This document shows, one piece after another, positions 1 to 64,000 of a stretch of 64,000 nt of DNA. The notes under the pieces were generated by a model. It did not search any database, was not told where the DNA came from, and was given only the letters and a program-made list of their open reading frames with translations. Each line of letters begins with the position of its first letter. Position 1 is the first letter of the stretch. The stretch comes from Prasinococcaceae sp. CCMP 1430. Lineage: Eukaryota > Plantae > Prasinodermophyta. The position numbers were made by a program, and so were the translations under genes. The stretch covers positions 15,641 through 79,640 of the forward strand of contig RQSC01000907.1 in NCBI GenBank assembly GCA_013416795.1. Direction: 5' to 3'.

Positions 1-350
1 GGATAGGAGTTCCAAGCCCCTCCCGACACGCCCACCCGACCCACCCACCCACCGCCGCTGCCGCCCCTCCGGCGCCTCCGCCCCCTCCCCGCTGCTGCTG
101 CTGCTGCTGCTGCCGCTGCCGCTGTTGGCTCCACCGCTGCTTGTTGCCCCCGCCGCAGGTCGAGGTTTGGGGTGGGTGGGTTGGGGTTGGGTACCGACGA
201 AAAACGGAAGAGGGTTTGTATGTATGTTTGGTTAATGGTTGGGTGCGTGGATGGATGGGTGTTGGCGTGGTTTGTTTTTTTTTCGGCCTGCGCGCGTGCC
301 GGCCGCGCGCACGCCACCCGCCGCAGCGGGGGCGGGGGCAGCGCGGGCGC

Positions 351-897
351 NNNNNNNNNNNNNNNNNNNNNNNNNNNNNNNNNNNNNNNNNNNNNNNNNN
401 NNNNNNNNNNNNNNNNNNNNNNNNNNNNNNNNNNNNNNNNNNNNNNNNNNNNNNNNNNNNNNNNNNNNNNNNNNNNNNNNNNNNNNNNNNNNNNNNNNNN
501 NNNNNNNNNNNNNNNNNNNNNNNNNNNNNNNNNNNNNNNNNNNNNNNNNNNNNNNNNNNNNNNNNNNNNNNNNNNNNNNNNNNNNNNNNNNNNNNNNNNN
601 NNNNNNNNNNNNNNNNNNNNNNNNNNNNNNNNNNNNNNNNNNNNNNNNNNNNNNNNNNNNNNNNNNNNNNNNNNNNNNNNNNNNNNNNNNNNNNNNNNNN
701 NNNNNNNNNNNNNNNNNNNNNNNNNNNNNNNNNNNNNNNNNNNNNNNNNNNNNNNNNNNNNNNNNNNNNNNNNNNNNNNNNNNNNNNNNNNNNNNNNNNN
801 NNNNNNNNNNNNNNNNNNNNNNNNNNNNNNNNNNNNNNNNNNNNNNNNNNNNNNNNNNNNNNNNNNNNNNNNNNNNNNNNNNNNNNNNNNNNNNNNN
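351..897. other. assembly gap (N run)
   Basis: Continuous Ns in the sequence. Confidence 1.
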
Positions 898-1079
898 CGG
901 CGGCGGCGGGCGCGCCCGACCGCCTGCCGCGCGACGCGCTGGCCGCGCTCATGCTGGAGGAGATGAAGTGCGGCTGGTTCGAGCTGCGCCTCGGCGACGC
1001 CGACGAGCGCGTCTTCGAGGCGCTCGACCGCGTCGAGGCGCTCTGCCTGGCGCGCAAGCTGCGGCACGGCTGGTTCTGA
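898..1079 (+). CDS. 3' end of an unidentified protein-coding gene (5' part lost in gap)
   Basis: Strongly C/G-ending codons reading DRLPRDALAALMLEEMKCGWFELRLGDADERVFEALDRVEALCLARKLRHGWF*. TGA at 1077-1079 is followed by TACAGTA and CACTGTAA motifs. Family not recognised. Confidence 0.6.
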
Positions 1080-2420
1080 CCCCGAGGCCGCGCCCTGTAC
1101 AGTAGCACTGTAATGCACCCGAGCGGTCCGTGTAGCACGCGACGACGACGCCGAGCGCCGCGCCGCCGCCGCCCGCCGCGCGGCATGCGGGAAGGCGACG
1201 CCCCCCGCCGCCGCGCCGTCCCCCGACGCCGCGCGCGCCGCCGTTCCCCCCCCCCTGCAACACGCAAGGGAAAAAAAAATCAAACGGATTATCCATCGAA
1301 TTACTATTGACTGCGGGGAATAACACGGAAAGAAGTGTTCATCCAGCCGACGTCCGTCCGTCCATCCGATGCCGCGGCACGAGAAAACACGGAAGAATGC
1401 GCGATCGAAATCTGAGCGCTGTTTTTTTTGTTTTTTTTTGCCCGCTCCCGCTCCCGCGCCCGCGCCCGCTCCCGCGACGTGCATGCACGACCCGCCTGCT
1501 TTTTCCCACCTTAATTCCGAGCCATATACGTAAAGATGTGCATGCAATACATGCTAGAAATGTACGGGTATGCCACCTGCGTCCCTGCGCAAAAAAGGCG
1601 GCGGTGCGCGCGGCGGCCTCGCCCCTGTCTGCCTGTCCGTGTGTCTGTCTGTCTGTCTGTCTGTGATGACAGGCGCTGGAGCTGTCCGGGGCGACGCGGG
1701 GGAATTCATCAGGGCGTCGGGCGCAGGAGCATAGGGCCAGGGCCAGGGGCAGGCGCAGGGCGGCGGCGAGGAACACCATCATCCCCGTCGTCAATGCATC
1801 CATCGCCCGGCCGGTGCCGTGCAGAAGCGCCAACCGACCGAGCTGTGCCGCCTGACCACCCACACCCACACCCACACCCACACACCCACACCCGACCGAC
1901 AGACCGACCGCCAGCACCCGCGCCACCTCGCACGACTCCCGCCCGCACTCCCCTCGTCGACTGCTCTACCCCCCCACCGCCGCCCCCGCCGTCTCCTGCC
2001 CTCCCCTCCTCCCAGGTTGCCTGCCCGCGCCGCTGCCGCCGCTGCGCCACCGGCCGGCCGGTGGACAGCCGGCCGTAGCCGCCACAGGTAGGAGGGTTCA
2101 GCAGCAGAGCCCCCCTCCCACACCAGTGGGGTCCGCACCGGCTGCAGCAGCAGCGGCGTCGGTCGGACGGGAAGCGGCCGGGTGCGCGTCGGCCTCGCTC
2201 GCTCGCTGCTTTTCGGCGGCGGCTGCTCCGCCGCGCGCGCCTCCCGCCTCGCGACGGCGCCGCGGAGTGGCGCGGGCCAAATGGGGCCTTCGGCGCGAAA
2301 TGTGAAGACAGAAGAAGAAGCGATGGGAAGAATCGGCGGCGATGAAAAAAAGGGACGGACGGGGGGCCGCGCGCGCTGCGCGGCCGATCCCCGCAGGTGC
2401 GCGGTGCGGGCAGCGCGCGC

Positions 2421-2760
2421 NGCAGCAGCAGCACCAGCAGCCGCCGCCGCAGCAGAACGGCCACCACCGCCACCATGCCAACAACACCTTCAGCTTCGGC
2501 GACGCGACGGGCGCCACCGACGCGGAGCGGCCCGACGCCGCCGGCGCCGCGCGGCCGAGCCACGTCGAGCTGCAGCGGCGGCTGCACGAGCGGCTCGCGC
2601 ACCTGCGCGGCAAGCGCAAGGCGGACGAGGGGCGCGCGTCGGCGCAGGCGGCCACGCAGTGGCGCGAGCAGGTGCTCGCGCAGCGCAAGAAGCGCAAGGA
2701 GAACAAGAAGGTCGGCCGCGCGGCCGCCGCCCGCGGCAGCAGCAGCCGCGGCGGCAGCTG
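2421..2760 (+). CDS. SURF6/Rrp14-like nucleolar protein fragment (incomplete, starts at an N)
   Basis: SHVELQRRLHERLAHLRGKRKADEG...REQVLAQRKKRKENKK resembles the LRxRLxxKIxxLRxKRKA segment of SURF6/Rrp14. Codon bias looks coding. The SURF6 C-terminal domain is not seen. Confidence 0.45.
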
Positions 2761-3091
2761 CAGCCTCCCCAGCAGCAGCAGCCTCCCCAGCAGCAGCGGC
2801 CGCTGCCACCGCCGCGCGAGGCCCTCGGGGGATGAGGGAAGAGGGGGATGTCGAGGGGACTCGAAAGCCCTCCACAGCCCCCGTCCTCCGCAGACCGAAC
2901 GCACGAACACCCCCTCCCGCCAACCGCCCGCCCGCGCGCGCGGGGCCCTCAACCCTCGCGGGGCGCCTCGTCCTCTCGCGAACGCCGCCCGCTGACCCGC
3001 AGCCCCCTTTCTCCCCCCCCACCCCTCCCCCTAAAAAAAACAAAACATCCCTCCCCCTCGATCTCGCCTCCGCGACGCGCAGACCGTCGCG

Positions 3092-6000
3092 ATGGACGCG
3101 GCCGCGAAGGAGCAGATGGCCAAGGTGGCGGCGGGCATCGAGGAGAAGGATGCCGCGCAGGCCGCCGCCAAGGCGATCGCCGAGGCCACCAAGTCGGCCG
3201 GGGCCTACGCCGACCTGTGCAAGGAGCTGACCGCCGCCGCCGGCGACAAGAAGACGCCCGCCGCGCGCTCGGCCGCCATGTACGTCGTCGAGGCGGTGTG
3301 CAAGGAGAACGGCTCGCGCGGCGAGCCCTTCATGGTGGGCCTGTACCCCACCGTGCTCGAGGCGCTCGGCGACAAGCAGAAGGAGGTGCGCTCGGCCGGC
3401 AAGTCGGCCGTCAAGGCCTTCAAGAAGCTCACCTCGAAGCGCAAGGGCTGCTGCGCGGCGGTGATGCCCATGCTCCTCGAGGCGATGGGCTCGTCCAAGT
3501 GGCAGACCAAGGAAGCCGCGCTCTCGCAGCTCGCGGCGTTCTCCGAGTCGTCGCCCGCGCAGGTGTCGCACGCGCTGCCCGAGCTGGTGCCCATCATCTG
3601 CGACCTCATGTACGACACCAAGGAGGACGTCGCCAAGGCCGCCAAGGACGCCATGGAGAAGGCGATGAACACCACCGGCAACAAGGACCTGGAGCCGCTG
3701 CTGCCCGAGCTCTTCGAGGCGCTCAAGGAGCCCACCAAGGTGCCCGAGACCATCCACGTGCTGGCGTCGACCACCTTCGTGCAGACCGTGACCCGCGGCG
3801 CGCTCGCGCTCGTGTCGCCGCTGCTGCTGCGCGGCTACAACGAGCGCAAGGCGACCATCAAGCGCCAGTGCTCGGTGATCACCTCGAACATGTCCAAGCT
3901 CGTCGAGGAGCCCGAGGAGGCCGCGCCCTTCCTGCCGCACCTCATGCCCGCCGTGGAGAAGGCCTCGCAGGAGGTCGCCGACCCCGAGGCGCGCGGCGTG
4001 TGCGAGAAGGCCTTCGAGCAGCTCAAGCGCATCGACGAGGCCGCCAAGGCCGCCAAGCCGCGCGCGACCGACCCCGTGTCCATCAAGGGCTTCCTCACGG
4101 AGAAGTTCGGCGCGTTCGACGACACCGTGGCCACCTACGTGTCGGTGTGCTGCGCGGCGCTCGTGCAGTCCAAGGAGTGGGACCCGGCCGTGTGGGAGAA
4201 GCACACCGAGCCCTACATGAAGCTCGTCATGGACTCGCAGCCCGTGAAGGACTACGCCAAGCCCTTCGCCGAGAAGATGGAGGAGGAGGCCGCCGTGCCC
4301 GAAGAGGAGGAGGACGAGGACGCCGCCGAGCTGCTGTGCGACTGCAAGTTCACGCTCGCCTACGGCTCCAAGATCCTGCTGCACAACACCAACCTCAAGC
4401 TGCGCCGCGGCCTCAAGTACGGCCTGCTCGGCGGCAACGACTCCGGCAAGACCACGCTCATGCGCGCCATCGCCAACGAGCAGGTCGAGGGCTTCCCCGA
4501 CTCGACGCAGGTCAAGTGCGTCTTCGTCGAGGCCGACATTCTCGGCGAGCTGTCGCATCTGTCGTGCGTCGACTACATCCTCGAGTACCCCGGCATCAAG
4601 GAGATCGGCGCCACGCGCGAGTCGGTCATGGGCCGCCTCAGCGACGTCGGCTTCATCGAGGGCGAGGGCGTGGCGTGCATGCTTAACATGGTGGGCACGC
4701 TCTCGGGCGGCTGGCGCATGAAGCTGGCGCTCGCGCGCGCCATGCTGCAGAACGCCGACGTGCTGCTCATGGACGAGCCGACCAACCATCTCGACGTGCT
4801 CAACGTCAAGTGGGTGACCGACTACCTCTGCGGCCTGGCCAACGTGACCTGCGTGATGGTGTCGCACGACACCAAGTTCCTCGACACCGTGTGCTCGAAC
4901 ATCCTGCGCATCCAGGACCTCAAGCTCAAGGCGCACAAGGGCAACCTCTCCTCGTACGTGGAGAAGTACCCCGACGCCATGTCGTTCTTCTCGTTCAAGG
5001 CGACCAAGTCCAAGATGAGCTTCCCGCAGCCGGGCTTCCTCGAGGGCGTCAAGTCCAAGGGCAAGCCGCTCATGAAGATGGCCAACTGCGAGTTCACCTA
5101 CCCGGGCAACCAGAAGCCCACCATCATCAACATCACCTGCATGGTGTCGCTCGCCTCGCGCGTGGCGTGCGTCGGCCAGAACGGGGCCGGCAAGTCGACC
5201 ATGATCAAGATCCTCACCGGCGAGCTCGTCCCGCAGGTCGGCGAGGTGTGGAACCACCCCAACGCGCGCATCGCCTACGTGGCGCAGCACGCCTTCCACC
5301 ACATCGAGAACCACCTGACGAAGACGCCCAACGAGTACATCCAGTGGCGCTACCAGTACGGCGACGACCGCGAGGGCCTCGCGAAGGACTCGATGATCGT
5401 CACCGAGGAGGAGAAGAAGCTCAAGCAGCAGCCGTTCCTCGTCGACGTCACCGACTCGGACGGCAACGTCGTGCGCATCAAGAAGCAGATCGAGGAGCTC
5501 TACGGCGGCCGCCGCTCCGTCAAGAAGGGCTACGAGTACGAGTGCAAGTTCCTGAACACGGGGCCGGAGGGCAACCAGTACGTGCCGGGCGACAAGCTGA
5601 TCAAGCTCGGCTGGGAGAAGGACATGAAGCTCGTCGACGAGAAGATCGCCGCGCGCGACCGCATGGCGTCGCGCCCGCTGACCAAGGCCAACGTCGAGCA
5701 GCACCTCGCGGACGTCGGCCTCGAGGCCGAGTACGCCACGCACACGCGCATCTCGGCGCTGTCGGGCGGCCAGAAGGTCAAGGTCGTGCTCGCGGCGGCC
5801 ATGTGGAACCAGCCGCACATCGTCATCCTCGACGAGCCCACCAACTACCTCGACCGCGACGCGCTCGGCGCGCTCGCGGGCGCCATCGAGGAGTTCGAGG
5901 GCGGCGTGGTGATGATCACCCACAACGACGAGTTCTGCCGCCAGCTGTGCCCCGAGCGCTGGGTGCTCGAGCGCGGCCCGGACAACATCGGCCGCATGTC

Positions 6001-6220
6001 GACCGAGGGCGACGCCGAATGGATGACCAACATCCTCAAGGGCGACGTCAACTTCAAGGACGCCGCCACCGAGGACCGCGTCGACGCCATGGGCAACGTC
6101 ATCAAGGGCAAGCAGCGCAAGAAGAAGCTCTCCAAGCGCGAGGCCAAGAAGAAGCAGAAGGAGCGCGAGGCCAAGATCGCCGCCGGCCTCGAGGTCACCT
6201 CGTCCGACGAGGACATGTAG
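3092..6220 (+). CDS. EF3: translation elongation factor 3 (eEF3, ABC-F ATPase), intronless, 1042 aa
   Basis: N-terminal HEAT region (SSKWQTKEAAL, VPETIHVLASTTFVQTV). ABC1 has GGNDSGKTT, LSGGWRMKLALARAML and LLMDEPTNHLD. ABC2 has GQNGAGKST, a chromodomain-type insertion, LSGGQKVKVVLAAAMW and LDEPTNYLDRDALGALA. Lys-rich tail ending SSDEDM. Confidence 0.97.
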   Translation: MDAAAKEQMAKVAAGIEEKDAAQAAAKAIAEATKSAGAYADLCKELTAAAGDKKTPAARSAAMYVVEAVCKENGSRGEPFMVGLYPTVLEALGDKQKEVRSAGKSAVKAFKKLTSKRKGCCAAVMPMLLEAMGSSKWQTKEAALSQLAAFSESSPAQVSHALPELVPIICDLMYDTKEDVAKAAKDAMEKAMNTTGNKDLEPLLPELFEALKEPTKVPETIHVLASTTFVQTVTRGALALVSPLLLRGYNERKATIKRQCSVITSNMSKLVEEPEEAAPFLPHLMPAVEKASQEVADPEARGVCEKAFEQLKRIDEAAKAAKPRATDPVSIKGFLTEKFGAFDDTVATYVSVCCAALVQSKEWDPAVWEKHTEPYMKLVMDSQPVKDYAKPFAEKMEEEAAVPEEEEDEDAAELLCDCKFTLAYGSKILLHNTNLKLRRGLKYGLLGGNDSGKTTLMRAIANEQVEGFPDSTQVKCVFVEADILGELSHLSCVDYILEYPGIKEIGATRESVMGRLSDVGFIEGEGVACMLNMVGTLSGGWRMKLALARAMLQNADVLLMDEPTNHLDVLNVKWVTDYLCGLANVTCVMVSHDTKFLDTVCSNILRIQDLKLKAHKGNLSSYVEKYPDAMSFFSFKATKSKMSFPQPGFLEGVKSKGKPLMKMANCEFTYPGNQKPTIINITCMVSLASRVACVGQNGAGKSTMIKILTGELVPQVGEVWNHPNARIAYVAQHAFHHIENHLTKTPNEYIQWRYQYGDDREGLAKDSMIVTEEEKKLKQQPFLVDVTDSDGNVVRIKKQIEELYGGRRSVKKGYEYECKFLNTGPEGNQYVPGDKLIKLGWEKDMKLVDEKIAARDRMASRPLTKANVEQHLADVGLEAEYATHTRISALSGGQKVKVVLAAAMWNQPHIVILDEPTNYLDRDALGALAGAIEEFEGGVVMITHNDEFCRQLCPERWVLERGPDNIGRMSTEGDAEWMTNILKGDVNFKDAATEDRVDAMGNVIKGKQRKKKLSKREAKKKQKEREAKIAAGLEVTSSDEDM

Positions 6221-6404
6221 GATCCAAACAGCTCGGGATACCTCCTGACCGTGCCGAACGCCCCCTCCCGCCCACCCTCCCTGCTTGCCCAAACACACAA
6301 TTGTTCTTTTTCCCCACTATTATTTTAACGGCGGCCGATGCGTTCAGGACTCCCTCGGCGCACACCATGGTGCCGCGCGCCGCGCGCTGGTGCGGGCCGT
6401 AGGG

Positions 6405-6484
6405 TGTGGGTGTGTGTGCGTGTGCGTGTGCGTGTGCGTGTGCGTGTCTGCGTGTGTGGTGGTGGTTGTGTGTGGTGGTGTGTG
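6405..6484. repeat. (GT)/(GTGTGC)n microsatellite downstream of eEF3
   Basis: gtgtgggtgtgtgtgcgtgtgcgtgtgcgtgtgcgtgtgcg... seen directly. Confidence 0.9.
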
Positions 6485-6814
6485 TCTGGGGGGTGGGAGG
6501 CTTGCGAGAGGAGGGTGCCTGCACCCCGCGCCGCCGGGCCCGTCGGGCGCGCCCTCCGACCCCTGCCGACCCCGCGCCGCGACCCACACCCATCCTCCAC
6601 GCGCACGCCCTTCCTCGGTCACCCCCTCACTTCCTCCCCCCCTCGCCTGGCGCCCCTGGCGCCCCTCGACGTCCCAACCTGACGTCCCCACACTCGAGCC
6701 AATGCAGCATCGCTCCATCAACTTCCGAGGCCACTTTTTTCTTTCTTTAAAAAAACAATTGACGCGGCCCTTTTCGGTCGTACGTCCCACCAGATGGTAT
6801 TTTCGAGCGGCGTT

Positions 6815-6868
6815 TTTTTGTTTTTGTTTTTGTTTTTGTTTTTTGTTTTTTGTTTGTTTTTGTTTTTG
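6815..6868. repeat. (TTTTTG)n microsatellite
   Basis: ttttttgtttttgtttttgtttttg... seen directly upstream of the Aquarius gene. Confidence 0.9.
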
Positions 6869-6946
6869 TCGGCGGCGGCTGCGCGCTCGTCGTCTGTCGT
6901 CGCCGTCCGGCGCGGCCGCGAGGGCCAGAGCGCGCGCGCCCCGGGC

Positions 6947-7037
6947 NNNNNNNNNNNNNNNNNNNNNNNNNNNNNNNNNNNNNNNNNNNNNNNNNNNNNN
7001 NNNNNNNNNNNNNNNNNNNNNNNNNNNNNNNNNNNNN
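6947..7037. other. assembly gap (N run), probably containing the Aquarius start
   Basis: Continuous Ns; the coding frame resumes immediately after. Confidence 1.
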
Positions 7038-10000
7038 GAGGCGGCGGCGGCGGTGGCGGTAGGGGCGGAGGCGGTCGAGGCGGTCGGGGCGGCGGCGGCG
7101 GGGCGCCGCCGGCCCCCAAGCCCACGGCCCTGACGGTCGCGTCCCTCGCGAACGATCCGATCGCTGCGGCAGCAAAGCTGCATTGGCAGCCCGGCGCCGC
7201 GGAGCCGCTGCTCGAGGGCGCCGACACGGGCGCTCTGCGCACGTTCGTCACCAAGACGTACGTCAGCGAGCTCGGAGGAGGGCGTGCGCAGCCGCCGCGC
7301 GTCAAGGTGCAGACGCTCGAGGTGTGTGGCTACCTCGAGGACCTGCTCTGGCCCGCCTTCTGCAAGCTACACGCGGCGGGCGAGTGCGGCCCAGGGGGTG
7401 GCGCGGATGCGGACGTCGACGCGCTGGTGCGCAGCATCGTCCTCATGGTCAACGCCAAGGCCGCCGAGGAGCTGCCGATGTGGGAGGCCTTCCGCTCGGA
7501 CGAGGGGGCGTTCGCCGCGCTCTTCGCGCGCGTGTGCGCCCTCGGACGCCGCGCGGCCGCCGCCGAGCGCGTCGGTGCGTCCGCGCTGGCGCGTATGGTC
7601 TTCCTCACACACGCCTTCCACTCGCTGGGCGACCGCTTGCTCCGCGAGCAGGTCCTGCGCCTCGTGTCGCTGTCGGCGTGGCACGTGGCTTCGCCGAAGC
7701 GCGTGGCCGCGGCGGTGGCCGCGAACGCGCAGCTCGCCAAGCCCTGGCGCTACCTGCAGAAGAAGGAGGCCAAGCGGAAAGCCAAGGAGGGCGACGCCTA
7801 CGCGCCGCCCGAGGCGCGCCTCGAGGTGACCTTCGTGCGCGACTTCATCGGCGACTTCCTGGAGGCGCTAGCGGTGGCGTCGGACGCGGCGGAGGACGCC
7901 GGCATGGGGCGCGCAGCCGCGGCGCTTTGCGAGCGCTGCTGCGAGCTGGCGATCGACCTGCTCAGCCAGCTCCCCACGCGGCGCTTCTCGCGCCTGCTCT
8001 TCGAGGACGCCGCGCTCGCACAGCGCTGCGAGAAGAGCGCGCTCTGCGTCGAGGGCGCGAGGGCGGTCGCCGGCGCGGCAGCGGGCGGCGACGCGGCGGC
8101 GCAGGCGAGCGCCTTGGCAGTGGGCGCACGCGGTGGGCTCTTCTCGCAGCTGGTACCGCACCTGTGCTACTACATGCACTTTGAGGTGGACGACCACACG
8201 GGCGAGGCGCTTCGTGAGGACGAGGTCGAAGCGCGTCGCTGCGCGCGCCTGCGCGCCATGCAGCGCCTGGCATTTGTCAAGGGCGGGACGCAGCTGCGCG
8301 CCCTCGCGCTGTCCCACCTGGGCGCGCTGAGCACCAAGCAGGGTCTGATGAAGCACCTGAAGGGACTCGACGCGCCCACCGCGCGCAAGCTGGCGGACGC
8401 GCTGCGCGTGGTGCCGCCCTCCGACGCATACGGCGCCAGCGCCTCCGAGGGCGCGGCCGGTCAGGCGCTGCCGGTGCTCGAGGCGATCGCCGAGGCGTTC
8501 GAGCGCCGGCCAAGCCAGCGTGAGGCAGTGGCGGCGCTCCCGCTGTACCCCACCGAGGCAGCGCTGTGGGATGAGCACGCTGCGCCGATGGACGCGCGCT
8601 ACCGCGCGTCCGATGCACCGCTCGCCCTTCCCAAACTCAACCTGCAATTCCTCACCTTGCATGACTACCTGCTACGCAACTACGCGCTCTTCCGCCTGGA
8701 GGCCACGCACGAGGTGCGCGACGATGTCCTCGACGCCGCGCAGCGCCTGCGCCCGCGGTGGCGCCTTGACGGTTTCGGCAACGCCATCACGGGCGAGGGC
8801 GCCGAGGTGGAGTTCGCGGGCTGGGCGCGCATGGCCGTGCCCGCGCGCCGTGCAGCGGTGATGAAGGTGGGTCGCCCGGCGCTCGGCACGGCCGTGCCCA
8901 GCGCCGTGACTGCACACGTGGACTACTCGCTGGGGAGCCTCGGCGCCGACGTGCGCGAGGAGTGGGACCGACTGCGCCAACATGACGTGGTCTTTCTACT
9001 CGAGATGCGCCCGCCGAGCGCCGACCTCGTCGAGAAGATGATGGGTGAGATGGCTGGCGGCTCCCCGCGTGACTCGCTGGCCCCCGCGGAGCTCGCCGCG
9101 CGCGCGGGGCTCGTTCGCGTTCGGGGCGCGGAGGTCATCGACGTGCGCGATGGCGAGGGCAAGTCGTTGCACGAGCGCGCCGCCGATGGAAGCGCGCCTG
9201 CCCCGCCGAAAGGCCCCGATCGCACGATGGTTCTTGCGCTCGACCCAGCGCAGTACGCGCTCGATGACAAGGACGGGAGCTCGGAGCGTGTGTTTGCATC
9301 GCACAATGTGCTCCTGCGCCGCAAGCCAAAAGAGAACAACTTCAAGGCCATCCTGACGTGCATCCGCGACATGCTCGCCGAGAAGGAGATGGTGGTGCCC
9401 CCGTGGTTGCACGATATCTTCCTAGGCTATGGCGACCCGGCAGCGGCGCGGCGCGTGACCGAACATGACGCGCTCGACGTGGTCGACTTCAAGGACACGT
9501 TCGTGGACGAAGTGCACCTCAAGGAGAGCTTCGTCGGGCAGGAGGTCGATATCACAGCTGAGGAGGGCGCGACGGAGGACGCCGCAGCCGTGCACTACCG
9601 CATCGAGGCGGCCACGGTGGGCCAGGCGACGAGCGCGGCGCCCGCGGTGGGCGCCAAGCGCACGGCGGACGGCAAAGGCGGTGCCGGGAGCAAGGCGGCG
9701 GCGGCGTCAAAAGTCGCGGCGCGCGCGTACGCGGCGGCCCTGCCGCTGTCGCAGAGCAGCGTGGCCGCGACCGCCGCCGTGCGCTCGGAGCCGCTGGTCA
9801 ACCGCGTGCGCTTCACGCCCACGCAGGTGCGCGCGATTGCCAGCGGCGTGCAGCCGGGCCTCACGCAGATCGTTGGACCGCCCGGCACAGGCAAGACGGA
9901 CGTGGCTGTGCAGATCGCCCACCTACTCTTCCACAACTGCCCCGAGCAGCGTACGCTCCTCATCACCCACTCCAACGCCGCGCTCAACGACCTCTTCGAG

Positions 10001-12132
10001 AAGATCATGCAGCGCGACGTGCCCCATCGCTACATGCTGCGCCTAGGCATGGGCGAGGAGGACCTCGACACGAGCGTGCGTTTTTCGCGCCAGGGGCGCG
10101 TCGACGCCATGCTCGCGCGCCGCATCGAGCTGCTCGCCGAGGTCGACCGCGTGGCCGCTAGTCTGGAGCTGGGCGAGGCCGCTGGCGCGGGCTACACGTG
10201 CGAGACCGCCGCGCATTTCTGGCTGATCCACGTGAAGGCGCGATGGGAGCGCTACCTTCGCGCACTCGCGAAGGCGCGCGAGGCCGGCGGGCGCGGCGCA
10301 GAGGGCCAGGAGGGCACGATGGCCGCGCAGCTGTTCCCTTTCGCGCGCTACTTCGTTGAGCGCAGGCAGCAGGGGCAGCAGCAGGAGGCGCAGCAGCAAG
10401 GGCAGGTGCAGGCGCAGGGGCCTGCTCAACAGGTCGGTGGCCAGCAGGCCACGCAGCAGGAGCTGGGCGCGGGGGGAGCGCTGTTCGACGGCACGAGCGA
10501 GGCGTCCGATCTGGCCGCCGCCGAGGTGTTCTACGCGCGCCTGCGCGCCATGTTCGAGGAGCTCGAGGAGTGCCGACCATTTGAGCTCCTAAAGACGCAG
10601 CGCGACCGCTCGGACCACCTGATGACACGGCAGGCGCGCATCGTGGCCATGACATGCACGCATGCGGCGCTCAAGCGCTCCGATTTCTTGCGGTTGGGGC
10701 TCAAGTACGACAACGTCATCGTGGAGGAGTGCGCGCAGATTCTCGAGGTCGAGACGTTCATCCCGATGATGCTTCAGCGCGCCGTCGACGGCCACTCGCG
10801 CCTCAAGCGCTGTGTGCTCATAGGCGACCACCACCAGCTGCCGCCGGTGGTCAAGAACGCCGCTCTCGCGCGCTATGCCCACCTCGATCAGAGCCTGTTC
10901 ACACGCTTTGTCAGGCTGGGCATGCCCACCATCCAGCTCGACGCGCAGGGCCGCGCACGAGCGGAGATTGCGGCTCTCTACAGCTGGCGGTACGCTACGC
11001 TTGACAACCTGCCCAACGTCTTGGATGGCGCGGCGTACGCGCGCGCCAACGCGGGGATGGCGCACCCTTACCAGTTCGTGGACGTTGGTGATCACCTCGG
11101 GCGCGGCGAGTTCGAGCCTCGCGCGCACTTCACACAGAACCTCGGCGAGGCCGAGTATGTGGTGGCCGCGTACCAGTACCTGAGGCTCCTAGGGCACCCA
11201 GCACGCAGCATCGCCATGCTGACCAGCTACCAAGGGCAGAAGGTGCGTCAGCTGTGTGCGTGTGGGCGGGATGCGTGTGATTCCGAGCGGATTGACTGCG
11301 TCGCCGCTTGCTGCTTCGCGGGGTGATGATTTCTATTGTATTGTCCGTACCATCGTGAGCGGCGGGGGTCCAAACAGCCCCCGCACGCAATGGCGACAAG
11401 CATAGGGGTTTACCTGACCGCACACGACCAGCTGCGCCGGACCGCGCTCCTGCGTGGCCACCGCTCGCACCGCTGACGGCCAATGCCTTTCCCACTCCGC
11501 CGCGCGCCGCGCCTTCGCAGGCGCTTCTCGAGGACGTCGTGGCGAGGCGCTGCTGCGCCACCCCTCACGCACGCGCGCTGTACGGCTCGCCGCTCGCTGT
11601 GGACACCGTTGACCGCTTCCAGGGACAGCAGGCGGACATCGTGCTGCTCAGCCTGGTTCGGACGCGCGCAGTGGGCCACATCCGTGACGTGCGCCGACTG
11701 GTTGTGGCGGTGTCGCGCGCGCGCCTGGGTCTGTATGTCTTCGGGCGCAAGGAGCTGTTCGCGCAGTGCGTGGAGCTGCGGCCAGTGTTCGACCAGCTGC
11801 TCGCGAGGCCCACGCAGCTGCAGCTCGCCTTCGAGGCAAAGGGCGCTGAGGGCGATGGGCAGGTGCTGCCCGAGCGCCACCCGTGCGCGCGCGCGGCAGG
11901 CGCGGCGCCGCCTCGCTCGCGGGACGTGTCGGGCGTCGGCGAGATGCAAGCCATTGTGGCGGGCGCTGAGGCAGGCGAGTTCGCCGAGCGCGCGCGCGCC
12001 GAGCAGGCGCAGCACGCGGACGCGTTCGCCGCAGAGCTTGCGGCCGTGGCGCAGGCCGAAGCCGCGAAGGACGAACAGGGTGGGGCAGGCGCTGGCGAGC
12101 AGGACATGGACACTTCGGACGCTCCGCAGTAA
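7038..12132 (+). CDS. AQR: Aquarius / intron-binding protein 160 spliceosomal RNA helicase; exons <7038..11242 and 11521..12132
   Basis: Family motifs [110 protein letters not shown] and [20 protein letters not shown]. Intron 11243-11520 (GT..AG, CGCTGAC branch point) joins SYQGQK to ALLEDVV in frame. Confidence 0.96.
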
Positions 12133-12208
12133 AATTGTGACTGCCATTGATGCGCGCTACTATTCCCCGCCGCATGCCTTGCCTGGACGCCGGATCTCTT
12201 GCACGCGC

Positions 12209-13420
12209 CTAGTGCACAAGGCGCTCGTACGGCACCGTGTCGGCTCCGATCGCCGCCACTACGGCCGCGCTCCGACCGATCATCTCCGCGAGTTGTTCGT
12301 ACTCCTTGGGCTTCTCGCTGCGAATGGCATCAGACAGGAACTTGGGCGCGCAGCTGAAGACGGCCATTGTTGTGGCCGCCCCAAGCTGGTAGTCTCGCCA
12401 TGCGGCCTCCAGTGTGTACCGCGCCTTCGAAACGCGCCCGCTCGGATGGCTTGTCAGGGCCTCCCAATAGGCCTCCACGATAGGCCGGTCGCGCTCTTCC
12501 CCAGGCGTGCCGTGGACGGCCGACGTGCACATAAACCACGCCAAATCGAACACGCCAATGCCCTGACAGATCAGCTGCCAATCGAGGAAGACGACCCCTC
12601 CCGGAGCGGTCCTGTCACCGAAGAACAGGTTGTCGCTCCGGGCGTCGCAGTGGAGGAGCGTCCGCGGCCCCGACGAGAGCGCCGCTGCAAGCTGTTCGGC
12701 GCGGCGCTGGCATCGTTCGTGGGCGAGCCGCGACGGCTCTGGCAACTCGGTGAAGTAGGTCGAGCTAGAGAAGCTTTCCCACCACTCGCTGAATACCCGC
12801 GCCGGGTTGCGCAACGGATGTTCGGTCATGGCAGGCAACCACGCCGGGAGCGGGCGCTCCCAGCGCCACCGCGGCGCGTGTAGCTCTGCGAGGCCTTTCG
12901 CGACCGCGCGGCATTCCTTCTCCCCCGCGCCGAGGCTCTGGGGCACGTAGTAAATATCGGGTCTCAGGTCAAGATCCTCCATCACGTAGCAGTAGCGCTC
13001 GCCCGGGCCGTCGCTTGAGACCAGCAGGCACTCAGGGCTTCCGACGGATACCACCCGCGCCAGGTTCTTGAAGAATACGGCCTCCGTCTTGTATGCGTCG
13101 CACTCTCGGCCCGCCGCGTACGATTCGTCGTTGCTGGCGCAGGTCTTCACGATGAGGCTGGGCGGGAGTGTGCCCAGCGAGCCGGTCCCTTCCCCTGGCA
13201 TGGGCGTGGCGCCACCGGCATCGCGCGACGAGTACGTCACGCGGCAGCGCGCCACGTCGCTGATAAATCCCTGCAGCGACAGGGGTTCGATCGAAATCGC
13301 AGCAACATCCACACCGTCCGGTAAGAGCTCAGCCTCGCGCAGCGCTCGGGTGATGAAGTCGGCATCTACGTCCCAGGGCGTCGCGGGCGTCGCTGCATTC
13401 GACGCGCCGGGCGGGAAAAT
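12209..13420 (-). CDS. EcKL/choline-kinase-like phosphotransferase (APH superfamily); start codon uncertain
   Basis: PSLIVK (ATP-binding Lys), YVMEDL, LAELHAPRW, RTLLHCDARSDNLFF (Brenner-type HxDxxxxN) and VFLDWQLICQGIGVFDLAWFM. No intron evident in the kinase body. The ORF-track start at 13516 is a GTG. Confidence 0.85.
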   Translation of the reverse strand: MFPPGASNAATPATPWDVDADFITRALREAELLPDGVDVAAISIEPLSLQGFISDVARCRVTYSSRDAGGATPMPGEGTGSLGTLPPSLIVKTCASNDESYAAGRECDAYKTEAVFFKNLARVVSVGSPECLLVSSDGPGERYCYVMEDLDLRPDIYYVPQSLGAGEKECRAVAKGLAELHAPRWRWERPLPAWLPAMTEHPLRNPARVFSEWWESFSSSTYFTELPEPSRLAHERCQRRAEQLAAALSSGPRTLLHCDARSDNLFFGDRTAPGGVVFLDWQLICQGIGVFDLAWFMCTSAVHGTPGEERDRPIVEAYWEALTSHPSGRVSKARYTLEAAWRDYQLGAATTMAVFSCAPKFLSDAIRSEKPKEYEQLAEMIGRSAAVVAAIGADTVPYERLVH

Positions 13421-14562
13421 GTAGTAGGGGGTAGTAGCGCCCACGCGCGTCAGCGGGGACCGCGGACAACGATGGCGGAGGCGTCGCGAGGCCCGCGCGG
13501 CGGAGCGATTTTTCACGCAGCGCGCGGGATCGCACCCTCGTCCATGAGCGCGACGCGCGAAGACAGAGTGCTGGCGAGCCTCGATTTGACCATGCAGGCA
13601 GCGGTGCTAGGGCCACGGTCGCCGGAGGCAAGGCCGCCACCCGCTCCTCCGTCTCCCTCTTCAGCATCCGCCCCTGCCGCTCCTCCGTCGCAGCCATCAC
13701 GGCCCGCCAGAAAGGCGTCCACGGCGCTCACCGACGCAACGCGCGCGGCCGTGGGCGGCCCGCCGCGGCCGAACAGCGCGGCGGCGAGAAAGCAGGGCGA
13801 GAGGGAAGGGGGGGGGTTGAAGGCGCAGGCGCTCTGCTACCACTGCGGCGCGCCCGCGGGCGCGGACTTGCGCGCCGCCATCGACGCAGCGGGTCGGCTG
13901 CAAGGACAGCGCAGGCTGCTGCGCGCCAGGGCAAACGTCTCAAGCACGCGGCGGCGGCAGGCAGCACCAACGACGCCGCAACGGGCAGGGGGCCTGGCTC
14001 AGCCGATCGAAGGGCGCGGCGCGCGGGCCGTCGCGTGTGGCACCGCTGGCGGCGCCGCCCCTCTCTCGTCCTCGCAATCGTGGCACCGCGCCGGCATCGA
14101 GCGCGCGCCCATGCGCCCCCCGCGGCGCTGCCACTGCCAGCACGTTGCGCGGTGGCGAAGAAGAAGCCCACACGCGCGTGCGCAACGTGTCTATGAATGT
14201 GCCGCGCACAGCCACGTGTGAAATAATGATCGCGCAGCGCGCAGTGGCATTTGATGGAGCTTTCCAATGCCGCGCTCTGAATCGCGTACAATCTGATGGT
14301 GCCATTGGTGCGTTACCGGTACGGTAGTACCAATATCATGGTACAGTGCTACTAGAGGAGCTCCCCACTACTAGCTACTGCAGAAGAGACAAGTCTGTAC
14401 AGTGCGTGAATTGAATCACAAGAGACGACCGTAACCTGAGGTACCTGACCCTAAGCCGTCGGCGCGAGCCCGTCGGCGGGCCCGCCGGCGAGTTCGTGGG
14501 GCGTGGGCTCGACGGGTCCTCCGCGGGCTCCGCGGCGAGCCCGTCGGAGAAGCTGTCGGAGA

Positions 14563-15480
14563 CTAGCATCCGTGTCCACAGACGGAGCACGAGTCTCCGC
14601 AGCAGTCGAAGAATTGATGGCAGTCTTCGTCGCAGTAGCACTTCGACGAACATTCGCAGTTCTTGCAGACTCCTGCTGAGGCTTGGTAGTACTCCGCAGA
14701 ACAGTCGACGTCCGCGTTCTCGCACGACCCCAGCGTGGCCTCATCGCAGGCAACCGTCGGCGAGTCGGTCGGCGAGGCCGTCGGCGAGCCTGTCGGCGAG
14801 CTCGTGTCGGTCACCACTCCCGAGTCGAGGAGAAGCCCGCAGCCAGCGATGACCGTGGCAGAGGTGACATCTCCAGGCGGGAAGATGCTCGCTGACTGCT
14901 GTGCCGGAGCCTGCGTGAAGGCGTACTCGATGTAGGAGGAGCTGGTATCCGCCGACGTCGGACGCTCGGCCACAGCCGAGTCCGCCTGAAAGATCATGTT
15001 GACGGCCGTGATGTCGCCCCCCTCCGTAATGATGGCGCCAGTGAGCGCGACGTTGGGCGGGGAGTCGGGAAAGACCTGCCCAAAGTTGTTTCCTGCGAGG
15101 TAGATGTTAGACAAGCGTGCCGCGTCGCGATTGGGCTTCTCGGTGAAGAAGATCATGTGCGAATCTTCGACGGGCGAGTCTGGAGGGAAGTGCATTCTCA
15201 CGCTGCCTTTGACTGACGCGCCACCGTTCGCAGAGGAGGCATTGAGCTGCACGGTGCAGGTCGGGGCCGACTGGCTGAAGAGGCCCGACATGACCCCGGA
15301 CGGAGGCGGCGCGGGCCTGGGTAGAGGCGCGGCGTCGCTGGCCTGTGCGAGATGCCGCTTAGCTCCGACGCGCGGCATGTTGAGCGCGGCCGCGAGGAGG
15401 AGTGCGCACAAGCAGACGCGCGCGGGGCCACGCCCGGCGCGGGCGGCCGAGGTGGGGCGGCGCTCGGGGGATGGCATCAT
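14563..15480 (-). CDS. secreted protein with Ser/Pro/Thr linker and C-terminal Cys-rich somatomedin-B-like domain
   Basis: ATG at 15480, hydrophobic VCLCALLLAAAL signal-like segment, SSPTGSPTASPTDSPT linker, then CKNCECSSKCYCDEDCHQFFDCCGDSCSVC matching the SMB pattern CxCDxxCxxxxDCCxD. TAG at 14563-14565. Confidence 0.7.
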   Translation of the reverse strand: MMPSPERRPTSAARAGRGPARVCLCALLLAAALNMPRVGAKRHLAQASDAAPLPRPAPPPSGVMSGLFSQSAPTCTVQLNASSANGGASVKGSVRMHFPPDSPVEDSHMIFFTEKPNRDAARLSNIYLAGNNFGQVFPDSPPNVALTGAIITEGGDITAVNMIFQADSAVAERPTSADTSSSYIEYAFTQAPAQQSASIFPPGDVTSATVIAGCGLLLDSGVVTDTSSPTGSPTASPTDSPTVACDEATLGSCENADVDCSAEYYQASAGVCKNCECSSKCYCDEDCHQFFDCCGDSCSVCGHGC

Positions 15481-15934
15481 ATTCGGCAGGCGAGAGCCGA
15501 GCGTCGGCCCGAGCCGCCAGCAGCGACCGCGGGCGTCGGCGCGAGGCCGCGAGCGAGGGCACGAGTGGCGCCGGCGCGCCGTCACCGACGCACGAGCACG
15601 AGCAGGCAGGCCTAACACCGCCCGGGCTGCCTGACTGCACCTGCCGCGCGCCCCCTCATCGCGAGGAACCACACGTATGACTCGGAGGAGTCGTCGAGTC
15701 TTCACGAGAGGTTTGACGAGCTGACGCCGACGGGCGAACTGAATGGAAAATGATCTGATGGCTGAGACTCGGGTTTTGGGTACCGCGCAGTAGTTAGGGT
15801 TTACCACAGGAAGTTCGAGGTGACATGCCTTTTCATTGAGATTTGGGGGGTTTGGATGAGGTTCGAGATCACATGCATTTTCATATACCATCAGGATCGG
15901 GGCGAGCGCCCGTGCCCCGACGGAGGGCGCAGGA

Positions 15935-17395
15935 GTGCGGTCGCTGCCGCTGCCCGTGTCGAAGCTCGCCCGTTCAAGCAGAGGCGCGGCCTTGGTGGCG
16001 GCGACGGCCGCGCGCGCGCGCGACTTCGTCGTGGCTGCGCTCGCGGACACCGGCGGCGGGTGGGGCGGGGGCGACGGCGGCGAAGACGGCGAAGACGGCG
16101 ACTTCGCGCCGGCGGAGGTGGATGAGGGGGGGGCGAGCGATGCCGGCGTCGACCTCGCTGGCAGCGAGGACGGGCTCGGAGACGGCCTTCTTGATGACGA
16201 TGACGAAGAGGAGTTCGTCGTGTGGTCGCCTCCCACGAACGGGGGCGGAGACGGGGTGGGCGCGTGCGCTCCACTGGACGCGGCGGCACCCGCCGCGGCA
16301 CGAGCTACCGCCGCGGTCGCCGCCGCGCCCTTGGAGCCATCTGCCTTGGTCGCAGCTGCGGCTCGAGCCGCGGCAGCTGCTGCGGCCGCACCGGCCGTCG
16401 CTGCCATAGCGACTGCCGCCGCGAGCGCCCCTGCTGCGAGCGCTGCGCGATACAGAGGGGTGACCTTCGACCCCAAACGCCGCTGCTACACAACGCGCGT
16501 GTACCTTGGCAGGGACAGCCGAGGCTTGAAAGTCGGATCATTCCTTACACTCGAGGACGCAGTTGCTGCGTACGACCGCGCGGCGCCCGGGATCCTTCCA
16601 GACACGCCGGCGGGACGAAGGTGCGCGCATCATCGCCGTCACGGGCGCTCTCGCAATCGGCTCGCGTTCGTGCGCGCCTCTGACAGGGTAGCGGCTCCAC
16701 GCGCTCGTAGGCGAATGAAGGCCCGCCGGCTGTACCCCACAGGCATCTCGCGCGACAAAAAGGGGTTCCAGGCCAAATTGAGCGGGTCAGAGACAGTCGA
16801 TGGCAAGCGAGCATATGTTGGCCGCTTCAAGTCAGAGGAAGAAGCAGTTGCAGCGCGTGAGATGGCGCTGCAGCGCGTGCAGCGCGGCGAGCCTCCCAGG
16901 CCAGCGTCGCGCAAGAAGCAGCACTCGAAATACCGTGGCGTGACGTGGATTGAACGGAACAAGCGTTGGAGGGCGAATCTTGTAGATGGCAAGGGCATCC
17001 CACGGTACGTCGGCCAATTTCGCGACGAGAAGGCGGCAGCGCGCGCGTGGGACCGCGCAGTGAGGAAGGCGAGGGGACCAGGAGCCTTCCAGAACTTTCC
17101 CGCAGCGAGCCCGCCGAGCGCAGAGGACGAGACTGCAGAGGACGCTCGAGACGGCCCCTCCGCACTAGCAGGCGCGGCAGCCGAGGACGGCAATGGTGCG
17201 TCGGGGCCCACAGACATTCCGCAACGGGAGGCGACGAAGCCATCGCCCGACACGGTGAGGCGAGTCGCGCCTGCGCCACTGCGCAGCAAGCGCAAGCGCG
17301 GTCGGCCAAAGGCATGGTGGATTGGATCCGGCCGCGACGCGCTCCCACAAGACGGAGATGGGGGATGCCACAAACGAAATCGGCACATCGTATGA
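15935..17395 (+). CDS. AP2/ERF-domain protein with three AP2-like repeats; 5' end uncertain; probable in-frame intron 16621-16710
   Basis: RYRGVTFDPKRRCYTTRVYLG...VGSFLTLEDAVAAYDRAA; TGISRDKKGFQAK...YVGRFKSEEEAVAAREMA; SKYRGVTWIERNKRWRANL...YVGQFRDEKAAARAWDRAVRKARG...NFP. The 90-nt GT..AG intron has a CTGAC branch point. Confidence 0.85.
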   Translation: MRSLPLPVSKLARSSRGAALVAATAARARDFVVAALADTGGGWGGGDGGEDGEDGDFAPAEVDEGGASDAGVDLAGSEDGLGDGLLDDDDEEEFVVWSPPTNGGGDGVGACAPLDAAAPAAARATAAVAAAPLEPSALVAAAARAAAAAAAAPAVAAIATAAASAPAASAARYRGVTFDPKRRCYTTRVYLGRDSRGLKVGSFLTLEDAVAAYDRAAPGILPDTPAGRRCAHHRRHGRSRNRLAFVRASDRVAAPRARRRMKARRLYPTGISRDKKGFQAKLSGSETVDGKRAYVGRFKSEEEAVAAREMALQRVQRGEPPRPASRKKQHSKYRGVTWIERNKRWRANLVDGKGIPRYVGQFRDEKAAARAWDRAVRKARGPGAFQNFPAASPPSAEDETAEDARDGPSALAGAAAEDGNGASGPTDIPQREATKPSPDTVRRVAPAPLRSKRKRGRPKAWWIGSGRDALPQDGDGGCHKRNRHIV

Positions 17396-17595
17396 CTTGG
17401 CCTCCTCGTAATAATAGGGTCGTGCACGGCCGCGCGCTTCGCTCCCCTGCCCGATCGCGCACCACGCAAACGAAGCACCCTCGCTGCCACTCGCAACTCC
17501 AAGGGGAAGGACTGCCCGGGCCAAAGGGCGAGGCGCCCCCAGTCCTCGTTCCTGCCGCAGGTCGAAACGGGTGGCCGGAGGAGTCTATGCTGCGC

Positions 17596-19515
17596 TCACG
17601 AGACGACGCAGCATCCGCCTCCGCCCTTTTCCGCAGCCGCCGGCGCGGCGGGCTCGGGTGCCTTTCGCTCCTCCCGCGCCGGCGAGCGCGCTCCGGAGTG
17701 GGCGGGCGTCGACGCCTCTTCCGCAGGCGCGAGCGATGCGGCTGCGTCGGCAGGAGACGACGCGGCGTTCTCCGCCCTCGCTTCGGCCTCCGCCTGCGCC
17801 GCTCGCGCGGCCTCAGCCTCCGCGGCGGCCTTGGCCTCCGCGGCGGCCTTGGCCTCCCTCTCAGCCGCTTCACGCTTGCGCTTCTCAGCGAGCTGCGCCT
17901 CCTCTGCCTCAGCTGCCTCGCGCGCTGCAGCGTCCATGCGCGCGAGCCGCGCGGCGCGCAGCCTCGCAGCAGCGACGGCGACGGCGTCGGCGCGCTCCGA
18001 GCACTCTGGGAGCAGCGCACCGGCGGCGCCGCCGTCAGCGCCGGTGCGCAGCGTTTCCTCCTGCGCCATGACCCAGCGGCGCGCATCGCCTGCGGCTTGT
18101 GTTGCCTCGGCGGCCTCCGGCAGGGTTGCCACGTCTGCCCTCTGCGCATTCTCGTGCAGCTCCTCAGCGGCGCCGAAGAGCGCGTCGAGGGCCGCACGCG
18201 CGTCGGCATCGGCGCTCGCGCGAGCGCTCAGCTCGTCGAACAGCCCCCGAAGCCTCTGCAGGCGCTCGATCGCACCGCGCGACACGTCAGACTCGCGCGC
18301 ACTCTCGCTCGCATCAGCGAACGAGAGCGCCTCACGGAGCGTCTTCGAGAGCATGTGGCACTCCGCGGCATCTGCACCCGTCGGAGGTCCGCGCGAGAGT
18401 TCCTCCAGCCGTGCCGATGCGAATGCGCGCAGCTCGGCAACATTGGCCTCGCTGCGCGCCGTTAGAGGGGGCGGAGGTTCCTCCCCGGCGTCGGGTGAAG
18501 GGGCCGAGACGTCCTCTTCGGCGTCGGGCAACTGTTTTTCGCCTCCCTCGCCTCCCCCAGACTCCTCAGCCGTCTGTGTCTCCCACTCCTGCTCCCACTC
18601 CGCCTTGATGCTCGGGTTCGCAGCTTCGTCCGCAGTCGCGTCCGATGCGTCATCGCCGTCCCCTGGAGGGTCACCGACACCGACGGAGCTGTCGGCGATG
18701 CTCGCTGCCGTGTCGGGCTCCCACGCGCCTGCGTCGGTCACCGAGGCGTCGAGCGCGTCGAGGTCGAGGTCGTCTTCGGATTCGTTGACGCCTGCCGCGG
18801 CATCGTCGGCCTCTGTCGTCGCGTCTGCCTCTGCCCCAGCGCTTTCGCCCTCATCGCCTGCGCGCGGCGTGAGGACGAGACCAGCATCGACGTCGCCGTC
18901 GCTGAACCACCCATCGCTCCCCTCGTTGACGCTTCCCGCGCCTCCCACGGACATCGCATCGTCGTCGGCGCCCGCGCCACCGTCGCCTCCTGCGTCGCCG
19001 GCGGGCACGTCAACGGACGTCTGGCGACGGATGGGTGCGCGAGCAACGTCAGCACCGGCACGCGGGCATGGTGGGGCGGTCGTCGGGGACGACGGGCGTC
19101 CATGCTCTCCGCGCCGCGCTTCGGAGCCGGCCGCGGCGCGGCGCGCAGCGCACGCCAGCGGGCGCCCGCCCGCGGCCGTACCTCGATGTCTCCGCCACCA
19201 TGCTCGATGGACTCGTCGGCGCCGAACTCCTCAATGTCGACGCCGTCTGCCATGGCCACCTCCCAGTCCTCGCCACCGACGGTCGGCGCATCGGCCTGCA
19301 GCGCGTGCGCGCGCGCACGCACACAAGCACGCACGCACGCGCGCGCTCGCTCCCGCGCGCTCACGCGTCAGCGCCGCGCTCGCGCCCCCGCGCCGCCGAA
19401 TAGTACACGACCACGTGCACGCCGCCCTTGTGCTGCCACTCGCGCACGCCCGCCGCCGCGCCCGCACCTCCCACTCGTCGCCGCCGCGCGCGTCCAGCAG
19501 CGCGGCGCCATCCAT
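17596..19515 (-). CDS. acidic, Ala/Glu-rich coiled-coil protein ending in GGGGCCVVS; exons ~19515-19468, ~19295-19182, 19020-17596
   Basis: MDGAALLDARGGDEWE|GTGCG, then CAG|ADAPTVGGEDWEVAMADGVDIEEFG...GDIE|GTACG, then CAG|TSVDVPAGDAGG, in frame with the 17596..19008 ORF. The C-terminal CCVVS* is a CaaX/S-acylation-type motif. Confidence 0.7.
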
Positions 19516-19765
19516 CGCGCCCCCACTCTCCTCGTCGCCAGCGCGCCCAGGCGCGCGCCCAGGCGCAATCCCCGCCCCCCCCGCTCCCTTCTCCTCCCTG
19601 CGCCGGCCCCTCGCCCGCGCCGGGCGTCTGCCGTGTGCCTGCGCGAGAGCGCCCGCTCGCCCGCGCGGCCCAAACCGGCAGCTCCGCTCCGCTCCGCTCC
19701 GTCGGGGGAACGCGCGCGCGCGCGCGCGCGCACGAGAGTTCAAAAAGAATTCGAATACGGCGGGT

Positions 19766-19802
19766 CATCAATCAATCGATCAATCAATCAATCAATCAAT
19801 CA
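19766..19802. repeat. (TCAA)n microsatellite in a divergent promoter region
   Basis: catcaatcaatcgatcaatcaatcaatcaatcaatcaac seen directly. Confidence 0.9.
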
Positions 19803-20146
19803 ACGCCAGCCATGCGCCAAATTTCGGGTCAAAGTCTCGGTGAAAGGCGCCGAGGCGCGAGCGACTTTTTCCCCAGCGCGCAAATTTTGTGGGGGGAAAT
19901 GGATGGCAGATGGGAGGGACGCGCCGCCGACCAACGGTCGGCCGGTCGGTCGGGCGGGCGCCCGCGCGGCCAACAGGCGCGCGCTCGCGGCGCGCGCCAC
20001 ACGCGACGCCGCGCGCGGCTCTCCCTCGGCCGAGGCGCGGCCGCGCGCACCTCTTTTTTTTCCCCCACCCCCTGTGGTTTGGCGCCCGCTCGGCTCGTGG
20101 GTGTTGCGCGCAGGCAGCGGGCGCCGGCGAGGCGCGGGCGCGCGCC

Positions 20147-23012
20147 ATGGACGCCTCTGTCGACTCGATCGACTCGACCGGCTCGGCCGGCGAGTTTGAG
20201 AAGGACGCCGTGCGGGTGGACCCCGCCGACACCGGCGGTGGTCTGCCGCAGAGGCAGAGCTCGCTCGGCAAGTTCACGCGCCTCATGGGGGGCCGCATGA
20301 AGTCGGCGCAGCGCTCGGCGCGCTCGTTCTTCTCCGAGCTCAAGCAGGAGCTCAAGGAGGCGGCCGCGCCGCAGGCTGGCGCCGCGGACGCCGACGTCCC
20401 CGCGCAGGCCGGCGGCGACGCGGGCGCGTTGCACGGCGGAGGCTGCGACGTGCAGGCCCAGGCGCCCGCAGCAGACGCCGGAACGAGCGAGTCGGACACG
20501 GCGACAGCGAGGGGCCAGCAGCGAGGCGGTGGCAGAGGCGCAGGAGGCTTCTTCTCCTCGCTGGCGGCAGGGATTCGCAACGGAGGCGAAGCAGACGGGG
20601 AGCGCAATGCGTCTGACGAGCACGAGGTGCCCATGACGCCATGGGAGCCAACCATGCCGCACGAGCAGCGCCTCGAGCGCGCGTTCCGAGCGCGCATCCT
20701 CAAAGTCAGCAAGGAGAGCTGGCGCTTCGCGCAGGCTGACGGCGCGGGGGGGTCCGCGGTTGACGCATCCGCGCTGATGTCCGAGGAGATGGGCCCCGAG
20801 CCCGTCGACGATGCGCGCATGGTCCAGGCGAGGGCGGTGCTCGACGTGGACCCCGCGCTCTCGCGGCTGCGCTACACGCTTGTCCCGCGTGTGATGGAAG
20901 AGGAGGCCTTCTGGGCCGCGTACTTCAACGCGGTGGACGACGCCAAGCGCGAGGTCCTCACCGCCTCCGCCAGCGCCGAGGCGGCGTCTCACGAGCGCGT
21001 GATGAAGGCAGCAGCCATAGACTGGGATGACGATGCAAGCGTCGAGCGCGCCTCCGCGGCAGCGGAGTCTCACGACAGCGGTCGCGTCAACCGCGGCGGA
21101 GCGCACGCGGAGAACGCCAGCGGCAGCAGCTCGTCCGCGCGCAGGCCGCGCGCAGGCTCGTCGGTGCCCCGAGCGTCCGCCGCCATGTCCTCGGAGGGCT
21201 TGAGGACGCTCGCAGATGCGCTGGCGCTGGCCAAAGGCTGGCGCTCCATGGAGGCGCTCGCGTGCTCGCGCACCGGTCGTGCGCCGCAGGCAGCCGCTGA
21301 GAGCGGGGCCCCGCGCCCGGAGATGCTGCCGAGCGGCGCCGATGGTATGTCGCCAAAGCTTTGTTCGCGCGGGTTCGCGTTCGTGCTTGCGAGGGTGTGA
21401 GGACTGACCTGATGCCTTTTCGCGAACAGGTGATGACAGCATCGGCGGCGGCGGCGGCGGCGGTGCACGTGCCGACCTGAACGGCATCGGCCTCTCGTTC
21501 ATGCGGGGAATTCGCAACGCCCTCGACCGCGTCAATGCCGGCGTCGGCGACGGCTCTCCGCACATGGCCGCACTTGCTGCTGGCGATGCGGCGGCCTTGC
21601 TGGAGCCTGATGAGCGCTCGGCGCTTTACACGCTGTTCGACGTAGACGCGCCACGCGCTGCGTTTGACATGTCGGGTGGGGCGCAGGTGTCGATGGTTCC
21701 TCTCGAGATCGGCGCTGCGCCGCCGGCGGGATTCCTCAGTTGCCTCGCGATGGTGTTTTCTCTGCAGCACTCAGCACCGGCAATGGCGCGCTTCTGGTTG
21801 GCGTGCTGCGACGAATTTGCGTGGCACTGGACGCACGGCGTGCCGCTCGCGCGCGTCCCACTTGAGAGCGCACCGGACACGCGCTTTTGCCTGCTGCACC
21901 AGAAGCTCGAGCTGCTCAATTGTTGTATAGCGAGGCGTGCGCGCCGGCGGCGCTGGCAGGAGACAGAAAATGCTGTGAGAGAAAGGGCTCGCGCAGCCAA
22001 GCTCCCAGACGACGGCAGTGCGGTACTTCCTACCCGTGTGGGCGTTCTTCGCCGCCTGGGCGATTCGCGGCTACTATCGAGCGACGCGCCACTGTGCGTC
22101 CCGGTCACGCAGGAGTCGGCAGTGCTGAGCGAGGACATGATGCGTGAGACGGAGGAGCTGCTCATGCGCACCGGTAGCATGGGGGCGGGTGCACAGCAAC
22201 TGCAAGGCGACATTGCTGCCTTCAAGGCTGCGAACCCGGGCGCCGAGCTTACCGACTTTGTGCGCTGGCACAGTCGCAGCGACTGGCTCGTGCCCGAAGG
22301 CGCCTCTGAGGCGGAAGGCCGCCTGAGCGCGCGGATGGTGGAGGAGGGGAACATGTGGCAGACGCTGTGGAATTCCACGCCACCGCAACCCGCAGGTGAG
22401 CAGCCGCCTCTGTTCGATGAGCAGCACGTCGGTGACGGCGTGGTCGAGTACCTGCGCGGGCTTGCGCCTTCAGAGGTCCTCGAGACAGCTTTCTTGTCGG
22501 CGCTCGGCGCTGCTCACACCGCCGCGAGCGTCGCCAAGGGTGCCGACACGCCGCCGCTAAGCGAGGCACTCGCCGATGCGCGGGCCATCGCTGCGCAGAT
22601 GGCAGGACGAGGCATGAGTGAGACCAAGGTCGAAAACCTCGTGAGTGTGTTCGAGCAGCTAGAGGAGTGGCTGGTGAAGGCACACGACGCACAACGAGAG
22701 GAGGCGCGGCGGGCTGCGGAAGCGGAGGAGGCAGCGGCAGCGGAGGCGGCGGCAACCGAAGCAGCGGAGGACGCATGGGCGAAAGCTGCCGCTGCTGAGA
22801 TGGCCAAGCGCGCATCCGTGGAGGGCGATGCACCCGAGGCCGGGGCTGATGGCGACGTCGATCCTGAGGCCGTGGCTGAGGCGTCCGGCAACGAAAGCGC
22901 AGACGGCACCGCAGATATGCGCGCACCCCCACCTGCTGCCAACGAGGCGGCCGGGGTCACCCCTGCTGCGGTCGACTCGCAACCAGTTGCGGATGGCACA
23001 TCCAAGGACTGA
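20147..23012 (+). CDS. RAB3GAP1: BSD-domain / Rab3GAP catalytic-subunit fusion protein; exons 20147..21344 and 21430..23012
   Basis: Exon 1 has a BSD-like motif (LDVDPALSRLRYTLVPRVMEEEAFWAAYF). Exon 2 has Rab3GAP1 motifs PDTRFCLLHQKLELLNCCI, PVTQESAVLSEDM, LQGDIAAFKAANPGAELTDFVRWHSRSDW and RLSARM..GNMWQTLW. The 85-nt intron 21345-21429 (GTATGT..CTGAC..CAG) joins them in frame (phase 1). Confidence 0.85.
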
Positions 23013-23129
23013 GCTATACTGCACATGTCAAATCGCCTAGGTTGCAAGTGCGGCGACAACGCCGCGTGCGCCGAGGGGCGGCCGCACACAAGTAAAGTAG
23101 TTGCTATACTTGCTCGCGAGCGCTGCTGG

Positions 23130-24875
23130 TCAATGCGGGGCGAAGAGCTCTACCCCAAGCGCGAGGCGCACAAAGTCGAGCGCGCACAACACCAGCATCG
23201 AGCAGCCCAAGGAGTCCACGAGGGCATAGCGAAGGGAATATCGGGATGGCACTATGGGCGAGTCTGCGGCAAGCGGTGGACGGCAATGGCGTCAAGTCAG
23301 CGTGGGCGCCCGCGCAGCGGGACAAAGTACGCACGCGAAGCAACGCGCCAAAGGCACGCGCTTAGGCACGCGCTCGCGCTCGCGTTCGCTCGCATCCGCC
23401 CCCGCACCCTTGTCGTCGGCCATGCATCGCTCCTTGGTGACCGAATCTTGTCCCGGAGCGGGCAACTCGGCAGCCACAGAACGTTCGTCCATCCGGAAGA
23501 ACATGGGGAAGGAGGCGAGGAAGTATATCCCGTAGAATGCGGAGCCGTACACCAACGCTGAGTAGAAATCCTCGAAAGAGTAGTAGGGAAACGCTGCGAT
23601 GGTGACCGCCTCCATGACCGCCGTGGCGTACGACATGAACACCACCAGGCTCACCTCGAGCGCGAAGCGCGCGCCTGTGCGCTCGTAGCGAGTTCGCACG
23701 AAGCGCAGCGCACCGTTGGCAAGCGCGTGATAGAACATGAAGTATGCGTGTGTCATCAGGAACATGCTGATGGGCACGTCGTTCAGGCGATGCGCCTCGA
23801 AGGTATAGTTAGCGAGGAGCACGCGGTAGAAGTAGTGTGTATACCAGTAATTGCCGACGAAGCCAAATATGGCCACCCACGCGTTCGCCTGCGTGCGGGT
23901 ACGGGTGAGCAAACGCCAGTGCGCGCGCGGTCACCAGGGTCAGTCGCGGTTCAGCGAGAGCCTTCAGGGGCGCACAACTTCCGCTCAAGACCGCACGCAG
24001 GCAGCCGCGCTCACAGCGCGCTCGCGAAGACACACGTGCGCGATTGCGCGCGCGAACGCGCGCACACCTTGAATATGTGCCTTTGGTACCACGCCAATCT
24101 TGCGTCGCACGGCGCAGGCGCGAGCGCCGGCACCAGCACGAAAGGTGCCGCACAGCTGCCACAGTACACAAGGTAGCCCCACGGCCCCCACCACTCGTAC
24201 GCCTGCGTGGCGATCACCTGTGTGAGGGCGCGTCCATGGCAGCGCCATTGTGGAGGGATCGAGCGCGATCTCATGCTGTCAGTGCTGCGCCGTGCATCTG
24301 TGCGTGTGCGCGCGCAAAAGCGCGCGGACCGACCGCGCTGGCACGCACCACCGGGACGGAGAGAATCCACAGCACCGAGTACTTCAGGCAGAACAGCTCC
24401 GACGCGCGCTTCGAGTCGGAGCCAACGGCATCAGCGAGCGCTGGCGGGAGCAAGCAGCCACCCGCGCAGGCGAAACCACGCAGCGGAGAGGCCCGGCGGC
24501 GTGACAGCAGCGCACACGCGACCACGCAGACCAGGAGGGCGCACAGGGCAATGCCCACGTCGGCGACGACGTCGCTGCGGGTGCAGAAGCGCGTTCGCAG
24601 CACCGCGCCGCGCGTGTGAGGGCGCGCGCAGGCGTGGGCGCCCATCGCGCACGTCAGCGATGGATCGGAAAGCAACACACGCACACGCGTCCCGCGCCGC
24701 TCTGACAAGGCCTGTGCGCGTCGTTGCACTGGCTGCGCTTCGCTCCGCTCCGCGCTCTCTCTCTCTCTCTCTCTCTCTCACGCGTGCGCACGCACCGACC
24801 GCTGCCCGCGCCTGGCAGCGCCGCGCGCGGCGGCGTTGGCGGCGCCCCAAAGAACGACGCCACGAAGCCACCCAT
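23130..24875 (-). CDS. CPI1: cycloeucalenol cycloisomerase (phytosterol biosynthesis), multi-exon
   Basis: Exons encode SKRASELFCLKYSVLWI, LAWYQRHIFK|ANAWVAIFGFVGNYWYTHYFYRVL, RLNDVPISMFLMTHAYFMFYH, PYYSFEDFYSALVYGSAFYGIYFLASFPMFFRMDE and ALVDSLGCSMLVLCALDFVRLALG. These match plant CPI1, and the GT-AG junctions are consistent. Confidence 0.92.
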
Positions 24876-25288
24876 CGCGCGCAGGTGACGGCGAGGCGGG
24901 CAGGACCGCACGGGCTGAGGCTCAGATGGGGTGAAGGGGGTGTGGGCGCGGTGCGAGGAGGGGTGTGGCGCGGCCGCCGACTCTCTGCCCTCAGCTCGCG
25001 GCGTCGTGCGCTCGTTTCGCGGACGCGCGTTTGGCGGCGAACACTTTTCGCAAACGCCGTTTTTGTGATCAAGACCCGGCGCCGCCAAAGCGCAGCAAGG
25101 CGCTAACGCGCTGATCGAGGACGCACCCGCCGAGGCGGAGCATGCCACAGCGCAGCCGCGCCAGGACGAGCGACACCGAGCGCTTGGCACAAGTCAATTT
25201 ACGCGCTAGTGTACAGCATGTTTGAACCGACGCGGACGTGGACGTGCGTCGCTGAACAGCAGCCACCTCGTCCCGGCGCGGAGCGCGC

Positions 25289-27922
25289 TCACACCGCCTC
25301 CCCATCATCATTGTCTCTCGAGCACTCCTGCCGGAGCATCAAAAGCATGCCGTCGTCCGTCCCAACGCAGACCTCGTCTACGAGCACGCGCGCGCATGAG
25401 CGACCGTTAGGATGCACTCGCCACGATGCATGCACGCACGGGCGAACGCGCGCGAGCGAGCGAGCGAGAGAGCACGGGAACGCACCTGTGAGCGGATGGG
25501 CGGCGACCTGCGCGGCTTGGGCGGGCAGCGTCACCGGCGCCGCAGCGATGCCCAAGCTGCGTTCCCCTGGCGGGAGGTCGAGAGATAGGAATGCCAGCTC
25601 GGACAGAGTGGCGCTCGCACTTGCTTGCGCCTCGGGCTGCAAGGCACCAACGTGCGCCGCGCTGCGCGTGAGCGCTAGCGTGCGCCCGCCATCGCACAGC
25701 GCGGGTGTCCGCGATCGCGGAGCGGAACCGACGGCGTCGCCGGCCTCCCACGCGAGTTTGGTGATGCCACCGCTGTCGTCCCGACCCTGGAGGCGTCCGC
25801 GCACATGCACGCGGGCACATCAAGCGCGGGACACATGAGTCAGTGCATGCACGCGCCAAACAAACAAACGCGCGCGCAAGTCCGTGCATCTTTTCAGACG
25901 GACGCACACGCTAGCATGTATGAGTACGCACCAGGATTCCCACCTCTCCGTTGGTGAGCACGTACGGCAGCTCGGCCGCGTGTACGTGCGCGCCAGATGC
26001 AGCAGGTACCGGCAGCGCACAGACGGCCGAGTTGTCTGAGGCCTCCCACACGGATAAGAGCGCGTGCACGCCGCCGCCCAGTCCACTCCCCACGCGCCCG
26101 CCACGGCGCGGGCCACCGCCCACTGTGGTCGCCGCCGAAAGCAGCGACTTCCCGCGTGGCTGTGGCATAGCGCTCACTTGGCTGCCGCCACTCTTTCGGA
26201 CGTCCCACGTGAGCACGCGCCCTCCCCTGGTGCCCGCGTACACAATGGTGCCGCCGGTGGCACCGTCAAGGCGCACGCAGCCGAGCGCACGAAGTGGGCC
26301 GAGGCGATTGGCGCGCCCCCCTGGTCCGAGCAACGTGGTCACAGGTCGGGGGCCAGCGCGCCTGTCCCACAGGAGCACCGTGCCGTCGCGCGTGGCCGCA
26401 GCGACGTCGTACGCTCCACCGGGTGCGAGGCAAGCTACGTCCTCGAAGGCTCGCGCGCTGCTGGCGGCGCCGCTGCCGCCGGCGCCGCCGGCGTTGCCTG
26501 CTGCGGAAGCAGACGGTGCCACAAGCATTTGCGTGGGCGTTGTCTTGCAGTACGCCAGGTCATACACGCACACGCGGCCAGACGTACGAGCGCTGAGCAC
26601 GACCTCGTTTTCATTGCGCGGGTTCCATCGTAGTGCGCTCCATTCACCACCGCGTGAGCTCAGCTCGACGAGTGGTGCCGGAGGCGCGTACGCCAGCCGC
26701 TTGTGCGCAGCCATCGCCTCGCGATCCCCTCCGGCACTCCCACCGACGCCTGCCCCCGCAATGCCCTCCGCGCGGAGGCTGCGCGACGCGTCGGCGTCTG
26801 CTGCGGCGGCCAGCGACGATGCGGCCGCCAGCTCGTTTCGCGCAGCAAGCGCAGCCGCCGCGTGTCCAACTAGAGTGGTGTGATTGTACACCGCCAGCCG
26901 CCCATCGCGCGTGCCGACTGCGAGCAGCACGCCGGTGTCATCGTACGCCATCGCGGTGGGTGTCTCTCGCACCTGCCGCGGGCTGTTGCGCGCCGCCGCG
27001 ATCTCCTCAGCCGTCGCCCACATGTTGCTGACGCCCGCGCCCGCGGTGCTGCTGGTGGCTCCGCCCGGCGCGGTGCCCACGTGCGGCAGATGCGCGCCGC
27101 CGAACAGCGCGTAGCGCGCCCGCAGCTCCGCACGCGCGCACCGAGCCGCGGCGAGCGCTCGGCGGTACGCGTGCGGTGACGCGCGCGCCCGTTCATGGAG
27201 GCCCGCGCCGCACTCGCGCAGCCGTCGCTGGCGCGCCTGCGACGCACACGGGCTAGTCAAGTACAGGTTGTGAGTGTCGTGTGCGTCGCTGACGCTCTGA
27301 ATCCGCCAGGACGAATACCGGAGCTCGTCGGGCGCGTCGGCGCCCAAGCCTGCAGGTGCGCGCGCGCACGGCGATAGGACGCGACGGCGCGGACGCGCGT
27401 GCCAGGGAGTCAGCGCGAGCGCGAGCGCTGGCGCGGATCTGGCTGCGTGTGCGTCGCCTCGGCCTGTCTCCCTCTTTCTCTCTCTCTCTCTCGCACACCA
27501 GCCAAAGCCAGCCTCTCTCGTTGGCGCGCTTTGGGAGCGCGAGACGCACCGTACGAGAACTGGCCGCTGCTCCCACGCGGCAGGGGCGCGGCGCGAACAC
27601 TGGGCGCTGGTTTGCCGACGCAATCGTGCGCGGCGGGTCCGCCGTCGGGCGCTTCGAAGCCGACGAACCACGCGTCGTCGCCGTGCTGCCGTGCCGACAG
27701 CGGGCGCGACCCTGCGCGGCCGTGCGCGCGCGCCCGCGCCCGCAGGCAATCGAAGGGATCCTCGTCGCTGTCGCTGCTGCCGTCTATTTCGTCCGCCGCC
27801 TCGGGCCGCGGCGCATCGGATCGAAGTGCGCGCACCCCCTGCTGTCTGGTGATCTTCTGTGGACGGCGATGCGCGCGCCGAGATTTGCTTGCGACGTGGG
27901 CCTCGCTCAGCGGCACGGCCAT
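25289..27922 (-). CDS. WD40-repeat protein, multi-exon
   Basis: PTAMAYDDTGVLLAVGTRDGRLAVYN, WSALRWNPRNENEVVLSARTSGRVCVYDL, DVAAATRDGTVLLWDRR, IVYAGTRGGRVLTWDVR and EVCVGTDDG. Introns 27498-27350 and 25931-25787 have canonical ends and keep frame. Confidence 0.85.
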
Positions 27923-28506
27923 GCCACATGGCACGCCCGTGCGAGGCCGCGGCGATATCGCGATCCATCCCCGTGGTCCCACCTCCCCTCCCCCACGCCG
28001 GCGTGCTATTTTTTTTTTTTTTGGTGCGAGCGGGCGCCGGCTCGGCGCGCGCGAGCGAGCGCGGAGTGCGCGCCGGACTCGAAGAGGACTGGGCCGCGGA
28101 TGGGGCGAGCGGGCGCCGCGCGCGCGCGGGCGCTCGGGGACGGACGCCGAAAAGGGTGGAGGTCCGAACCGGAATCCGGCGCGCGCCTCGCTTTGGTGGT
28201 TGCTCGCTTGCACCTGTCTGTCGTCATCACACCAGGCATTTCAAATAGACCCTACAATGAATACCTAACCCTACGTACTGTATCTACAACGTAACCCTAT
28301 CCTGCGTGCAGCGTGTACTGTACGTGCACCATCAGATGGTGCTGTACTGTGCAGGAGCTCGTCCACCATCGATGGTACACACTGCCGCGGGCGCCGCGCC
28401 ACGACGGCGCTCCGAGCAGGGGGGCACGGTCTGGTGCGACTGCGCCGTGCGAGCGCGGCGTCTCTCCGTTGCTGCGCTCCCCGCGCGGTCGCCGGGGTGG
28501 CGGCGC

Positions 28507-31500
28507 TCAGATGTACCTCCCGCCGTGCCGTCCGCCGCCCGCGTCGTCGTCGGGCTCCCCAATCGGCGCGAAGGGCTCGAACGCCCACGCGGCGTCGCGC
28601 TCCGCCGCGCCGGCTGCAGGCGACGAGCGCGGTGGTCCGACGCGCTCGGAGGCGCCCCTCTGGAGGGCCGCTTCGGCCTCGGACACCGCCGCCTCGAGCT
28701 GCGCGTCAACTCGGCGCATGTGGTCCTGGGGGCCGTTCAGAACATCCACGTGCGGCTGGAATCCTTTGTTCTCGAGCGCGTAACCCGCACCAGTCATCCA
28801 CACCCTCCAGTCGGGCACGGCCACCGTTGAACCATCCACGAGCTCGAGGGACAGGTAGTTGCACGCGACGCCACCCCATGTTCGCCGCCCCACGACGCGG
28901 CCGAGGCCGAGGTGGGAGACGGCGTGCGCGATGACCTCGCCGTCGGAGCCGGTGTTCTCATCGCACAGCACCACCACGGGCCCGACAGCAAGCAGCGGAA
29001 AGCGTCGGGAGGCGCCTCGACGAGGCACCTCGACGCCGAGCGCCCTCTGCTGCAGGTGCGCCAGCAGCACCTCTGAGCCGGCACCTCCCGCGTTGCCTCG
29101 AACATCCACGATCAATGCATCGCGTGCTGACTCGGCATGCAAGTGGCGCCACAGCTCTGCGCGCAAGCGCGCGCGTTCGCGCGTGTGCGCATCCACAAGC
29201 GTGTCAGCAGCGTGCGCTCGCGTGCGCACGCGCGTGCATGCACGCGCATGCGTGCGTGCGCACGCGTGCGCGCGTGCATGCGCGTCCTATTCACGTACCT
29301 GACAGGCCCAAACGCTCCGTGTCCGGCATGTGAAGATAGCCCACCCTTCCCGACGTGCGGGCGTGGACGCGGGCGCGACGAGCGCCAATTAGATCGCGAT
29401 AGCGGGCGTCGACCTCCGAGGAGAGGCAGCGCACGCGCACCAGGCGTGAACGGTGTGAGCCTGCATTCCCCGCACTGTTTCCTTCGCCGCCGGCGCCTCG
29501 CTCTCTCTTCTCGCGGAGTTGGCCCTTCGACCGCTTCTTCTTCGCGGCCTCTTCCGTCGACGCACTGGCTTTGCTCTTCCCCTTGTCCTTCCCATTTCTT
29601 TTCCCTCCCGCCTTGCCCGCGTCCACGCGCAGTCCCGCGAGCTGCGTCGCAATGCTAGCGCTACCAGCGCTCAAAATTTCGAGCAGCACCTCGCGCCCAC
29701 CGGCGTTGAGTAAGAGGTCGGCAGGGCTCAGCTCCGGCGTGAGCCGCACCCTGTCAATTGAGAGGATAGCATCCCCGACGCCAACATTGACGCCGGGCTT
29801 GGCCAGCGGGCCACCGCGTCGCTCATCCCACGTGTCGCCTTGCAGGACGCGCAAAACCCTGTACCCTTGCATCGCGTCGTCCCACGCAAAGTCCGCACCG
29901 AGATATCCTGGGCGGTGGCTCCGCGGCGAATCGCGCCCGCTATCCGCCACCCCAACCCAAGCGTGCGAGCTGCGCAGCTCTCCGACCATTTCCTGCATGA
30001 GGTCTTCCAGCTCGGACCGACACGCCACGCGCGCAAGAAGGGCAGCATGGCGCCTCAGACACCCAGTCCAGTCGATGCCCGCTGCGTGGTCGGGGTGTAG
30101 CGCTGCCTCGTCACGGAAGAGACGCCAAGCTTCGACGAGCATCTGAGTCCACTCTCGCTCTGGCTCCACGAGCAGGCGCACGCGGTCGAGGTCGATGAGA
30201 CCGCTCTGGGGAGTGAAAGCAGCAGGATCCACTTCCTCGTCGTCAGAGTCTTCAGTGGGCGGTTTCGCGCCCGTCGAGAACACGCGGACCTCGTCGTTGC
30301 CGTCCTCGTCGATCCCTTCGACTAGCGTGGTGCGCCCGTCCATTGACACGCTGAAAGACACCACACCGCGTTCGATGAGGGTCGACTCGCGCATGTGGCG
30401 GAGCGAAAACTTCACCAGCGACCCCGACGAGGCATCCCCCTCGCCGTCCGCCTCGTCCTCGTCGACGTCAATGCCCACTGGCGCCGAGACTACCGGAAAG
30501 ACAGTGTAGACGAGGCACTGCTTGTCAATGCCCGCAACCTGGCCGTACCGCCCAGACTCGAGTGGAAGCGCCACAGCTCTATCCAAGATTCCCTCAAAGT
30601 CTATCTCGATCGGATCTGGCGGCACCTCTTCGAATTCGGACCCGCTCGCGCCTTCGTCGTCGTCGCCGTACTCGCTGCCCTCATCCCCGTCGTCAGCGCC
30701 ACTGTCGTCATCATCATACACCGTACGTAGCATGGGCAGAAGAGGATTGGGTGTGTCCCGCTTGAGCGGAAGCACGAACGGTTTTTGCACTCGTGGAAAC
30801 GACACGTCCATGGGCTTCAACTCATCGTACACCGGCTCTGCCTCTCGGCTCGCGAGGAAGTAGAGGAAGTCTCCGGCTGGGTCCCAACTCGGACTCGTGT
30901 CTTCGAGCAGTGGGTCGGTCACCGTGCGGGCCTCGCCGGACCGAACGTCCAGAATCCTGATGGTCGCCATATGGGCGGCCTCCTCGCAGCGGCTGTATGC
31001 GAGCCAATTTCCGCACGGCGACCAGGCAAGACCTTCGATTCCGCCCGCCGACGGCGACCGGTCAGCCACGCTGTGCCGCTCTGAGTCGACATCCACCACA
31101 AGTAGCTCATGCTTGTGATTCACAAGAGCAAGGAGCGGAGCCTGAGGAGAGGCGGACATTTCCTCCACGCGACCCAGCGTCCGCGAGTCCAGCCGCAGCC
31201 GCTTGGGCTCGCCACCCTCGCGAGCTCCGCTGCCGCTCGGTTGGTGCTCCCAGTGAACCTCCAAGCCCTCCTCGCCTCCCGCATCGCTAACCAGCACGAG
31301 TCGTCGCGCGTCAAAGAGCCATGCGGCCAGGCGGACGCGGGTGCTGGCCACGAGCCTCGCGTCGTGGCGCCCCCCTTCCCCGTCTCCCCCCAGCCCCTGC
31401 GCCAGCGCCGCCACCGGCGTTCGGTCGCGCGGGCTCGCGGCGCAGCCCTCCGCAGCAGGAAACGAGAGCACAGGTCCTTCCCACAGCCCGAACGCAAACG

Positions 31501-32170
31501 CCTGCCCTCTGGCAATGGCAAGGAGCTTGAGGCCTTCGGGATGCATCGCCACGGCGTCGAGCTCCTCGTATGCGCTGAGCTCACGCGGCTCGGCCTGCGA
31601 CCGCGTGCCCCGCCAGTCCATGCGCACCTCGCGAACGTCGTTCGTCCATCCGTCCGACCGATCGAGTCGCGCCTCGAGCACGAAAATCCTGCCACCCGCG
31701 CAGAAGGCCGCGCGCACGGAGGTCTCACCCCTGTGCGCGCATGCATCGGCGTGCTCGGCGTCGATCGACACCATCCGGCACCAGAATCCGCCCGACCACT
31801 CGCCCGGGCTCGCGTGCACCACTAGATCGCCTCCGGTGCGCGCGTCCACGCTGACGATGGCTCCCGCAAGGTGGCCCTCTCCGTCCACCGCCATCAGCAG
31901 GCGGCCGCCGGCGACCCATTGCGGCGCGGCGCACTTGCCGATGCCGTGCTTCTCGTCGATGGGCAGCCGCTCGAAGCGCCCGTCGCCGTCGGCGTCGACA
32001 AAGACATCACCCGCGCGCCCACCGCGGTACCCCTTCCACTCCGCTCCACCTGGCTCGCCAACGCCGCGCGCCACCAGCCGGCCTGGGCCCCCGCCGGGCT
32101 CGAAGGCCGCCGCGTCCGCGGGTCCGAGCGGGAGCGGGGTCACGCCGCCGTCCCTGGGGCGGGCGCCGGC
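28507..32170 (-). CDS. tricorn protease homolog (peptidase S41B); exons >=32170..29299 and 29156..28507; N-terminus not located
   Basis: WKGYRGGRAGDVFVD; beta-propeller repeats IEGLAWSPCGNWLAYS and DTSPSWDPAGDFLYFLASR; EWTQMLVEAWR..RD; C1 MVGELRSSHAWV; PDZ-like PGYLGADF..GPLAKPGVNVGVGDAILSID; GRVGYLHMPD; LIVDVRGNAGG; VVLCDENTGSDGE; GRRTWGGV; ENKGFQPHVDV; DAQLEAAV. The 142-nt intron 29298-29157 (GTACGT..CAG) keeps frame. Confidence 0.93.
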
Positions 32171-32179
32171 GCTAGACGG

Positions 32180-32625
32180 CGGCCATTGCAGCGCGCGCGC
32201 GCGCGCCCGCGCGCGGGCTGCGGCGCGCGTGTGTGTGCACGCGGACGCTCGCTCCCTCGTGTGCGTGTGTGTGTGTGTGCGTGTGTGCGCGCCCGCGCGC
32301 TTGTGGGGCGCACGCGAAAACGCGACGCCGCACGCACGCGTGCGCACACGCACGCGCGCGCGAGTGCGCTCTCTGTGCGCTGGCCATATCCGAAAATCTG
32401 TCCAACATCTTCGGGGGTCGCGCGCGCCAGAGTGCGCGCGTGCGTGCGGGCGCACACACGTGTGTGCGTGCACACACACAGGCACACGCGCGCACACACG
32501 CACGCACACACACGCACACACACGCACACACACGCGCGCGCGCGCACACACACGTCCGTGCTCGCGTAGGCACCCACGCGCGCGCGCGTGCGCGCACATA
32601 CACAGTGCACGCGCTCGAGCGAGCA
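32180..32625. repeat. long alternating purine-pyrimidine (CA/TG/CG) microsatellite tract
   Basis: Interleaved (gc)n, (gt)n and (ca)n runs over about 450 bp. Confidence 0.85.
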
Positions 32626-32817
32626 AGAGAGCAAGGGCGAGAGGGAGAGAGAGAGGACATGGCGACGCTCGCGTGCGCCGCGCGGGGCGCGCGGTGTGGC
32701 AGCCGCCGCGGCTGCGGCCGTTGCTGCGGCTGTGCCCCGCTCCCGCTCCCGCACCTCTCCCGGGAAAGAGTAGAATTCATTAAAATGTACTGTACATGTA
32801 TGTTACCCACGAGCCGC

Positions 32818-33291
32818 TCAGCCGTCGAAGAGGGAGGCCTTGCGCCGTCGCCTGTCCGCCACGACGGCCGCCCCGAGCCTGCGCTGGCACTCCTTGTAGC
32901 GCTCGAACAGCCCGCCGCACGCGTCGGCGTCGGCGTGCGCGCCGCTGCCGCCGTGCTCGAGGCGGCAGAGCAGCGACGCCTGCGAGGTCGCCGCGCCGGC
33001 GCGTCGGGTCAGCGCTCGGCGCGCGCTGGACGCGGCGGGCGGGACGGGCTGCGTGGGGTGGGGTGGGGTGCGGTGGGTGGTGGGTGAAGTGGGCAGGGGA
33101 TCGGGGAGCGAATGGGCCAAGGCACCGGAGTGCAGCACCCCGCTCGCCCCGTGGCGCGGGTGGCGCCAACCCACCTCCCTCTCCGGACGGCACGCGTCGC
33201 GCAGCAGGCGCCCGTCAGCGTCGACGCGCGCCTCCACGGGCACCAGCGGATCGACCGCCGCGCCGCCGGGAGCGCCCGCGCCCGCCGCCAT
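32818..33291 (-). CDS. twin CX9C (CHCH) mitochondrial intermembrane-space protein, COX23/COX19-like; exons 33291..33175 and 32979..32818
   Basis: Splicing (GAG|GTGGGT ... GCTGAC ... CAG|GCG) gives DACRPEREASLLCRLEHGG...ACGGLFERYKECQRR, which has two exact CX9C motifs. Confidence 0.8.
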   Translation of the reverse strand: MAAGAGAPGGAAVDPLVPVEARVDADGRLLRDACRPEREVGWRHPRHGASGVLHSGALAHSLPDPLPTSPTTHRTPPHPTQPVPPAASSARRALTRRAGAATSQASLLCRLEHGGSGAHADADACGGLFERYKECQRRLGAAVVADRRRRKASLFDG

Positions 33292-33641
33292 CGCCGCGCA
33301 CCACCCGCCCACTACCAGCGCCGCGCGCAGCCTCGCGGCGGAGCCTCCCAAGCGCCCTCCCTCCCTCCTTCCCGCAGCGCCACGCGAGGCGTGTGCCGAC
33401 GCCGCTGCGCCGCGCCCGCGCTGCTCCTCGGCTGGACCTGAGCGTGCCGCGAAACGCGCCGAGCGCGCACCCCCACATTTGAGGTTTTTTATGTAGGGTC
33501 CATGATCTTCGTCAGATCGCACGCGGCGTTCGCGCCGCCGCCGTTTCGCGCGGTACTGCCTCTCGGCTCCCATGCGTTTGGACTGTTGCGGGGGCGGGCG
33601 CGCACTGGCACGTCCGGAGCACGCACTGTATGTGTAGCTGC

Positions 33642-33870
33642 TTTCACTCGATGCATGTACCCACGGGCGATCTCATTATCAGATTGCATGCGTCTGACCG
33701 GAGCGCGTGCACGTGCACGTGCACGTCCTTTCACTCGATTCATGTGCCCACGGGCGATCTCATGATCAGATTGCATGCGTCTGACCGGAGCGCGTACACG
33801 TGTATGTGTGGGTCCTTTCACTCGAGTCACGTACCCACGGGCGATCTCATGATCAGATTGCATGCGTTGC
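33642..33870. repeat. 87-bp tandem repeat, about 2.6 copies
   Basis: Units begin TTTCACTCGA at 33642, 33729 and 33816 (period 87) and share CCCACGGGCGATCTCATxATCAGATTGCATGCGT. Confidence 0.92.
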
Positions 33871-34056
33871 GTCGGGGCGGTCCGCCGGAGAGCTGTTGGG
33901 GCCCGCGCTCGCTCTCGGCGCGCTCGGCAGCGCCGCGAGTGGGGGGGTGGGGTTCGCTATCGCAGCATGCTTGGGTGGCACAGGTCAACCCCGGAGCTTC
34001 ACCCTCGAAACCACCGGGTAGAAGGTCCCAGTACCAGTGCCAGAGTGACTGCCGTN

Positions 34057-36056
34057 CGCGCCTGCTCGGCGAGGTGCTCGCGCCCGCGGCCGCGGGCGCC
34101 GAGCGGGGCGAGTGGGCCGTGCTCGTGATGGACCCGGCGGCCACGCGCGTCGCAAGCGCGATGGCCACCATGAGCGAGCTCATGGAACAGGGCGTGTCGC
34201 TCGTGGAAGACCTGCACAAGCGGCGCGAGCCGTTGCCCGCGCAGGACGCCGTCTACTTCCTCGCGCCCACCCCGAAGAGCATCGACGCGCTCGTCGCCGA
34301 CTTCGCCGCGCGCGACGCGCCCAACTACCGCGCGGCGCACGTCTTCTTCACCTCGTCGGTGCCCACCGCGCAGCTGCACAAGGTCAAGGCCTGCGCCGGG
34401 CTGCTCGCGCGCGTCAAGACGCTCAAAGAGGTCAACATGGACTTCATGCTCGAGGACGGGCGCACGATGCTGACCCCCTCGCCGCTCGCGCTCGAGTGCT
34501 GCTACGCCGAGGGCGCGCGCGGCAGCGCGAGCGCCGCGGGCGAGCGGCGCAGGTGGGCGCAGCAGCTCGCCACGGTGTTCGCCACGCTCGGCGAGCTTCC
34601 CGCCGTGCGGTACGCCTCCAAGGACGGGGCGCGCGCCGGCGACAAGGGCGACGATGGCTTCGACCTCGCCACCTTCGCGCGGGATGTGCACGGCGCGGTG
34701 GGCGCCGTCGCACGCCGCGCGGCGGGCATGCCCGCCGTGGAGACGTGCGAGCTGCTCGTGCTGGGACGTGCGTTCGACCCGGTCGCACCTGCCATCCACG
34801 AGTGGACCTACGAGGCAATGGCGTACGACCTGCTGCGCGTCCGCGCGGGCGGCGTGTACCGCTACGAGGTGGAGACCAACGCCGGAACCAGGGAGCCGAA
34901 GGACGCCATTCTGTCGGAGTCGGACTCGCTGTGGGTCAACCTGCGCCACATGCACCTCGCGGAAGCCTCCATCGAGCTCAACAAGCTCCTGGAGAGCTTC
35001 AACTCGAACAGCAAGGCGACCAAGCTCAGGGGGGGCGGCGCCGGTGGTTCGGGCGGCACCATCAGCATGCGCGACCTCAAAAAGACAGTGAGCGCCCTCC
35101 CGCAGTACCGCGACAAGCTCACCAAGCTCGCGCTTCACATTGACGTCGCCTCCAAGCTCAACACGGCCGTGCGCGAGCGCGCGCTCAAGGCCGCCGGTGA
35201 AGTCGAGCAGGACATCGTGTACGGCGACGCAACGTCCAAGGAGCTCATCGCGCTGCTCTCCATGCACGGCGAGCACCTCTCCAAGCAGGACAAGCTGCGC
35301 GTGCTCATGTGCTACGCCGCGACGCACCCCGAAAAGCTCGACAAGGCCAAGCGTCAGGGATGGATGAAGCTCGCGCGCCTCTCGGAGGAAGACATGGACA
35401 CCGTGGTCAACCTGGAGCACCTGGGCGTCGCAGTGAACAAGCGCTCGGGCCTCAAGGCGATGGTCAACATAGGGCGCAAGCGCCGCGCGAAGGCTGCGCT
35501 GCGAAAGGAGCGTGGCGCGGACGACGATGGCGAGGGCGAGTTCGGCCTGGCTCGCTTCACGCCGCTGCTGAGTGACATCATCGAGGACGCAGCGCGGGGC
35601 GAGCTTTCGGTCGACGAGTTTCCGTACGTGACGCAGCCGCGGATGGGGTCTCCGCTGCTGGGGGCGGGGGCAGGAAATGGCGCTGGCGGCAGCGCCGGCT
35701 TCGGCGCCTCCGGCGGAAGCGGAAGCGTGCATGCGCGTGGCTCCGTGCGCTCCGCGCGTTCCACTGCGAGCTGGGCCACGCGCGGTGCCACCGGCGGCTT
35801 AGCCACCGGAGCGAGCGCGGGGACGGCGCCGGCGTCCTCGCGCGCGCGGCGGGGAGGCGCCGACACGCCAGCGCGGCGCCTGTTCGTGTACATCGCCGGC
35901 GGCGCGTCCCGCTCGGAGATGCGCGTGGTGCACAAGCTTGCAGAGTCGACGGGCATGGACATCATGCTGGTGACCACTTCGATCGACACCCCCGAGACAT
36001 TTATTGCCAACGTCGCCGGCCTCAGCGGGGGCGATGGCCTCGGGGAGGACTTCTGA
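34057..36056 (+). CDS. SEC1: Sec1/Munc18 (SM) protein, KEULE/SEC1 type; true start probably lost at N34056
   Basis: RLLGEVL..WAVLVMD, GVSLVEDLHKRREPLP..DAVYFLAP, YRAAHVFFTS, KTLKEVNMDF, ELLVLGRAFDPVAPAIHEWTYEAMAYDLL, LWVNLRHMHLAEAS, ALPQYRDKLTKLALHI, LARFTP and RLFVYIAGGASRSEMR. Confidence 0.95.
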
Positions 36057-36202
36057 GGCGGCGCCGGCGCGCGAGGCGCCGCTCTGCTCGTAAATATGTT
36101 ACCGGACGGTGGTGGCATATAGTACTGGACGCGAGTGCCGGCGCGCGGACGAGGGTCGCTCGCCCCGCGCGCGCGGCCCGGGCGGGGCGCCCCGGGCTGT
36201 TT

Positions 36203-36682
36203 TTAGATCATGTGGTCGCCGCTGCCGAGGCCTTCGAGGCAGTACTCATCGCTCAGCATGTGCATGTCGCCCGATCCGCCCATCCCGCCGACGCCCGCGC
36301 GCCCGTCGGCCCGGGGCGCCGTCCTCGCCTCGCGGATGATCGCCTCGATCTCGTGGATGGGCTGCGCGCGAGGGTTCGGCGGCGGCGAGGTGAAGGCCAG
36401 GTCGGTGGGCAGATTCCTCCTGAACCACGGGTGCTGCTTGATCTGCTCGATGTTGTAGCGCCTCGCCGGGTCGGCCACGAAGATCCTGCTCAGCAGGTCC
36501 TGGCACTCGGCGCTCACCTTGAGCGCGGGCGGCACGGCGTAGTGCACGGCGAGGATGCGTCGGATGGTCTCCTTGAAGTTGCGCGGCTGCCGCGGGTCCT
36601 CGAAGGGATACGAGCCCACCAGCATCACGTACAGCGTCACGCCGCAGCTCCAGATGTCCGCCATGTTGCCGTCGTAGCGCCT
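36203..36682 (-). CDS. SnRK2: SnRK2 protein kinase, last exon only (subdomains IX-XI plus tail)
   Basis: YDGNMADIWSCGVTLYVMLVGSYPFEDPRQPRNFKETIRRIL..ECQDLLSRIFVADPARRYNIEQIKQHPWFRRNLP is typical of SnRK2. It is preceded by GCTGAC..CCAG acceptor. No N-lobe exons are found in the window. Confidence 0.9.
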   Translation of the reverse strand, partial: RRYDGNMADIWSCGVTLYVMLVGSYPFEDPRQPRNFKETIRRILAVHYAVPPALKVSAECQDLLSRIFVADPARRYNIEQIKQHPWFRRNLPTDLAFTSPPPNPRAQPIHEIEAIIREARTAPRADGRAGVGGMGGSGDMHMLSDEYCLEGLGSGDHMI

Positions 36683-36734
36683 GGACGCGCGCGTCGAGGT
36701 CAGCGCGGGGGCAGCAGCGCGCACCGCTCGCGGG

Positions 36735-37556
36735 CCGCGGGCGCCGCGGCGGCGCTCGGCCTCTCGGCGGGCGCGCAGCCCGCGAGCGCGGCGTACGGCC
36801 AGTCCGCCAACGTCTTCAAGAAGAGCCGCGAGAACCTCGAGGGCGACTACGCGCTCTACACGGCCGACGACTACAGCATTCTGATCCCGCAGAGGGGCTT
36901 CAACCCCTCGCCCAACGAGTACCTGGCCGAGTGGCCGGGCGTCGACGTGCGCTGGGAGGACTACGGCACGACCGACTTCGCCAACGTGACCGTGACCGTC
37001 CTGAATGGCGAGAAGCTGCCCAAGCCCAGCGACCTGCAGTTCATGCTGGGCGAGTCGACCTGGGATGGGTACGGCGAGTTCTCCACGGTGAACTTCACCG
37101 ACCCGACGAGCGCCGACCTCTTCGCAGTCAACGTGCTGGACTCGGAGGAGAAGACCATCGACGGCAAGAAGTACGCCGTCTACGAGCTGCTCACGCGCAC
37201 CGTGGACGGCTCGCAGGGCGGGCGCCACCACTTCATCTCCGCGAGCACCCAGGGCGGAAAGACCTACATTGCGGTGCGTGGCGCAGTGTCACCGTTGCCG
37301 CTCTCTATGAGCCACTCGCAACGCCCCAGTCCACCGCGTGCCAAGCGCGCAACGTTCTGCCTGGATGCTGACGCCCAGATACCCAATGTCTCCCTCCCCC
37401 TTTCCTCTCTCTCCCTCTCTCCCCCTCTCTCTCACAAACACACACGCGCGCGCGCGCACACACACATCACTCCAGAAATTCACCGCCGGCGACAAGCACT
37501 GGGGCCACAACCAGGACATCGCCAGGGCGGTGCGTGACTCCTTCCGCGTGGGCTAA
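36735..37556 (+). CDS. PSBP: PsbP (OEE2, 23-kDa oxygen-evolving enhancer), 5'-truncated; intron 37274-37475
   Basis: Lumenal signal end AAAALGLSAGAQPASA|AYGQSANVF, then RWED, VNVLDSEEKTIDGKKYAVYELLTRTVDGSQGGRHHFISA and |KFTAGDKHW..VRDSFRV*. No ATG or chloroplast transit peptide upstream. Confidence 0.85.
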
Positions 37557-37831
37557 ATGCACGCGAGGGCGAGGGCGGACGGCTTCATCGGAGAACGAAA
37601 AACACAACAAGCCACCAACCGCAAGGCGCGCGAATTTCGTTTCAGCCCTGCGCAAGCTGGGCTCCAACCCGCCTGAGTGAGAGAGCCGAGCGGAGGACAA
37701 CCACGCATGCATACATGCTTCGCGCGCGTATGTAAGGGCACACGTGTTTGCTGGATACCTCCCCACCAGGGCGTGGGCGCGGACAGTGCGCGGGCAGCCG
37801 TGCGAACGGCGCGCGGGCGACCGGGTGTCGT

Positions 37832-40736
37832 TCAGCGGTCTCTATTATATTGTCGATGTGCCCGTGCTGCGTCTGCGCCGAAGGCATCAAGTGCCTCGAA
37901 GGGACTGGCGCGGTCGACGAACGCGCCTGCCAGCAGTGGGCCGAACTCGGAGGCGAGCGCAGCCCTCAGATCGGCGCGTGCAGCGGCCGCCGCGGCATCA
38001 TCTGGCAAGGCGGCTGCGCTCAGCACCATGGGCTCGCGCTGCGCTTCCCCCGCATGCATTAGCACCCCGTCCGCCAGCGAGATGGCAGCCGACGCGCTCC
38101 ACACCGCCGCCGCGGCTGGGCCGTCCGCTGCCAGCGCCTTCGCGTACGATGCCACCTCCGCCCACGGGAGAAACCCCCAGAAAGCGGCGTCCAGCCACGC
38201 GCACGCCAGGGCACTCACCGGCGCGAGCGCGCCCTCCAGGACGCCGTGCTGCGCAGGCGAGGTCCTCCGCACCATCTCCTCGGCACACCCCGCCGCGATG
38301 AGCGCGAGGCGGCGGCGCTCGCTCAGCCGCACCCGCGTGGCGTCTCCGCAGCCGCCGTGATCGCCTCGCTCGCTCTCCTCCAGGTACTCCCACAGCGGGC
38401 GGGCGAGCAGGTTGTTGCTCGAGTCGCCAGTGCCGCAGCCGATGTCCGCGAGCGAAGCGCTCACGTGCGCCGGCATGGGGGCGAACACCACGTGACGCGC
38501 GACGCCGGTCGCTGCGGGAGCGATGCCGACGGCGGCCGCCAGGGCACTCGCCGCGCCACTCGAGGCGTCCGTCGGGCCAGCAAGCACTGCCGCCAGGGCG
38601 TCCCGGACACCCGCGCCTTCGAACGCATCGTGCGGGCTGCGGCTCGTGCGGCGCGCGTTGACGAGAGCGAGCAGCGCCCCTGCCATCAGAAAGGGGCCGC
38701 GTTCCGACGCGAAGCGGCCCGAGTGCGCCATGCGAGCGAATGCCTCCAGGATGTGCTCTGGGGTCACGGCGGGCGCGCTGGTGCCGCCGTCACGGAGCGC
38801 ACCTCCGTCGCCCCGACCAGGAGGGAGCGCCGACAGCAAGCGCAGCAGCATCGCAGCCCGCGCATCGGCGACGCTCCACGCTCTTCCCCCGGCGTTGAAT
38901 GCGTCCCTCTCCTGGTCTGCCTGCCACATTTCGATGCTGTGCCCGCCCGGCCCCGGAGGGGCGCACTGCTTCAGGCGACGCGCGAGCCGCTCCGCATCGC
39001 CGCCGGAGTCTGCGGTCTCGAGCAGCGGGGCCAGCAGCAGTGGCCATGCTATCACGCCGTCGGCGCAATCGGGCAGCGCGGCCAGCCTTCCGGCCGCTTC
39101 CACGAGCTGTCGCACCTCCGTCCAGCATCCTGGCAGCGCAAAGGCTGCTAGCTTTCCGTCGCCCGCGCAGTGGCAGCGCTCCAGCGCCGCGCGCAACAGC
39201 TCGCGCGAGTACGCTATGCCCTGCCCAGGGTCTTCGACGCAGCACGCGCGCACCCGTAGCGCGCCCGTCGGCGACGCACACAGCGATAGCACTACGTCCA
39301 GCAGCGCCTCGCGCGTGAGCAGCGCATCAGGAGCGGCCGAGGAGGCGCAATCGCCAACGAGCGCGAGCATGCCAGCAAGGGCGGGGCCGCGACCGAATCC
39401 CCGCGCGACGTGGGGCGCGTGGAGGCGATACCGCAGGAGCCTGAGGAGTGCCCTGGCGCGCTGGCCGCTCGCGCCCGTGCCCGGCACGGCGCCCGCGGCG
39501 AGCTCGATCGCAGCCTCCGCCACGCGCCTGGCCGCCGACGCTGGATCCCGGATCGCGCACGCCTCGCGATGCGGGGGCGCATCTGCCTCGGCCGCGAATG
39601 CCGCGTCCAGGACGGCGCGGCCGCCCTCACCACCCTCTTCCAGCAGCGACGAAACGGCGACCTCGTCCAGCGATATTTCGCTGGCGCCCTGCTCCGCGGC
39701 AGCGCGCACCGTCTGCAGCAGCTGCTGCGTCGCTTGCCGCCGCTCTTCGCGGCCGAAGCCTTCGCCGCAGCACAGGCGCACCATGCGCTTGAGCGCCGAA
39801 GGTGCGGCCTCGGCGCCCGCCGCCGCCGCGAGTGCGGCCCGCCCGCCGCGGGAGCGAAGCATCGCGCCAGCGACTCCAACGCCGAAGGGCACGTCCGTCC
39901 GAGCAGCCGCAGCGTCCACTTCAGTGCCGCGCGCCGGTGCAACCTGCGCACCCAGCGCGTCCAGCGCGGCCGCGGCCGCCCCGCTGCGCTCGAGCGCTCG
40001 CAGCGCGGCCGCCGCGAGCTCGCCGTGTCGCAGCCAGCGCGCCACCCCACAGCATGGTCGCGTCCGCGGCCACGAGTCGCCACCGGTGCGAAACGCCCGC
40101 TGCGAGAAGCGCCGCCACCGCGTCCACGAAGGTGCGAAGGGTTTCCTCCGGCACATACAACGCCTGCCGTGGCAGCTCGGCGCACACCGCGAGGAGTAGT
40201 GCGCACCGCCGCTCCAGGAGCGCTCCCGCAGCCGCTCCGGCACGCGCTCCCGCCCCGCTCGCTCTTCCATTCGTCGCTGCCGAGCACGACGCACCGAGCC
40301 CTCCCACGAGCTCCATGCCGATTTCCACGAGCTGCGTTGGCGCACCGCCGAGGGCCTCCTCGAGCAGCGCCTCGAGCAGCGGCAGCGGCGCCGCGGCGGT
40401 GGACACATCTGGCGAGCGCAGCGCCTCGCCGAGCGCTGCGGCGACTGCCGGCCACGCCTCGCCGCACAGGAGGTCCTCGGCGTCGTACCCCGCCAATGAA
40501 CCAGTCGCGTTCGCCACAGCCGCACCGTCGGCCGCGCGCGCGGCGTCCGCCAGCGCGGCAGCGGCCGCGCGCACGTCGGCTGCGCTGCCGAACGCGCCGC
40601 CGGCCCCCAGGTCGCCGCCGTCGCCGAAGGCATCGTCCCCGAACGCGCCGCCCCCGCCGCCGTACGCGCGTGCGAGCTCGTCGTCGCTGTCACTGCTCAG
40701 CACCTCGCCATCGTCGAACGCGAGCACCTGCGCCAT
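37832..40736 (-). CDS. TBC1D32: BROMI/TBC1D32 (broad-minded)-like ciliary protein, with a 1-nt frameshift near 40045-40048
   Basis: N-terminal YDAEDLLCGEAWPAVAAALGEALRSPD and ELPRQALYVPEETLRTFVDAVAALL..LVAADATMLW, and C-terminal SALACAWLDAAFWGFLPWAEVASYAKALAADGPAAAAVW, resemble by recall the BROMI segments DLL.CE.W..L...L..SLSDPD, EVPSFWIRHPEK..EEIVESTLSLL and QW..QCFWNYLDW.EIC.YI..C...GPDY.VY. The protein is split between ORFs 39921..40964 and 37832..40693. Confidence 0.65.
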
Positions 40737-41069
40737 CCCAGCGCCTTCAGCCGCGCTCGCGCCTCCGCCGCCGGCCCCTTCGGCCTCGCTGCGTCCCTTC
40801 CCCCTCGCCCCCTGGCGTCCGCGCGCGCGCGCGCGCGCTCGGGGAACGGCGCGCGCGCAATCGGCGTCGCAGTCACGCGTTTTGATGGTGCTGGACGTTC
40901 CGCGCGTGCACCCTGTCGCGACGAGTCGTAACGGATTTTGATCAAAAATCCACGTAAGCGACAAGATTTGGGCTCGGAGTAGTCTCCCGTGGCCTCGATG
41001 ACAGACGGATGCGTATCATTTCAAGAGGGCGCCACTTTGTGAACGCGCGTTCGTCCTCAAATGAAATTC

Positions 41070-41138
41070 CCGGAGGAACAATGTGTTCCTCGCCGGAGGA
41101 ACAATGTGTTCCTCGCCGGAGGAACAGTGTGTTCCTCC
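41070..41138. repeat. 23-bp tandem repeat x3, each unit an internal palindrome GAGGAACA-N3-TGTTCCTC
   Basis: Units at 41070, 41093 and 41116: CCGGAGGAACAATGTGTTCCTCG (third unit has CAG for CAA). Confidence 0.92.
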
Positions 41139-41154
41139 TGGAGTGGTGCCCCTC

Positions 41155-41268
41155 CCTGGAGCTCCTCCGCAAGCTCCCCGTCGACATCCTCCTCGAGCTC
41201 CGCCGTCGAGCTCCTCCTCGAGCTCCGCCGTCGAGCTCCTCCACGAGCTTCCCCTGGAGCTCCTCCTG
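41155..41268. repeat. degenerate GAGCTC-rich minisatellite (about 12/24-bp period)
   Basis: cctcctcgagctccgccgtcgagct repeated, flanked by ctggagctcctcc copies. Confidence 0.7.
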
Positions 41269-42406
41269 CTGCGGCGTGCGCGTGGGCGCGCACGCGCGCG
41301 CACGCGCGCGCACGCGCGCGCGCGCATCAACCACATACAAATATATAGTACAAAGGTTCATAACCCCAAACTCGCGCCGCGCGCGCACGCCGAGCATCTC
41401 TCTATAAATCGAATGGCGGATGTGCGACCTGGTGTACAGTACGTAACAGCGCAACGAAACGAGCCGCTCCGACTTCCCAAGTCGGATCAAAGTCCCGCTC
41501 AATCGGTCGGCGACGTGGGATGGCGACGTGGGATGGGAACTCGCTCGTCGTGGGTCGTTCGGTCGGTCTGTCGGCACCAGCCAGACCGAGTGTCAAACCA
41601 GGCAACGAGCCAGGCGGTTGCCAGCCAGCGCATGCGAGCCAGGCTCTGCCATGCGGCAGCCCGGCCGAATGAGGCGGACAACGGACGGGGGGAGACGAGG
41701 CGACCAGCGAGCCAGCCAGCGCAAGCCATGCCGGGGCGAGCCAACGTGCCCAGGTCAGGACATGCCTGTCTGTACGGGTTCGCCGAACACCCCACACCAA
41801 CCCACCTCTCTCGTCGGTCGGGCGACTTGGCTTTTTCCCACGCGAGCATCGCTTGCGCTGGCAAGCCCCAACGTTTTTCGATGATTTGGCGGCTTCGACG
41901 AGCTTTTTCCGACGAGAAGAAGTGCACACGCCATACAGACGGTGTAGTACCTAGCTATCTATCATCGAATTCGATCGACGATCGATCGACGATGAGGGCG
42001 GAACCAAACCAAAACGGGCGGATTGAATTCCGGCTGGAATCAAATGAGGCCCTCCAACAGTTTGCCCCCCTTCTCTCTCTCTCTCTTTGACTTTGATGGA
42101 GCCTCTCGCGGCTGCGGTTGCGCTCGAGAAGCCTCTCTTCGGCTGCCGCTGCCGCTGCCGCTGCCCGCTGCCGCTGCCGGCCGGCCGGCCGCCTGGCCAC
42201 GCCAGCGCCACGCGGGGCGAGCCACACCACGCGCGCGGGGCGCGGGGGGGGTGCGGGGTGCGGGGTGCGGGGTGCGGGTGGTGGTGCTGCGAGGCTCGTG
42301 AAGCGAAGGTGCGCAGCGGGCGCTTGTCCGCCGTACGGCCTGCGCGGCTTCGCCTGCTACCGCCAGCTGACGTGAGAGCGCCTGGCGCTGGCTCGCATCC
42401 AAGTTG

Positions 42407-42757
42407 ATGGAGCTTGCCGCGGGAGCTGACAGTGAAGACGAGGCCGACGAGGTTGGCGGAGCCGGCGGCGGGGTCGATGCGGGGCCGAGCGAGGTCAACA
42501 CCGCGTACGAGCTCAGCGGGGCATGCGTGACCGTGACGACGACGACGCTCGAGCCGAGCGGCACCGAGGCGGAGGTGCGCGCCGCCGAGCAGCTCGCACG
42601 CAAGCGGGCGCGGGAGGCGGCGCTGAAGGTGAACAAGGACAAGGCGGAGGAGGCACTTCGCCTCAAGAAGAAAAAGCAGAAGAAGACTCGCAGCAAAATT
42701 CTGCTCGAGCGGAAGAAGGGCCGCGGCGCGAAGAAGAAGAAGCACCAAAAGAAGTAG
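42407..42757 (+). CDS. small acidic/Lys-rich protein, possibly the C-terminal part of NOL12/Rrp17
   Basis: Acidic DSEDEADE, then TAYELSGACVTVTTTTL (resembles the Y..G...VTVTT..I segment of plant Rrp17 by recall), then a KKKKQKK...KKKKHQKK tail. The Rrp17 N-terminal FHKRK motif is not seen. Confidence 0.4.
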   Translation: MELAAGADSEDEADEVGGAGGGVDAGPSEVNTAYELSGACVTVTTTTLEPSGTEAEVRAAEQLARKRAREAALKVNKDKAEEALRLKKKKQKKTRSKILLERKKGRGAKKKKHQKK

Positions 42758-42966
42758 TGGATGACTTTCCCCCGTGGCGGCCCGGCCCTCGCGGCCGTCC
42801 TTGCCGGCGCCATCTAGAGCCACGAAGGGCTGGCTTCACTTCCATTGGGTGAGCGCGTCTCGGCTCGTGCTTGCCACTGCTCGAAGATGTAATCTACAGG
42901 TGCATTACAGATGGACCTCGGAGCAGCTCCGCGGCCTCGGAGGCCGCGGCAGCATTCGCGCCTCGG

Positions 42967-45175
42967 ATGGCCCAGGTGCGCGCGCCCCGCGCGCGCAGCA
43001 CTGGTGCTCCGCCCAACCGGCCTTCACCCTCGGCGCCGCCTCTTAAAAATGATCACTGGGAAGGCCACGACGAGCACCACGAAGCACAGCGACTCAAAGA
43101 CGACCACCTCGACCCAGCTCGCGCGCCTGCTGAAGGGCGAGCAGGCCTGGTGCGTCTCGACGCTTTCGGGCAGCCGCTCCAGCCACGGCGCGTCGTCATT
43201 CGTCGCGCTGCCTCCGCCGCGAACACGGCAGTGCATCGCCTGGCGGTGGCCAGTCGCGCGGCACGTCTTCTGCGCNCGGAGGCGGCGCCGGGGGCGGAGG
43301 GGAAGCCGGCGGCAGCGCAGGCGCGAGCGGTGACGGTGCCGGCGCGACTGGCGGCGGGGCGGCGGGTGGCAGCGGCAAGGACGGCGGCGACGGGCAGGGA
43401 GGGGGCCTGCTGCCGGCCGCCATCTTGCAGAACGTCTCGGCGGCCGTAGACAGGATGCTCGCCGCCGCTGGCGTCAAGCGCATCAGCGCGTCGAGCGAGC
43501 GCGGCGCGCGTGGCGACCGGGCGCCCACTCGTCAGCATCTCGACAGCGTTGTGGAGTTCTATCGCTACACGGAGCGCATGGGGCGCGCGCTCTTCGACGA
43601 GCTGGACGCCGACGGAGACGGCCGCGTCACGCGGCGCGACCTCAAGCGCGTCATGCGTGACAGATCGCTGCCCGAGGCGTACGCAGAGCCCTTCATGATC
43701 AGATGCCGCAAGCACGCCCTCGCGAGGTCCTTTGGATGGGACGAATTCAAGGTGAGTGCGACGCGACGCGGCCAGATGACTCGAACGCGGCGCGACCCGG
43801 CGCTGTCACGCGTGGGCGCCGCGCCTTCGCACGCTGACGCCTGCGCGCGTCCCCGTCGCGCGTGCAACAGCTCTTCCTGGATGAAAAGGAGCCGAGCGTG
43901 ATACGCGCATACTCCGAGCTGCAGCTCGACCGCAGTGGCTCCTTCGGTGTGCCGCAGGTCAAGACGATGCTCGAAAAGCTGAACGTGCCGGCAGACGACG
44001 CCACGGCCAACGCCATGTTGCGCTCGATGCGCGGCGGAAAGCGCAAGCTGCCACAGCCACCGGGTGCCATTGGCGGCGCGGCCACGGGCGCACAGAGCGG
44101 GGCCGCCTCCGGCGCGGCAAGCGCGACCGGCAGTGGCGCCTCCGGCGCGCGCAAGGGCGTGGGCTTCATGCGCGGGCACCTGCCCTCGTCCGAGAGCGCC
44201 ACTCTGAACTACGGGGAGTTCCGCAACTTTCTGTGTTTGCTCCCGCCCGAGCGGCTGCACGTGGACCCGAACCGTGCGTGGTTCGAGGCGAGCACGATAG
44301 TGTCGGTGGGCAAGCCGCCGGTGGCGGAGGGGATGGCGCTCAAGAGCGCCATCGCAGGCGCGAGCGCTGCGGGACTCTCAACGCTCTGTCTTCACCCCAT
44401 CGACACGCTCAAGTGCCTCGTGCAGGTCTCGCCGAAGGGCGAGTCCATGGTGGCCATCGCCAAGCGCATCCTCAGCCGAGGAGCGCCCACAGGCAGCTGG
44501 AAGCAACTGTACCGGGGCATGTGGCCCGCATTCTTCGGTTCGAGCGCCATGCACGGCCTGCGCACCGGCGGCTACGAGGTGGCTCGCTTCACGCTCGAGC
44601 GCGCGTTCCCTGGGCTCGGCTCCGCAGCAATTGCGACGGCGGCAGCGGGCATGGGCACGCTCACCGGCACCACCGTGCGCATCCCGTGCGAGGTGGTCAA
44701 GCAGCGGCTGCAGTCTGGAACCAACGCCAACGTGAAGGAGGCGGTCAAAAGCGCGACTGCGGTCTACGGAGTGCGCGGGCTGTGGTCGGGCACGACGTTC
44801 ACCCTCCTGCGCGAGGTGCCACTGTACATGTTCGGGAGCGTCTTCTACGAGCAGGGCAAGAAGTTGTACACCACGGCCGCGGGGCGGGAGAGCCTCGCCA
44901 ACTGGGAGCTCATAGCAATCGGCGCGCTGTCGGGATCGGTTGGCGCGGCACTCACCACGCCCGCTGACCTCATCAAGACGCGCATCATGACGAACACCAC
45001 GGGCGTTCCCATCCGGGTGCTCGCGCTCGTGCGCGAGATCGTGCGCACCAACGGTCCCCTGGGCCTCTTCAAGGGCGCGCTGCCGCGCGCGCTGTGGATC
45101 GCGCCGGTCGGGGCGGTCAACTTCGGCGCGTACGAGATCGCACGGTCAGCGCTCATCGACAAGGACAACAACTGA
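42967..45175 (+). CDS. EF-hand Ca2+-binding mitochondrial carrier (SAM-carrier-like subfamily); 5' exons uncertain; intron 43752-43870
   Basis: EF-hand LFDELDADGDGRVTRRDL; LNYGEFRNFLCLLPPERL; three carrier signatures HPIDTLK, IPCEVVKQRLQ and TPADLIKTRIM; GLFKGALPR..IAPVGAVNFGAYE. Confidence 0.9.
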
Positions 45176-45267
45176 CACCATCTACTGTAATACGACGCGA
45201 GTGTATACTACTGAACTGCGGGTTGCGTTTGTTTAGAGATGGGGCGCGCCGCGGGGCGAGCGTCCTC

Positions 45268-46057
45268 TCATTGGCGGCCGCGACCGCGGCCGCGGCCGCC
45301 GCCATCCCCGCCCCTACCGCCGCCCCTGCCGCCCCTGCCCCTGCCGCCCCTGCCGCCATCATTACCGCGCCCACGCCCCCTGCCGCGCCCGCCGCCGCGC
45401 CCGCCGAAGTCGCGCTTGGGTTCGTCCTTCACCATGTCGAGCACCTCGTCCGGCACGCGCAGGTACTTGATCATGTTGCCGCGCACGTAGGCCTCGGGGA
45501 GGCGCCAGAACTTGTCGCCTGGCGATGGCAGCGCGGGTGGACGGGCGCGGGCGCGGGAGAGGGAGAGAGAGACAGAGAGAGAAAGGCGCGTGAGCGCGCG
45601 CGCGTGCCGGGCGTGTCAGTCGCTCGCATGCGGGGCAGCTCCGGTGGCGGTGCAGCACGGCAGGAGATCGGGGCCGGGCGTCGGCAGGCCGCGGCGCGCG
45701 CGCTCTGGCCGGCGGCGGCGCGCGCGGCAGGGCCTGCTGGGCGCGCAGCTCACCCTCGCGGGAGGTGAGGATGACCTCGCGCAGGTGCAGATTCATCCAC
45801 GTGTCGCACGCGACGAGGTGGCCGTTGTAGGTCTCGCCGCTCTTGAGCTCGATGAGCATGGGGTGGCCCTGCGCGGTGCGCAAGAGCGAGAGCGGAAGCT
45901 GCAGCGGCGAGGGCGCGGGTGGGAGGGGGCGCGGTGCGAGGTGGGTGCGCGGCGACGACGCGCGCGTCGCGTCGCCGGCGGTAGCGTGTCAGCGCCTGGG
46001 CGGCAGGAGAGGTAGGCTGCGCGNATCCGCGCGCGCGCGCGCGCGCGCCCTCACCAT
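45268..46057 (-). CDS. LSM4: U6 snRNA-associated Sm-like protein LSm4; exons 46057-46055 (ATG only), 45898-45754, 45518-45268
   Basis: M|[48 protein letters not shown]|[26 protein letters not shown] followed by an RG-rich tail. Confidence 0.97.
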
Positions 46058-46422
46058 GGCTGCGCGCGGCGTGGGACCGCCCCGAGGCCTCCCCCCTCCG
46101 CCGCTGTCGCGCGCGGTGTGACGTCCGCCCCCCACACCCACCCAACCACCCACCGCACGCGCACACGCCCTCCCCTCGCTCGGCGGGCGCCGCTGCGGCG
46201 GCGGTTCGGGTTTTCGCTTTTCGCCTTTTCTGTCTGTCAGGCTGAACGTCGCAGAACCCGAATGCGCATTTTGGGTCAAAATCCATAGGGTTCCTATCCT
46301 GAGTCGGTCGGCCTGGTGGGTTGGGTGGTCGGAGGGGTGGTGCGCGTGGCGGGCGCTCTGTCGCACCGGTACGGACCGGTGCGGTGCTCATTACACTCAT
46401 TGCCTGGCTCGGCTGCGGTGTC

Positions 46423-48800
46423 TTACGCTCGGTCTGCGGCGGGCGAGTCCACCGCGTCGTAGTCGAGCACGCGCGGCGTGTCCATATAGCTGGAGAACTG
46501 CCTCGCGACCATCTCCTGGCCCTTCACCATGCGAGAAGGCGTGTGCGAGTGGGGCCCTTCGTCCGCTCCTGAGGATTCCTCCCCCGGCGCGGGACCCGCG
46601 GAGGCAAGCTGCGTGCCGTGTCTTTCCTCCTCGGTCGGGCACTCCGTCGCCGCGGTAGTGGCGGTGGCGGAGGTCGTCTCGTCGTGAGAATGCCCGGATC
46701 CCACCGTGGCGACGGACGAATCGGACGTGGTGTTGCTGCTCGCCGTCGGGCTCCCTCTGGTGCGCATTCTCGAAGAAATCTCCGAGTCGAGCTCGCGCAC
46801 GAGCTCGCGCAGGGCCACGTCGTGGTCGTCCTCGTCGCCCCCGCCGTCGCCAGGCATTGCATACTGCAGAACGCGGGGGGTGTCCAGAAACGCGGAACAC
46901 ATGCGGCCCAGCTTGGATTCGGCAGCTGCAAGGACAGCCTCCGAGTCCAGCGCGGCTGCCGAGGATCCGGTCGCGCGCGAAGTGTCGCCCATGGCGGGCG
47001 GTGTCCCCGCCCCATGCACCTCGGAGGCACAGTCGCCACGTCCCCTCGCTCGTCCCGCCCGCTCACTGGCACTGGCCAGCTGTGTGCTGCCACTCGCAGC
47101 AGCGACCGGCGCCCGCGCCCGCCGCACGCTGCGCATCGAACGCAGCATTGCGGGCGATGGGCGTCGTACGCTCGTCGGAGTCGTCTCCTCCCACTGGCAG
47201 GAGAAAGCGCTGCGCTCTCCCGTCGCTTTCCTTTGATCTTCAGGGGGAACCACCATCAGCGGCTCCTCTCGCTGTCGGGCCTGCTCGTCAAAACTTTGCG
47301 TGCCAATGGCATCGTCATCTTCTAGCGCGTCGATGCACGCATCGATGGCGGCACGAGCGCCGGCGAGCTCGCACATCAGCCGCGTTTCAGCCTCGCGCAC
47401 GGCAGCGGTCGCTTGTGTGAACTCACTCCACCGCGTTTCGAGTCGCGCGCGCCACCGTAGCAGCCGCCGCACTGGCGCTCGGCGCGCGCGAGAGGTCTCT
47501 TCCTCGATCGCGTCGTGCGACGGGTCCGATTGCGCGGGCGGCGCGCTGCCGTTGACAGTCACAGGTGTTTGAAAAGTCACGGTGGCGCGCTGCACTTTCT
47601 TTTCTTCCCATGGCGTCGCATTCGCTGCCGTCGAGGTCGCCTGCCTGAGCGCGCCCATCGTCACGGGCTTGTGCAAAACACCGCGCGCGCCCCAGCGCAT
47701 GCTCTCCTCTCGGACACCATCAGCCTCCCGCGTATTCGAATCCACTCCACTCATGACTAGCACACACGTTCGGCTGAGTGCAGCTTTTCCGCGTGCACTC
47801 GACATCAGACGACGCAGCATGGCCGGCCCGCTGCAGCGCGGCATTCGGTGGTCCGCCAGGATTAAGTCGAACACGAACAGGGGCTCCGGTGTCGCCCAAT
47901 TGTGATGCTCGTCGTCGTCGTCAGCGTAGAGGGAGAAGGGGCCTGGAGCACTGCCGCGCTCCGTTTCGACAGTCCCGACGTCACCATCTGGCGTGCGAGC
48001 TGGAGCGCGTTTTTGCTCGCTGCTTTTGGAGGCGCCACCGTGACGGTCAGCGCCGCCACCATCGTCATTCTGGACGAACGCGGCCATCTCCATGACGACG
48101 CCCGCGCCCTCGTCGCCGTCGGCGGCGGACCAAACGGCATAGCCCATTCTCTCGAGCAGGCGTCGGCAGATGAGCCGCGTGGCGGGATCGTCGTCCACCA
48201 CCAGGGCACGCCCGAGCGCGCCGCGCGGCGGCTCCAGCTGGGACAGCGACGCCGCGGTACTGGCACCACGCCCGAGGCTGTCTGCTCCTCCGATGCCGCG
48301 CGGCCGCGCGTCTGAGGCCGCCGTCCCACCGAGCCTCCGACTCGCCGGCGCCGACTCCGGCTTGTGCGCGGGCATCCCCCCGTGCAGTCCGCCGATGAGC
48401 GCAAGGCTCTCGTCGGCGGAGCGCCACGCCATGCCTGCCGAGGATAGCAGAGGGACCGGGGTGCGCGCCGGGCTCGTCGGGGCGGCGCCGCCGTGGCTCG
48501 GGCCCTCGCCCGCGCCGTCGCGGTCCTCGCCCGCGGCCGCCGAGGCAGATGGAGTGGCGTGCTGCGCCTTGGACTGTCTCGCGCCGTGGACCTGTTGTGG
48601 CTGCTGCGGCCGCCCTCGCGCTTGGGAAGTCCTCGGGCGCGCGGGTGTCGGCGGTTGATGCCTCCGCGCACTGCGATCGACGTGCCGCGCGGTGGTGTAC
48701 GCGTTGTACGCAACGCGCTCCCCGCTGGGCGACGTGAGCGCCTCGGCGGCGGCCGCCGCCGCGTGCGACACGGCGTCCGCCGCGAGCCGCGCGGCGGCNN
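46423..48800 (-). CDS. response-regulator receiver (REC) domain protein with no recognisable DNA-binding output; 5' end uncertain (Ns at 48799-48804)
   Basis: RALVVDDDPATRLICRRLLERMGYAVWSAADG, FDLILADHRMPRCSG (acceptor Asp codon 47851-47853), VLVMSG and GARGVLHKPVT. Confidence 0.85.
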
Positions 48801-49377
48801 NNNNCCGCGCGCCGCGCCGCGCGCGTCCGCTGGCCCTCGAGTGGTGCGTCGCAGGGAGGGTGACGCCGTGGGCGGCGGGGGGGGTGCGGGCAACGCGCCC
48901 CCGCACCGCCGCCGCCCCGCACTCTTTCGCGCTGCCTCCTTTGGCGCCGCCGGCGAACTCCTCTCTTTCCGAATGAGAGAGAAATGACCACATCCGAGCA
49001 CCCAATTGATTTTGATTGGCTGAAACCTGAAACCTGAAGAAGCATCAAAATGCATTGCGCCGCGGATGCGGATGGAATGAGAATGAATGAGGGAGGCGCC
49101 CTCTCAATTTGATACGAAAAACAGATTTGTGGTCGTGCACATTTTTCCAGGATTGCTCTCCCGTGGGTAATGTCGCGTCGCATTCGCTTTAGATTTCGTT
49201 TTCGGACGGGGCTGACCCCCCCCCCCTTCCACCCAATGGGACCCATCAGAATGAGAATGTTTTGCGAGACGAGGTCGGGCCGCCCTCATCGCGTGATACC
49301 AGGCGGCGCCGCGCCGTCGGCCTCGCTATCGCGCGAAATCGCTCGCGATCGCGCTCGCCGCCGTCGGGGCGCGAGAC

Positions 49378-49441
49378 GCGCAGCGCAGTGCAGCGCAGCG
49401 CAGCGCAGCGCAGGCGTTAGCTAGCAGTGCAGCGCAGCGCG
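49378..49441. repeat. (CAGCG)n pentanucleotide repeat
   Basis: cagcgcagtgcagcgcagcgcagcgcagcgcag...gcagtgcagcgcagcgc seen directly. Confidence 0.8.
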
Positions 49442-49913
49442 GGCGCGGTCGCGGGCGCGGGCGCGCCACACCTTGGGCGGGGCCGGGGTGTTGTGTGCGC
49501 GGAGGGGACCCACGAGGGCGCCAGGTTGCCGGCGAGGGGGCGGCGCGCGGGGGAAGCGCGGGGCGGGGCAGGGGGGGGTGTCAGAGCGCGCTCGCGGCGC
49601 GACATCGGCGGACGCGCGGCGCCGGGGGACGCTCCCGTTCTCGCCGTGCCGGCGCGCGGGCCCTCGAGAGGGAGGGGGAAGAGGCAACGGGCGGGGCCAG
49701 AAAGGGGAAGTGGGAGGGTGCGCGTGACGGAGTGGCTCGCCGTCGCCGAGGTGGCGAGAGAGGCCCGCCGAATCAGGCCCTGATCCCCGCCGGGAGCGCC
49801 CGTCTCCGCGCGCGCCGCGCCGCCGAGCGCGAGAGCGAGCGAGCACGAGCGCGCGGCCAGGCCCAGGCGCGTGCAGCGCACCTCTCGCGCTCAACCCGCG
49901 CCACTCTATCGCC

Positions 49914-52900
49914 ATGACCCGCACCAAGGAGGTAGCGCGCAAGTCCCATGGTAGGCCTTGGGCGCCCTGGGCGTCCCTCCCTACGATCCAGCAAACGTTG
50001 GACGCGCTGGCCGATGCCATCGCGAGCGCGCCGGGGGAGCACCAGAGCGGCGCCGACGGGGGCGCCGCCGCAGCCCAAGGCGATGGCGACGGAGGCAGCG
50101 GAGATGGCGACAGCGGCGCGGATGGGGATGCTCACGGACGCGATGGCAGCAGCGATGACCGTGACAACTGCGACAATAGCGGCGATGGCAATGACAGCGA
50201 CCGCAGCGGCCGCACCGGCGGCATCCACGCCAGCGGCAGGAGCGGCAGCCGCGACGGCAGCGACAGGAGCGGCGAGAGCGACAGCACGAGCAGCAGCAGC
50301 GACGACAGTGGCGGCGAAGACGGCGGTCGCGCCAGCCAAAGCAAGAGCAGCGACGACGACGGCGGCGCCGAAGGCGGTCGCAGCGGGGGCGAAACCAGCG
50401 GGGACGACGGCCAGTTCTATGCGCAGCCAGCGGCAGGCGACGCCGCGGCCGGCGCCGGTGCCGCACCTGCCGGTGCCGCAACCGGCGCGGGCGCCAGCCC
50501 GAGCTCAGGCGCGAGCCCGGGCCCGCGCGAGGTGTGGGAGTCGCTGCAGGTGGACTGGAGTGCCGGGAACGAGCGCGACGGGGACATCTACCTGGTCGGC
50601 GGCAGCGGCACGCGGCGCCTGGCCATGCGCCGGACGGCGTGGACCGACGGCCATGGCGACAACAGGTACGTGTACACCACAGAGGGCATACTGGAGCGCG
50701 ACTTCTTCATGACACAGCGGGCTGCGGACGCGGTCGACCTACTCGTGCGCTGTCTCGGCATGGGAGTGCAGGAGCACCTCGAGGCGCACCAGCGCAATCA
50801 GCAGCTGCTCTGGACGCTTGAGCGCGTCGCGGCGTCTGCAGCGGGAGGCGAGGGCTGGCAGGGGCCCGCGTCGAAGGACATGAAGGTGCGAGCAGCAGGG
50901 AGAGAGCTGGCGCGAGCGCGGCGCCGCGCCGAACGAGGCGGCACTCACGGCGACGCGCCTGCGCAGAGGTGGAGGAGGCGCATGCGCGCCAGGAACTCCA
51001 TGCGGGACGCCTGCGCGCATGTACGCCGCCGCGCAGATTCTGACAAGCGCGGGCGGCACACTCCTTTCTGCGTCTGCATGCATGCAACTGACTCACGCTC
51101 CGCTGTACCGCCCGCCCCCATCTTCGCGTCTGGTATCAGGAATGGGGCCCATTCTTGATGTGGCAACTCGTCGGCCACCGCCTGGAGATGCCGCGTGGCC
51201 TGCACGGCAAGCTCACGCGCGGCACCATCGTCCGCCCGTCGCAGAAGACCTTCCGCAAGACTTCTGGCCTTCAATCGGGCGCTGTATACATCGCGTGGGA
51301 CGGCGATGGCACGAGCGCGGGCGAGAGTGCAGACGCCGGCGGGGCCGTTGGTGGGGGCGTGACCGACAGCGTGGACGACTGCAATTCAGTCCATCTTTGC
51401 AGCGGTAGGCCCCTTTCCCAGCCAGACTGCTGGCGCTGGCTGGAACCCTTTCCTGGACGCGCTCCGGAAATTTGTGCGCTCAACCAGATGCAGGCCGATG
51501 CCTATCGTGAGCTCTTCTCTGAGCTGAAGTACCGCGTTTTGCGGGCCGGGAAAATGAAAGGGCCGCGCAAAGTCAAGTCAGCTGGGGCGGGCGGCGCGGA
51601 CGGCGTTAGCGGGCGCGACGGGGAGGACGCTGCAGCGGCGATGATCAGGGCGGAGGAGAAGGACCGAGCGGGCAATGGCGCGCCGGGCAAGTCCAGGAAG
51701 GTGAGGGACATTGTCGCCATCATGGCGACATTGCACGCGAAGAACTCCATGCCTACGCCTGTCGCGCGTAAACGCGGGCACGATGATGGGGCTGAGGCGG
51801 GGGTTACGAATGAGGGCGCTGCAAAAATCCCAGAGGGCACGAGGCGCGTGGCCCCTCTTCCCGCCCGACCGCCACGCGGTACGGTGCGGTGTGCCGCAAG
51901 AGGGCACAAGTTCAGCGAGGGCGAGGTGGAAAACATGCTGATCTACATTTTCAAGGCAGTGCCGCTCTCTTGCTACGAGGCAAACCCGGCGTGTATGTAC
52001 AGCGAAGCGTTCTGGCGCGGCGCGATCGAGGCAAACTTCATCGCTGAAGGGCGCACAGCCACGTCTGTCGCACAATTCGCAAGGCGCGTCCTAAAGGGGT
52101 ACGTAGAGAAACACTACGACGACAGCGAAGGAAAGAAGCCTGAGGTGAGATGCTGCGACACCTTCCCGCGCGACGCAGGCGTGCGCCCACGAACCATTCC
52201 AGCGCGTCGCGCGCGCTACGCGTCCAAACGTTTCCGATGCGATCTGACTTCCTTCTGCCCCCACGCAGACGGCGCTGAGGACGCGCAAACGCAAGACAAG
52301 CGCGGGGCCAGCACCGACCCAGGCACCTCATTCGAAGCCCGGGAAGCGCACGCGACGAGCGAAGAGCACGCAGCCCTCGCGCTTTGAGCGGAATGTGTCA
52401 GGGCAAGAGGTTCTCGCTCCTGCGGAGGCAGTTGACAGCCACGCGCAGGCGCAGCTCGAGGCCCTCCAACAGGAGCTGCGCGAAGCCACACTCGCCAAGA
52501 GCGAGGCTGAGCGCCGGCTACGAGCAGAGCGCGCGCAGAGCGACCGGCGGGCGATACGTGACGCCCGCACACTCGCATCCCTTGACGCGGAGCAGAGGAG
52601 AACCAAGGCGGAGCTAGCCAAGGTGCGCGCCGCGCTGCTCCTCCATGCGCCCCACTGCCCGGAGGCTCTCAGCGACGGCACGTGTGCACGCACAATGCGT
52701 TGGCCCTACGTGCCCGGTGCGCGAGCTGCACGCGCGCGGGGCGAGGAGCCCGCGAGTGGCCAGGGGGATGAGCAGCTCAGACAGGGGCCGCTCGCGAGCC
52801 TCGAGGAGGTGCTGCGCCTGCTGCGGGCCGAGGCTGAGCCGTCGAACGAGGCCATCGCCAACACGCTAGACTACATCGGCGAGGTGCAGGAGAGACAGGG

Positions 52901-53543
52901 GGCGCTCGATCCTGCGCTTGCGAGCTACGAGGAGGTGCTGCGCCTGAGGCGGGCAGCGGTTAAGAAGCCCTCGGACGGGGCCATCGCCGCCGCGCTAGAA
53001 AACATCGGGTTCGTTCAGGGAAAGCTTGGGGCACTTGAGACAGCGCGTAAGAAGCACCAGGAGGCGCTGGATATTCGCCGCAAGGCGCTGGGCGACGACC
53101 ACCCAAGGGTTGCCTTGTCCCTCCTCAACATTAGCGATGCCTGCAATAAGATGGGCAGGCACGATGAGGCCCTCGCCGCGGCGGAGGAGTCCATGCGCAT
53201 CTCCCGGGCCGCTCTTCCTTTCCTCGCGTCTGCGGCCGACGTTCGGGACGTGCGTCACAACCTGGGCATCGCCATCAACAACGCCGGCGAAGCGCTCCAC
53301 GGCCTGGGTCGCTTCGACGAGGCCATTGCCAAGTGCGAGGAAGCGCTGGACGTGTACGCAGTTGTTGGTCTGCGCGACGACCACGAGCACCCAACTCAGG
53401 CGCGCGATCTGCTCGGACGGGCGAAGAGGGGGGAAGGGCCCGAGTGTTTCGAGGGAGGTGACTCTGGGCAAGACGAGGAGCAAGCCACGGACGGCGCGAC
53501 CCCCTGTGCTGTCGAGCCTGTTGAGCAAGTGCTCGCGCAATAA
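49914..53543 (+). CDS. multidomain protein: H3-tail-like N-terminus, G/D/S-rich linker, Tudor-like, Rap1-type Myb-like, coiled-coil and TPR regions; exons 49914..50885, 51140..52144, 52269..53543 (possible extra in-frame intron 52623-52763)
   Basis: Phase-0 introns 50886-51139 (GTGCGA..ACTGAC..TCAG) and 52145-52268 (GTGAGA..CTGAC..GCAG) join ORFs 49914.., 51155.. and 52395..53543 in frame. Kinesin-light-chain-type TPRs are clear (IANTLDYIGEVQERQG..ALASYEEVLRLRR; LDIRRKALGDDHPRVALSLLNI). Confidence 0.7.
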
Positions 53544-53584
53544 GTAACTTGTCGTTGCGGTTCTCAGGTCGATGACTTGCACGA

Positions 53585-53705
53585 GAGAGCGCTACGCGCG
53601 GAGCACGCATGCCGACGATGAACTGTGCAGGCCGTCGGAAAGGATCCCAAGGACCTTGCGCGTCGGCCAGCAGGTGAGGTCGATTGGCTTGTCCCGCTTG
53701 GTGAA
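53585..53705 (-). mobile_element. 3' fragment of an RLE-type non-LTR retrotransposon ORF
   Basis: The minus strand reads LFTKRDKPIDLTCWPTRKVLGILSDGLHSSSSACVLRA*, a diverged copy of the end of ORF 53935..54444 (LFTNRVTQADPSRWPTGKVFRVLADGLHSSSSACVLRA). Confidence 0.75.
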
Positions 53706-53708
53706 GAG

Positions 53709-53777
53709 GTGCTGCAAAGGGTGCGATTACAGTGCAAGGAGACGCAAGCGCAAGGTTGCGTAGCGCGCGTGTGTAAG
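53709..53777 (+). repeat. ~70-bp module M (copy 1)
   Basis: GTGCTGCAAAGGGTGCGATTACAGTGCAAGGAGACGCAAGCGCAAGGTTGCGTAGCGCGCGTGTGTAAG is a close reverse-complement match to 54470-54539. Its first 23 nt are the exact reverse complement of 53814-53836. Confidence 0.92.
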
Positions 53778-53849
53778 CCACCCCCTCGCTTGGCAGTTCT
53801 TCACCCCTCGTATTGTAATCGCACCCTTTGCAGCACTTCACCCGCCCCG

Positions 53850-54444
53850 ACACAGCTGGCGCAGCCCTGTACGAGGCCCTGCAATCCATGCATCAAGAAC
53901 GAGCTCCTCACCCTCTCGTCGCACCGGCTACCACGTGCACACCAACGGCCCCAGCTCCACCAACTCGTTCGAGTACTCGTTCGGTACTGACGAAAATGGC
54001 CAGCCCACTGACCTGCGCTCGGACCTAGTCATCACCGACACCGACACAGGCTACAGACACTGCCTCGACGTCACCTTCACGGATCCGTCAGCCAAGGTCA
54101 ACATGGCAGGCGCGAACCCGTCCACGGCGGCAGGCCTGGAGCACCTCTACAAGGTCCACGTCCAGCGCTACGCGAAGATCTGCGAGCACCACCGCATCCA
54201 GTTCCACACGCTAGCGTTCGACACCCTGGGCCGTGCACACAGGTCCACCAGGGGGGACATCCGCCACCTCTTCACCAACCGGGTCACGCAGGCGGACCCA
54301 AGCCGCTGGCCGACGGGCAAGGTCTTTCGGGTCCTTGCCGACGGCCTGCACAGTTCATCGTCGGCATGCGTTCTCCGCGCGTGCGGCGTGCACACACACG
54401 ACCGCCCCAGGCGCCGCTCTCGCGGCAGCGCTGCGGGCGGATAG
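53850..54444 (+). mobile_element. restriction-like endonuclease (RLE) domain of a 5'-truncated non-LTR retrotransposon
   Basis: DLRSDLVITDTDTGYRHCLDVTFTDP...YKVHVQRYAKIC..IQFHTLAFDTLG fits the RxD..(L/I)DVT..P..K..KY..F.PLA.ETLG pattern of R2/CRE-type RLE domains. Confidence 0.75.
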
Positions 54445-54469
54445 CTAGCTTTCACTCATGCCCTTACTT

Positions 54470-54539
54470 CTTAGACACACGCGCGCTACGCAACCTCGCG
54501 CTTGCGTCTTCTCGTACTGTAATCGCACCCTTTGCAGCA
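54470..54539 (-). repeat. ~70-bp module M (copy 2, inverted relative to copy 1)
   Basis: CTTAGACACACGCGCGCTACGCAACCTCGCGCTTGCGTCTTCTCGTACTGTAATCGCACCCTTTGCAGCA on the + strand. Confidence 0.92.
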
Positions 54540-54830
54540 GATCCGCGGGACCTTGTCGCCATCGCAGACCGTCTCGACATTGTCGATGATGGAGAGGATC
54601 ATGGCTTCGGGGTCCAGCTTGCGGATCTCGGTGACGTACTGCATCAGTGGCTCGCGAGAGACCAGGCAGTGCAGGAGGGACCCGAAGGCGCATCCTTGGG
54701 TGGCGCCGCGAGACGAGATGACCCGTTCGTTGCTGGCGCTGCCAGCGACGAAGAACGACGTCGGGCCGCCGTACAGGAGGCGCACGTAAGGCAAGAGCTC
54801 CGGCATGTCACGCTTGACCGCAGGCAAAGG
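54540..54830 (-). mobile_element. reverse transcriptase fragment (non-LTR, CRE/SLACS-like)
   Basis: LLPYVRLLYGGPTSFFV..VISSRGATQGCAFGSLLHCL (the G.xQG.xLGP.LF motif) and MILSIIDNV (a degenerate YxDD position). Confidence 0.75.
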
Positions 54831-54934
54831 GCGTGCAAAGCGATTGCCATGGCTGTTCGGCCTTGTGGCTGTGGCAGCTCGCTCGATGCCACTTTGGACC
54901 TACGTACGCACACGCACAACGCAATGATCACTTA

Positions 54935-57900
54935 CTACATGGCCATTGCGCCATCTTCCACTTCGCAGAGCCAGCTCGAGCCGAGCTCCTGGGCGAGCAC
55001 ATCGCGGGACTTAGCGTTCCCGCTGCTCGCCGCATGCAGCGCCCTGAGCAGCAGGGGCTTGAGCGCCGGATCCGAGAAGAAGGGAAACGGGACGTTGCAT
55101 AGCTTGGTGAGGATGGTGGGCGCCCGTCCCCACGTGAGCACCGCCTGGTTCTTAGGCGAGCCGCGTGCGAAGAAGGAAATGAGCACAATGACCTCCTCGA
55201 GGAGCTCCGCGACAATGCCGCCCTGCCGCATGCCGGGCGCCGCGGGACGCGACGTCCACGCGGCCGTACAGAAGCTCAGTAGGAAGCTCACCAGGTGGAA
55301 GAGCTCCATGCGCATGTCAGTCGAGCCTAGCAGCTGCTGCACCATGCAGTGGTCCCTCCGAGCGGCAGAGTTCAAGATGCGCATCACGGTTGTGGCAACT
55401 GGTACAAAATTCGGAGGTAGCTTGTCCGCGTCAGCCGCAGCTGCGCCGAGCCCGGGAGCGGCGTGCAGAAGCGTTGCAGTGAGCAGGCTAGGCAGCCCAC
55501 CGAGGTGCGTGTCGCCCAGCGCGCGCAGCACCGGTGCGGTGGAGCTCGTGTCGAGATGCGCATTTTCTTTGGATGCGCGGCACGGGGCCGAGCCGCACAG
55601 CGTCCCCAGCAGTCGCAAGCCCCACTCGATCGCCGAGGGAACCGGAGAGCCCTCCTCCTGCGGTCGTTCCCACACGGCGAAAAGTTCACGCAGGCGATGG
55701 ACGATGCCAAAGGACACCACGTAGTTCACCAGTGAGTTATGAACGGCGCGCGCGGGGTCCTGGCCCTCCTCGTCGGAGGACCTGCTCGACGCCTCTGCTG
55801 CGCGCGGCGCGCGAGCGAGAACGCTGTCCGATAGAGCGAGGAGGGCCTCGAGGAGTGTAGGATCTGCGTTGTTGTTGACCTTCTGCGTCGTTGGACACTC
55901 GGGCCCAGACGTTGAGCTCGACGACCTCGCGGTTGACGATGAGCGCGCGCGAATAGCCACCGGGTCGCTTCTCCTCGGCCTACACTCGACGTATGCGGCG
56001 CCACCCTCGCACGTCGCGTCCAGTTCTGACGCCAACAAAGGTGCGATCGGAAGAAAGATGTGCTTCGCGCGGACATACGCAGCATTCTCTGGTATGCCTA
56101 AGCAGAGCACCGCTGCCTCAGCTGTGATCGCTGCTGCTCCAGCAGACCCGTCGGAGTCATCCAGGTCGCGAGCGCGCGCCCCACTCGCGGGCGCAACGGC
56201 AGCGAGAGCTGTGAATGCGGCCTCGAGGGCTCCGCATCGCCGGACAAGGTGAAGCTCATTCTCTGCGGCAGTCCTTAGCGCCGCGATGCGTCCGGGAGGC
56301 AATTTGGATTCGCTCGACGAGCCTACCCTCTGGAACGACAGCGCTGCTGGCAGGCATCGTACGAGCTCCCTCGCGGCAGCCGTCACGGCGAAATAGTTTG
56401 CCTGCGTGGCGTTGGAGCATGTCGCCGCCGCGCGCTGCAACTCCGCCGCCGCCTTCTGGAGGCGCACCTTTGCGCCGCCGGCCGCCGCTGCGGCTGCATC
56501 TGCTGCGGGTGGTTCTACCCACGCGCATGGGATTTTCACCATGCGTTGCCTGATGCGCTTCGCCTTCTTTTTGCGCTCCTCCCTGAGACGTTTCGCAGCA
56601 GCGTCGGTGTCCTCCTCCGCCGGCTGTGCCTCGAGCGAGCACGGCGCATCGTCGAAGGGCCCCACCGCGCCACCTGTCGGCGTCGTGGGCGCCTGGCCCG
56701 ACTCGGGGGTGCATGCCTCGGCGTGCTGGTGGATGAGTTCGAGGTTCTTGCGCCGCCTCCGTGTGGCCTCGGCACGCCGCGCCGCGAGCATTCGGTCGAT
56801 GCGCGCCATCTCGTCCGCCGGACGGGCGGCCTGCGCAGCAGCTACTCGCCGCTCCTTAATCACTCTCACCTCCGCCGCCAGTGCAAGCATTGCACGATGC
56901 TCGTCCGCGGCCTTGGCCGCAGCCTCCTCCTTCTTTGCTTTCTTGGCTGCAAGCTTCGCCTTGCGCCCCTCTTCGAGCGCCTGCCTCTTTATCGCAGCAG
57001 CCTCAATCCTTTGGCGTGCCTCCTCCTCCCTGGATCGCCTAGCTTCCTCGCGTCTGGCTTCCGCCTTTTCCAGTTTCTGCTGGAGTGACAAACGCTTGCT
57101 GTCCACCTCCAAGGACCGCATGGAAACCACCTCGCTCACCTTCTTGGAAACCTCCCCGGCCTTCCTAGCAAGCTCCGCCAGATGCTGCTCGTGGCGCCTC
57201 TTGGCTGACGACTCCCGATGGTCAAGCTGTGCCTTGAGCCTGGATCGACGCACCTCCTGCCATTTCTCCGCCTGCCTGTGCCTGTCCGCCAATTTCGCCA
57301 GCCGAGCGCGGCGCTCGAGGTCGAGACGCTCGCGTGCCTCGCTCGCGCGTGCCTGCTTCGCAGCCGCCGCAGCTGCAGCTTCTGTCGGTGACTTCTTCTT
57401 TCGCTCGGGGCTCATCAGCTTGTCGTGGAGCGATTTGACACGCGACAAGCCCGAGGGCGTGGTCACGGCACTATCGAAGGCCACTCTGGGCGTGACGACC
57501 TCGCTCGGCTGTCTCACCCGCTTCTTCAAGGCATCGCCTGGGCGCTCGATGGGTGCCGGGGTGAGCCGTCTCTCAGGCGATGCGCCCCCACTGCTCTTCG
57601 CGCTGCCGTTGCCTGAGCTGCTGCCAGGTGAAGAGCCACTGGAGCCCCCGCGCACAATCTTGCCCTGCTCCTTGGGAAATATGGTCCCCCAGTTTTTCTT
57701 CACCTTCCACGCCGCCGCGCCCAAGTCGGACGCGCTCTTTCCACATCCGTGCGTGTCGTCTGGGCCGACTGCGCCCGGCGTGTTCGATGAGTTCGTGCGA
57801 TTCTTGAGCGCTTCGTCCCCGCCGGGCACGCACGCCTCGGAGTGAGCGGCGCTGGCAACTGCCTTTGTCAGGCCAGACCTGCCCGGCGTGGGGGTGTCGC

Positions 57901-58970
57901 CGTCCGGGAGGCTTCCAAGCTCGAGTTTTCTGTTTGTCTTGCGGGCTGATGGTGGGTGCGCCACGCGCTTCGTGGGTGTCGGAGTCAGCATCGCGTCCTC
58001 GGCCTGTGTTTGCTGCCTGCTGCCGTCAGCCTTTTCTGATGGCGCAGCAGCGCTCCCTGCAACAAGAGGTGCGGAGCCGACGCTCCCTGCCTCGCCGCAA
58101 GCCACAACGTTGCGCCCGAAGAGTGGTGCTACCTTCGGCGCAGCGAGGGATGCCAGTATCTCTCCCGGGTTGAAATCTCCGCTCGCCAGCCCTTCCCTGG
58201 GCAGCGCTGCCAGCGCGCTGGCCATGACAAGCTCCGTCGACCTTCGCGGCCTGACTTCCCACGCGACGCTCGCACCGGTCTCAGTCGCTTTCTCCTGCTG
58301 CTCGTGGCGACGCATAAGCCCGCGGAAATCGTCCGCCGCCTCGGACAGCAGCGTTGTCACACGCCGCAGCTTCTCCTGCGAACTGTCCACCTCTGCATGC
58401 GACGCGCATTGATGCGTCAGTCAGCACGAGCGCTCCACTGATCAGTTCCTGCGCGCGTTGCTGCGCAGGGCGCGGCGCGTGCACATCGCACGCACCGCAC
58501 AGGCAGTAGAGCTCGTCCACTGAGCGGTTGAGCGACTCGAGCAGATAGCGGAACAGCTGCCGCCGGAACGAGTCGGGGTTGCCACCCTCGCAGCCAGGCG
58601 TCGACGGCGTCGGCGGCGTCAACGCGCCGTCCACGCGCCCGGCTGCAGAACGCACGGACGGCGGTTCGCCTGCCGCAGCATCAATACCGGCGGGACGGAG
58701 ACGCTCGCCTGCGCCAGCCCGCGCGACACCGGGCGCGCCCTCCAGCTCCTCCTCCTCCCCCTCCCCCTCCCCCTCCTCCTCCTCCTGCTGCTGCTGCTGC
58801 CGCTGCTGCAACTGCCGCCGCTGTTGAAGCTGCTGCGGCTGCTGCCGCTGGTGCTGTTCCGCGCTGCGCGGGTCAGGCGCGGGTTTGTGCGCAGACCTCG
58901 GCGAGGCCGCCGCTCTACCCCCTTCGTCTTCGTCGTCGTCGCTCCACATCCCCAGGGACGACGAGGCCAT
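54935..58970 (-). CDS. SCAPER: SCAPER (S-phase cyclin A-associated protein in the ER)-like; exons 58970..58496 and 58392..54935
   Basis: LFRYLLESLNRSVDELYCLC|E, ADDFRGL, SVAWEVR and LHDKLMSPERKK, a long coiled coil, and the C-terminal LLEEVIVLISFFARGSPKNQAVLTWGRAPTILTKLCNVPFPFFSDPAL. Intron 58495-58393 is canonical. Confidence 0.9.
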
Positions 58971-59557
58971 GGCCGCGGACGCCACAGGAGGCCGCGCGCA
59001 CACGGCGCGCGCTGTGGCAGTGCCCGCTCGCATCCGCGTGCGCGCGTGTGTTTTTGAATATCGCTCCGGTGACGCAGGTCTCAATCAAAGCACTTTTTGT
59101 TTGCTATGCATTTTTGCAAAATTTGGCATGCTTTGCAAACCCTCTTCGAGGGATTCAATCCCAAAGTTCGAGCTCGGTCCGACCCTCAGCATTTCCGTGC
59201 GCTCTTTTTCTTGCGCGCCGCGCGGCGCACGCGGCGCCACAGCGGAGTGCGCGAGGGCGGTGTCGCTCGGCGCACCGCCCGACCCTGGCGGCGTGCCAGG
59301 GCAGGCCGGGGCCGGACGGACCCCGGCAGAGAGGGAGGAGCGTGCGGGGAGAGGCGCCGCCGGCGCACCACGCACCACGCGCCGCCGCCGCGCGCCGTGC
59401 GCCGCGCACAGTGGGTGGCAAAAAAGAGGGGAGGCAGACTTCCTCGTCCGTCTCCCTCGGGTGGGCGTGTTCTCCCGCGTGCCAGCGTGCGGCGGAGCTG
59501 ACACCCGCGGCCGCCTAGGCCAGAAGGACCGCCTGGGGTCTTTAGGCCGCGCGCGAA

Positions 59558-62500
59558 ATGGCGGGCTCGCCAGAGTATGTCGAGCTCACTGGCTCGAGCG
59601 ACGATAGCGACGGCAATGCAGCGGACGCGCAGGGTGGGCGCGTGGCGCGCATGGCTCTCACGCCGCCGCCGCGCGGACAGAAGCCCACAGGATCCGAGCA
59701 TGCCCCCGAGGGCCTTGGCAATGCGCAGAGGGGAGGCAAGGACACTCCCCCGCTTGTAGTATGTTCAGACACCCCCCCATCCCCCGACATCGACGGCCAA
59801 CAGGAGGATGCGCCGGCCCTTATGGTGCAGCTGAGCGACGGGGGGCGCAGCAGGGATGCTTCGGGCAGCGACGCGAGCGGCAGCGGGAGTAGGCGCGCGT
59901 CAGATGACGATGACGCCGCTGCCAGCGGTGACGGCCACCTTGCCACTGCGCGAGCGCAGATGGCGCTCGCGCTCGCGCGGCAGCGCTCTCCGGGGCAAGT
60001 GCGCCGCAAGCGCACCAGGGCAGTGCCAGTGTTTCCGCAGGACGCATTCGAGACGGTCGGCGAGGGCCTCCTGCGCTTCCCATGGATGGTGTATCCGAAG
60101 CACCTCGCCACCTGCCTCATTGCAGCTGCGAAAGTTGCCAGGCGCGAACGAGGGAGGGTGATGAGGGGCCGACTCGAGGGCGAGGAACCGCCGCCGCCAC
60201 AGCGGACCGACGCGAGCGGCAATCTAGAGGGCATCCCGGCCGCCCTGAGGCGACTCTGCATCGATTTGGCACCCGACTCATTCGAAAAGTGCTTTGACGA
60301 CAGCGCGCTCAAAAACTGGGACGACAATATCCAGTGCAACATATTGGAGGCTGCTATCGGGCTTGGAGAGCTCGTTGTCGCTCGGCTCGCTCTCCATTCT
60401 GCGAGAAACGAGGCCATCGAGGACGAGGAAGGTGGCGAGGTGCCGCCTTGGTCCGCGCCTGACGAAGGCGAAGACCTTGCAGCTCTTCTTGGTGCCCTTG
60501 CGCGCACGTTCGACGTGGGCAGCCTCTTTCACCGGCACCATCGTCATGACCCCACCTTTCCAGGCGCGGCATCGCTGGCCGCGCAGGACGCTGTGTACCG
60601 CTCTGCCGAAATATCTGCCGCGGTCGGTATCGTGCGAGGTGCTGGCAATCCTGGCACTCCTTACGAAGGTGGCATTGGGTGCTTTGCCAGACCCGCTGCG
60701 GCGGGCGGGCCAGGAAGCCTTGTGCGGATGCGCAGCCGGACTGCATCGGGTCTGGAGGGTAGCGGAACAAGGTTGTTCTCCCCATCGAAACGACCTCAGG
60801 TCGGGGATGTGGGTTCCTTGGGGCTCTCAAGCGATGAGGAGGACAGCTACGAGGAGGACAGCCTAGGGGGTGCATCAATGGGCAAAGTTGGCCGCCCATT
60901 GGCCGAGAATACCATGGCAGCGCACCTTGTGGAAGTATTTTGTAGCTGCGGGGGGCTGAAGCTCATCGTGGAGTGGCTAGACCAACTCCCACCTGTACAG
61001 GAGCTCGAGCCACTTTTGCACGTGCTGGCGTCCGCCTCTTCCCTGTGGACCGACGCTGCGGTGCACTCATTCGACGCCCAGTGCTTCAAAGTCCTCGAGC
61101 GTGTCATGCACGCGTTCACCGAAATAATGGACGCAGAGGGCCCGGCGGATAGCGCTGACGGCGACAGTCTCTTCGTGGCCTCTCTTGCGGACGCAAACGA
61201 CGGCTCCCTCGCAACTGTCAGCCAGGCACTCGAGCACCTCGAACGCATCATCGCACTGAGCGTTGGTGAAAAGAATGCAGGGGCGCAGGTGGCCCGTGTG
61301 CGCTGTGGGTTGGTAGAGATGCTGCTCGCTGGCGCGCCATCGTTTCGCAAGCAGCTCACCGCTGTTCGCGAGCTGTCGAAGCTTCTCGGGCGCGTGAGCG
61401 CGCTCAATGTTGTGGAGAGCGGCCCTGCGAGCGAGCACGCGCAGGGCGCGAGCGTGCCCAGCGTCCTCGAATGGCTAGAGAGCAAAGGTGTTCTCAAAAC
61501 GATTCTGCGGTCCAACTTTCACCATAGGCAATACGTGGAGCAGGTGGCCAATGTGATGCTTTTCCTAGTTCAGGAGGGTGCACTTCGTGAGGAACACCTC
61601 GCGGACATTTGGGGCGTAGTCGAGGACCCTGAGCAGCACGACTCGGTGAAGACGACCACGCTTGGACTGCTTACCACACTGGCATGGCATTTCAACACCG
61701 CCCAGCTCGACGCGCTCTTCGCACGCTTCGAGAGCATCCTTGTCCGCGGCGATTCTCGCAGCGCGCTGCGCGCAGTCGACGCTATGGAGGCGCTGGTGGG
61801 TGACCGTGACAGCTCGGGCCTCATGACGGATCGCGTTGTCGAGCTGCTGTGGCGCGCTCTCGTCGGCAACGGCCAGCACTGTGGTACATCCGATGACGAC
61901 GTTGCCGCTGCGCTCATCGACGCGCTTTCTGGTGCTACGCTCAAGGCGGGGCAGCCGTCCAAAGACACGAGCGGCGTGGTTAGCATTCACACCTGCGGCG
62001 TCCGAGAGAAGCTGATCAATAGAGCTGTTGCCGTGCTGGCTCGACCGGGAGCAACGGCACGTTGCCTTGGCCTCCTGCGCGCGCTACTGCGCCTGTATCC
62101 GTCCTCAATAGCGTGCTCTGGGTCGGTGGTGAACCTGCAGGCATTCGAGGACACGCGCGCAGAGCGGCTACAGGTCTTACAAGAGAACCTGCAGCTGACG
62201 GAGCGCCTGGTTGACCTGGTGTGCAGGCGGCCTCTGACCGGCGGAGTGGAGACGCGGGACTGCGAGTTGCTTCTTGAGTTTTTGGACTTCGTCCTCACCT
62301 CTGCTGACGGCAGGATCCTACTCTCGGAAGAATGCACTTCACGCCTTTGGGATGTGCTTGTCGGTGATGGTGCCGCTGGCCCGCTGGCGGACTATGGGCT
62401 GCAATGGGTATCAAAGCTACTGAAGGGCAAACCACTGCTCGATGCCTCCGCGCTGCGTGCTCTCTTACGTGCACTTGAGGGGCTGCGTTCTTCTGCGTTG

Positions 62501-64000
62501 GCGGAGAGCGCACTGTACTGTGTGTTGGCCTCCTTTGTTTGGGCGAACGTACAAGGCTCGCAGAAGCTTCGAATGGGCGATGATATCAACCTGGTAGGTG
62601 GGGATATGACTGAATTTGCGTCGGCAGCGGCCATCCTGACGGAGGTCAGCGGCGCGGCGTGTGGCGCACCCCCGAGCCAGGCCTCGGCGGGGCTCCCTTC
62701 ACACGACAGTCTCTCAGCAGACGACGTCGCGCTGGACGGCTTCGAGGTCGTCTGGCGTGCGGCACTGGAGGCGCCGCACACCGAACTCGTGGTGTACTGC
62801 CAACGCCTCATCTGTCACCTGTACATGTCCGCTGCGTGCAGTGCTGCAGCCGACGACTGTTCAGGCTTCGCCGAAATCTGCGCTCGTTTTATTTCTGTGT
62901 GCACGGGCGAGTTGCGCGGAAAGTCACCCAGCAACGACGCTGTCACAGCACTCCGCACCGAGCGTGCCCTGCAGATGCTCCGCATCTTCCTCGACATGTG
63001 TGAGCTCCAGCGATGGGAGGTACGACCGACAGCACACGGCACCTCGTTCGCGGCCCCGCCCTTTCGCGTCCAGGTGACGCACATGAACACCCCAGAGGCC
63101 TTCAGTGTGCCATCCAATGTGTCTCTGGCGCACTTCAGCGAGGCTGTACTCGCTCGCTTCAAGATTGACCGGACGGGTGTCAGGGCTGTGCTCTCTCAGC
63201 ATGGGATTCGCATCGCCGGCGACGGCCTCCCGCTCTCTGCGCTCGGGGTCAATCGCGAGGCCTCCCTACAGCTAGCAGTGGAGCCTGCCCCGAGCGCACA
63301 AGAGGCCGCATGCCTGCCTGCGAGCGCTCATCCTGGGGCAATCGTGGCAGGAGATGCGAGTGTTTTCGACCTCCTGTACAACCTGGACGCATGTGGCTCT
63401 GCATCTGTGCGCTCAAGTGCGAGTCTCCTCCTGGGACGGCTGCCCACGGATCCGCGTCTCTTGCGCGTCTGCGATGAGCTTGCGCAATCCTCCGCCAATG
63501 TCGGGGAAGACTTGTTCGGCCGTCTCTTTCGTGAAGGGGTGCCACTGTTGTACGCTTTGCAGGTGCTGCATGCCGCGCTCAGCCCTGACGCATCGCAAGA
63601 TTTTGGTAGGCGAGCTCAGTTGCTGAATGCGCTCACTCGCTGCAACGCCCGGGCCAAGCTGATTGAAGTCCTCGAGACAATCGGAGGAAATGCGACTGCC
63701 GCCCATCGCGATGCCTTGCGCGTGCAGACGGCTGTTTATTCCGCAGCTAGCGTTCTAGACGTTCTCATGCACCACAGCGAGACAACGCGAGGGGATCCCA
63801 ATGCCTCTGAGGAACTCCAGTGTGACCGTGACGCAGAGGATACAGCGGCAGCTCTGGCGTATTTGAGCGTGTCTAGACGACTGCCGGTCGTGACTGGAAC
63901 TCCTTCGGCCACCGACGCGCTCGCATCGGTCGGTGCGGGGATCATGCACTCAGTAGAAGGCTGTGGGGAGTGCAGCGTTGTGCAGGCATTTCTGTACAAA
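59558..64000 (+). CDS. USP9X/USP24 (fat facets)-like ubiquitin C-terminal hydrolase, N-terminal HEAT/ARM region; open past the window end and absent from the supplied ORF track
   Basis: ATG at 59558 (MAGSPEYVELTG), then FPQDAF..RFPWMV, SFEKCFDDSALKNWDDNIQ, PSFRKQLTAVREL and VLEWLESKGVLKTILRSNFHHRQYVEQVANVMLFLVQEGALREEHLADIW..HDSVKTTTLGLLTTLAWHFNTAQLDALFARF. The last stretch closely parallels the USP9X segment EWIQQNNIL..SLHQPQYVEKLEKILRF..LAWDFSPEQLDHLF. The catalytic domain is not in the window. Confidence 0.85.
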   Translation, partial: MAGSPEYVELTGSSDDSDGNAADAQGGRVARMALTPPPRGQKPTGSEHAPEGLGNAQRGGKDTPPLVVCSDTPPSPDIDGQQEDAPALMVQLSDGGRSRDASGSDASGSGSRRASDDDDAAASGDGHLATARAQMALALARQRSPGQVRRKRTRAVPVFPQDAFETVGEGLLRFPWMVYPKHLATCLIAAAKVARRERGRVMRGRLEGEEPPPPQRTDASGNLEGIPAALRRLCIDLAPDSFEKCFDDSALKNWDDNIQCNILEAAIGLGELVVARLALHSARNEAIEDEEGGEVPPWSAPDEGEDLAALLGALARTFDVGSLFHRHHRHDPTFPGAASLAAQDAVYRSAEISAAVGIVRGAGNPGTPYEGGIGCFARPAAAGGPGSLVRMRSRTASGLEGSGTRLFSPSKRPQVGDVGSLGLSSDEEDSYEEDSLGGASMGKVGRPLAENTMAAHLVEVFCSCGGLKLIVEWLDQLPPVQELEPLLHVLASASSLWTDAAVHSFDAQCFKVLERVMHAFTEIMDAEGPADSADGDSLFVASLADANDGSLATVSQALEHLERIIALSVGEKNAGAQVARVRCGLVEMLLAGAPSFRKQLTAVRELSKLLGRVSALNVVESGPASEHAQGASVPSVLEWLESKGVLKTILRSNFHHRQYVEQVANVMLFLVQEGALREEHLADIWGVVEDPEQHDSVKTTTLGLLTTLAWHFNTAQLDALFARFESILVRGDSRSALRAVDAMEALVGDRDSSGLMTDRVVELLWRALVGNGQHCGTSDDDVAAALIDALSGATLKAGQPSKDTSGVVSIHTCGVREKLINRAVAVLARPGATARCLGLLRALLRLYPSSIACSGSVVNLQAFEDTRAERLQVLQENLQLTERLVDLVCRRPLTGGVETRDCELLLEFLDFVLTSADGRILLSEECTSRLWDVLVGDGAAGPLADYGLQWVSKLLKGKPLLDASALRALLRALEGLRSSALAESALYCVLASFVWANVQGSQKLRMGDDINLVGGDMTEFASAAAILTEVSGAACGAPPSQASAGLPSHDSLSADDVALDGFEVVWRAALEAPHTELVVYCQRLICHLYMSAACSAAADDCSGFAEICARFISVCTGELRGKSPSNDAVTALRTERALQMLRIFLDMCELQRWEVRPTAHGTSFAAPPFRVQVTHMNTPEAFSVPSNVSLAHFSEAVLARFKIDRTGVRAVLSQHGIRIAGDGLPLSALGVNREASLQLAVEPAPSAQEAACLPASAHPGAIVAGDASVFDLLYNLDACGSASVRSSASLLLGRLPTDPRLLRVCDELAQSSANVGEDLFGRLFREGVPLLYALQVLHAALSPDASQDFGRRAQLLNALTRCNARAKLIEVLETIGGNATAAHRDALRVQTAVYSAASVLDVLMHHSETTRGDPNASEELQCDRDAEDTAAALAYLSVSRRLPVVTGTPSATDALASVGAGIMHSVEGCGECSVVQAFLYK

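What the first reader, a model, noticed from the sequence alone, without database searches (positions are those of the whole stretch)
28507..32170. Intron-containing tricorn protease in a green-algal nuclear genome
Seen: the tricorn domain order (beta-propeller repeats, C1, PDZ-like, C2), a canonical 142-nt spliceosomal intron, and host-like flanking genes, which argues against bacterial contamination. Known: tricorn from Thermoplasma and Streptomyces is a large hexameric protease that degrades proteasome products. Its catalytic residues are Ser745/His746 (GEL..SH), Ser965 (GSDG), Glu1023 and oxyanion-hole Gly918/Asp966. All have counterparts here: ELRSSH (His codon 29963-29965), GNAGG, TGSDGE (Ser codon 28945-28947) and ENKG. 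Eukaryotes normally use TPPII/TOP-type peptidases for this role. Inference: a domesticated horizontally acquired, probably active, post-proteasomal peptide-degradation system in an alga. It also carries eukaryote-style acidic and Lys-rich insertions (DDDDSGADDGDEGSEYGDDDE; KAGGKRNGKDKGKSK..KKKRSKG, possibly an NLS).
Basis: partly seen in the sequence, partly recalled or inferred. Interest (0 to 1): 0.8.

Follow-up and report, generated by a model that had tools for sequence, protein, structure and literature searches.

The report
Tricorn protease gene in green alga
The marine green alga Prasinoderma coloniale has a real, intron-split nuclear gene for a tricorn-type peptide-cutting protease, an enzyme usually described as bacterial or archaeal; the same gene occurs in other tiny marine algae and is already in public protein sets, and this assembly's copy lacks its first ~170 codons.

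Summary
On the minus strand, 28507-32172 encodes a tricorn-type S41 peptidase (half of the beta6 propeller, beta7, C1, PDZ, C2). It is split by a 142-nt GT-AG intron (29157-29298). The flanks are eukaryotic (Aquarius, Rab3GAP, Sec1).

The organism is Prasinoderma coloniale CCMP1413. Its published protein PRCOL_00007274 is 100% identical over 1121 shared residues.

Three corrections:
1. The gene is not unique. Micromonas commoda, Ostreococcus and Bathycoccus carry orthologues, and Telonema and a Picozoa cell carry homologues. All 15 eukaryotic rows separate from 24 bacterial rows (support 100/100). The Mamiellales part of the tree follows the species tree. This points to an old, vertically inherited green-algal gene, not a recent transfer.
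2. In the window, 495 nt of GT/CA-rich DNA (32173-32667) replace the 5'UTR and first ~170 codons. The published protein and seven environmental contigs have those codons. This is probably an assembly fault, but it is unresolved.
3. The published model uses a 298-nt intron that deletes 52 conserved residues.

A post-proteasomal role is untested. I found no paper that links tricorn to algae. Earlier notes of this scan held no mention of tricorn in this genome.

The parts
28507..29156 (-). Exon B (stop codon 28507-28509): most of the C2 / Peptidase_S41 catalytic domain. Gly918 equivalent at 29083-29085; Ser965 equivalent at 28945-28947; Asp966 equivalent at 28942-28944; Glu1023 equivalent at 28771-28773; Glu at the Asp936 position at 29029-29031.
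   Evidence: Pfam PF03572, 65 bits. HMMER alignment to 1K32 chain residues 875-1028, E 8e-29. Codon coordinates.
29157..29298 (-). 142-nt GT-AG intron, phase 1, made of GCRYGC-type low-complexity DNA. Absent at this site in all other eukaryotic and bacterial homologues examined.
   Evidence: Sequence. Homology jump 29300 to 29160. The TARA allele has a 143-nt version. 23 of 142 columns vary, with 1-nt and 6-nt indels, among 8 haplotypes, against 2.6-2.8% in the flanking coding DNA. Similar low-complexity DNA occurs elsewhere in the window.
29299..32172 (-). Exon A as present in the window: second half of the beta6 propeller, the beta7 propeller, C1 (29981-30163), Ser745/His746 equivalents (29966-29968 / 29963-29965), the PDZ domain (29663-29908) and the start of C2. 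Acidic insert at 30653-30715; Lys-rich insert at 29495-29614.
   Evidence: Pfam. PDB alignments. 98% identity to P0001 and 100% to P0322. No indels against environmental alleles, and 29 of 45 exon-A mismatches against L004 fall at third codon positions (33 of 51 over both exons). Insert coordinates.
32173..32667 (-). 495-nt GT/CA-rich, partly self-complementary low-complexity segment. It stands where relatives have 62 nt of 5' leader plus the first ~167-172 codons (the first blades of beta6). Either an assembly fault or a strain-specific replacement.
   Evidence: L008 is collinear with the window on both sides (32668-33693 and 28109-32172), but its positions 4262-4825 have no counterpart. All 7 environmental contigs carry the N-terminal exon and none carries this segment. 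Self-inverted similarity 32195-32595. Microsatellites.

Best explanation
This is the Prasinoderma coloniale orthologue of a eukaryotic, mainly green-algal, clade of tricorn-core peptidases (MEROPS S41B type). It is a nuclear gene that gained one lineage-specific 142-nt intron and is kept under purifying selection.

Shown here: the domain order; homology to solved tricorn; conservation of the Ser-His dyad with its helper Ser and Glu, and of the oxyanion Gly/Asp; the eukaryotic context; and clade membership.

Inferred from the Thermoplasma enzyme: the protein assembles into a ring-shaped, self-compartmentalising oligomer. Oligopeptides released by ATP-dependent proteases enter through a propeller channel and are cut to di- and tripeptides at the Ser in C2.

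The compartment is unknown. The P. coloniale N-terminus, taken from the published protein and environmental alleles, is Ala/Gly/Pro-rich and not clearly a presequence. A cytosolic role downstream of the proteasome is therefore my slight preference for this species.

The missing 5' end in the window is most likely a fault of this assembly version rather than a truncated gene.
For: - Pfam and PDB matches.
- Catalytic residues at the stated codons.
- Eukaryotic neighbours, with the Sec1 neighbour's best named hits in green algae.
- The same Sec1 - small ORF - tricorn arrangement on TARA scaffold L008.
- dN/dS 0.12, no exon indels, third-position bias.
- Careful ML tree: 15 eukaryotic rows against 24 bacterial rows at 100/100; green clade at 98/94; (Bathycoccus+Ostreococcus) and the Micromonas group as in the species tree (quick trees).
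- Named orthologues: Micromonas commoda, Ostreococcus mediterraneus MMETSP transcript and Bathycoccus prasinos. The Ostreococcus lucimarinus-like context comes from the ArgJ neighbour.
- PRCOL_00007274 is identical over 1121 residues and carries the N-terminal 172 residues.
Against: - No transcript, activity, oligomer or localisation data.
- As assembled, the window copy has no start codon and lacks about three beta6 blades. This includes the region where Thermoplasma has the C-terminus-anchoring Arg131/Arg132, and in the full-length allele that stretch does not align.
- The tree is unrooted and has no archaeal sequences.
- Bacterial sampling was limited to the best matches.
- Composition heterogeneity was flagged for many rows, including the window's.
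Confidence: 0.8

Rival explanations
1. The eukaryotic tricorns work inside an organelle (plastid or mitochondrion). There they would clear peptides made by Clp, FtsH or Lon, rather than acting after the cytosolic proteasome.
For: ORFs of Ostreococcus-type (P0003, P0004, P0336), Micromonas-type (P0337) and related clusters (P0006, P0346, P0348) carry 40-95 extra N-terminal residues before the conserved GYYRWP start. These extensions are rich in Arg/Ser/Ala/Thr and poor in acidic residues. Most bacteria that carry tricorn homologues in the trees (Chloroflexota, Planctomycetota, cyanobacteria) are, from general knowledge, phyla without proteasomes, so the family does not depend on one.
Against: - The extensions come from prokaryote-style ORF calls on metagenome contigs and may overshoot the true start.
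- The annotated M. commoda model starts later.
- The P. coloniale extension has one Arg and two Glu in 36 residues.
- No targeting predictor was available.
Confidence: 0.35
2. One reading: a recent, domesticated bacterial gene specific to this alga, installed as a post-proteasomal system in place of TPPII-type peptidases.
For: The family is overwhelmingly prokaryotic. [quoted passage not shown]
Against: - Orthologues occur in three Mamiellales genera and in other protists.
- The eukaryotes are monophyletic at 100/100 and the topology follows the species tree.
- The best bacterial identity is only ~30-34%.
- GC content and introns are fully host-like.
- Whether TPPII is absent was not tested.
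Confidence: 0.1
3. The window copy is a genuinely 5'-truncated, dying gene in this strain.
For: - No ATG, and about 170 codons are missing.
- The replacement is not at an N-gap.
- The replacing DNA is of the genome's own low-complexity type.
Against: - The remaining 3.5 kb has no stop, frameshift or indel, and is 100% identical in protein to the published model of the same strain, which does include the N-terminus.
- The junction lies in an 18-nt coding minisatellite that varies among alleles. That is a likely place for an assembler to slip.
- Another follow-up of this scan reports a mis-join elsewhere in this assembly (unchecked).
Confidence: 0.15
4. A bacterial contaminant contig.
For: Only the prokaryotic flavour of the family.
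Against: - The intron.
- Spliceosome and vesicle-traffic genes lie on the same contig.
- The same neighbour appears on independent TARA scaffolds.
- 69% GC, like the rest of the window.
Confidence: 0.01

Closest known systems
Tricorn protease of Thermoplasma acidophilum (PDB 1K32, 1N6D-F)
   Same: - Domain order beta6-beta7-C1-PDZ-C2.
- Ser745/His746, Gly918, Ser965/Asp966 and Glu1023 are all matched.
- An acidic residue (Glu) sits at the Asp936 position. The role of that residue is from my memory of the structural papers.
   Different: - Roughly 30% identity or less, with only local HMMER matches.
- A nuclear gene with an intron.
- Acidic and Lys-rich loop insertions.
- The Arg131/Arg132 stretch does not align in the full-length allele.
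- Oligomer state, capsids and F1-F3 partners are unknown.
Mamiellales orthologues: Micromonas commoda 'predicted protein' (P0339), Ostreococcus mediterraneus A0A7S0KLA6 cluster (P0336), Bathycoccus prasinos CAL6349121.1 cluster (P0342), Ostreococcus lucimarinus-like P0004
   Same: - Same eukaryotic clade (98/94 support).
- 38-46% identity.
- Same Pfam set.
- Shared acidic patch, and in Ostreococcus the Lys-rich PDZ-C2 loop.
   Different: - Single ORFs with no intron at this site.
- Several have presequence-like N-termini.
- Annotated only as predicted, unnamed or 'tail specific protease domain' proteins.
Bacterial tricorn homologues (Chloroflexota, Planctomycetota, cyanobacteria, actinomycetes such as Streptomyces)
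   Same: Full architecture and catalytic motifs; 29-34% identity.
   Different: - Shorter (about 1050-1150 aa).
- They lack the eukaryote-type insertions.
- They are separated from all eukaryotic rows by a 100/100 branch.
Tripeptidyl peptidase II (TPPII)
   Same: Proposed role: a giant, ATP-independent peptidase acting after the proteasome. It is called the eukaryotic counterpart of tricorn (PMC2651629).
   Different: An unrelated fold (subtilisin, S8). This is a functional analogy only; nothing here shows the alga lacks it.
C-terminal processing peptidases CtpA/CtpB/Prc (S41A)
   Same: Same catalytic S41 domain plus a PDZ domain; weak hits.
   Different: They have no beta-propellers or C1 domain. 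Scores fall far below the family cut-offs.

Membership tests
Tricorn core protease (MEROPS S41B) | Domain order: beta6 propeller, beta7 propeller, C1, PDZ, C2 (S41) | tested here: met
   C1, PDZ_Tricorn and Peptidase_S41 are found in order. The propeller part aligns to 1K32. Precomputed Tricorn_N and Tricorn_2nd hits exist for the 98%-identical P0001. In the window itself the first half of beta6 is absent.
Tricorn core protease (MEROPS S41B) | Catalytic Ser965-His746, with Ser745 and Glu1023 | tested here: met
   HMMER alignments to 1K32 with residues counted (chain numbering +26): SSH at 29963-29968, GSDG Ser at 28945-28947, ENKG Glu at 28771-28773.
Tricorn core protease (MEROPS S41B) | Oxyanion hole Gly918 and Asp966 | tested here: met
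   DVRGNAGG aligns to DVRFNGGG, and GSDG is conserved. Note that the published model PRCOL_00007274 splices the Gly918 motif out.
Tricorn core protease (MEROPS S41B) | Basic pair Arg131/Arg132 that anchors the substrate C-terminus (role from memory of Kim et al. 2002) | tested here: inconclusive
   This region is missing from the window. In the full-length allele P0001 the Thermoplasma residues fall in an unaligned insert.
Tricorn core protease (MEROPS S41B) | D3 hexameric toroid / capsid assembly | not testable with these tools
   The spliced protein cannot be handed to the predictor by reference. Full-length relatives exceed 1200 aa, and no multimer prediction was available.
Tricorn core protease (MEROPS S41B) | Peptidase activity, and cooperation with the F1, F2 and F3 aminopeptidases | not tested
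   No whole-genome protein search was available. Earlier scan notes mention no tripeptidyl peptidase or iminopeptidase.
Eukaryotic (green-algal) tricorn clade | Groups with named eukaryotic sequences to the exclusion of bacteria | tested here: met
   Careful IQ-TREE: eukaryotes against bacteria 100/100; Prasinoderma plus Mamiellales 98/94.
S41A C-terminal processing peptidases (CtpA/Prc) | A PDZ plus S41 core without propellers, scoring above the NCBIfam cut-offs | tested here: not met
   Hits score 21-33 bits against cut-offs of 218-725, and propellers and C1 are present.

The most novel reading that the evidence does not exclude
Green algae from Prasinodermophyta to Mamiellales, and perhaps Telonema and Picozoa, have vertically kept an ancient tricorn peptidase. 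It carries eukaryote-specific acidic and Lys-rich loops. It would be an unrecognised giant peptidase of eukaryotic cells, working in an organelle or beside TPPII in the cytosol. That would overturn the textbook split of 'tricorn in prokaryotes, TPPII in eukaryotes'.
Probability: 0.35. Interest if true: 0.55.

Novelty: new member of a known kind. Interest (0 to 1): 0.35.

Why it matters
Reviews treat tricorn as an archaeal and bacterial machine and TPPII as its eukaryotic stand-in. A conserved, selected tricorn clade in abundant marine picoalgae shows that the split is not clean; one Bathycoccus cluster alone has 539 member sequences. It also offers tractable hosts, such as Ostreococcus and Micromonas, for asking what a tricorn does in a eukaryotic cell.

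In practical terms, the public P. coloniale gene model is mis-spliced so that it loses the oxyanion-hole motif. This assembly version also lacks the first exon. Both points matter to anyone who clones or models the protein.

Tried and rejected
- Search for the N-terminal exon in the window. blastn of L004 and L008 and tblastn of P0001 and P0322 N-termini gave nothing but noise.
- Two exact-pattern scans of JGI metagenome contigs, one for a shared exon 33-mer and one for the unique centre of the 495-nt segment. Both returned 0 hits.
- Look-ups of the contigs encoding P0322 and the window-encoded Sec1 protein P0330, meant to recover another assembly version. Neither is on record.
- Enumeration of possible short first exons. 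One example is an ATG at 32660 with a GTATGT donor at 32601 spliced to 32171. The GT-rich DNA allows 349 in-frame combinations, so this is uninformative.
- Literature search with the word-start 'tricorn' was swamped by 'tricornutum'. Phrase and whole-word searches found no paper that links tricorn protease to algae. The P. coloniale genome paper and its supplements do not mention it.
- Introner idea. The intron has only low-complexity similarity to other window regions, with no full-length copies.
- Contamination was rejected.
- Structure prediction was not run, because spliced sequences have no reference and full-length relatives exceed the size limit.
Full report
**What is there.** The window is about 69% GC throughout. 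On the minus strand, a 1111-codon ORF (29291-32626) is followed by a 240-codon ORF (28507-29229). Pfam places Tricorn_C1 and PDZ_Tricorn in the first ORF and Peptidase_S41 in the second. HMMER against PDB sequences matches only tricorn protease (1K32, 1N6D-F) for the propeller and C1/PDZ parts. For C2 it matches tricorn at E 8e-29, far ahead of CtpB and the D1 protease.

**The intron.** The two ORFs join through 29298..29157: 142 nt, GTACGT...GCGCAG, phase 1, with an in-frame TGA just inside. Three independent lines support it.
- tblastn of seven relatives breaks at 29300 and resumes at 29160. The spliced peptide ...GYLHMPDTERLGLS|ELWRHL...DVRGNAGG aligns without a gap to Thermoplasma ...GYIHIPDMGMMGL NEFYRLF...DVRFNGGG.
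- A 98%-identical TARA allele has a 143-nt version, while the 3.5 kb of exons show no indel at all.
- In an alignment of the window with seven environmental contigs, 23 of the 142 intron columns vary, including 1-nt and 6-nt indels. Only 4 of the 156 adjacent nucleotides vary, all at third codon positions. In the remaining exon parts 25 of 893 nt vary, 18 of them at third positions.

No other eukaryotic or bacterial homologue examined is interrupted here. The intron was therefore gained in the Prasinoderma lineage.

**Catalytic residues.** I counted along the HMMER alignments (1K32 chain numbering +26 gives the published numbering). Ser745/His746 correspond to the SSH motif, with the His codon at 29963-29965. 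Gly918 is the last Gly of GNAGG (29083-29085). Ser965/Asp966 fall in GSDG, with the Ser codon at 28945-28947. Glu1023 falls in ENKG (28771-28773). A Glu (29029-29031) sits at the Asp936 position; the role of that residue comes from my memory of the structural papers.

**Whose genome.** Neighbouring ORFs encode Aquarius (a spliceosomal helicase), the Rab3GAP catalytic subunit, a WD40 protein and a Sec1/KEULE-type protein. The best named hits of the Sec1 protein are green algae at 40-46% identity. The 90%-identity cluster of the tricorn protein contains EukProt EP00793 Prasinoderma coloniale PRCOL_00007274-RA (P0322, 1295 aa). Its residues 175-1295 are identical to the window's translation over 942 + 179 residues. 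The genome paper gives 69.8% GC and 25.3 Mb and never mentions tricorn, in text or supplements. Contamination is excluded. An 8.9-kb TARA scaffold (L008) also carries the same Sec1 - small ORF - tricorn arrangement.

**The published model is mis-spliced.** P0322 lacks 52 residues that the window encodes (VGYLHMPD...LLAHLQQ). This fits a GT at 29344 and an AG at 29047, a 298-nt intron. That deletes the most conserved family motif and the oxyanion Gly. The Pfam S41 hit then covers only profile positions 83-165 (42.6 bits), against 22-165 (65 bits) for exon B alone. The variation data show that those 156 nt behave as coding sequence.

**The missing 5' end.** Homology begins at 32172, in the middle of the beta6 propeller (Thermoplasma residue ~172), and there is no in-frame ATG. 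P0322 and seven environmental contigs (L004, L008-L013; 97-98% identical) all encode a further ~125-172 N-terminal residues contiguous with the rest. L008 is collinear with the window at 32668-33693 and at 28109-32172. Its 564 nt between those blocks (5' leader plus 167 codons) are replaced in the window by 495 nt of GT/CA microsatellite-like, partly self-complementary DNA.

The junction lies in an 18-nt coding minisatellite with Ala/Gly/Arg/Ser units. It has 0, +6 or +12 extra residues in different alleles. No N-run is nearby.

The published protein of the same strain has the N-terminus. UniRef and EukProt also hold different Sec1 models for this locus, which hints at two annotation or assembly versions. 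Another follow-up of this scan reports a mis-join elsewhere in this assembly (unchecked). On balance I favour an assembly fault, at about 0.7. A real truncation is not excluded.

**Distribution and history.** A search with the window protein returned five long (1288-1639 aa) metagenome proteins at 34-42% identity ahead of the bacterial hits.
- Genomic context shows that P0003 and P0004 lie on compact contigs next to DCP2, LSM and F-box genes.
- The ArgJ neighbour of P0004 clusters at 90% or more with Ostreococcus lucimarinus ArgJ.
- A search with P0004 found Micromonas commoda 'predicted protein' P0339, listed in UniRef as 'Tail specific protease domain-containing protein'.
- Cluster look-ups named an Ostreococcus mediterraneus MMETSP transcript and UniRef A0A7S0KLA6, Bathycoccus prasinos CAL6349121.1 and others, Telonema subtile, and a Picozoa single-cell assembly.

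A careful IQ-TREE (LG+C20 PMSF, 39 rows, 1078 columns) separates 15 eukaryotic rows from 24 bacterial rows at 100/100. It unites Prasinoderma (with an unnamed 65%-GC marine lineage, 97/91) with the Mamiellales at 98/94. Within the Mamiellales it recovers Bathycoccus+Ostreococcus (97/88) beside the Micromonas group (100/100), as in the species tree (quick versions). Cyanobacterial sequences sit deep among the bacteria, so a plastid origin is not indicated, and no donor is resolved.

The tree is unrooted and lacks archaea. Its bootstrap had not fully converged, and composition heterogeneity was flagged. Even so, the picture is of an old, largely vertically inherited green-algal gene, not a recent acquisition by this alga.

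**Selection and features.** Against L008, dS is 0.035 and dN is 0.004, giving dN/dS 0.12 (31 synonymous and 11 non-synonymous differences). The Lys-rich insertion in the PDZ-C2 linker (29495-29614) occupies a site where Ostreococcus-type, P0002, P0006 and Telonema proteins also carry Lys-rich inserts, while most bacteria have none. An acidic patch (30434-30469) is shared by all eukaryotic rows.

**Function.** Nothing here tests activity, assembly, partners or location. By homology the protein should act as tricorn does. Whether it works after the proteasome is open. Several Mamiellales-type ORFs begin with 40-95 residues rich in Arg/Ser/Ala/Thr and poor in acidic residues before the conserved GYYRWP start. 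These look like organelle presequences, although the ORF calls may overshoot the true start. The P. coloniale extension is Ala/Gly/Pro-rich with one Arg. [quoted passage not shown] I found no paper that links tricorn with algae.

**Verdict.** It overstates uniqueness and recency, and it missed the truncated 5' end. This is a new member of a known family inside an under-described eukaryotic clade, and the gene is already present, though badly modelled, in public data.

Noticed in passing
window 29047-29344: The public gene model PRCOL_00007274-RA appears to use a 298-nt intron. That removes 52 conserved residues, including the GYLHMPD motif and the oxyanion-hole DVRGNAGG. Population variation supports the 142-nt intron instead.
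   Followed up: yes
window 32173-32667: 495 nt of GT/CA-rich, self-inverted low-complexity DNA replace the 5' leader and first ~170 codons of the gene. Seven environmental contigs and the published protein of the same strain have those codons.
   Followed up: partly
window ~32172; L010:650-700, L011, L013, L008:4810-4830: An 18-nt coding minisatellite (Ala-Gly-Ala-Arg-Ala-Ser-type units) varies among alleles: 0 extra residues in L004/L008/L009/L012, +6 in P0322, +12 in L010/L011/L013. It lies exactly at the junction where the window diverges.
   Followed up: partly
P0003, P0004, P0336, P0337, P0006, P0346, P0348 (first 40-95 residues): Mamiellales-type tricorn ORFs start with Arg/Ser/Ala/Thr-rich, acid-poor extensions that resemble plastid or mitochondrial presequences. 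The annotated Micromonas commoda model (P0339) starts at a later Met than the longer ORF P0337.
   Followed up: partly
window 29495-29614 and 30434-30469; same alignment columns in P0002, P0004, P0006, P0166: A Lys-rich loop in the PDZ-C2 linker and an acidic patch recur at the same sites in several eukaryotic tricorns, including Telonema, but not in most bacterial ones. They may be clade markers.
   Followed up: partly
window 33641-33867: An 87-nt tandem repeat (2.6 copies, 91% matches) lies in the region between the small minus-strand ORF and the Sec1 gene. The TARA scaffold L008 has a related but shorter array.
   Followed up: no
L001:2927-5152 and the equivalent gene on the P0130 contigs: In the Ostreococcus-like contigs, a 741-768-aa gene combines RuBisCO_large and Cupin_2 domains. 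It sits three genes upstream of the tricorn gene (DCP2/NUDIX and an aminotransferase lie between) and may be a RuBisCO-like protein fused to a cupin.
   Followed up: no
window 32818-33573 (minus strand): A 251-codon ORF with no Pfam match ends 150 nt upstream of the replaced segment. Its counterpart on L008 is called as a 157-aa gene. Function unknown.
   Followed up: no

Follow-up and report, generated by a model that had tools for sequence, protein, structure and literature searches.

An orphan TPR scaffold gene of Prasinoderma whose predicted protein begins with a histone H3-tail-like peptide

Most known cases of histone-tail mimicry come from animal transcription factors and viruses, and they usually span 4-5 residues. 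Among the internal ARKS/ARKT histone mimics are the automethylation sites of G9a and SETDB1 and motifs in viral NS1 and ORF8. Mimicry of the H3 N-terminus itself (H3TMs; VRK1, BCL11A/B, SALL, FOG, PCLAF and others) has been described together with its rule and its binders (Chen et al. 2021, PMC8166343). Under this rule, the very N-terminus of a non-histone protein consists of an initiator Met, a small second residue (A, G, S, C, T, P or V) that permits Met excision, and then R, x, K (PMC8166343). Such proteins are bound by H3K4 readers or NuRD, and their K4 can carry methylation. Here we describe a gene of the marine green alga Prasinoderma coloniale, located within a window of 64,000 nt (the whole stretch of DNA that was analysed), whose predicted product begins in a comparable way and ends in an array of TPRs.

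Gene structure, transcripts and lineage restriction

The locus is a real, expressed orphan scaffold gene of three exons, restricted to Prasinoderma. Joined, the exons of P. coloniale give 1083 codons (324+335+424), arranged as follows.

49844..49913, + strand: minimal 5' UTR; transcript contig 1 of run X1 begins at 49844 and is colinear to 50325
49914..50885, + strand: exon 1, residues 1-324; open frame, GC3 0.80-0.88; donor at 50886 used in runs X1 and X2
50886..51139, + strand: intron 1, 254 nt, GT..AG, phase 0; skipped by X1 and X2 contigs, retained by an X3 DNA contig
51140..52144, + strand: exon 2, residues 325-659
52145..52268, + strand: intron 2, 124 nt, GT..AG, phase 0; skipped by an X1 contig, retained by an X3 DNA contig
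52269..53543, + strand: exon 3, residues 660-1083 and the stop codon
53544..53671, + strand: 3' UTR; contig 3 of run X1 ends at 53671, and the UTR end lies within retroelement-related sequence

Splicing was assessed by setting transcript-type contigs (runs X1 and X2) against DNA contigs (run X3). X1 contigs skip both introns and X2 contigs the first, and X3 contigs keep both, which bears out the original prediction of a single three-exon polypeptide with canonical phase-0 introns, and the public model PRCOL_00007269 (genome annotation P0002) has identical introns, with its start at Met167. Intron 2 is precisely absent in relatives L001 and L006, so its presence is lineage-dependent. Two further candidates were rejected: the transcript contig does not use a possible splice donor at 49951 (GGTAGG, cut after the first G), and intron 2 does not behave as a multi-copy introner, its depth in the DNA run being equal to that of its flanks and a 27-nt likeness to a retroelement module reaching only 74 percent. 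Because transcript contigs leave the low-complexity interval 50326-50553 uncovered, we infer that the H3-like start and the remainder of the protein lie on one mRNA.

Searches for relatives of exon 1 or exon 2 found no homologue outside Prasinoderma, either among 1.84 billion representative proteins or in a word-indexed collection of 5.8 billion clusters. HMMER searches of the former with exon 2 returned only the self match, and word-indexed searches of the latter returned only near-identical Prasinoderma contigs and generic bacterial TPR proteins. A scan of JGI metagenomes found no relative. Pfam searches (E up to 10) with whole exons and five sub-pieces revealed nothing beyond the TPRs apart from a weak match to the ATG14 coiled coil (E 0.0035); a PDB sequence search with exons 1 and 2 gave no match, and a language-model search with residues 202-391 as a single piece gave no usable one. 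AlphaFold2 single-sequence runs yielded a pLDDT of 38 for exon 2 and 37 for residues 202-476, too low for a fold search. As judged by these searches, the original statement that no described protein has such an architecture holds for the collections covered.

The H3-tail-like start and its coding status

Exon 1 encodes three segments that bear on the proposed mimicry.

49914..49952, + strand: H3-tail-like N-terminus, M-TRTKEVARKSHG; 8/12 identities to H3 residues 1-12
50031..50411, + strand: acidic Asp/Ser/Gly-rich low-complexity region, read from the translation; length variable
50529..50885, + strand: orphan region, residues 206-324; dN/dS 0.08-0.47 in six pairwise comparisons

The protein N-terminus reads MTRTKEVARKSHG, a 13-residue look-alike of the H3 tail. 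Its counterparts are MARTKEVARKSHG in the wild relative L004, with 9/12 identities to H3 and a perfect ARTK, and MTRTKWVARKSHG in relative L003, and the H3-like start first noted by the original prediction is thus seen again in its relatives. Met is followed by Thr in both the window and L003 and by Ala in L004, each predicted to permit Met excision, and the predicted mature chain has Arg as its second and Lys as its fourth residue (T/A-R-T-K) in 3/3 lineages that cover the start. The predicted start therefore appears to fit the published rule for H3 N-terminal mimicry (initiator Met, small residue, R, x, K). ARKS occupies residues 7-10 of the predicted mature chain, the spacing that it has in H3. 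Within the 64,000-nt window we found neither an H3 gene nor a second H3-like start.

At a fixed register, the chance of at least 8/12 identities to H3 is 3e-7 per protein and ~2e-3 over 7,139 genes, a figure that covers the genes of one genome, and across many genomes one such chance match is possible. R2, T3, K4, A7, R8, K9 and S10 are retained in three lineages while the 5' UTR diverges by 8.5-9.6 percent and residues 16-20 change freely, although relatives so close (4-8 percent difference) make conservation of the 13 residues a weak sign of constraint. Position 6 is E or W depending on the lineage. The first 13 codons of L003 carry four base changes, two of them synonymous, whereas indels have scrambled the 5 residues that come next.

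Our best explanation, which we put forward tentatively, is that the gene encodes a Prasinoderma-restricted modular scaffold protein of ~1083 residues whose N-terminal H3-tail copy is handled by H3-tail proteins and whose TPRs engage a partner. Removal of the initiator Met would leave a T/A-R-T-K...A-R-K-S end to be presented in the nucleus, which the protein would reach through a bipartite basic stretch in exon 3. There, the usual handlers of H3 tails, for example a histone importin or proteins of the PHD, WD40 or chromodomain type, could bind the exposed tail and might also modify it. With a partner held by the TPR array, the protein would then link H3-tail machinery to that partner, or would serve as a decoy for it.

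It is also a serious possibility that this is a fast-evolving orphan TPR scaffold without a chromatin role, whose H3-like start arose by coincidence or persists as a relic (e.g. the 5' end of an H3 gene that was captured) and does not function as a mimic. Consistent with this reading, homologues are limited to Prasinoderma, exon 2 is fast-evolving (dN/dS 0.5-1.1), the candidate chromatin domains all fall below threshold, and position 6 differs between lineages; codon bias alone would also give a convergent peptide H3-like DNA. However, the H3 match is improbable within the genome, the seven H3-matching residues listed above were kept in three lineages despite change in the 5' UTR and in residues 16-20, and the language-model leads of both internal pieces are chromatin-type families.

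A more ambitious form of the mimicry reading, which we regard as unlikely, has the N-terminus as a faithful, processed H3-tail copy, its K4 and K9/S10 contexts spaced as in H3, that is written and read by H3 machinery. The protein would then be a soluble H3-tail decoy or sensor which, with cage-less Tudor-like and Rap1-Myb-like modules and a TPR platform, relays the state of this machinery to a pathway of its partner. To speak of a "self-contained chromatin system" is speculation.

Quite unlikely, in our assessment, is a translation start at Met167, where the public model has it, or further downstream, so that the H3-like peptide and the acidic region would form a 5' leader or a separate upstream ORF outside the TPR protein. 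The start points of annotation P0002 (Met167) and of the MMETSP ORF (Met519) agree with this, as does the interval 50326-50553 that transcript contigs leave unbridged. Against it, the 5' transcript contig has its first AUG at 49914, there being no ATG upstream in 49844-49913, and the frame is open from there to the donor at 50886. GC content by codon position in the N-terminal extension is 0.67/0.64/0.87, while the flank and introns are flat; indels of 6 and 39 nt among the relatives compared are in frame, and L004 retains a 429-codon ORF from the same ATG. In the acidic region, the 39-nt indel is an in-frame repeat insertion after 50204 in L004, and L003 has a longer one, interrupted by Ns. 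Because of the GC3 periodicity, the in-frame indels and the position of the first AUG on the transcript contig, the evidence indicates that the extension is coding. The MMETSP start arises artefactually, its contig being broken at 51675, and PRCOL_00007269 is probably truncated at Met167. Within exon 1, residues 206-324 are the most constrained part of the protein apart from the TPRs, and Pfam and PDB searches with them gave no match.

Tudor-like and Rap1-Myb-like stretches of exon 2

Two stretches of exon 2 resemble chromatin-type domains in their letters.

51167..51310, + strand: Tudor-like stretch, unproven, residues 334-381; language-model top match PF21743, 0.82
51902..52099, + strand: Rap1-Myb-like stretch, unproven, residues 579-644; language-model top match PF08914, 0.82

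The original prediction had assigned a Tudor-like domain to the first of these. What stands is a letter pattern, LVG.R...G.(I/V)V...(Y/F)I.WDGDG, like that of the PTM/DIR17/PDS5C(RDM15) Tudor (PF21743), and a protein-language-model search in which the PTM/DIR17-type Tudor ranked first, under the tool threshold of 0.9. What does not stand is recognition by any profile or fold method: Pfam (E up to 10) and PDB sequence searches gave no match, and in AlphaFold2 single-sequence models pLDDT was 27-42 across the stretch, with no sign of the five-stranded beta-barrel of a royal-family Tudor. Unlike members of PF21743, the stretch has no profile match, and its Tudor fold is a candidate only. The Tudor of RDM15/PDS5C has an aromatic cage of W616, Y623 and Y641, with D643/D645 (PMC8184781). 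Here the counterparts of W616 and Y623 are non-aromatic, the acids of WDGDG are out of register with D643/D645, and W377 is the sole possible stand-in for Y641. Because residues 333-361, where two of the cage residues should sit, are free of F, W and Y in every lineage compared, canonical methyl-lysine reading, which had been proposed for this domain, is unlikely.

The Rap1-type Myb-like domain fared similarly. A Myb or SANT domain folds as a three-helix bundle whose aromatic core residues are regularly spaced along the sequence. The second stretch is like the Rap1/TERF2IP Myb (PF08914) in its three to four predicted helices, its long loop between helices 1 and 2 and, by eye, its F...W(21 residues)F spacing, and the language-model search placed Rap1 Myb first, again below threshold. 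AlphaFold2 drew helices at exon-2 residues 260-273, 289-301 and 307-325, but with a pLDDT of only 45-58, and neither a Pfam family (E up to 10) nor a PDB match was found. The stretch thus differs from Rap1/TERF2IP Myb in lacking a profile match, in low AlphaFold2 confidence and in an inter-lineage dN/dS near 1 (~0.5-1.1). The Tudor-like and Rap1-Myb-like stretches may each be a divergent small domain.

The original prediction had combined these parts into a system in which the Tudor reads the protein's own modified H3-like tail, as auto-inhibition or a switch, the Myb-like domain makes contact with DNA or telomeres, and transposons are what the protein acts on. We consider this very unlikely. 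Tail and putative reader are predicted to share one polypeptide, the top language-model matches are of the two families that it names, and retroelement fragments adjoin the gene downstream in the window, where inverted-repeat arms lie at 53594-53711. However, the stretch lacks the aromatics that the RDM15 cage needs and has its acids misplaced, no Pfam match appears even at E up to 10, and at the pLDDT values reported above for exon 2 and residues 202-476 the folds are not predicted. The retroelement neighbour is absent from the contig of relative L001, and a transposon-silencing role is unsupported, as are auto-inhibition through the tail and contact with telomeres or DNA.

Exon 3 and comparison with known systems

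Exon 3 carries the parts that would serve nuclear entry and partner binding.

52278..52364, + strand: basic, bipartite NLS-like stretch, read from the translation; retained in all relatives
52437..52652, + strand: long charged helix, possible coiled coil; site of the weak Pfam ATG14 coiled-coil match
52821..53408, + strand: TPR_12/TPR_10 array, ~4.5 units x 42 residues; Pfam match, 126-nt direct repeat, dN/dS 0.1-0.5

The NLS-like stretch, present in the translation as had been noted, consists of RKRK, 16 residues and KRTRRAK, a bipartite arrangement by which the protein may enter the nucleus. The charged helix runs for 70 residues without glycine and is rich in A/E/L/R. Its earlier designation as a coiled coil is not upheld by its heptad periodicity, which was equalled by 43/500 shuffles and is not significant. 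The C-terminal TPRs are clear, with both TPR_12 (E 2.8e-26, 91.9 bits against a gathering cut-off of 30.1) and TPR_10 (E 1.8e-19, 69.5 bits against 27.5) above the Pfam cut-offs, and the array is, on its dN/dS, evidently under purifying selection.

Kinesin light chain has six TPRs and binds the heavy chain through a conserved heptad region. That this protein is a kinesin light chain, its automatic name in UniProt, is highly improbable: the TPR domains of KLC1 and KLC2 are the best solved-structure matches (E 1e-13), but that match spans just ~80-105 residues within generic TPR_12 repeats, no part of the protein beyond the TPRs resembles KLC, there are ~4.5 repeats where KLC has six, and the nearest non-self relatives are bacterial TPR and TPR-kinase proteins at ~30 percent identity, and we therefore rejected orthology. 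What it shares with the TPR_12 arrays of kinesin light chain and nephrocystin-3 is a series of 42-residue TPR_12/TPR_10 units after a long helix; it differs from kinesin light chain in having fewer repeats and no homology to the heptad region.

If the tentative reading of a tail-bearing scaffold is true, an orphan protein bearing an H3 copy of 13 residues would mean that tail mimicry is used by cells outside animals, in a phylum that is the earliest-branching of the green plants. A natural soluble H3 tail would also offer a simple handle on the readers and writers of this lineage. On the practical side, our analysis corrects the probably truncated start of the public gene model and the automatic name "kinesin light chain".

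Among described systems, the predicted start is most readily set beside the H3TMs, with which it shares M-T-R-T-K here and M-A-R-T-K in the wild relative. The likeness of H3TMs to H3 is confined to the first 4-5 residues, whereas the match here extends over 13 residues, with ARKS (the H3K9/S10 context) among them at H3 spacing; the present case is a predicted mimic, and its host, unlike those of the listed H3TMs, is an early-branching green alga. With the ARKS/ARKT mimics it has in common an A-R-K-S on a non-histone protein. Those proteins carry it as an isolated motif, internally or at the C-terminus, whereas here ARKS falls at residues 7-10 of the predicted mature chain, as in H3, within what would be an unusually long mimic of the H3 tail.

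Gene model and transcript evidence

Translation of the window, which has a G+C content of about 68 percent, gives three open frames on the forward strand:

49914-51158 (+), first open frame
51155-52387 (+), second open frame
52395-53543 (+), third open frame

We aligned public contigs across 49300-53900, where the sequencing run X1 behaved as a transcriptome. One X1 contig contains the joint 50883/51138 and skips 254 nt (GT..AG), and a second contains 52142/52267 and skips 124 nt (GT..AG). As both joints fit equally well when shifted 2 nt to the right, the exon ends are 50885/51140 and 52144/52269, with both introns in phase 0. The first joint also appears in run X2 and both introns are retained in the DNA run X3, confirming the predicted single three-exon gene, with coding lengths of 324, 335 and 424 residues (1083 in total).

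Exact protein matching assigns the window to Prasinoderma coloniale. Public annotations of this gene, from the published genome of this alga (25.3 Mb, 69.8 percent G+C, 7,139 genes; PMC7455551) and from MMETSP/UniProt, are incomplete. Genome model PRCOL_00007269-RA (917 residues) has the introns found here but starts at Met167, and UniRef A0A7R9TJX7, an MMETSP ORF of 565 residues auto-named "Kinesin light chain", owes its Met519 start solely to the break of its contig at 51675. Transcript contigs break at this point because of a repeat, an 85-nt piece of exon 2 (51675-51759). This piece holds the palindrome GTCGCCATCATGGCGAC, and a second copy with 5 differences is found both elsewhere in the genome, on an X3 contig of 6.2 kb, and in the X1 transcriptome.

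Several observations bear on whether the N-terminal extension is coding. An X1 contig is colinear with the window over 49844-50325 and, from its beginning at 49844, contains no ATG upstream of 49914; a GT at 49951, considered as a splice donor, is unused in it. G+C by codon position is 0.67/0.64/0.87 over 49914-50069 and 0.68/0.67/0.80 in the acidic region, compared to flat values in the introns and the 5' flank. The gene start is also covered by two contigs of wild relatives in TARA metagenomes, L004 and L003. In L004 a single ORF of 429 codons opens at the same ATG; two indels set it apart from the window there, one of 6 nt and one of 39 nt, each in frame. The low-complexity stretch 50326-50553 is spanned by none of the transcript contigs. 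The acidic Ser/Asp/Arg/Gly region varies in length among lineages at 50204-50205 via in-frame AGC-GAC-CGC-type repeat units (39 nt added in L004; a still longer insertion, broken by Ns, in L003).

The introns also differ among lineages. Intron 1 (50886-51139) diverges by 0.8-3.9 percent, below synonymous sites in the flanking exons (dS 0.05-0.15), which suggests a constrained element inside the intron or a mosaic history. Intron 2 (52145-52268, 124 nt) is present in the window, L002, L003 and L004 and precisely missing in the wild Prasinoderma contigs L001 (1661-1662) and L006 (1973-1974), which look genomic as both retain intron 1 and extend beyond the mRNA end. Judged from these contigs, intron 2 is a presence/absence polymorphism inside a species complex.

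Orphan region and C-terminal repeats

Apart from its H3-like start, the N-terminal 660 residues are an orphan by sequence comparison. Pfam returned no family, even on sub-pieces at E up to 10, a PDB sequence search with exons 1 and 2 and a JGI metagenome scan gave no match, HMMER with exon 2 against 1.84 billion representatives returned the protein itself alone, and word-indexed searches returned only near-identical Prasinoderma contigs. AlphaFold2 without an alignment reached pLDDT 38 and 37 in two runs.

The sole positive signal came from a protein-language-model search, in which scores below 0.9 are leads and one third of shuffled proteins reach 0.8. For residues 326-428 the top named cluster was the PTM/DIR17 Tudor (PF21743, 0.82), with Spin/Ssty, Agenet and 53BP1-type Tudors ranking next; for residues 576-653 it was Rap1 Myb (PF08914, 0.82), ahead of further Myb families. 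These top families are exactly those predicted beforehand. The Tudor and Myb calls are unproven leads, and we give each fold roughly even odds.

Pairwise Nei-Gojobori dN/dS, window against five relatives; counts are small
Residues 206-324: 0.08-0.47
Tudor-like stretch (residues 334-381): 0.4-0.7
Middle of exon 2: 0.65-1.1
Myb-like stretch (residues 579-644): 0.5-1.1, with one value of 4.7 resting on 7 changes
TPR array: 0.1-0.5

By these values the best-constrained part outside the TPRs is residues 206-324, which the original prediction left uninterpreted.

All relatives retain the basic stretch (RKRK, 16 residues, KRTRRAK). The next 70 residues lack glycine and are A/E/L/R-rich. Pfam matches them weakly to a family of coiled-coil type (ATG14, E 0.0035), but 43 of 500 shuffles reach their heptad score. 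The TPRs are recovered by Pfam (TPR_12, E 2.8e-26; TPR_10, E 1.8e-19), in repeat units of 126 nt. As the match to KLC1/2 TPR structures (E 1e-13) spans only about 80 residues and, apart from the protein itself, the closest relatives are bacterial, namely TPR and TPR-kinase proteins (about 30 percent identity), we consider the array a generic TPR_12 platform and reject a KLC orthologue.

Retroelement neighborhood

Retroelement-related repeats begin at about 53594, and the mRNA end (53671) falls inside them. We compared 53594-54540 of the window with the relatives (L004 4606-4800, L006 3414-3521). L004 and L006 are colinear with the window up to 53710/53711, both leaving at the same base, and continue there into part of this same element in inverted orientation, which matches 54261-54152. 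L004 then has a module of about 22 nt, CTGCTGCAAAGGGTGCGATTAC, along with a short run resembling telomere sequence, AACCCTAACCCTAAC. L001 is unrelated to the window after 53571, so the adjacency is not constant, and nothing connects the gene to the suggested transposon control. On the upstream side, the neighbor at 46423-49005 (-) is a long open frame in which Pfam recognizes a response-regulator receiver domain (E 1.2e-11); a gap of 6 Ns (48799-48804) interrupts this frame.

The H3-like start and overall reading

Canonical H3 residues 1-12 read ARTKQTARKSTG. The window protein begins M-TRTKEVARKSHG, with 8 of 12 identities to this segment, and the predicted likeness extends to L004 (M-ARTKEVARKSHG, 9 of 12); L003 begins M-TRTKWVARKSHG. 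Based on local amino-acid composition, the chance of at least 8 identities in fixed register is 3e-7 per protein and about 2e-3 across the proteome. Over its first 13 codons L003 carries 4 base changes, two of them synonymous, and its residues 16-20 are rebuilt through indels; the 5' flank diverges by 8.5-9.6 percent. Because the relatives are only 4-8 percent apart, the comparison shows that several lineages have the H3-like start and does not show that it is strongly constrained.

The original observation was largely right, with the gene model, H3-like start, TPRs and basic stretch all holding. The most likely reading, which we hold tentatively, is that the protein serves as a nuclear scaffold: its N-terminus, once processed, would mimic the H3 tail, and its TPRs would hold a partner. 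Ranked just below this is the possibility of an orphan TPR protein in which the resemblance to H3 is without function. The self-contained chromatin switch originally proposed is speculation.

The residues that the Tudor of RDM15/PDS5C relies on are W616, Y623 and Y641, together with D643 and D645 (PMC8184781). Here, residues 333-361 (would-be strands 1-2) contain no aromatic residue in any lineage covering the stretch and WDGDG puts the acids out of register with D643 and D645, leaving the Tudor-like call without a functional cage and arguing against a methyl-lysine reader. Published H3 N-terminal mimicry proteins follow the rule iM-Z-R-x-K, with Z small (PMC8166343); the start motif of this protein conforms to the rule and, beyond it, adds ARKS at H3's own spacing.
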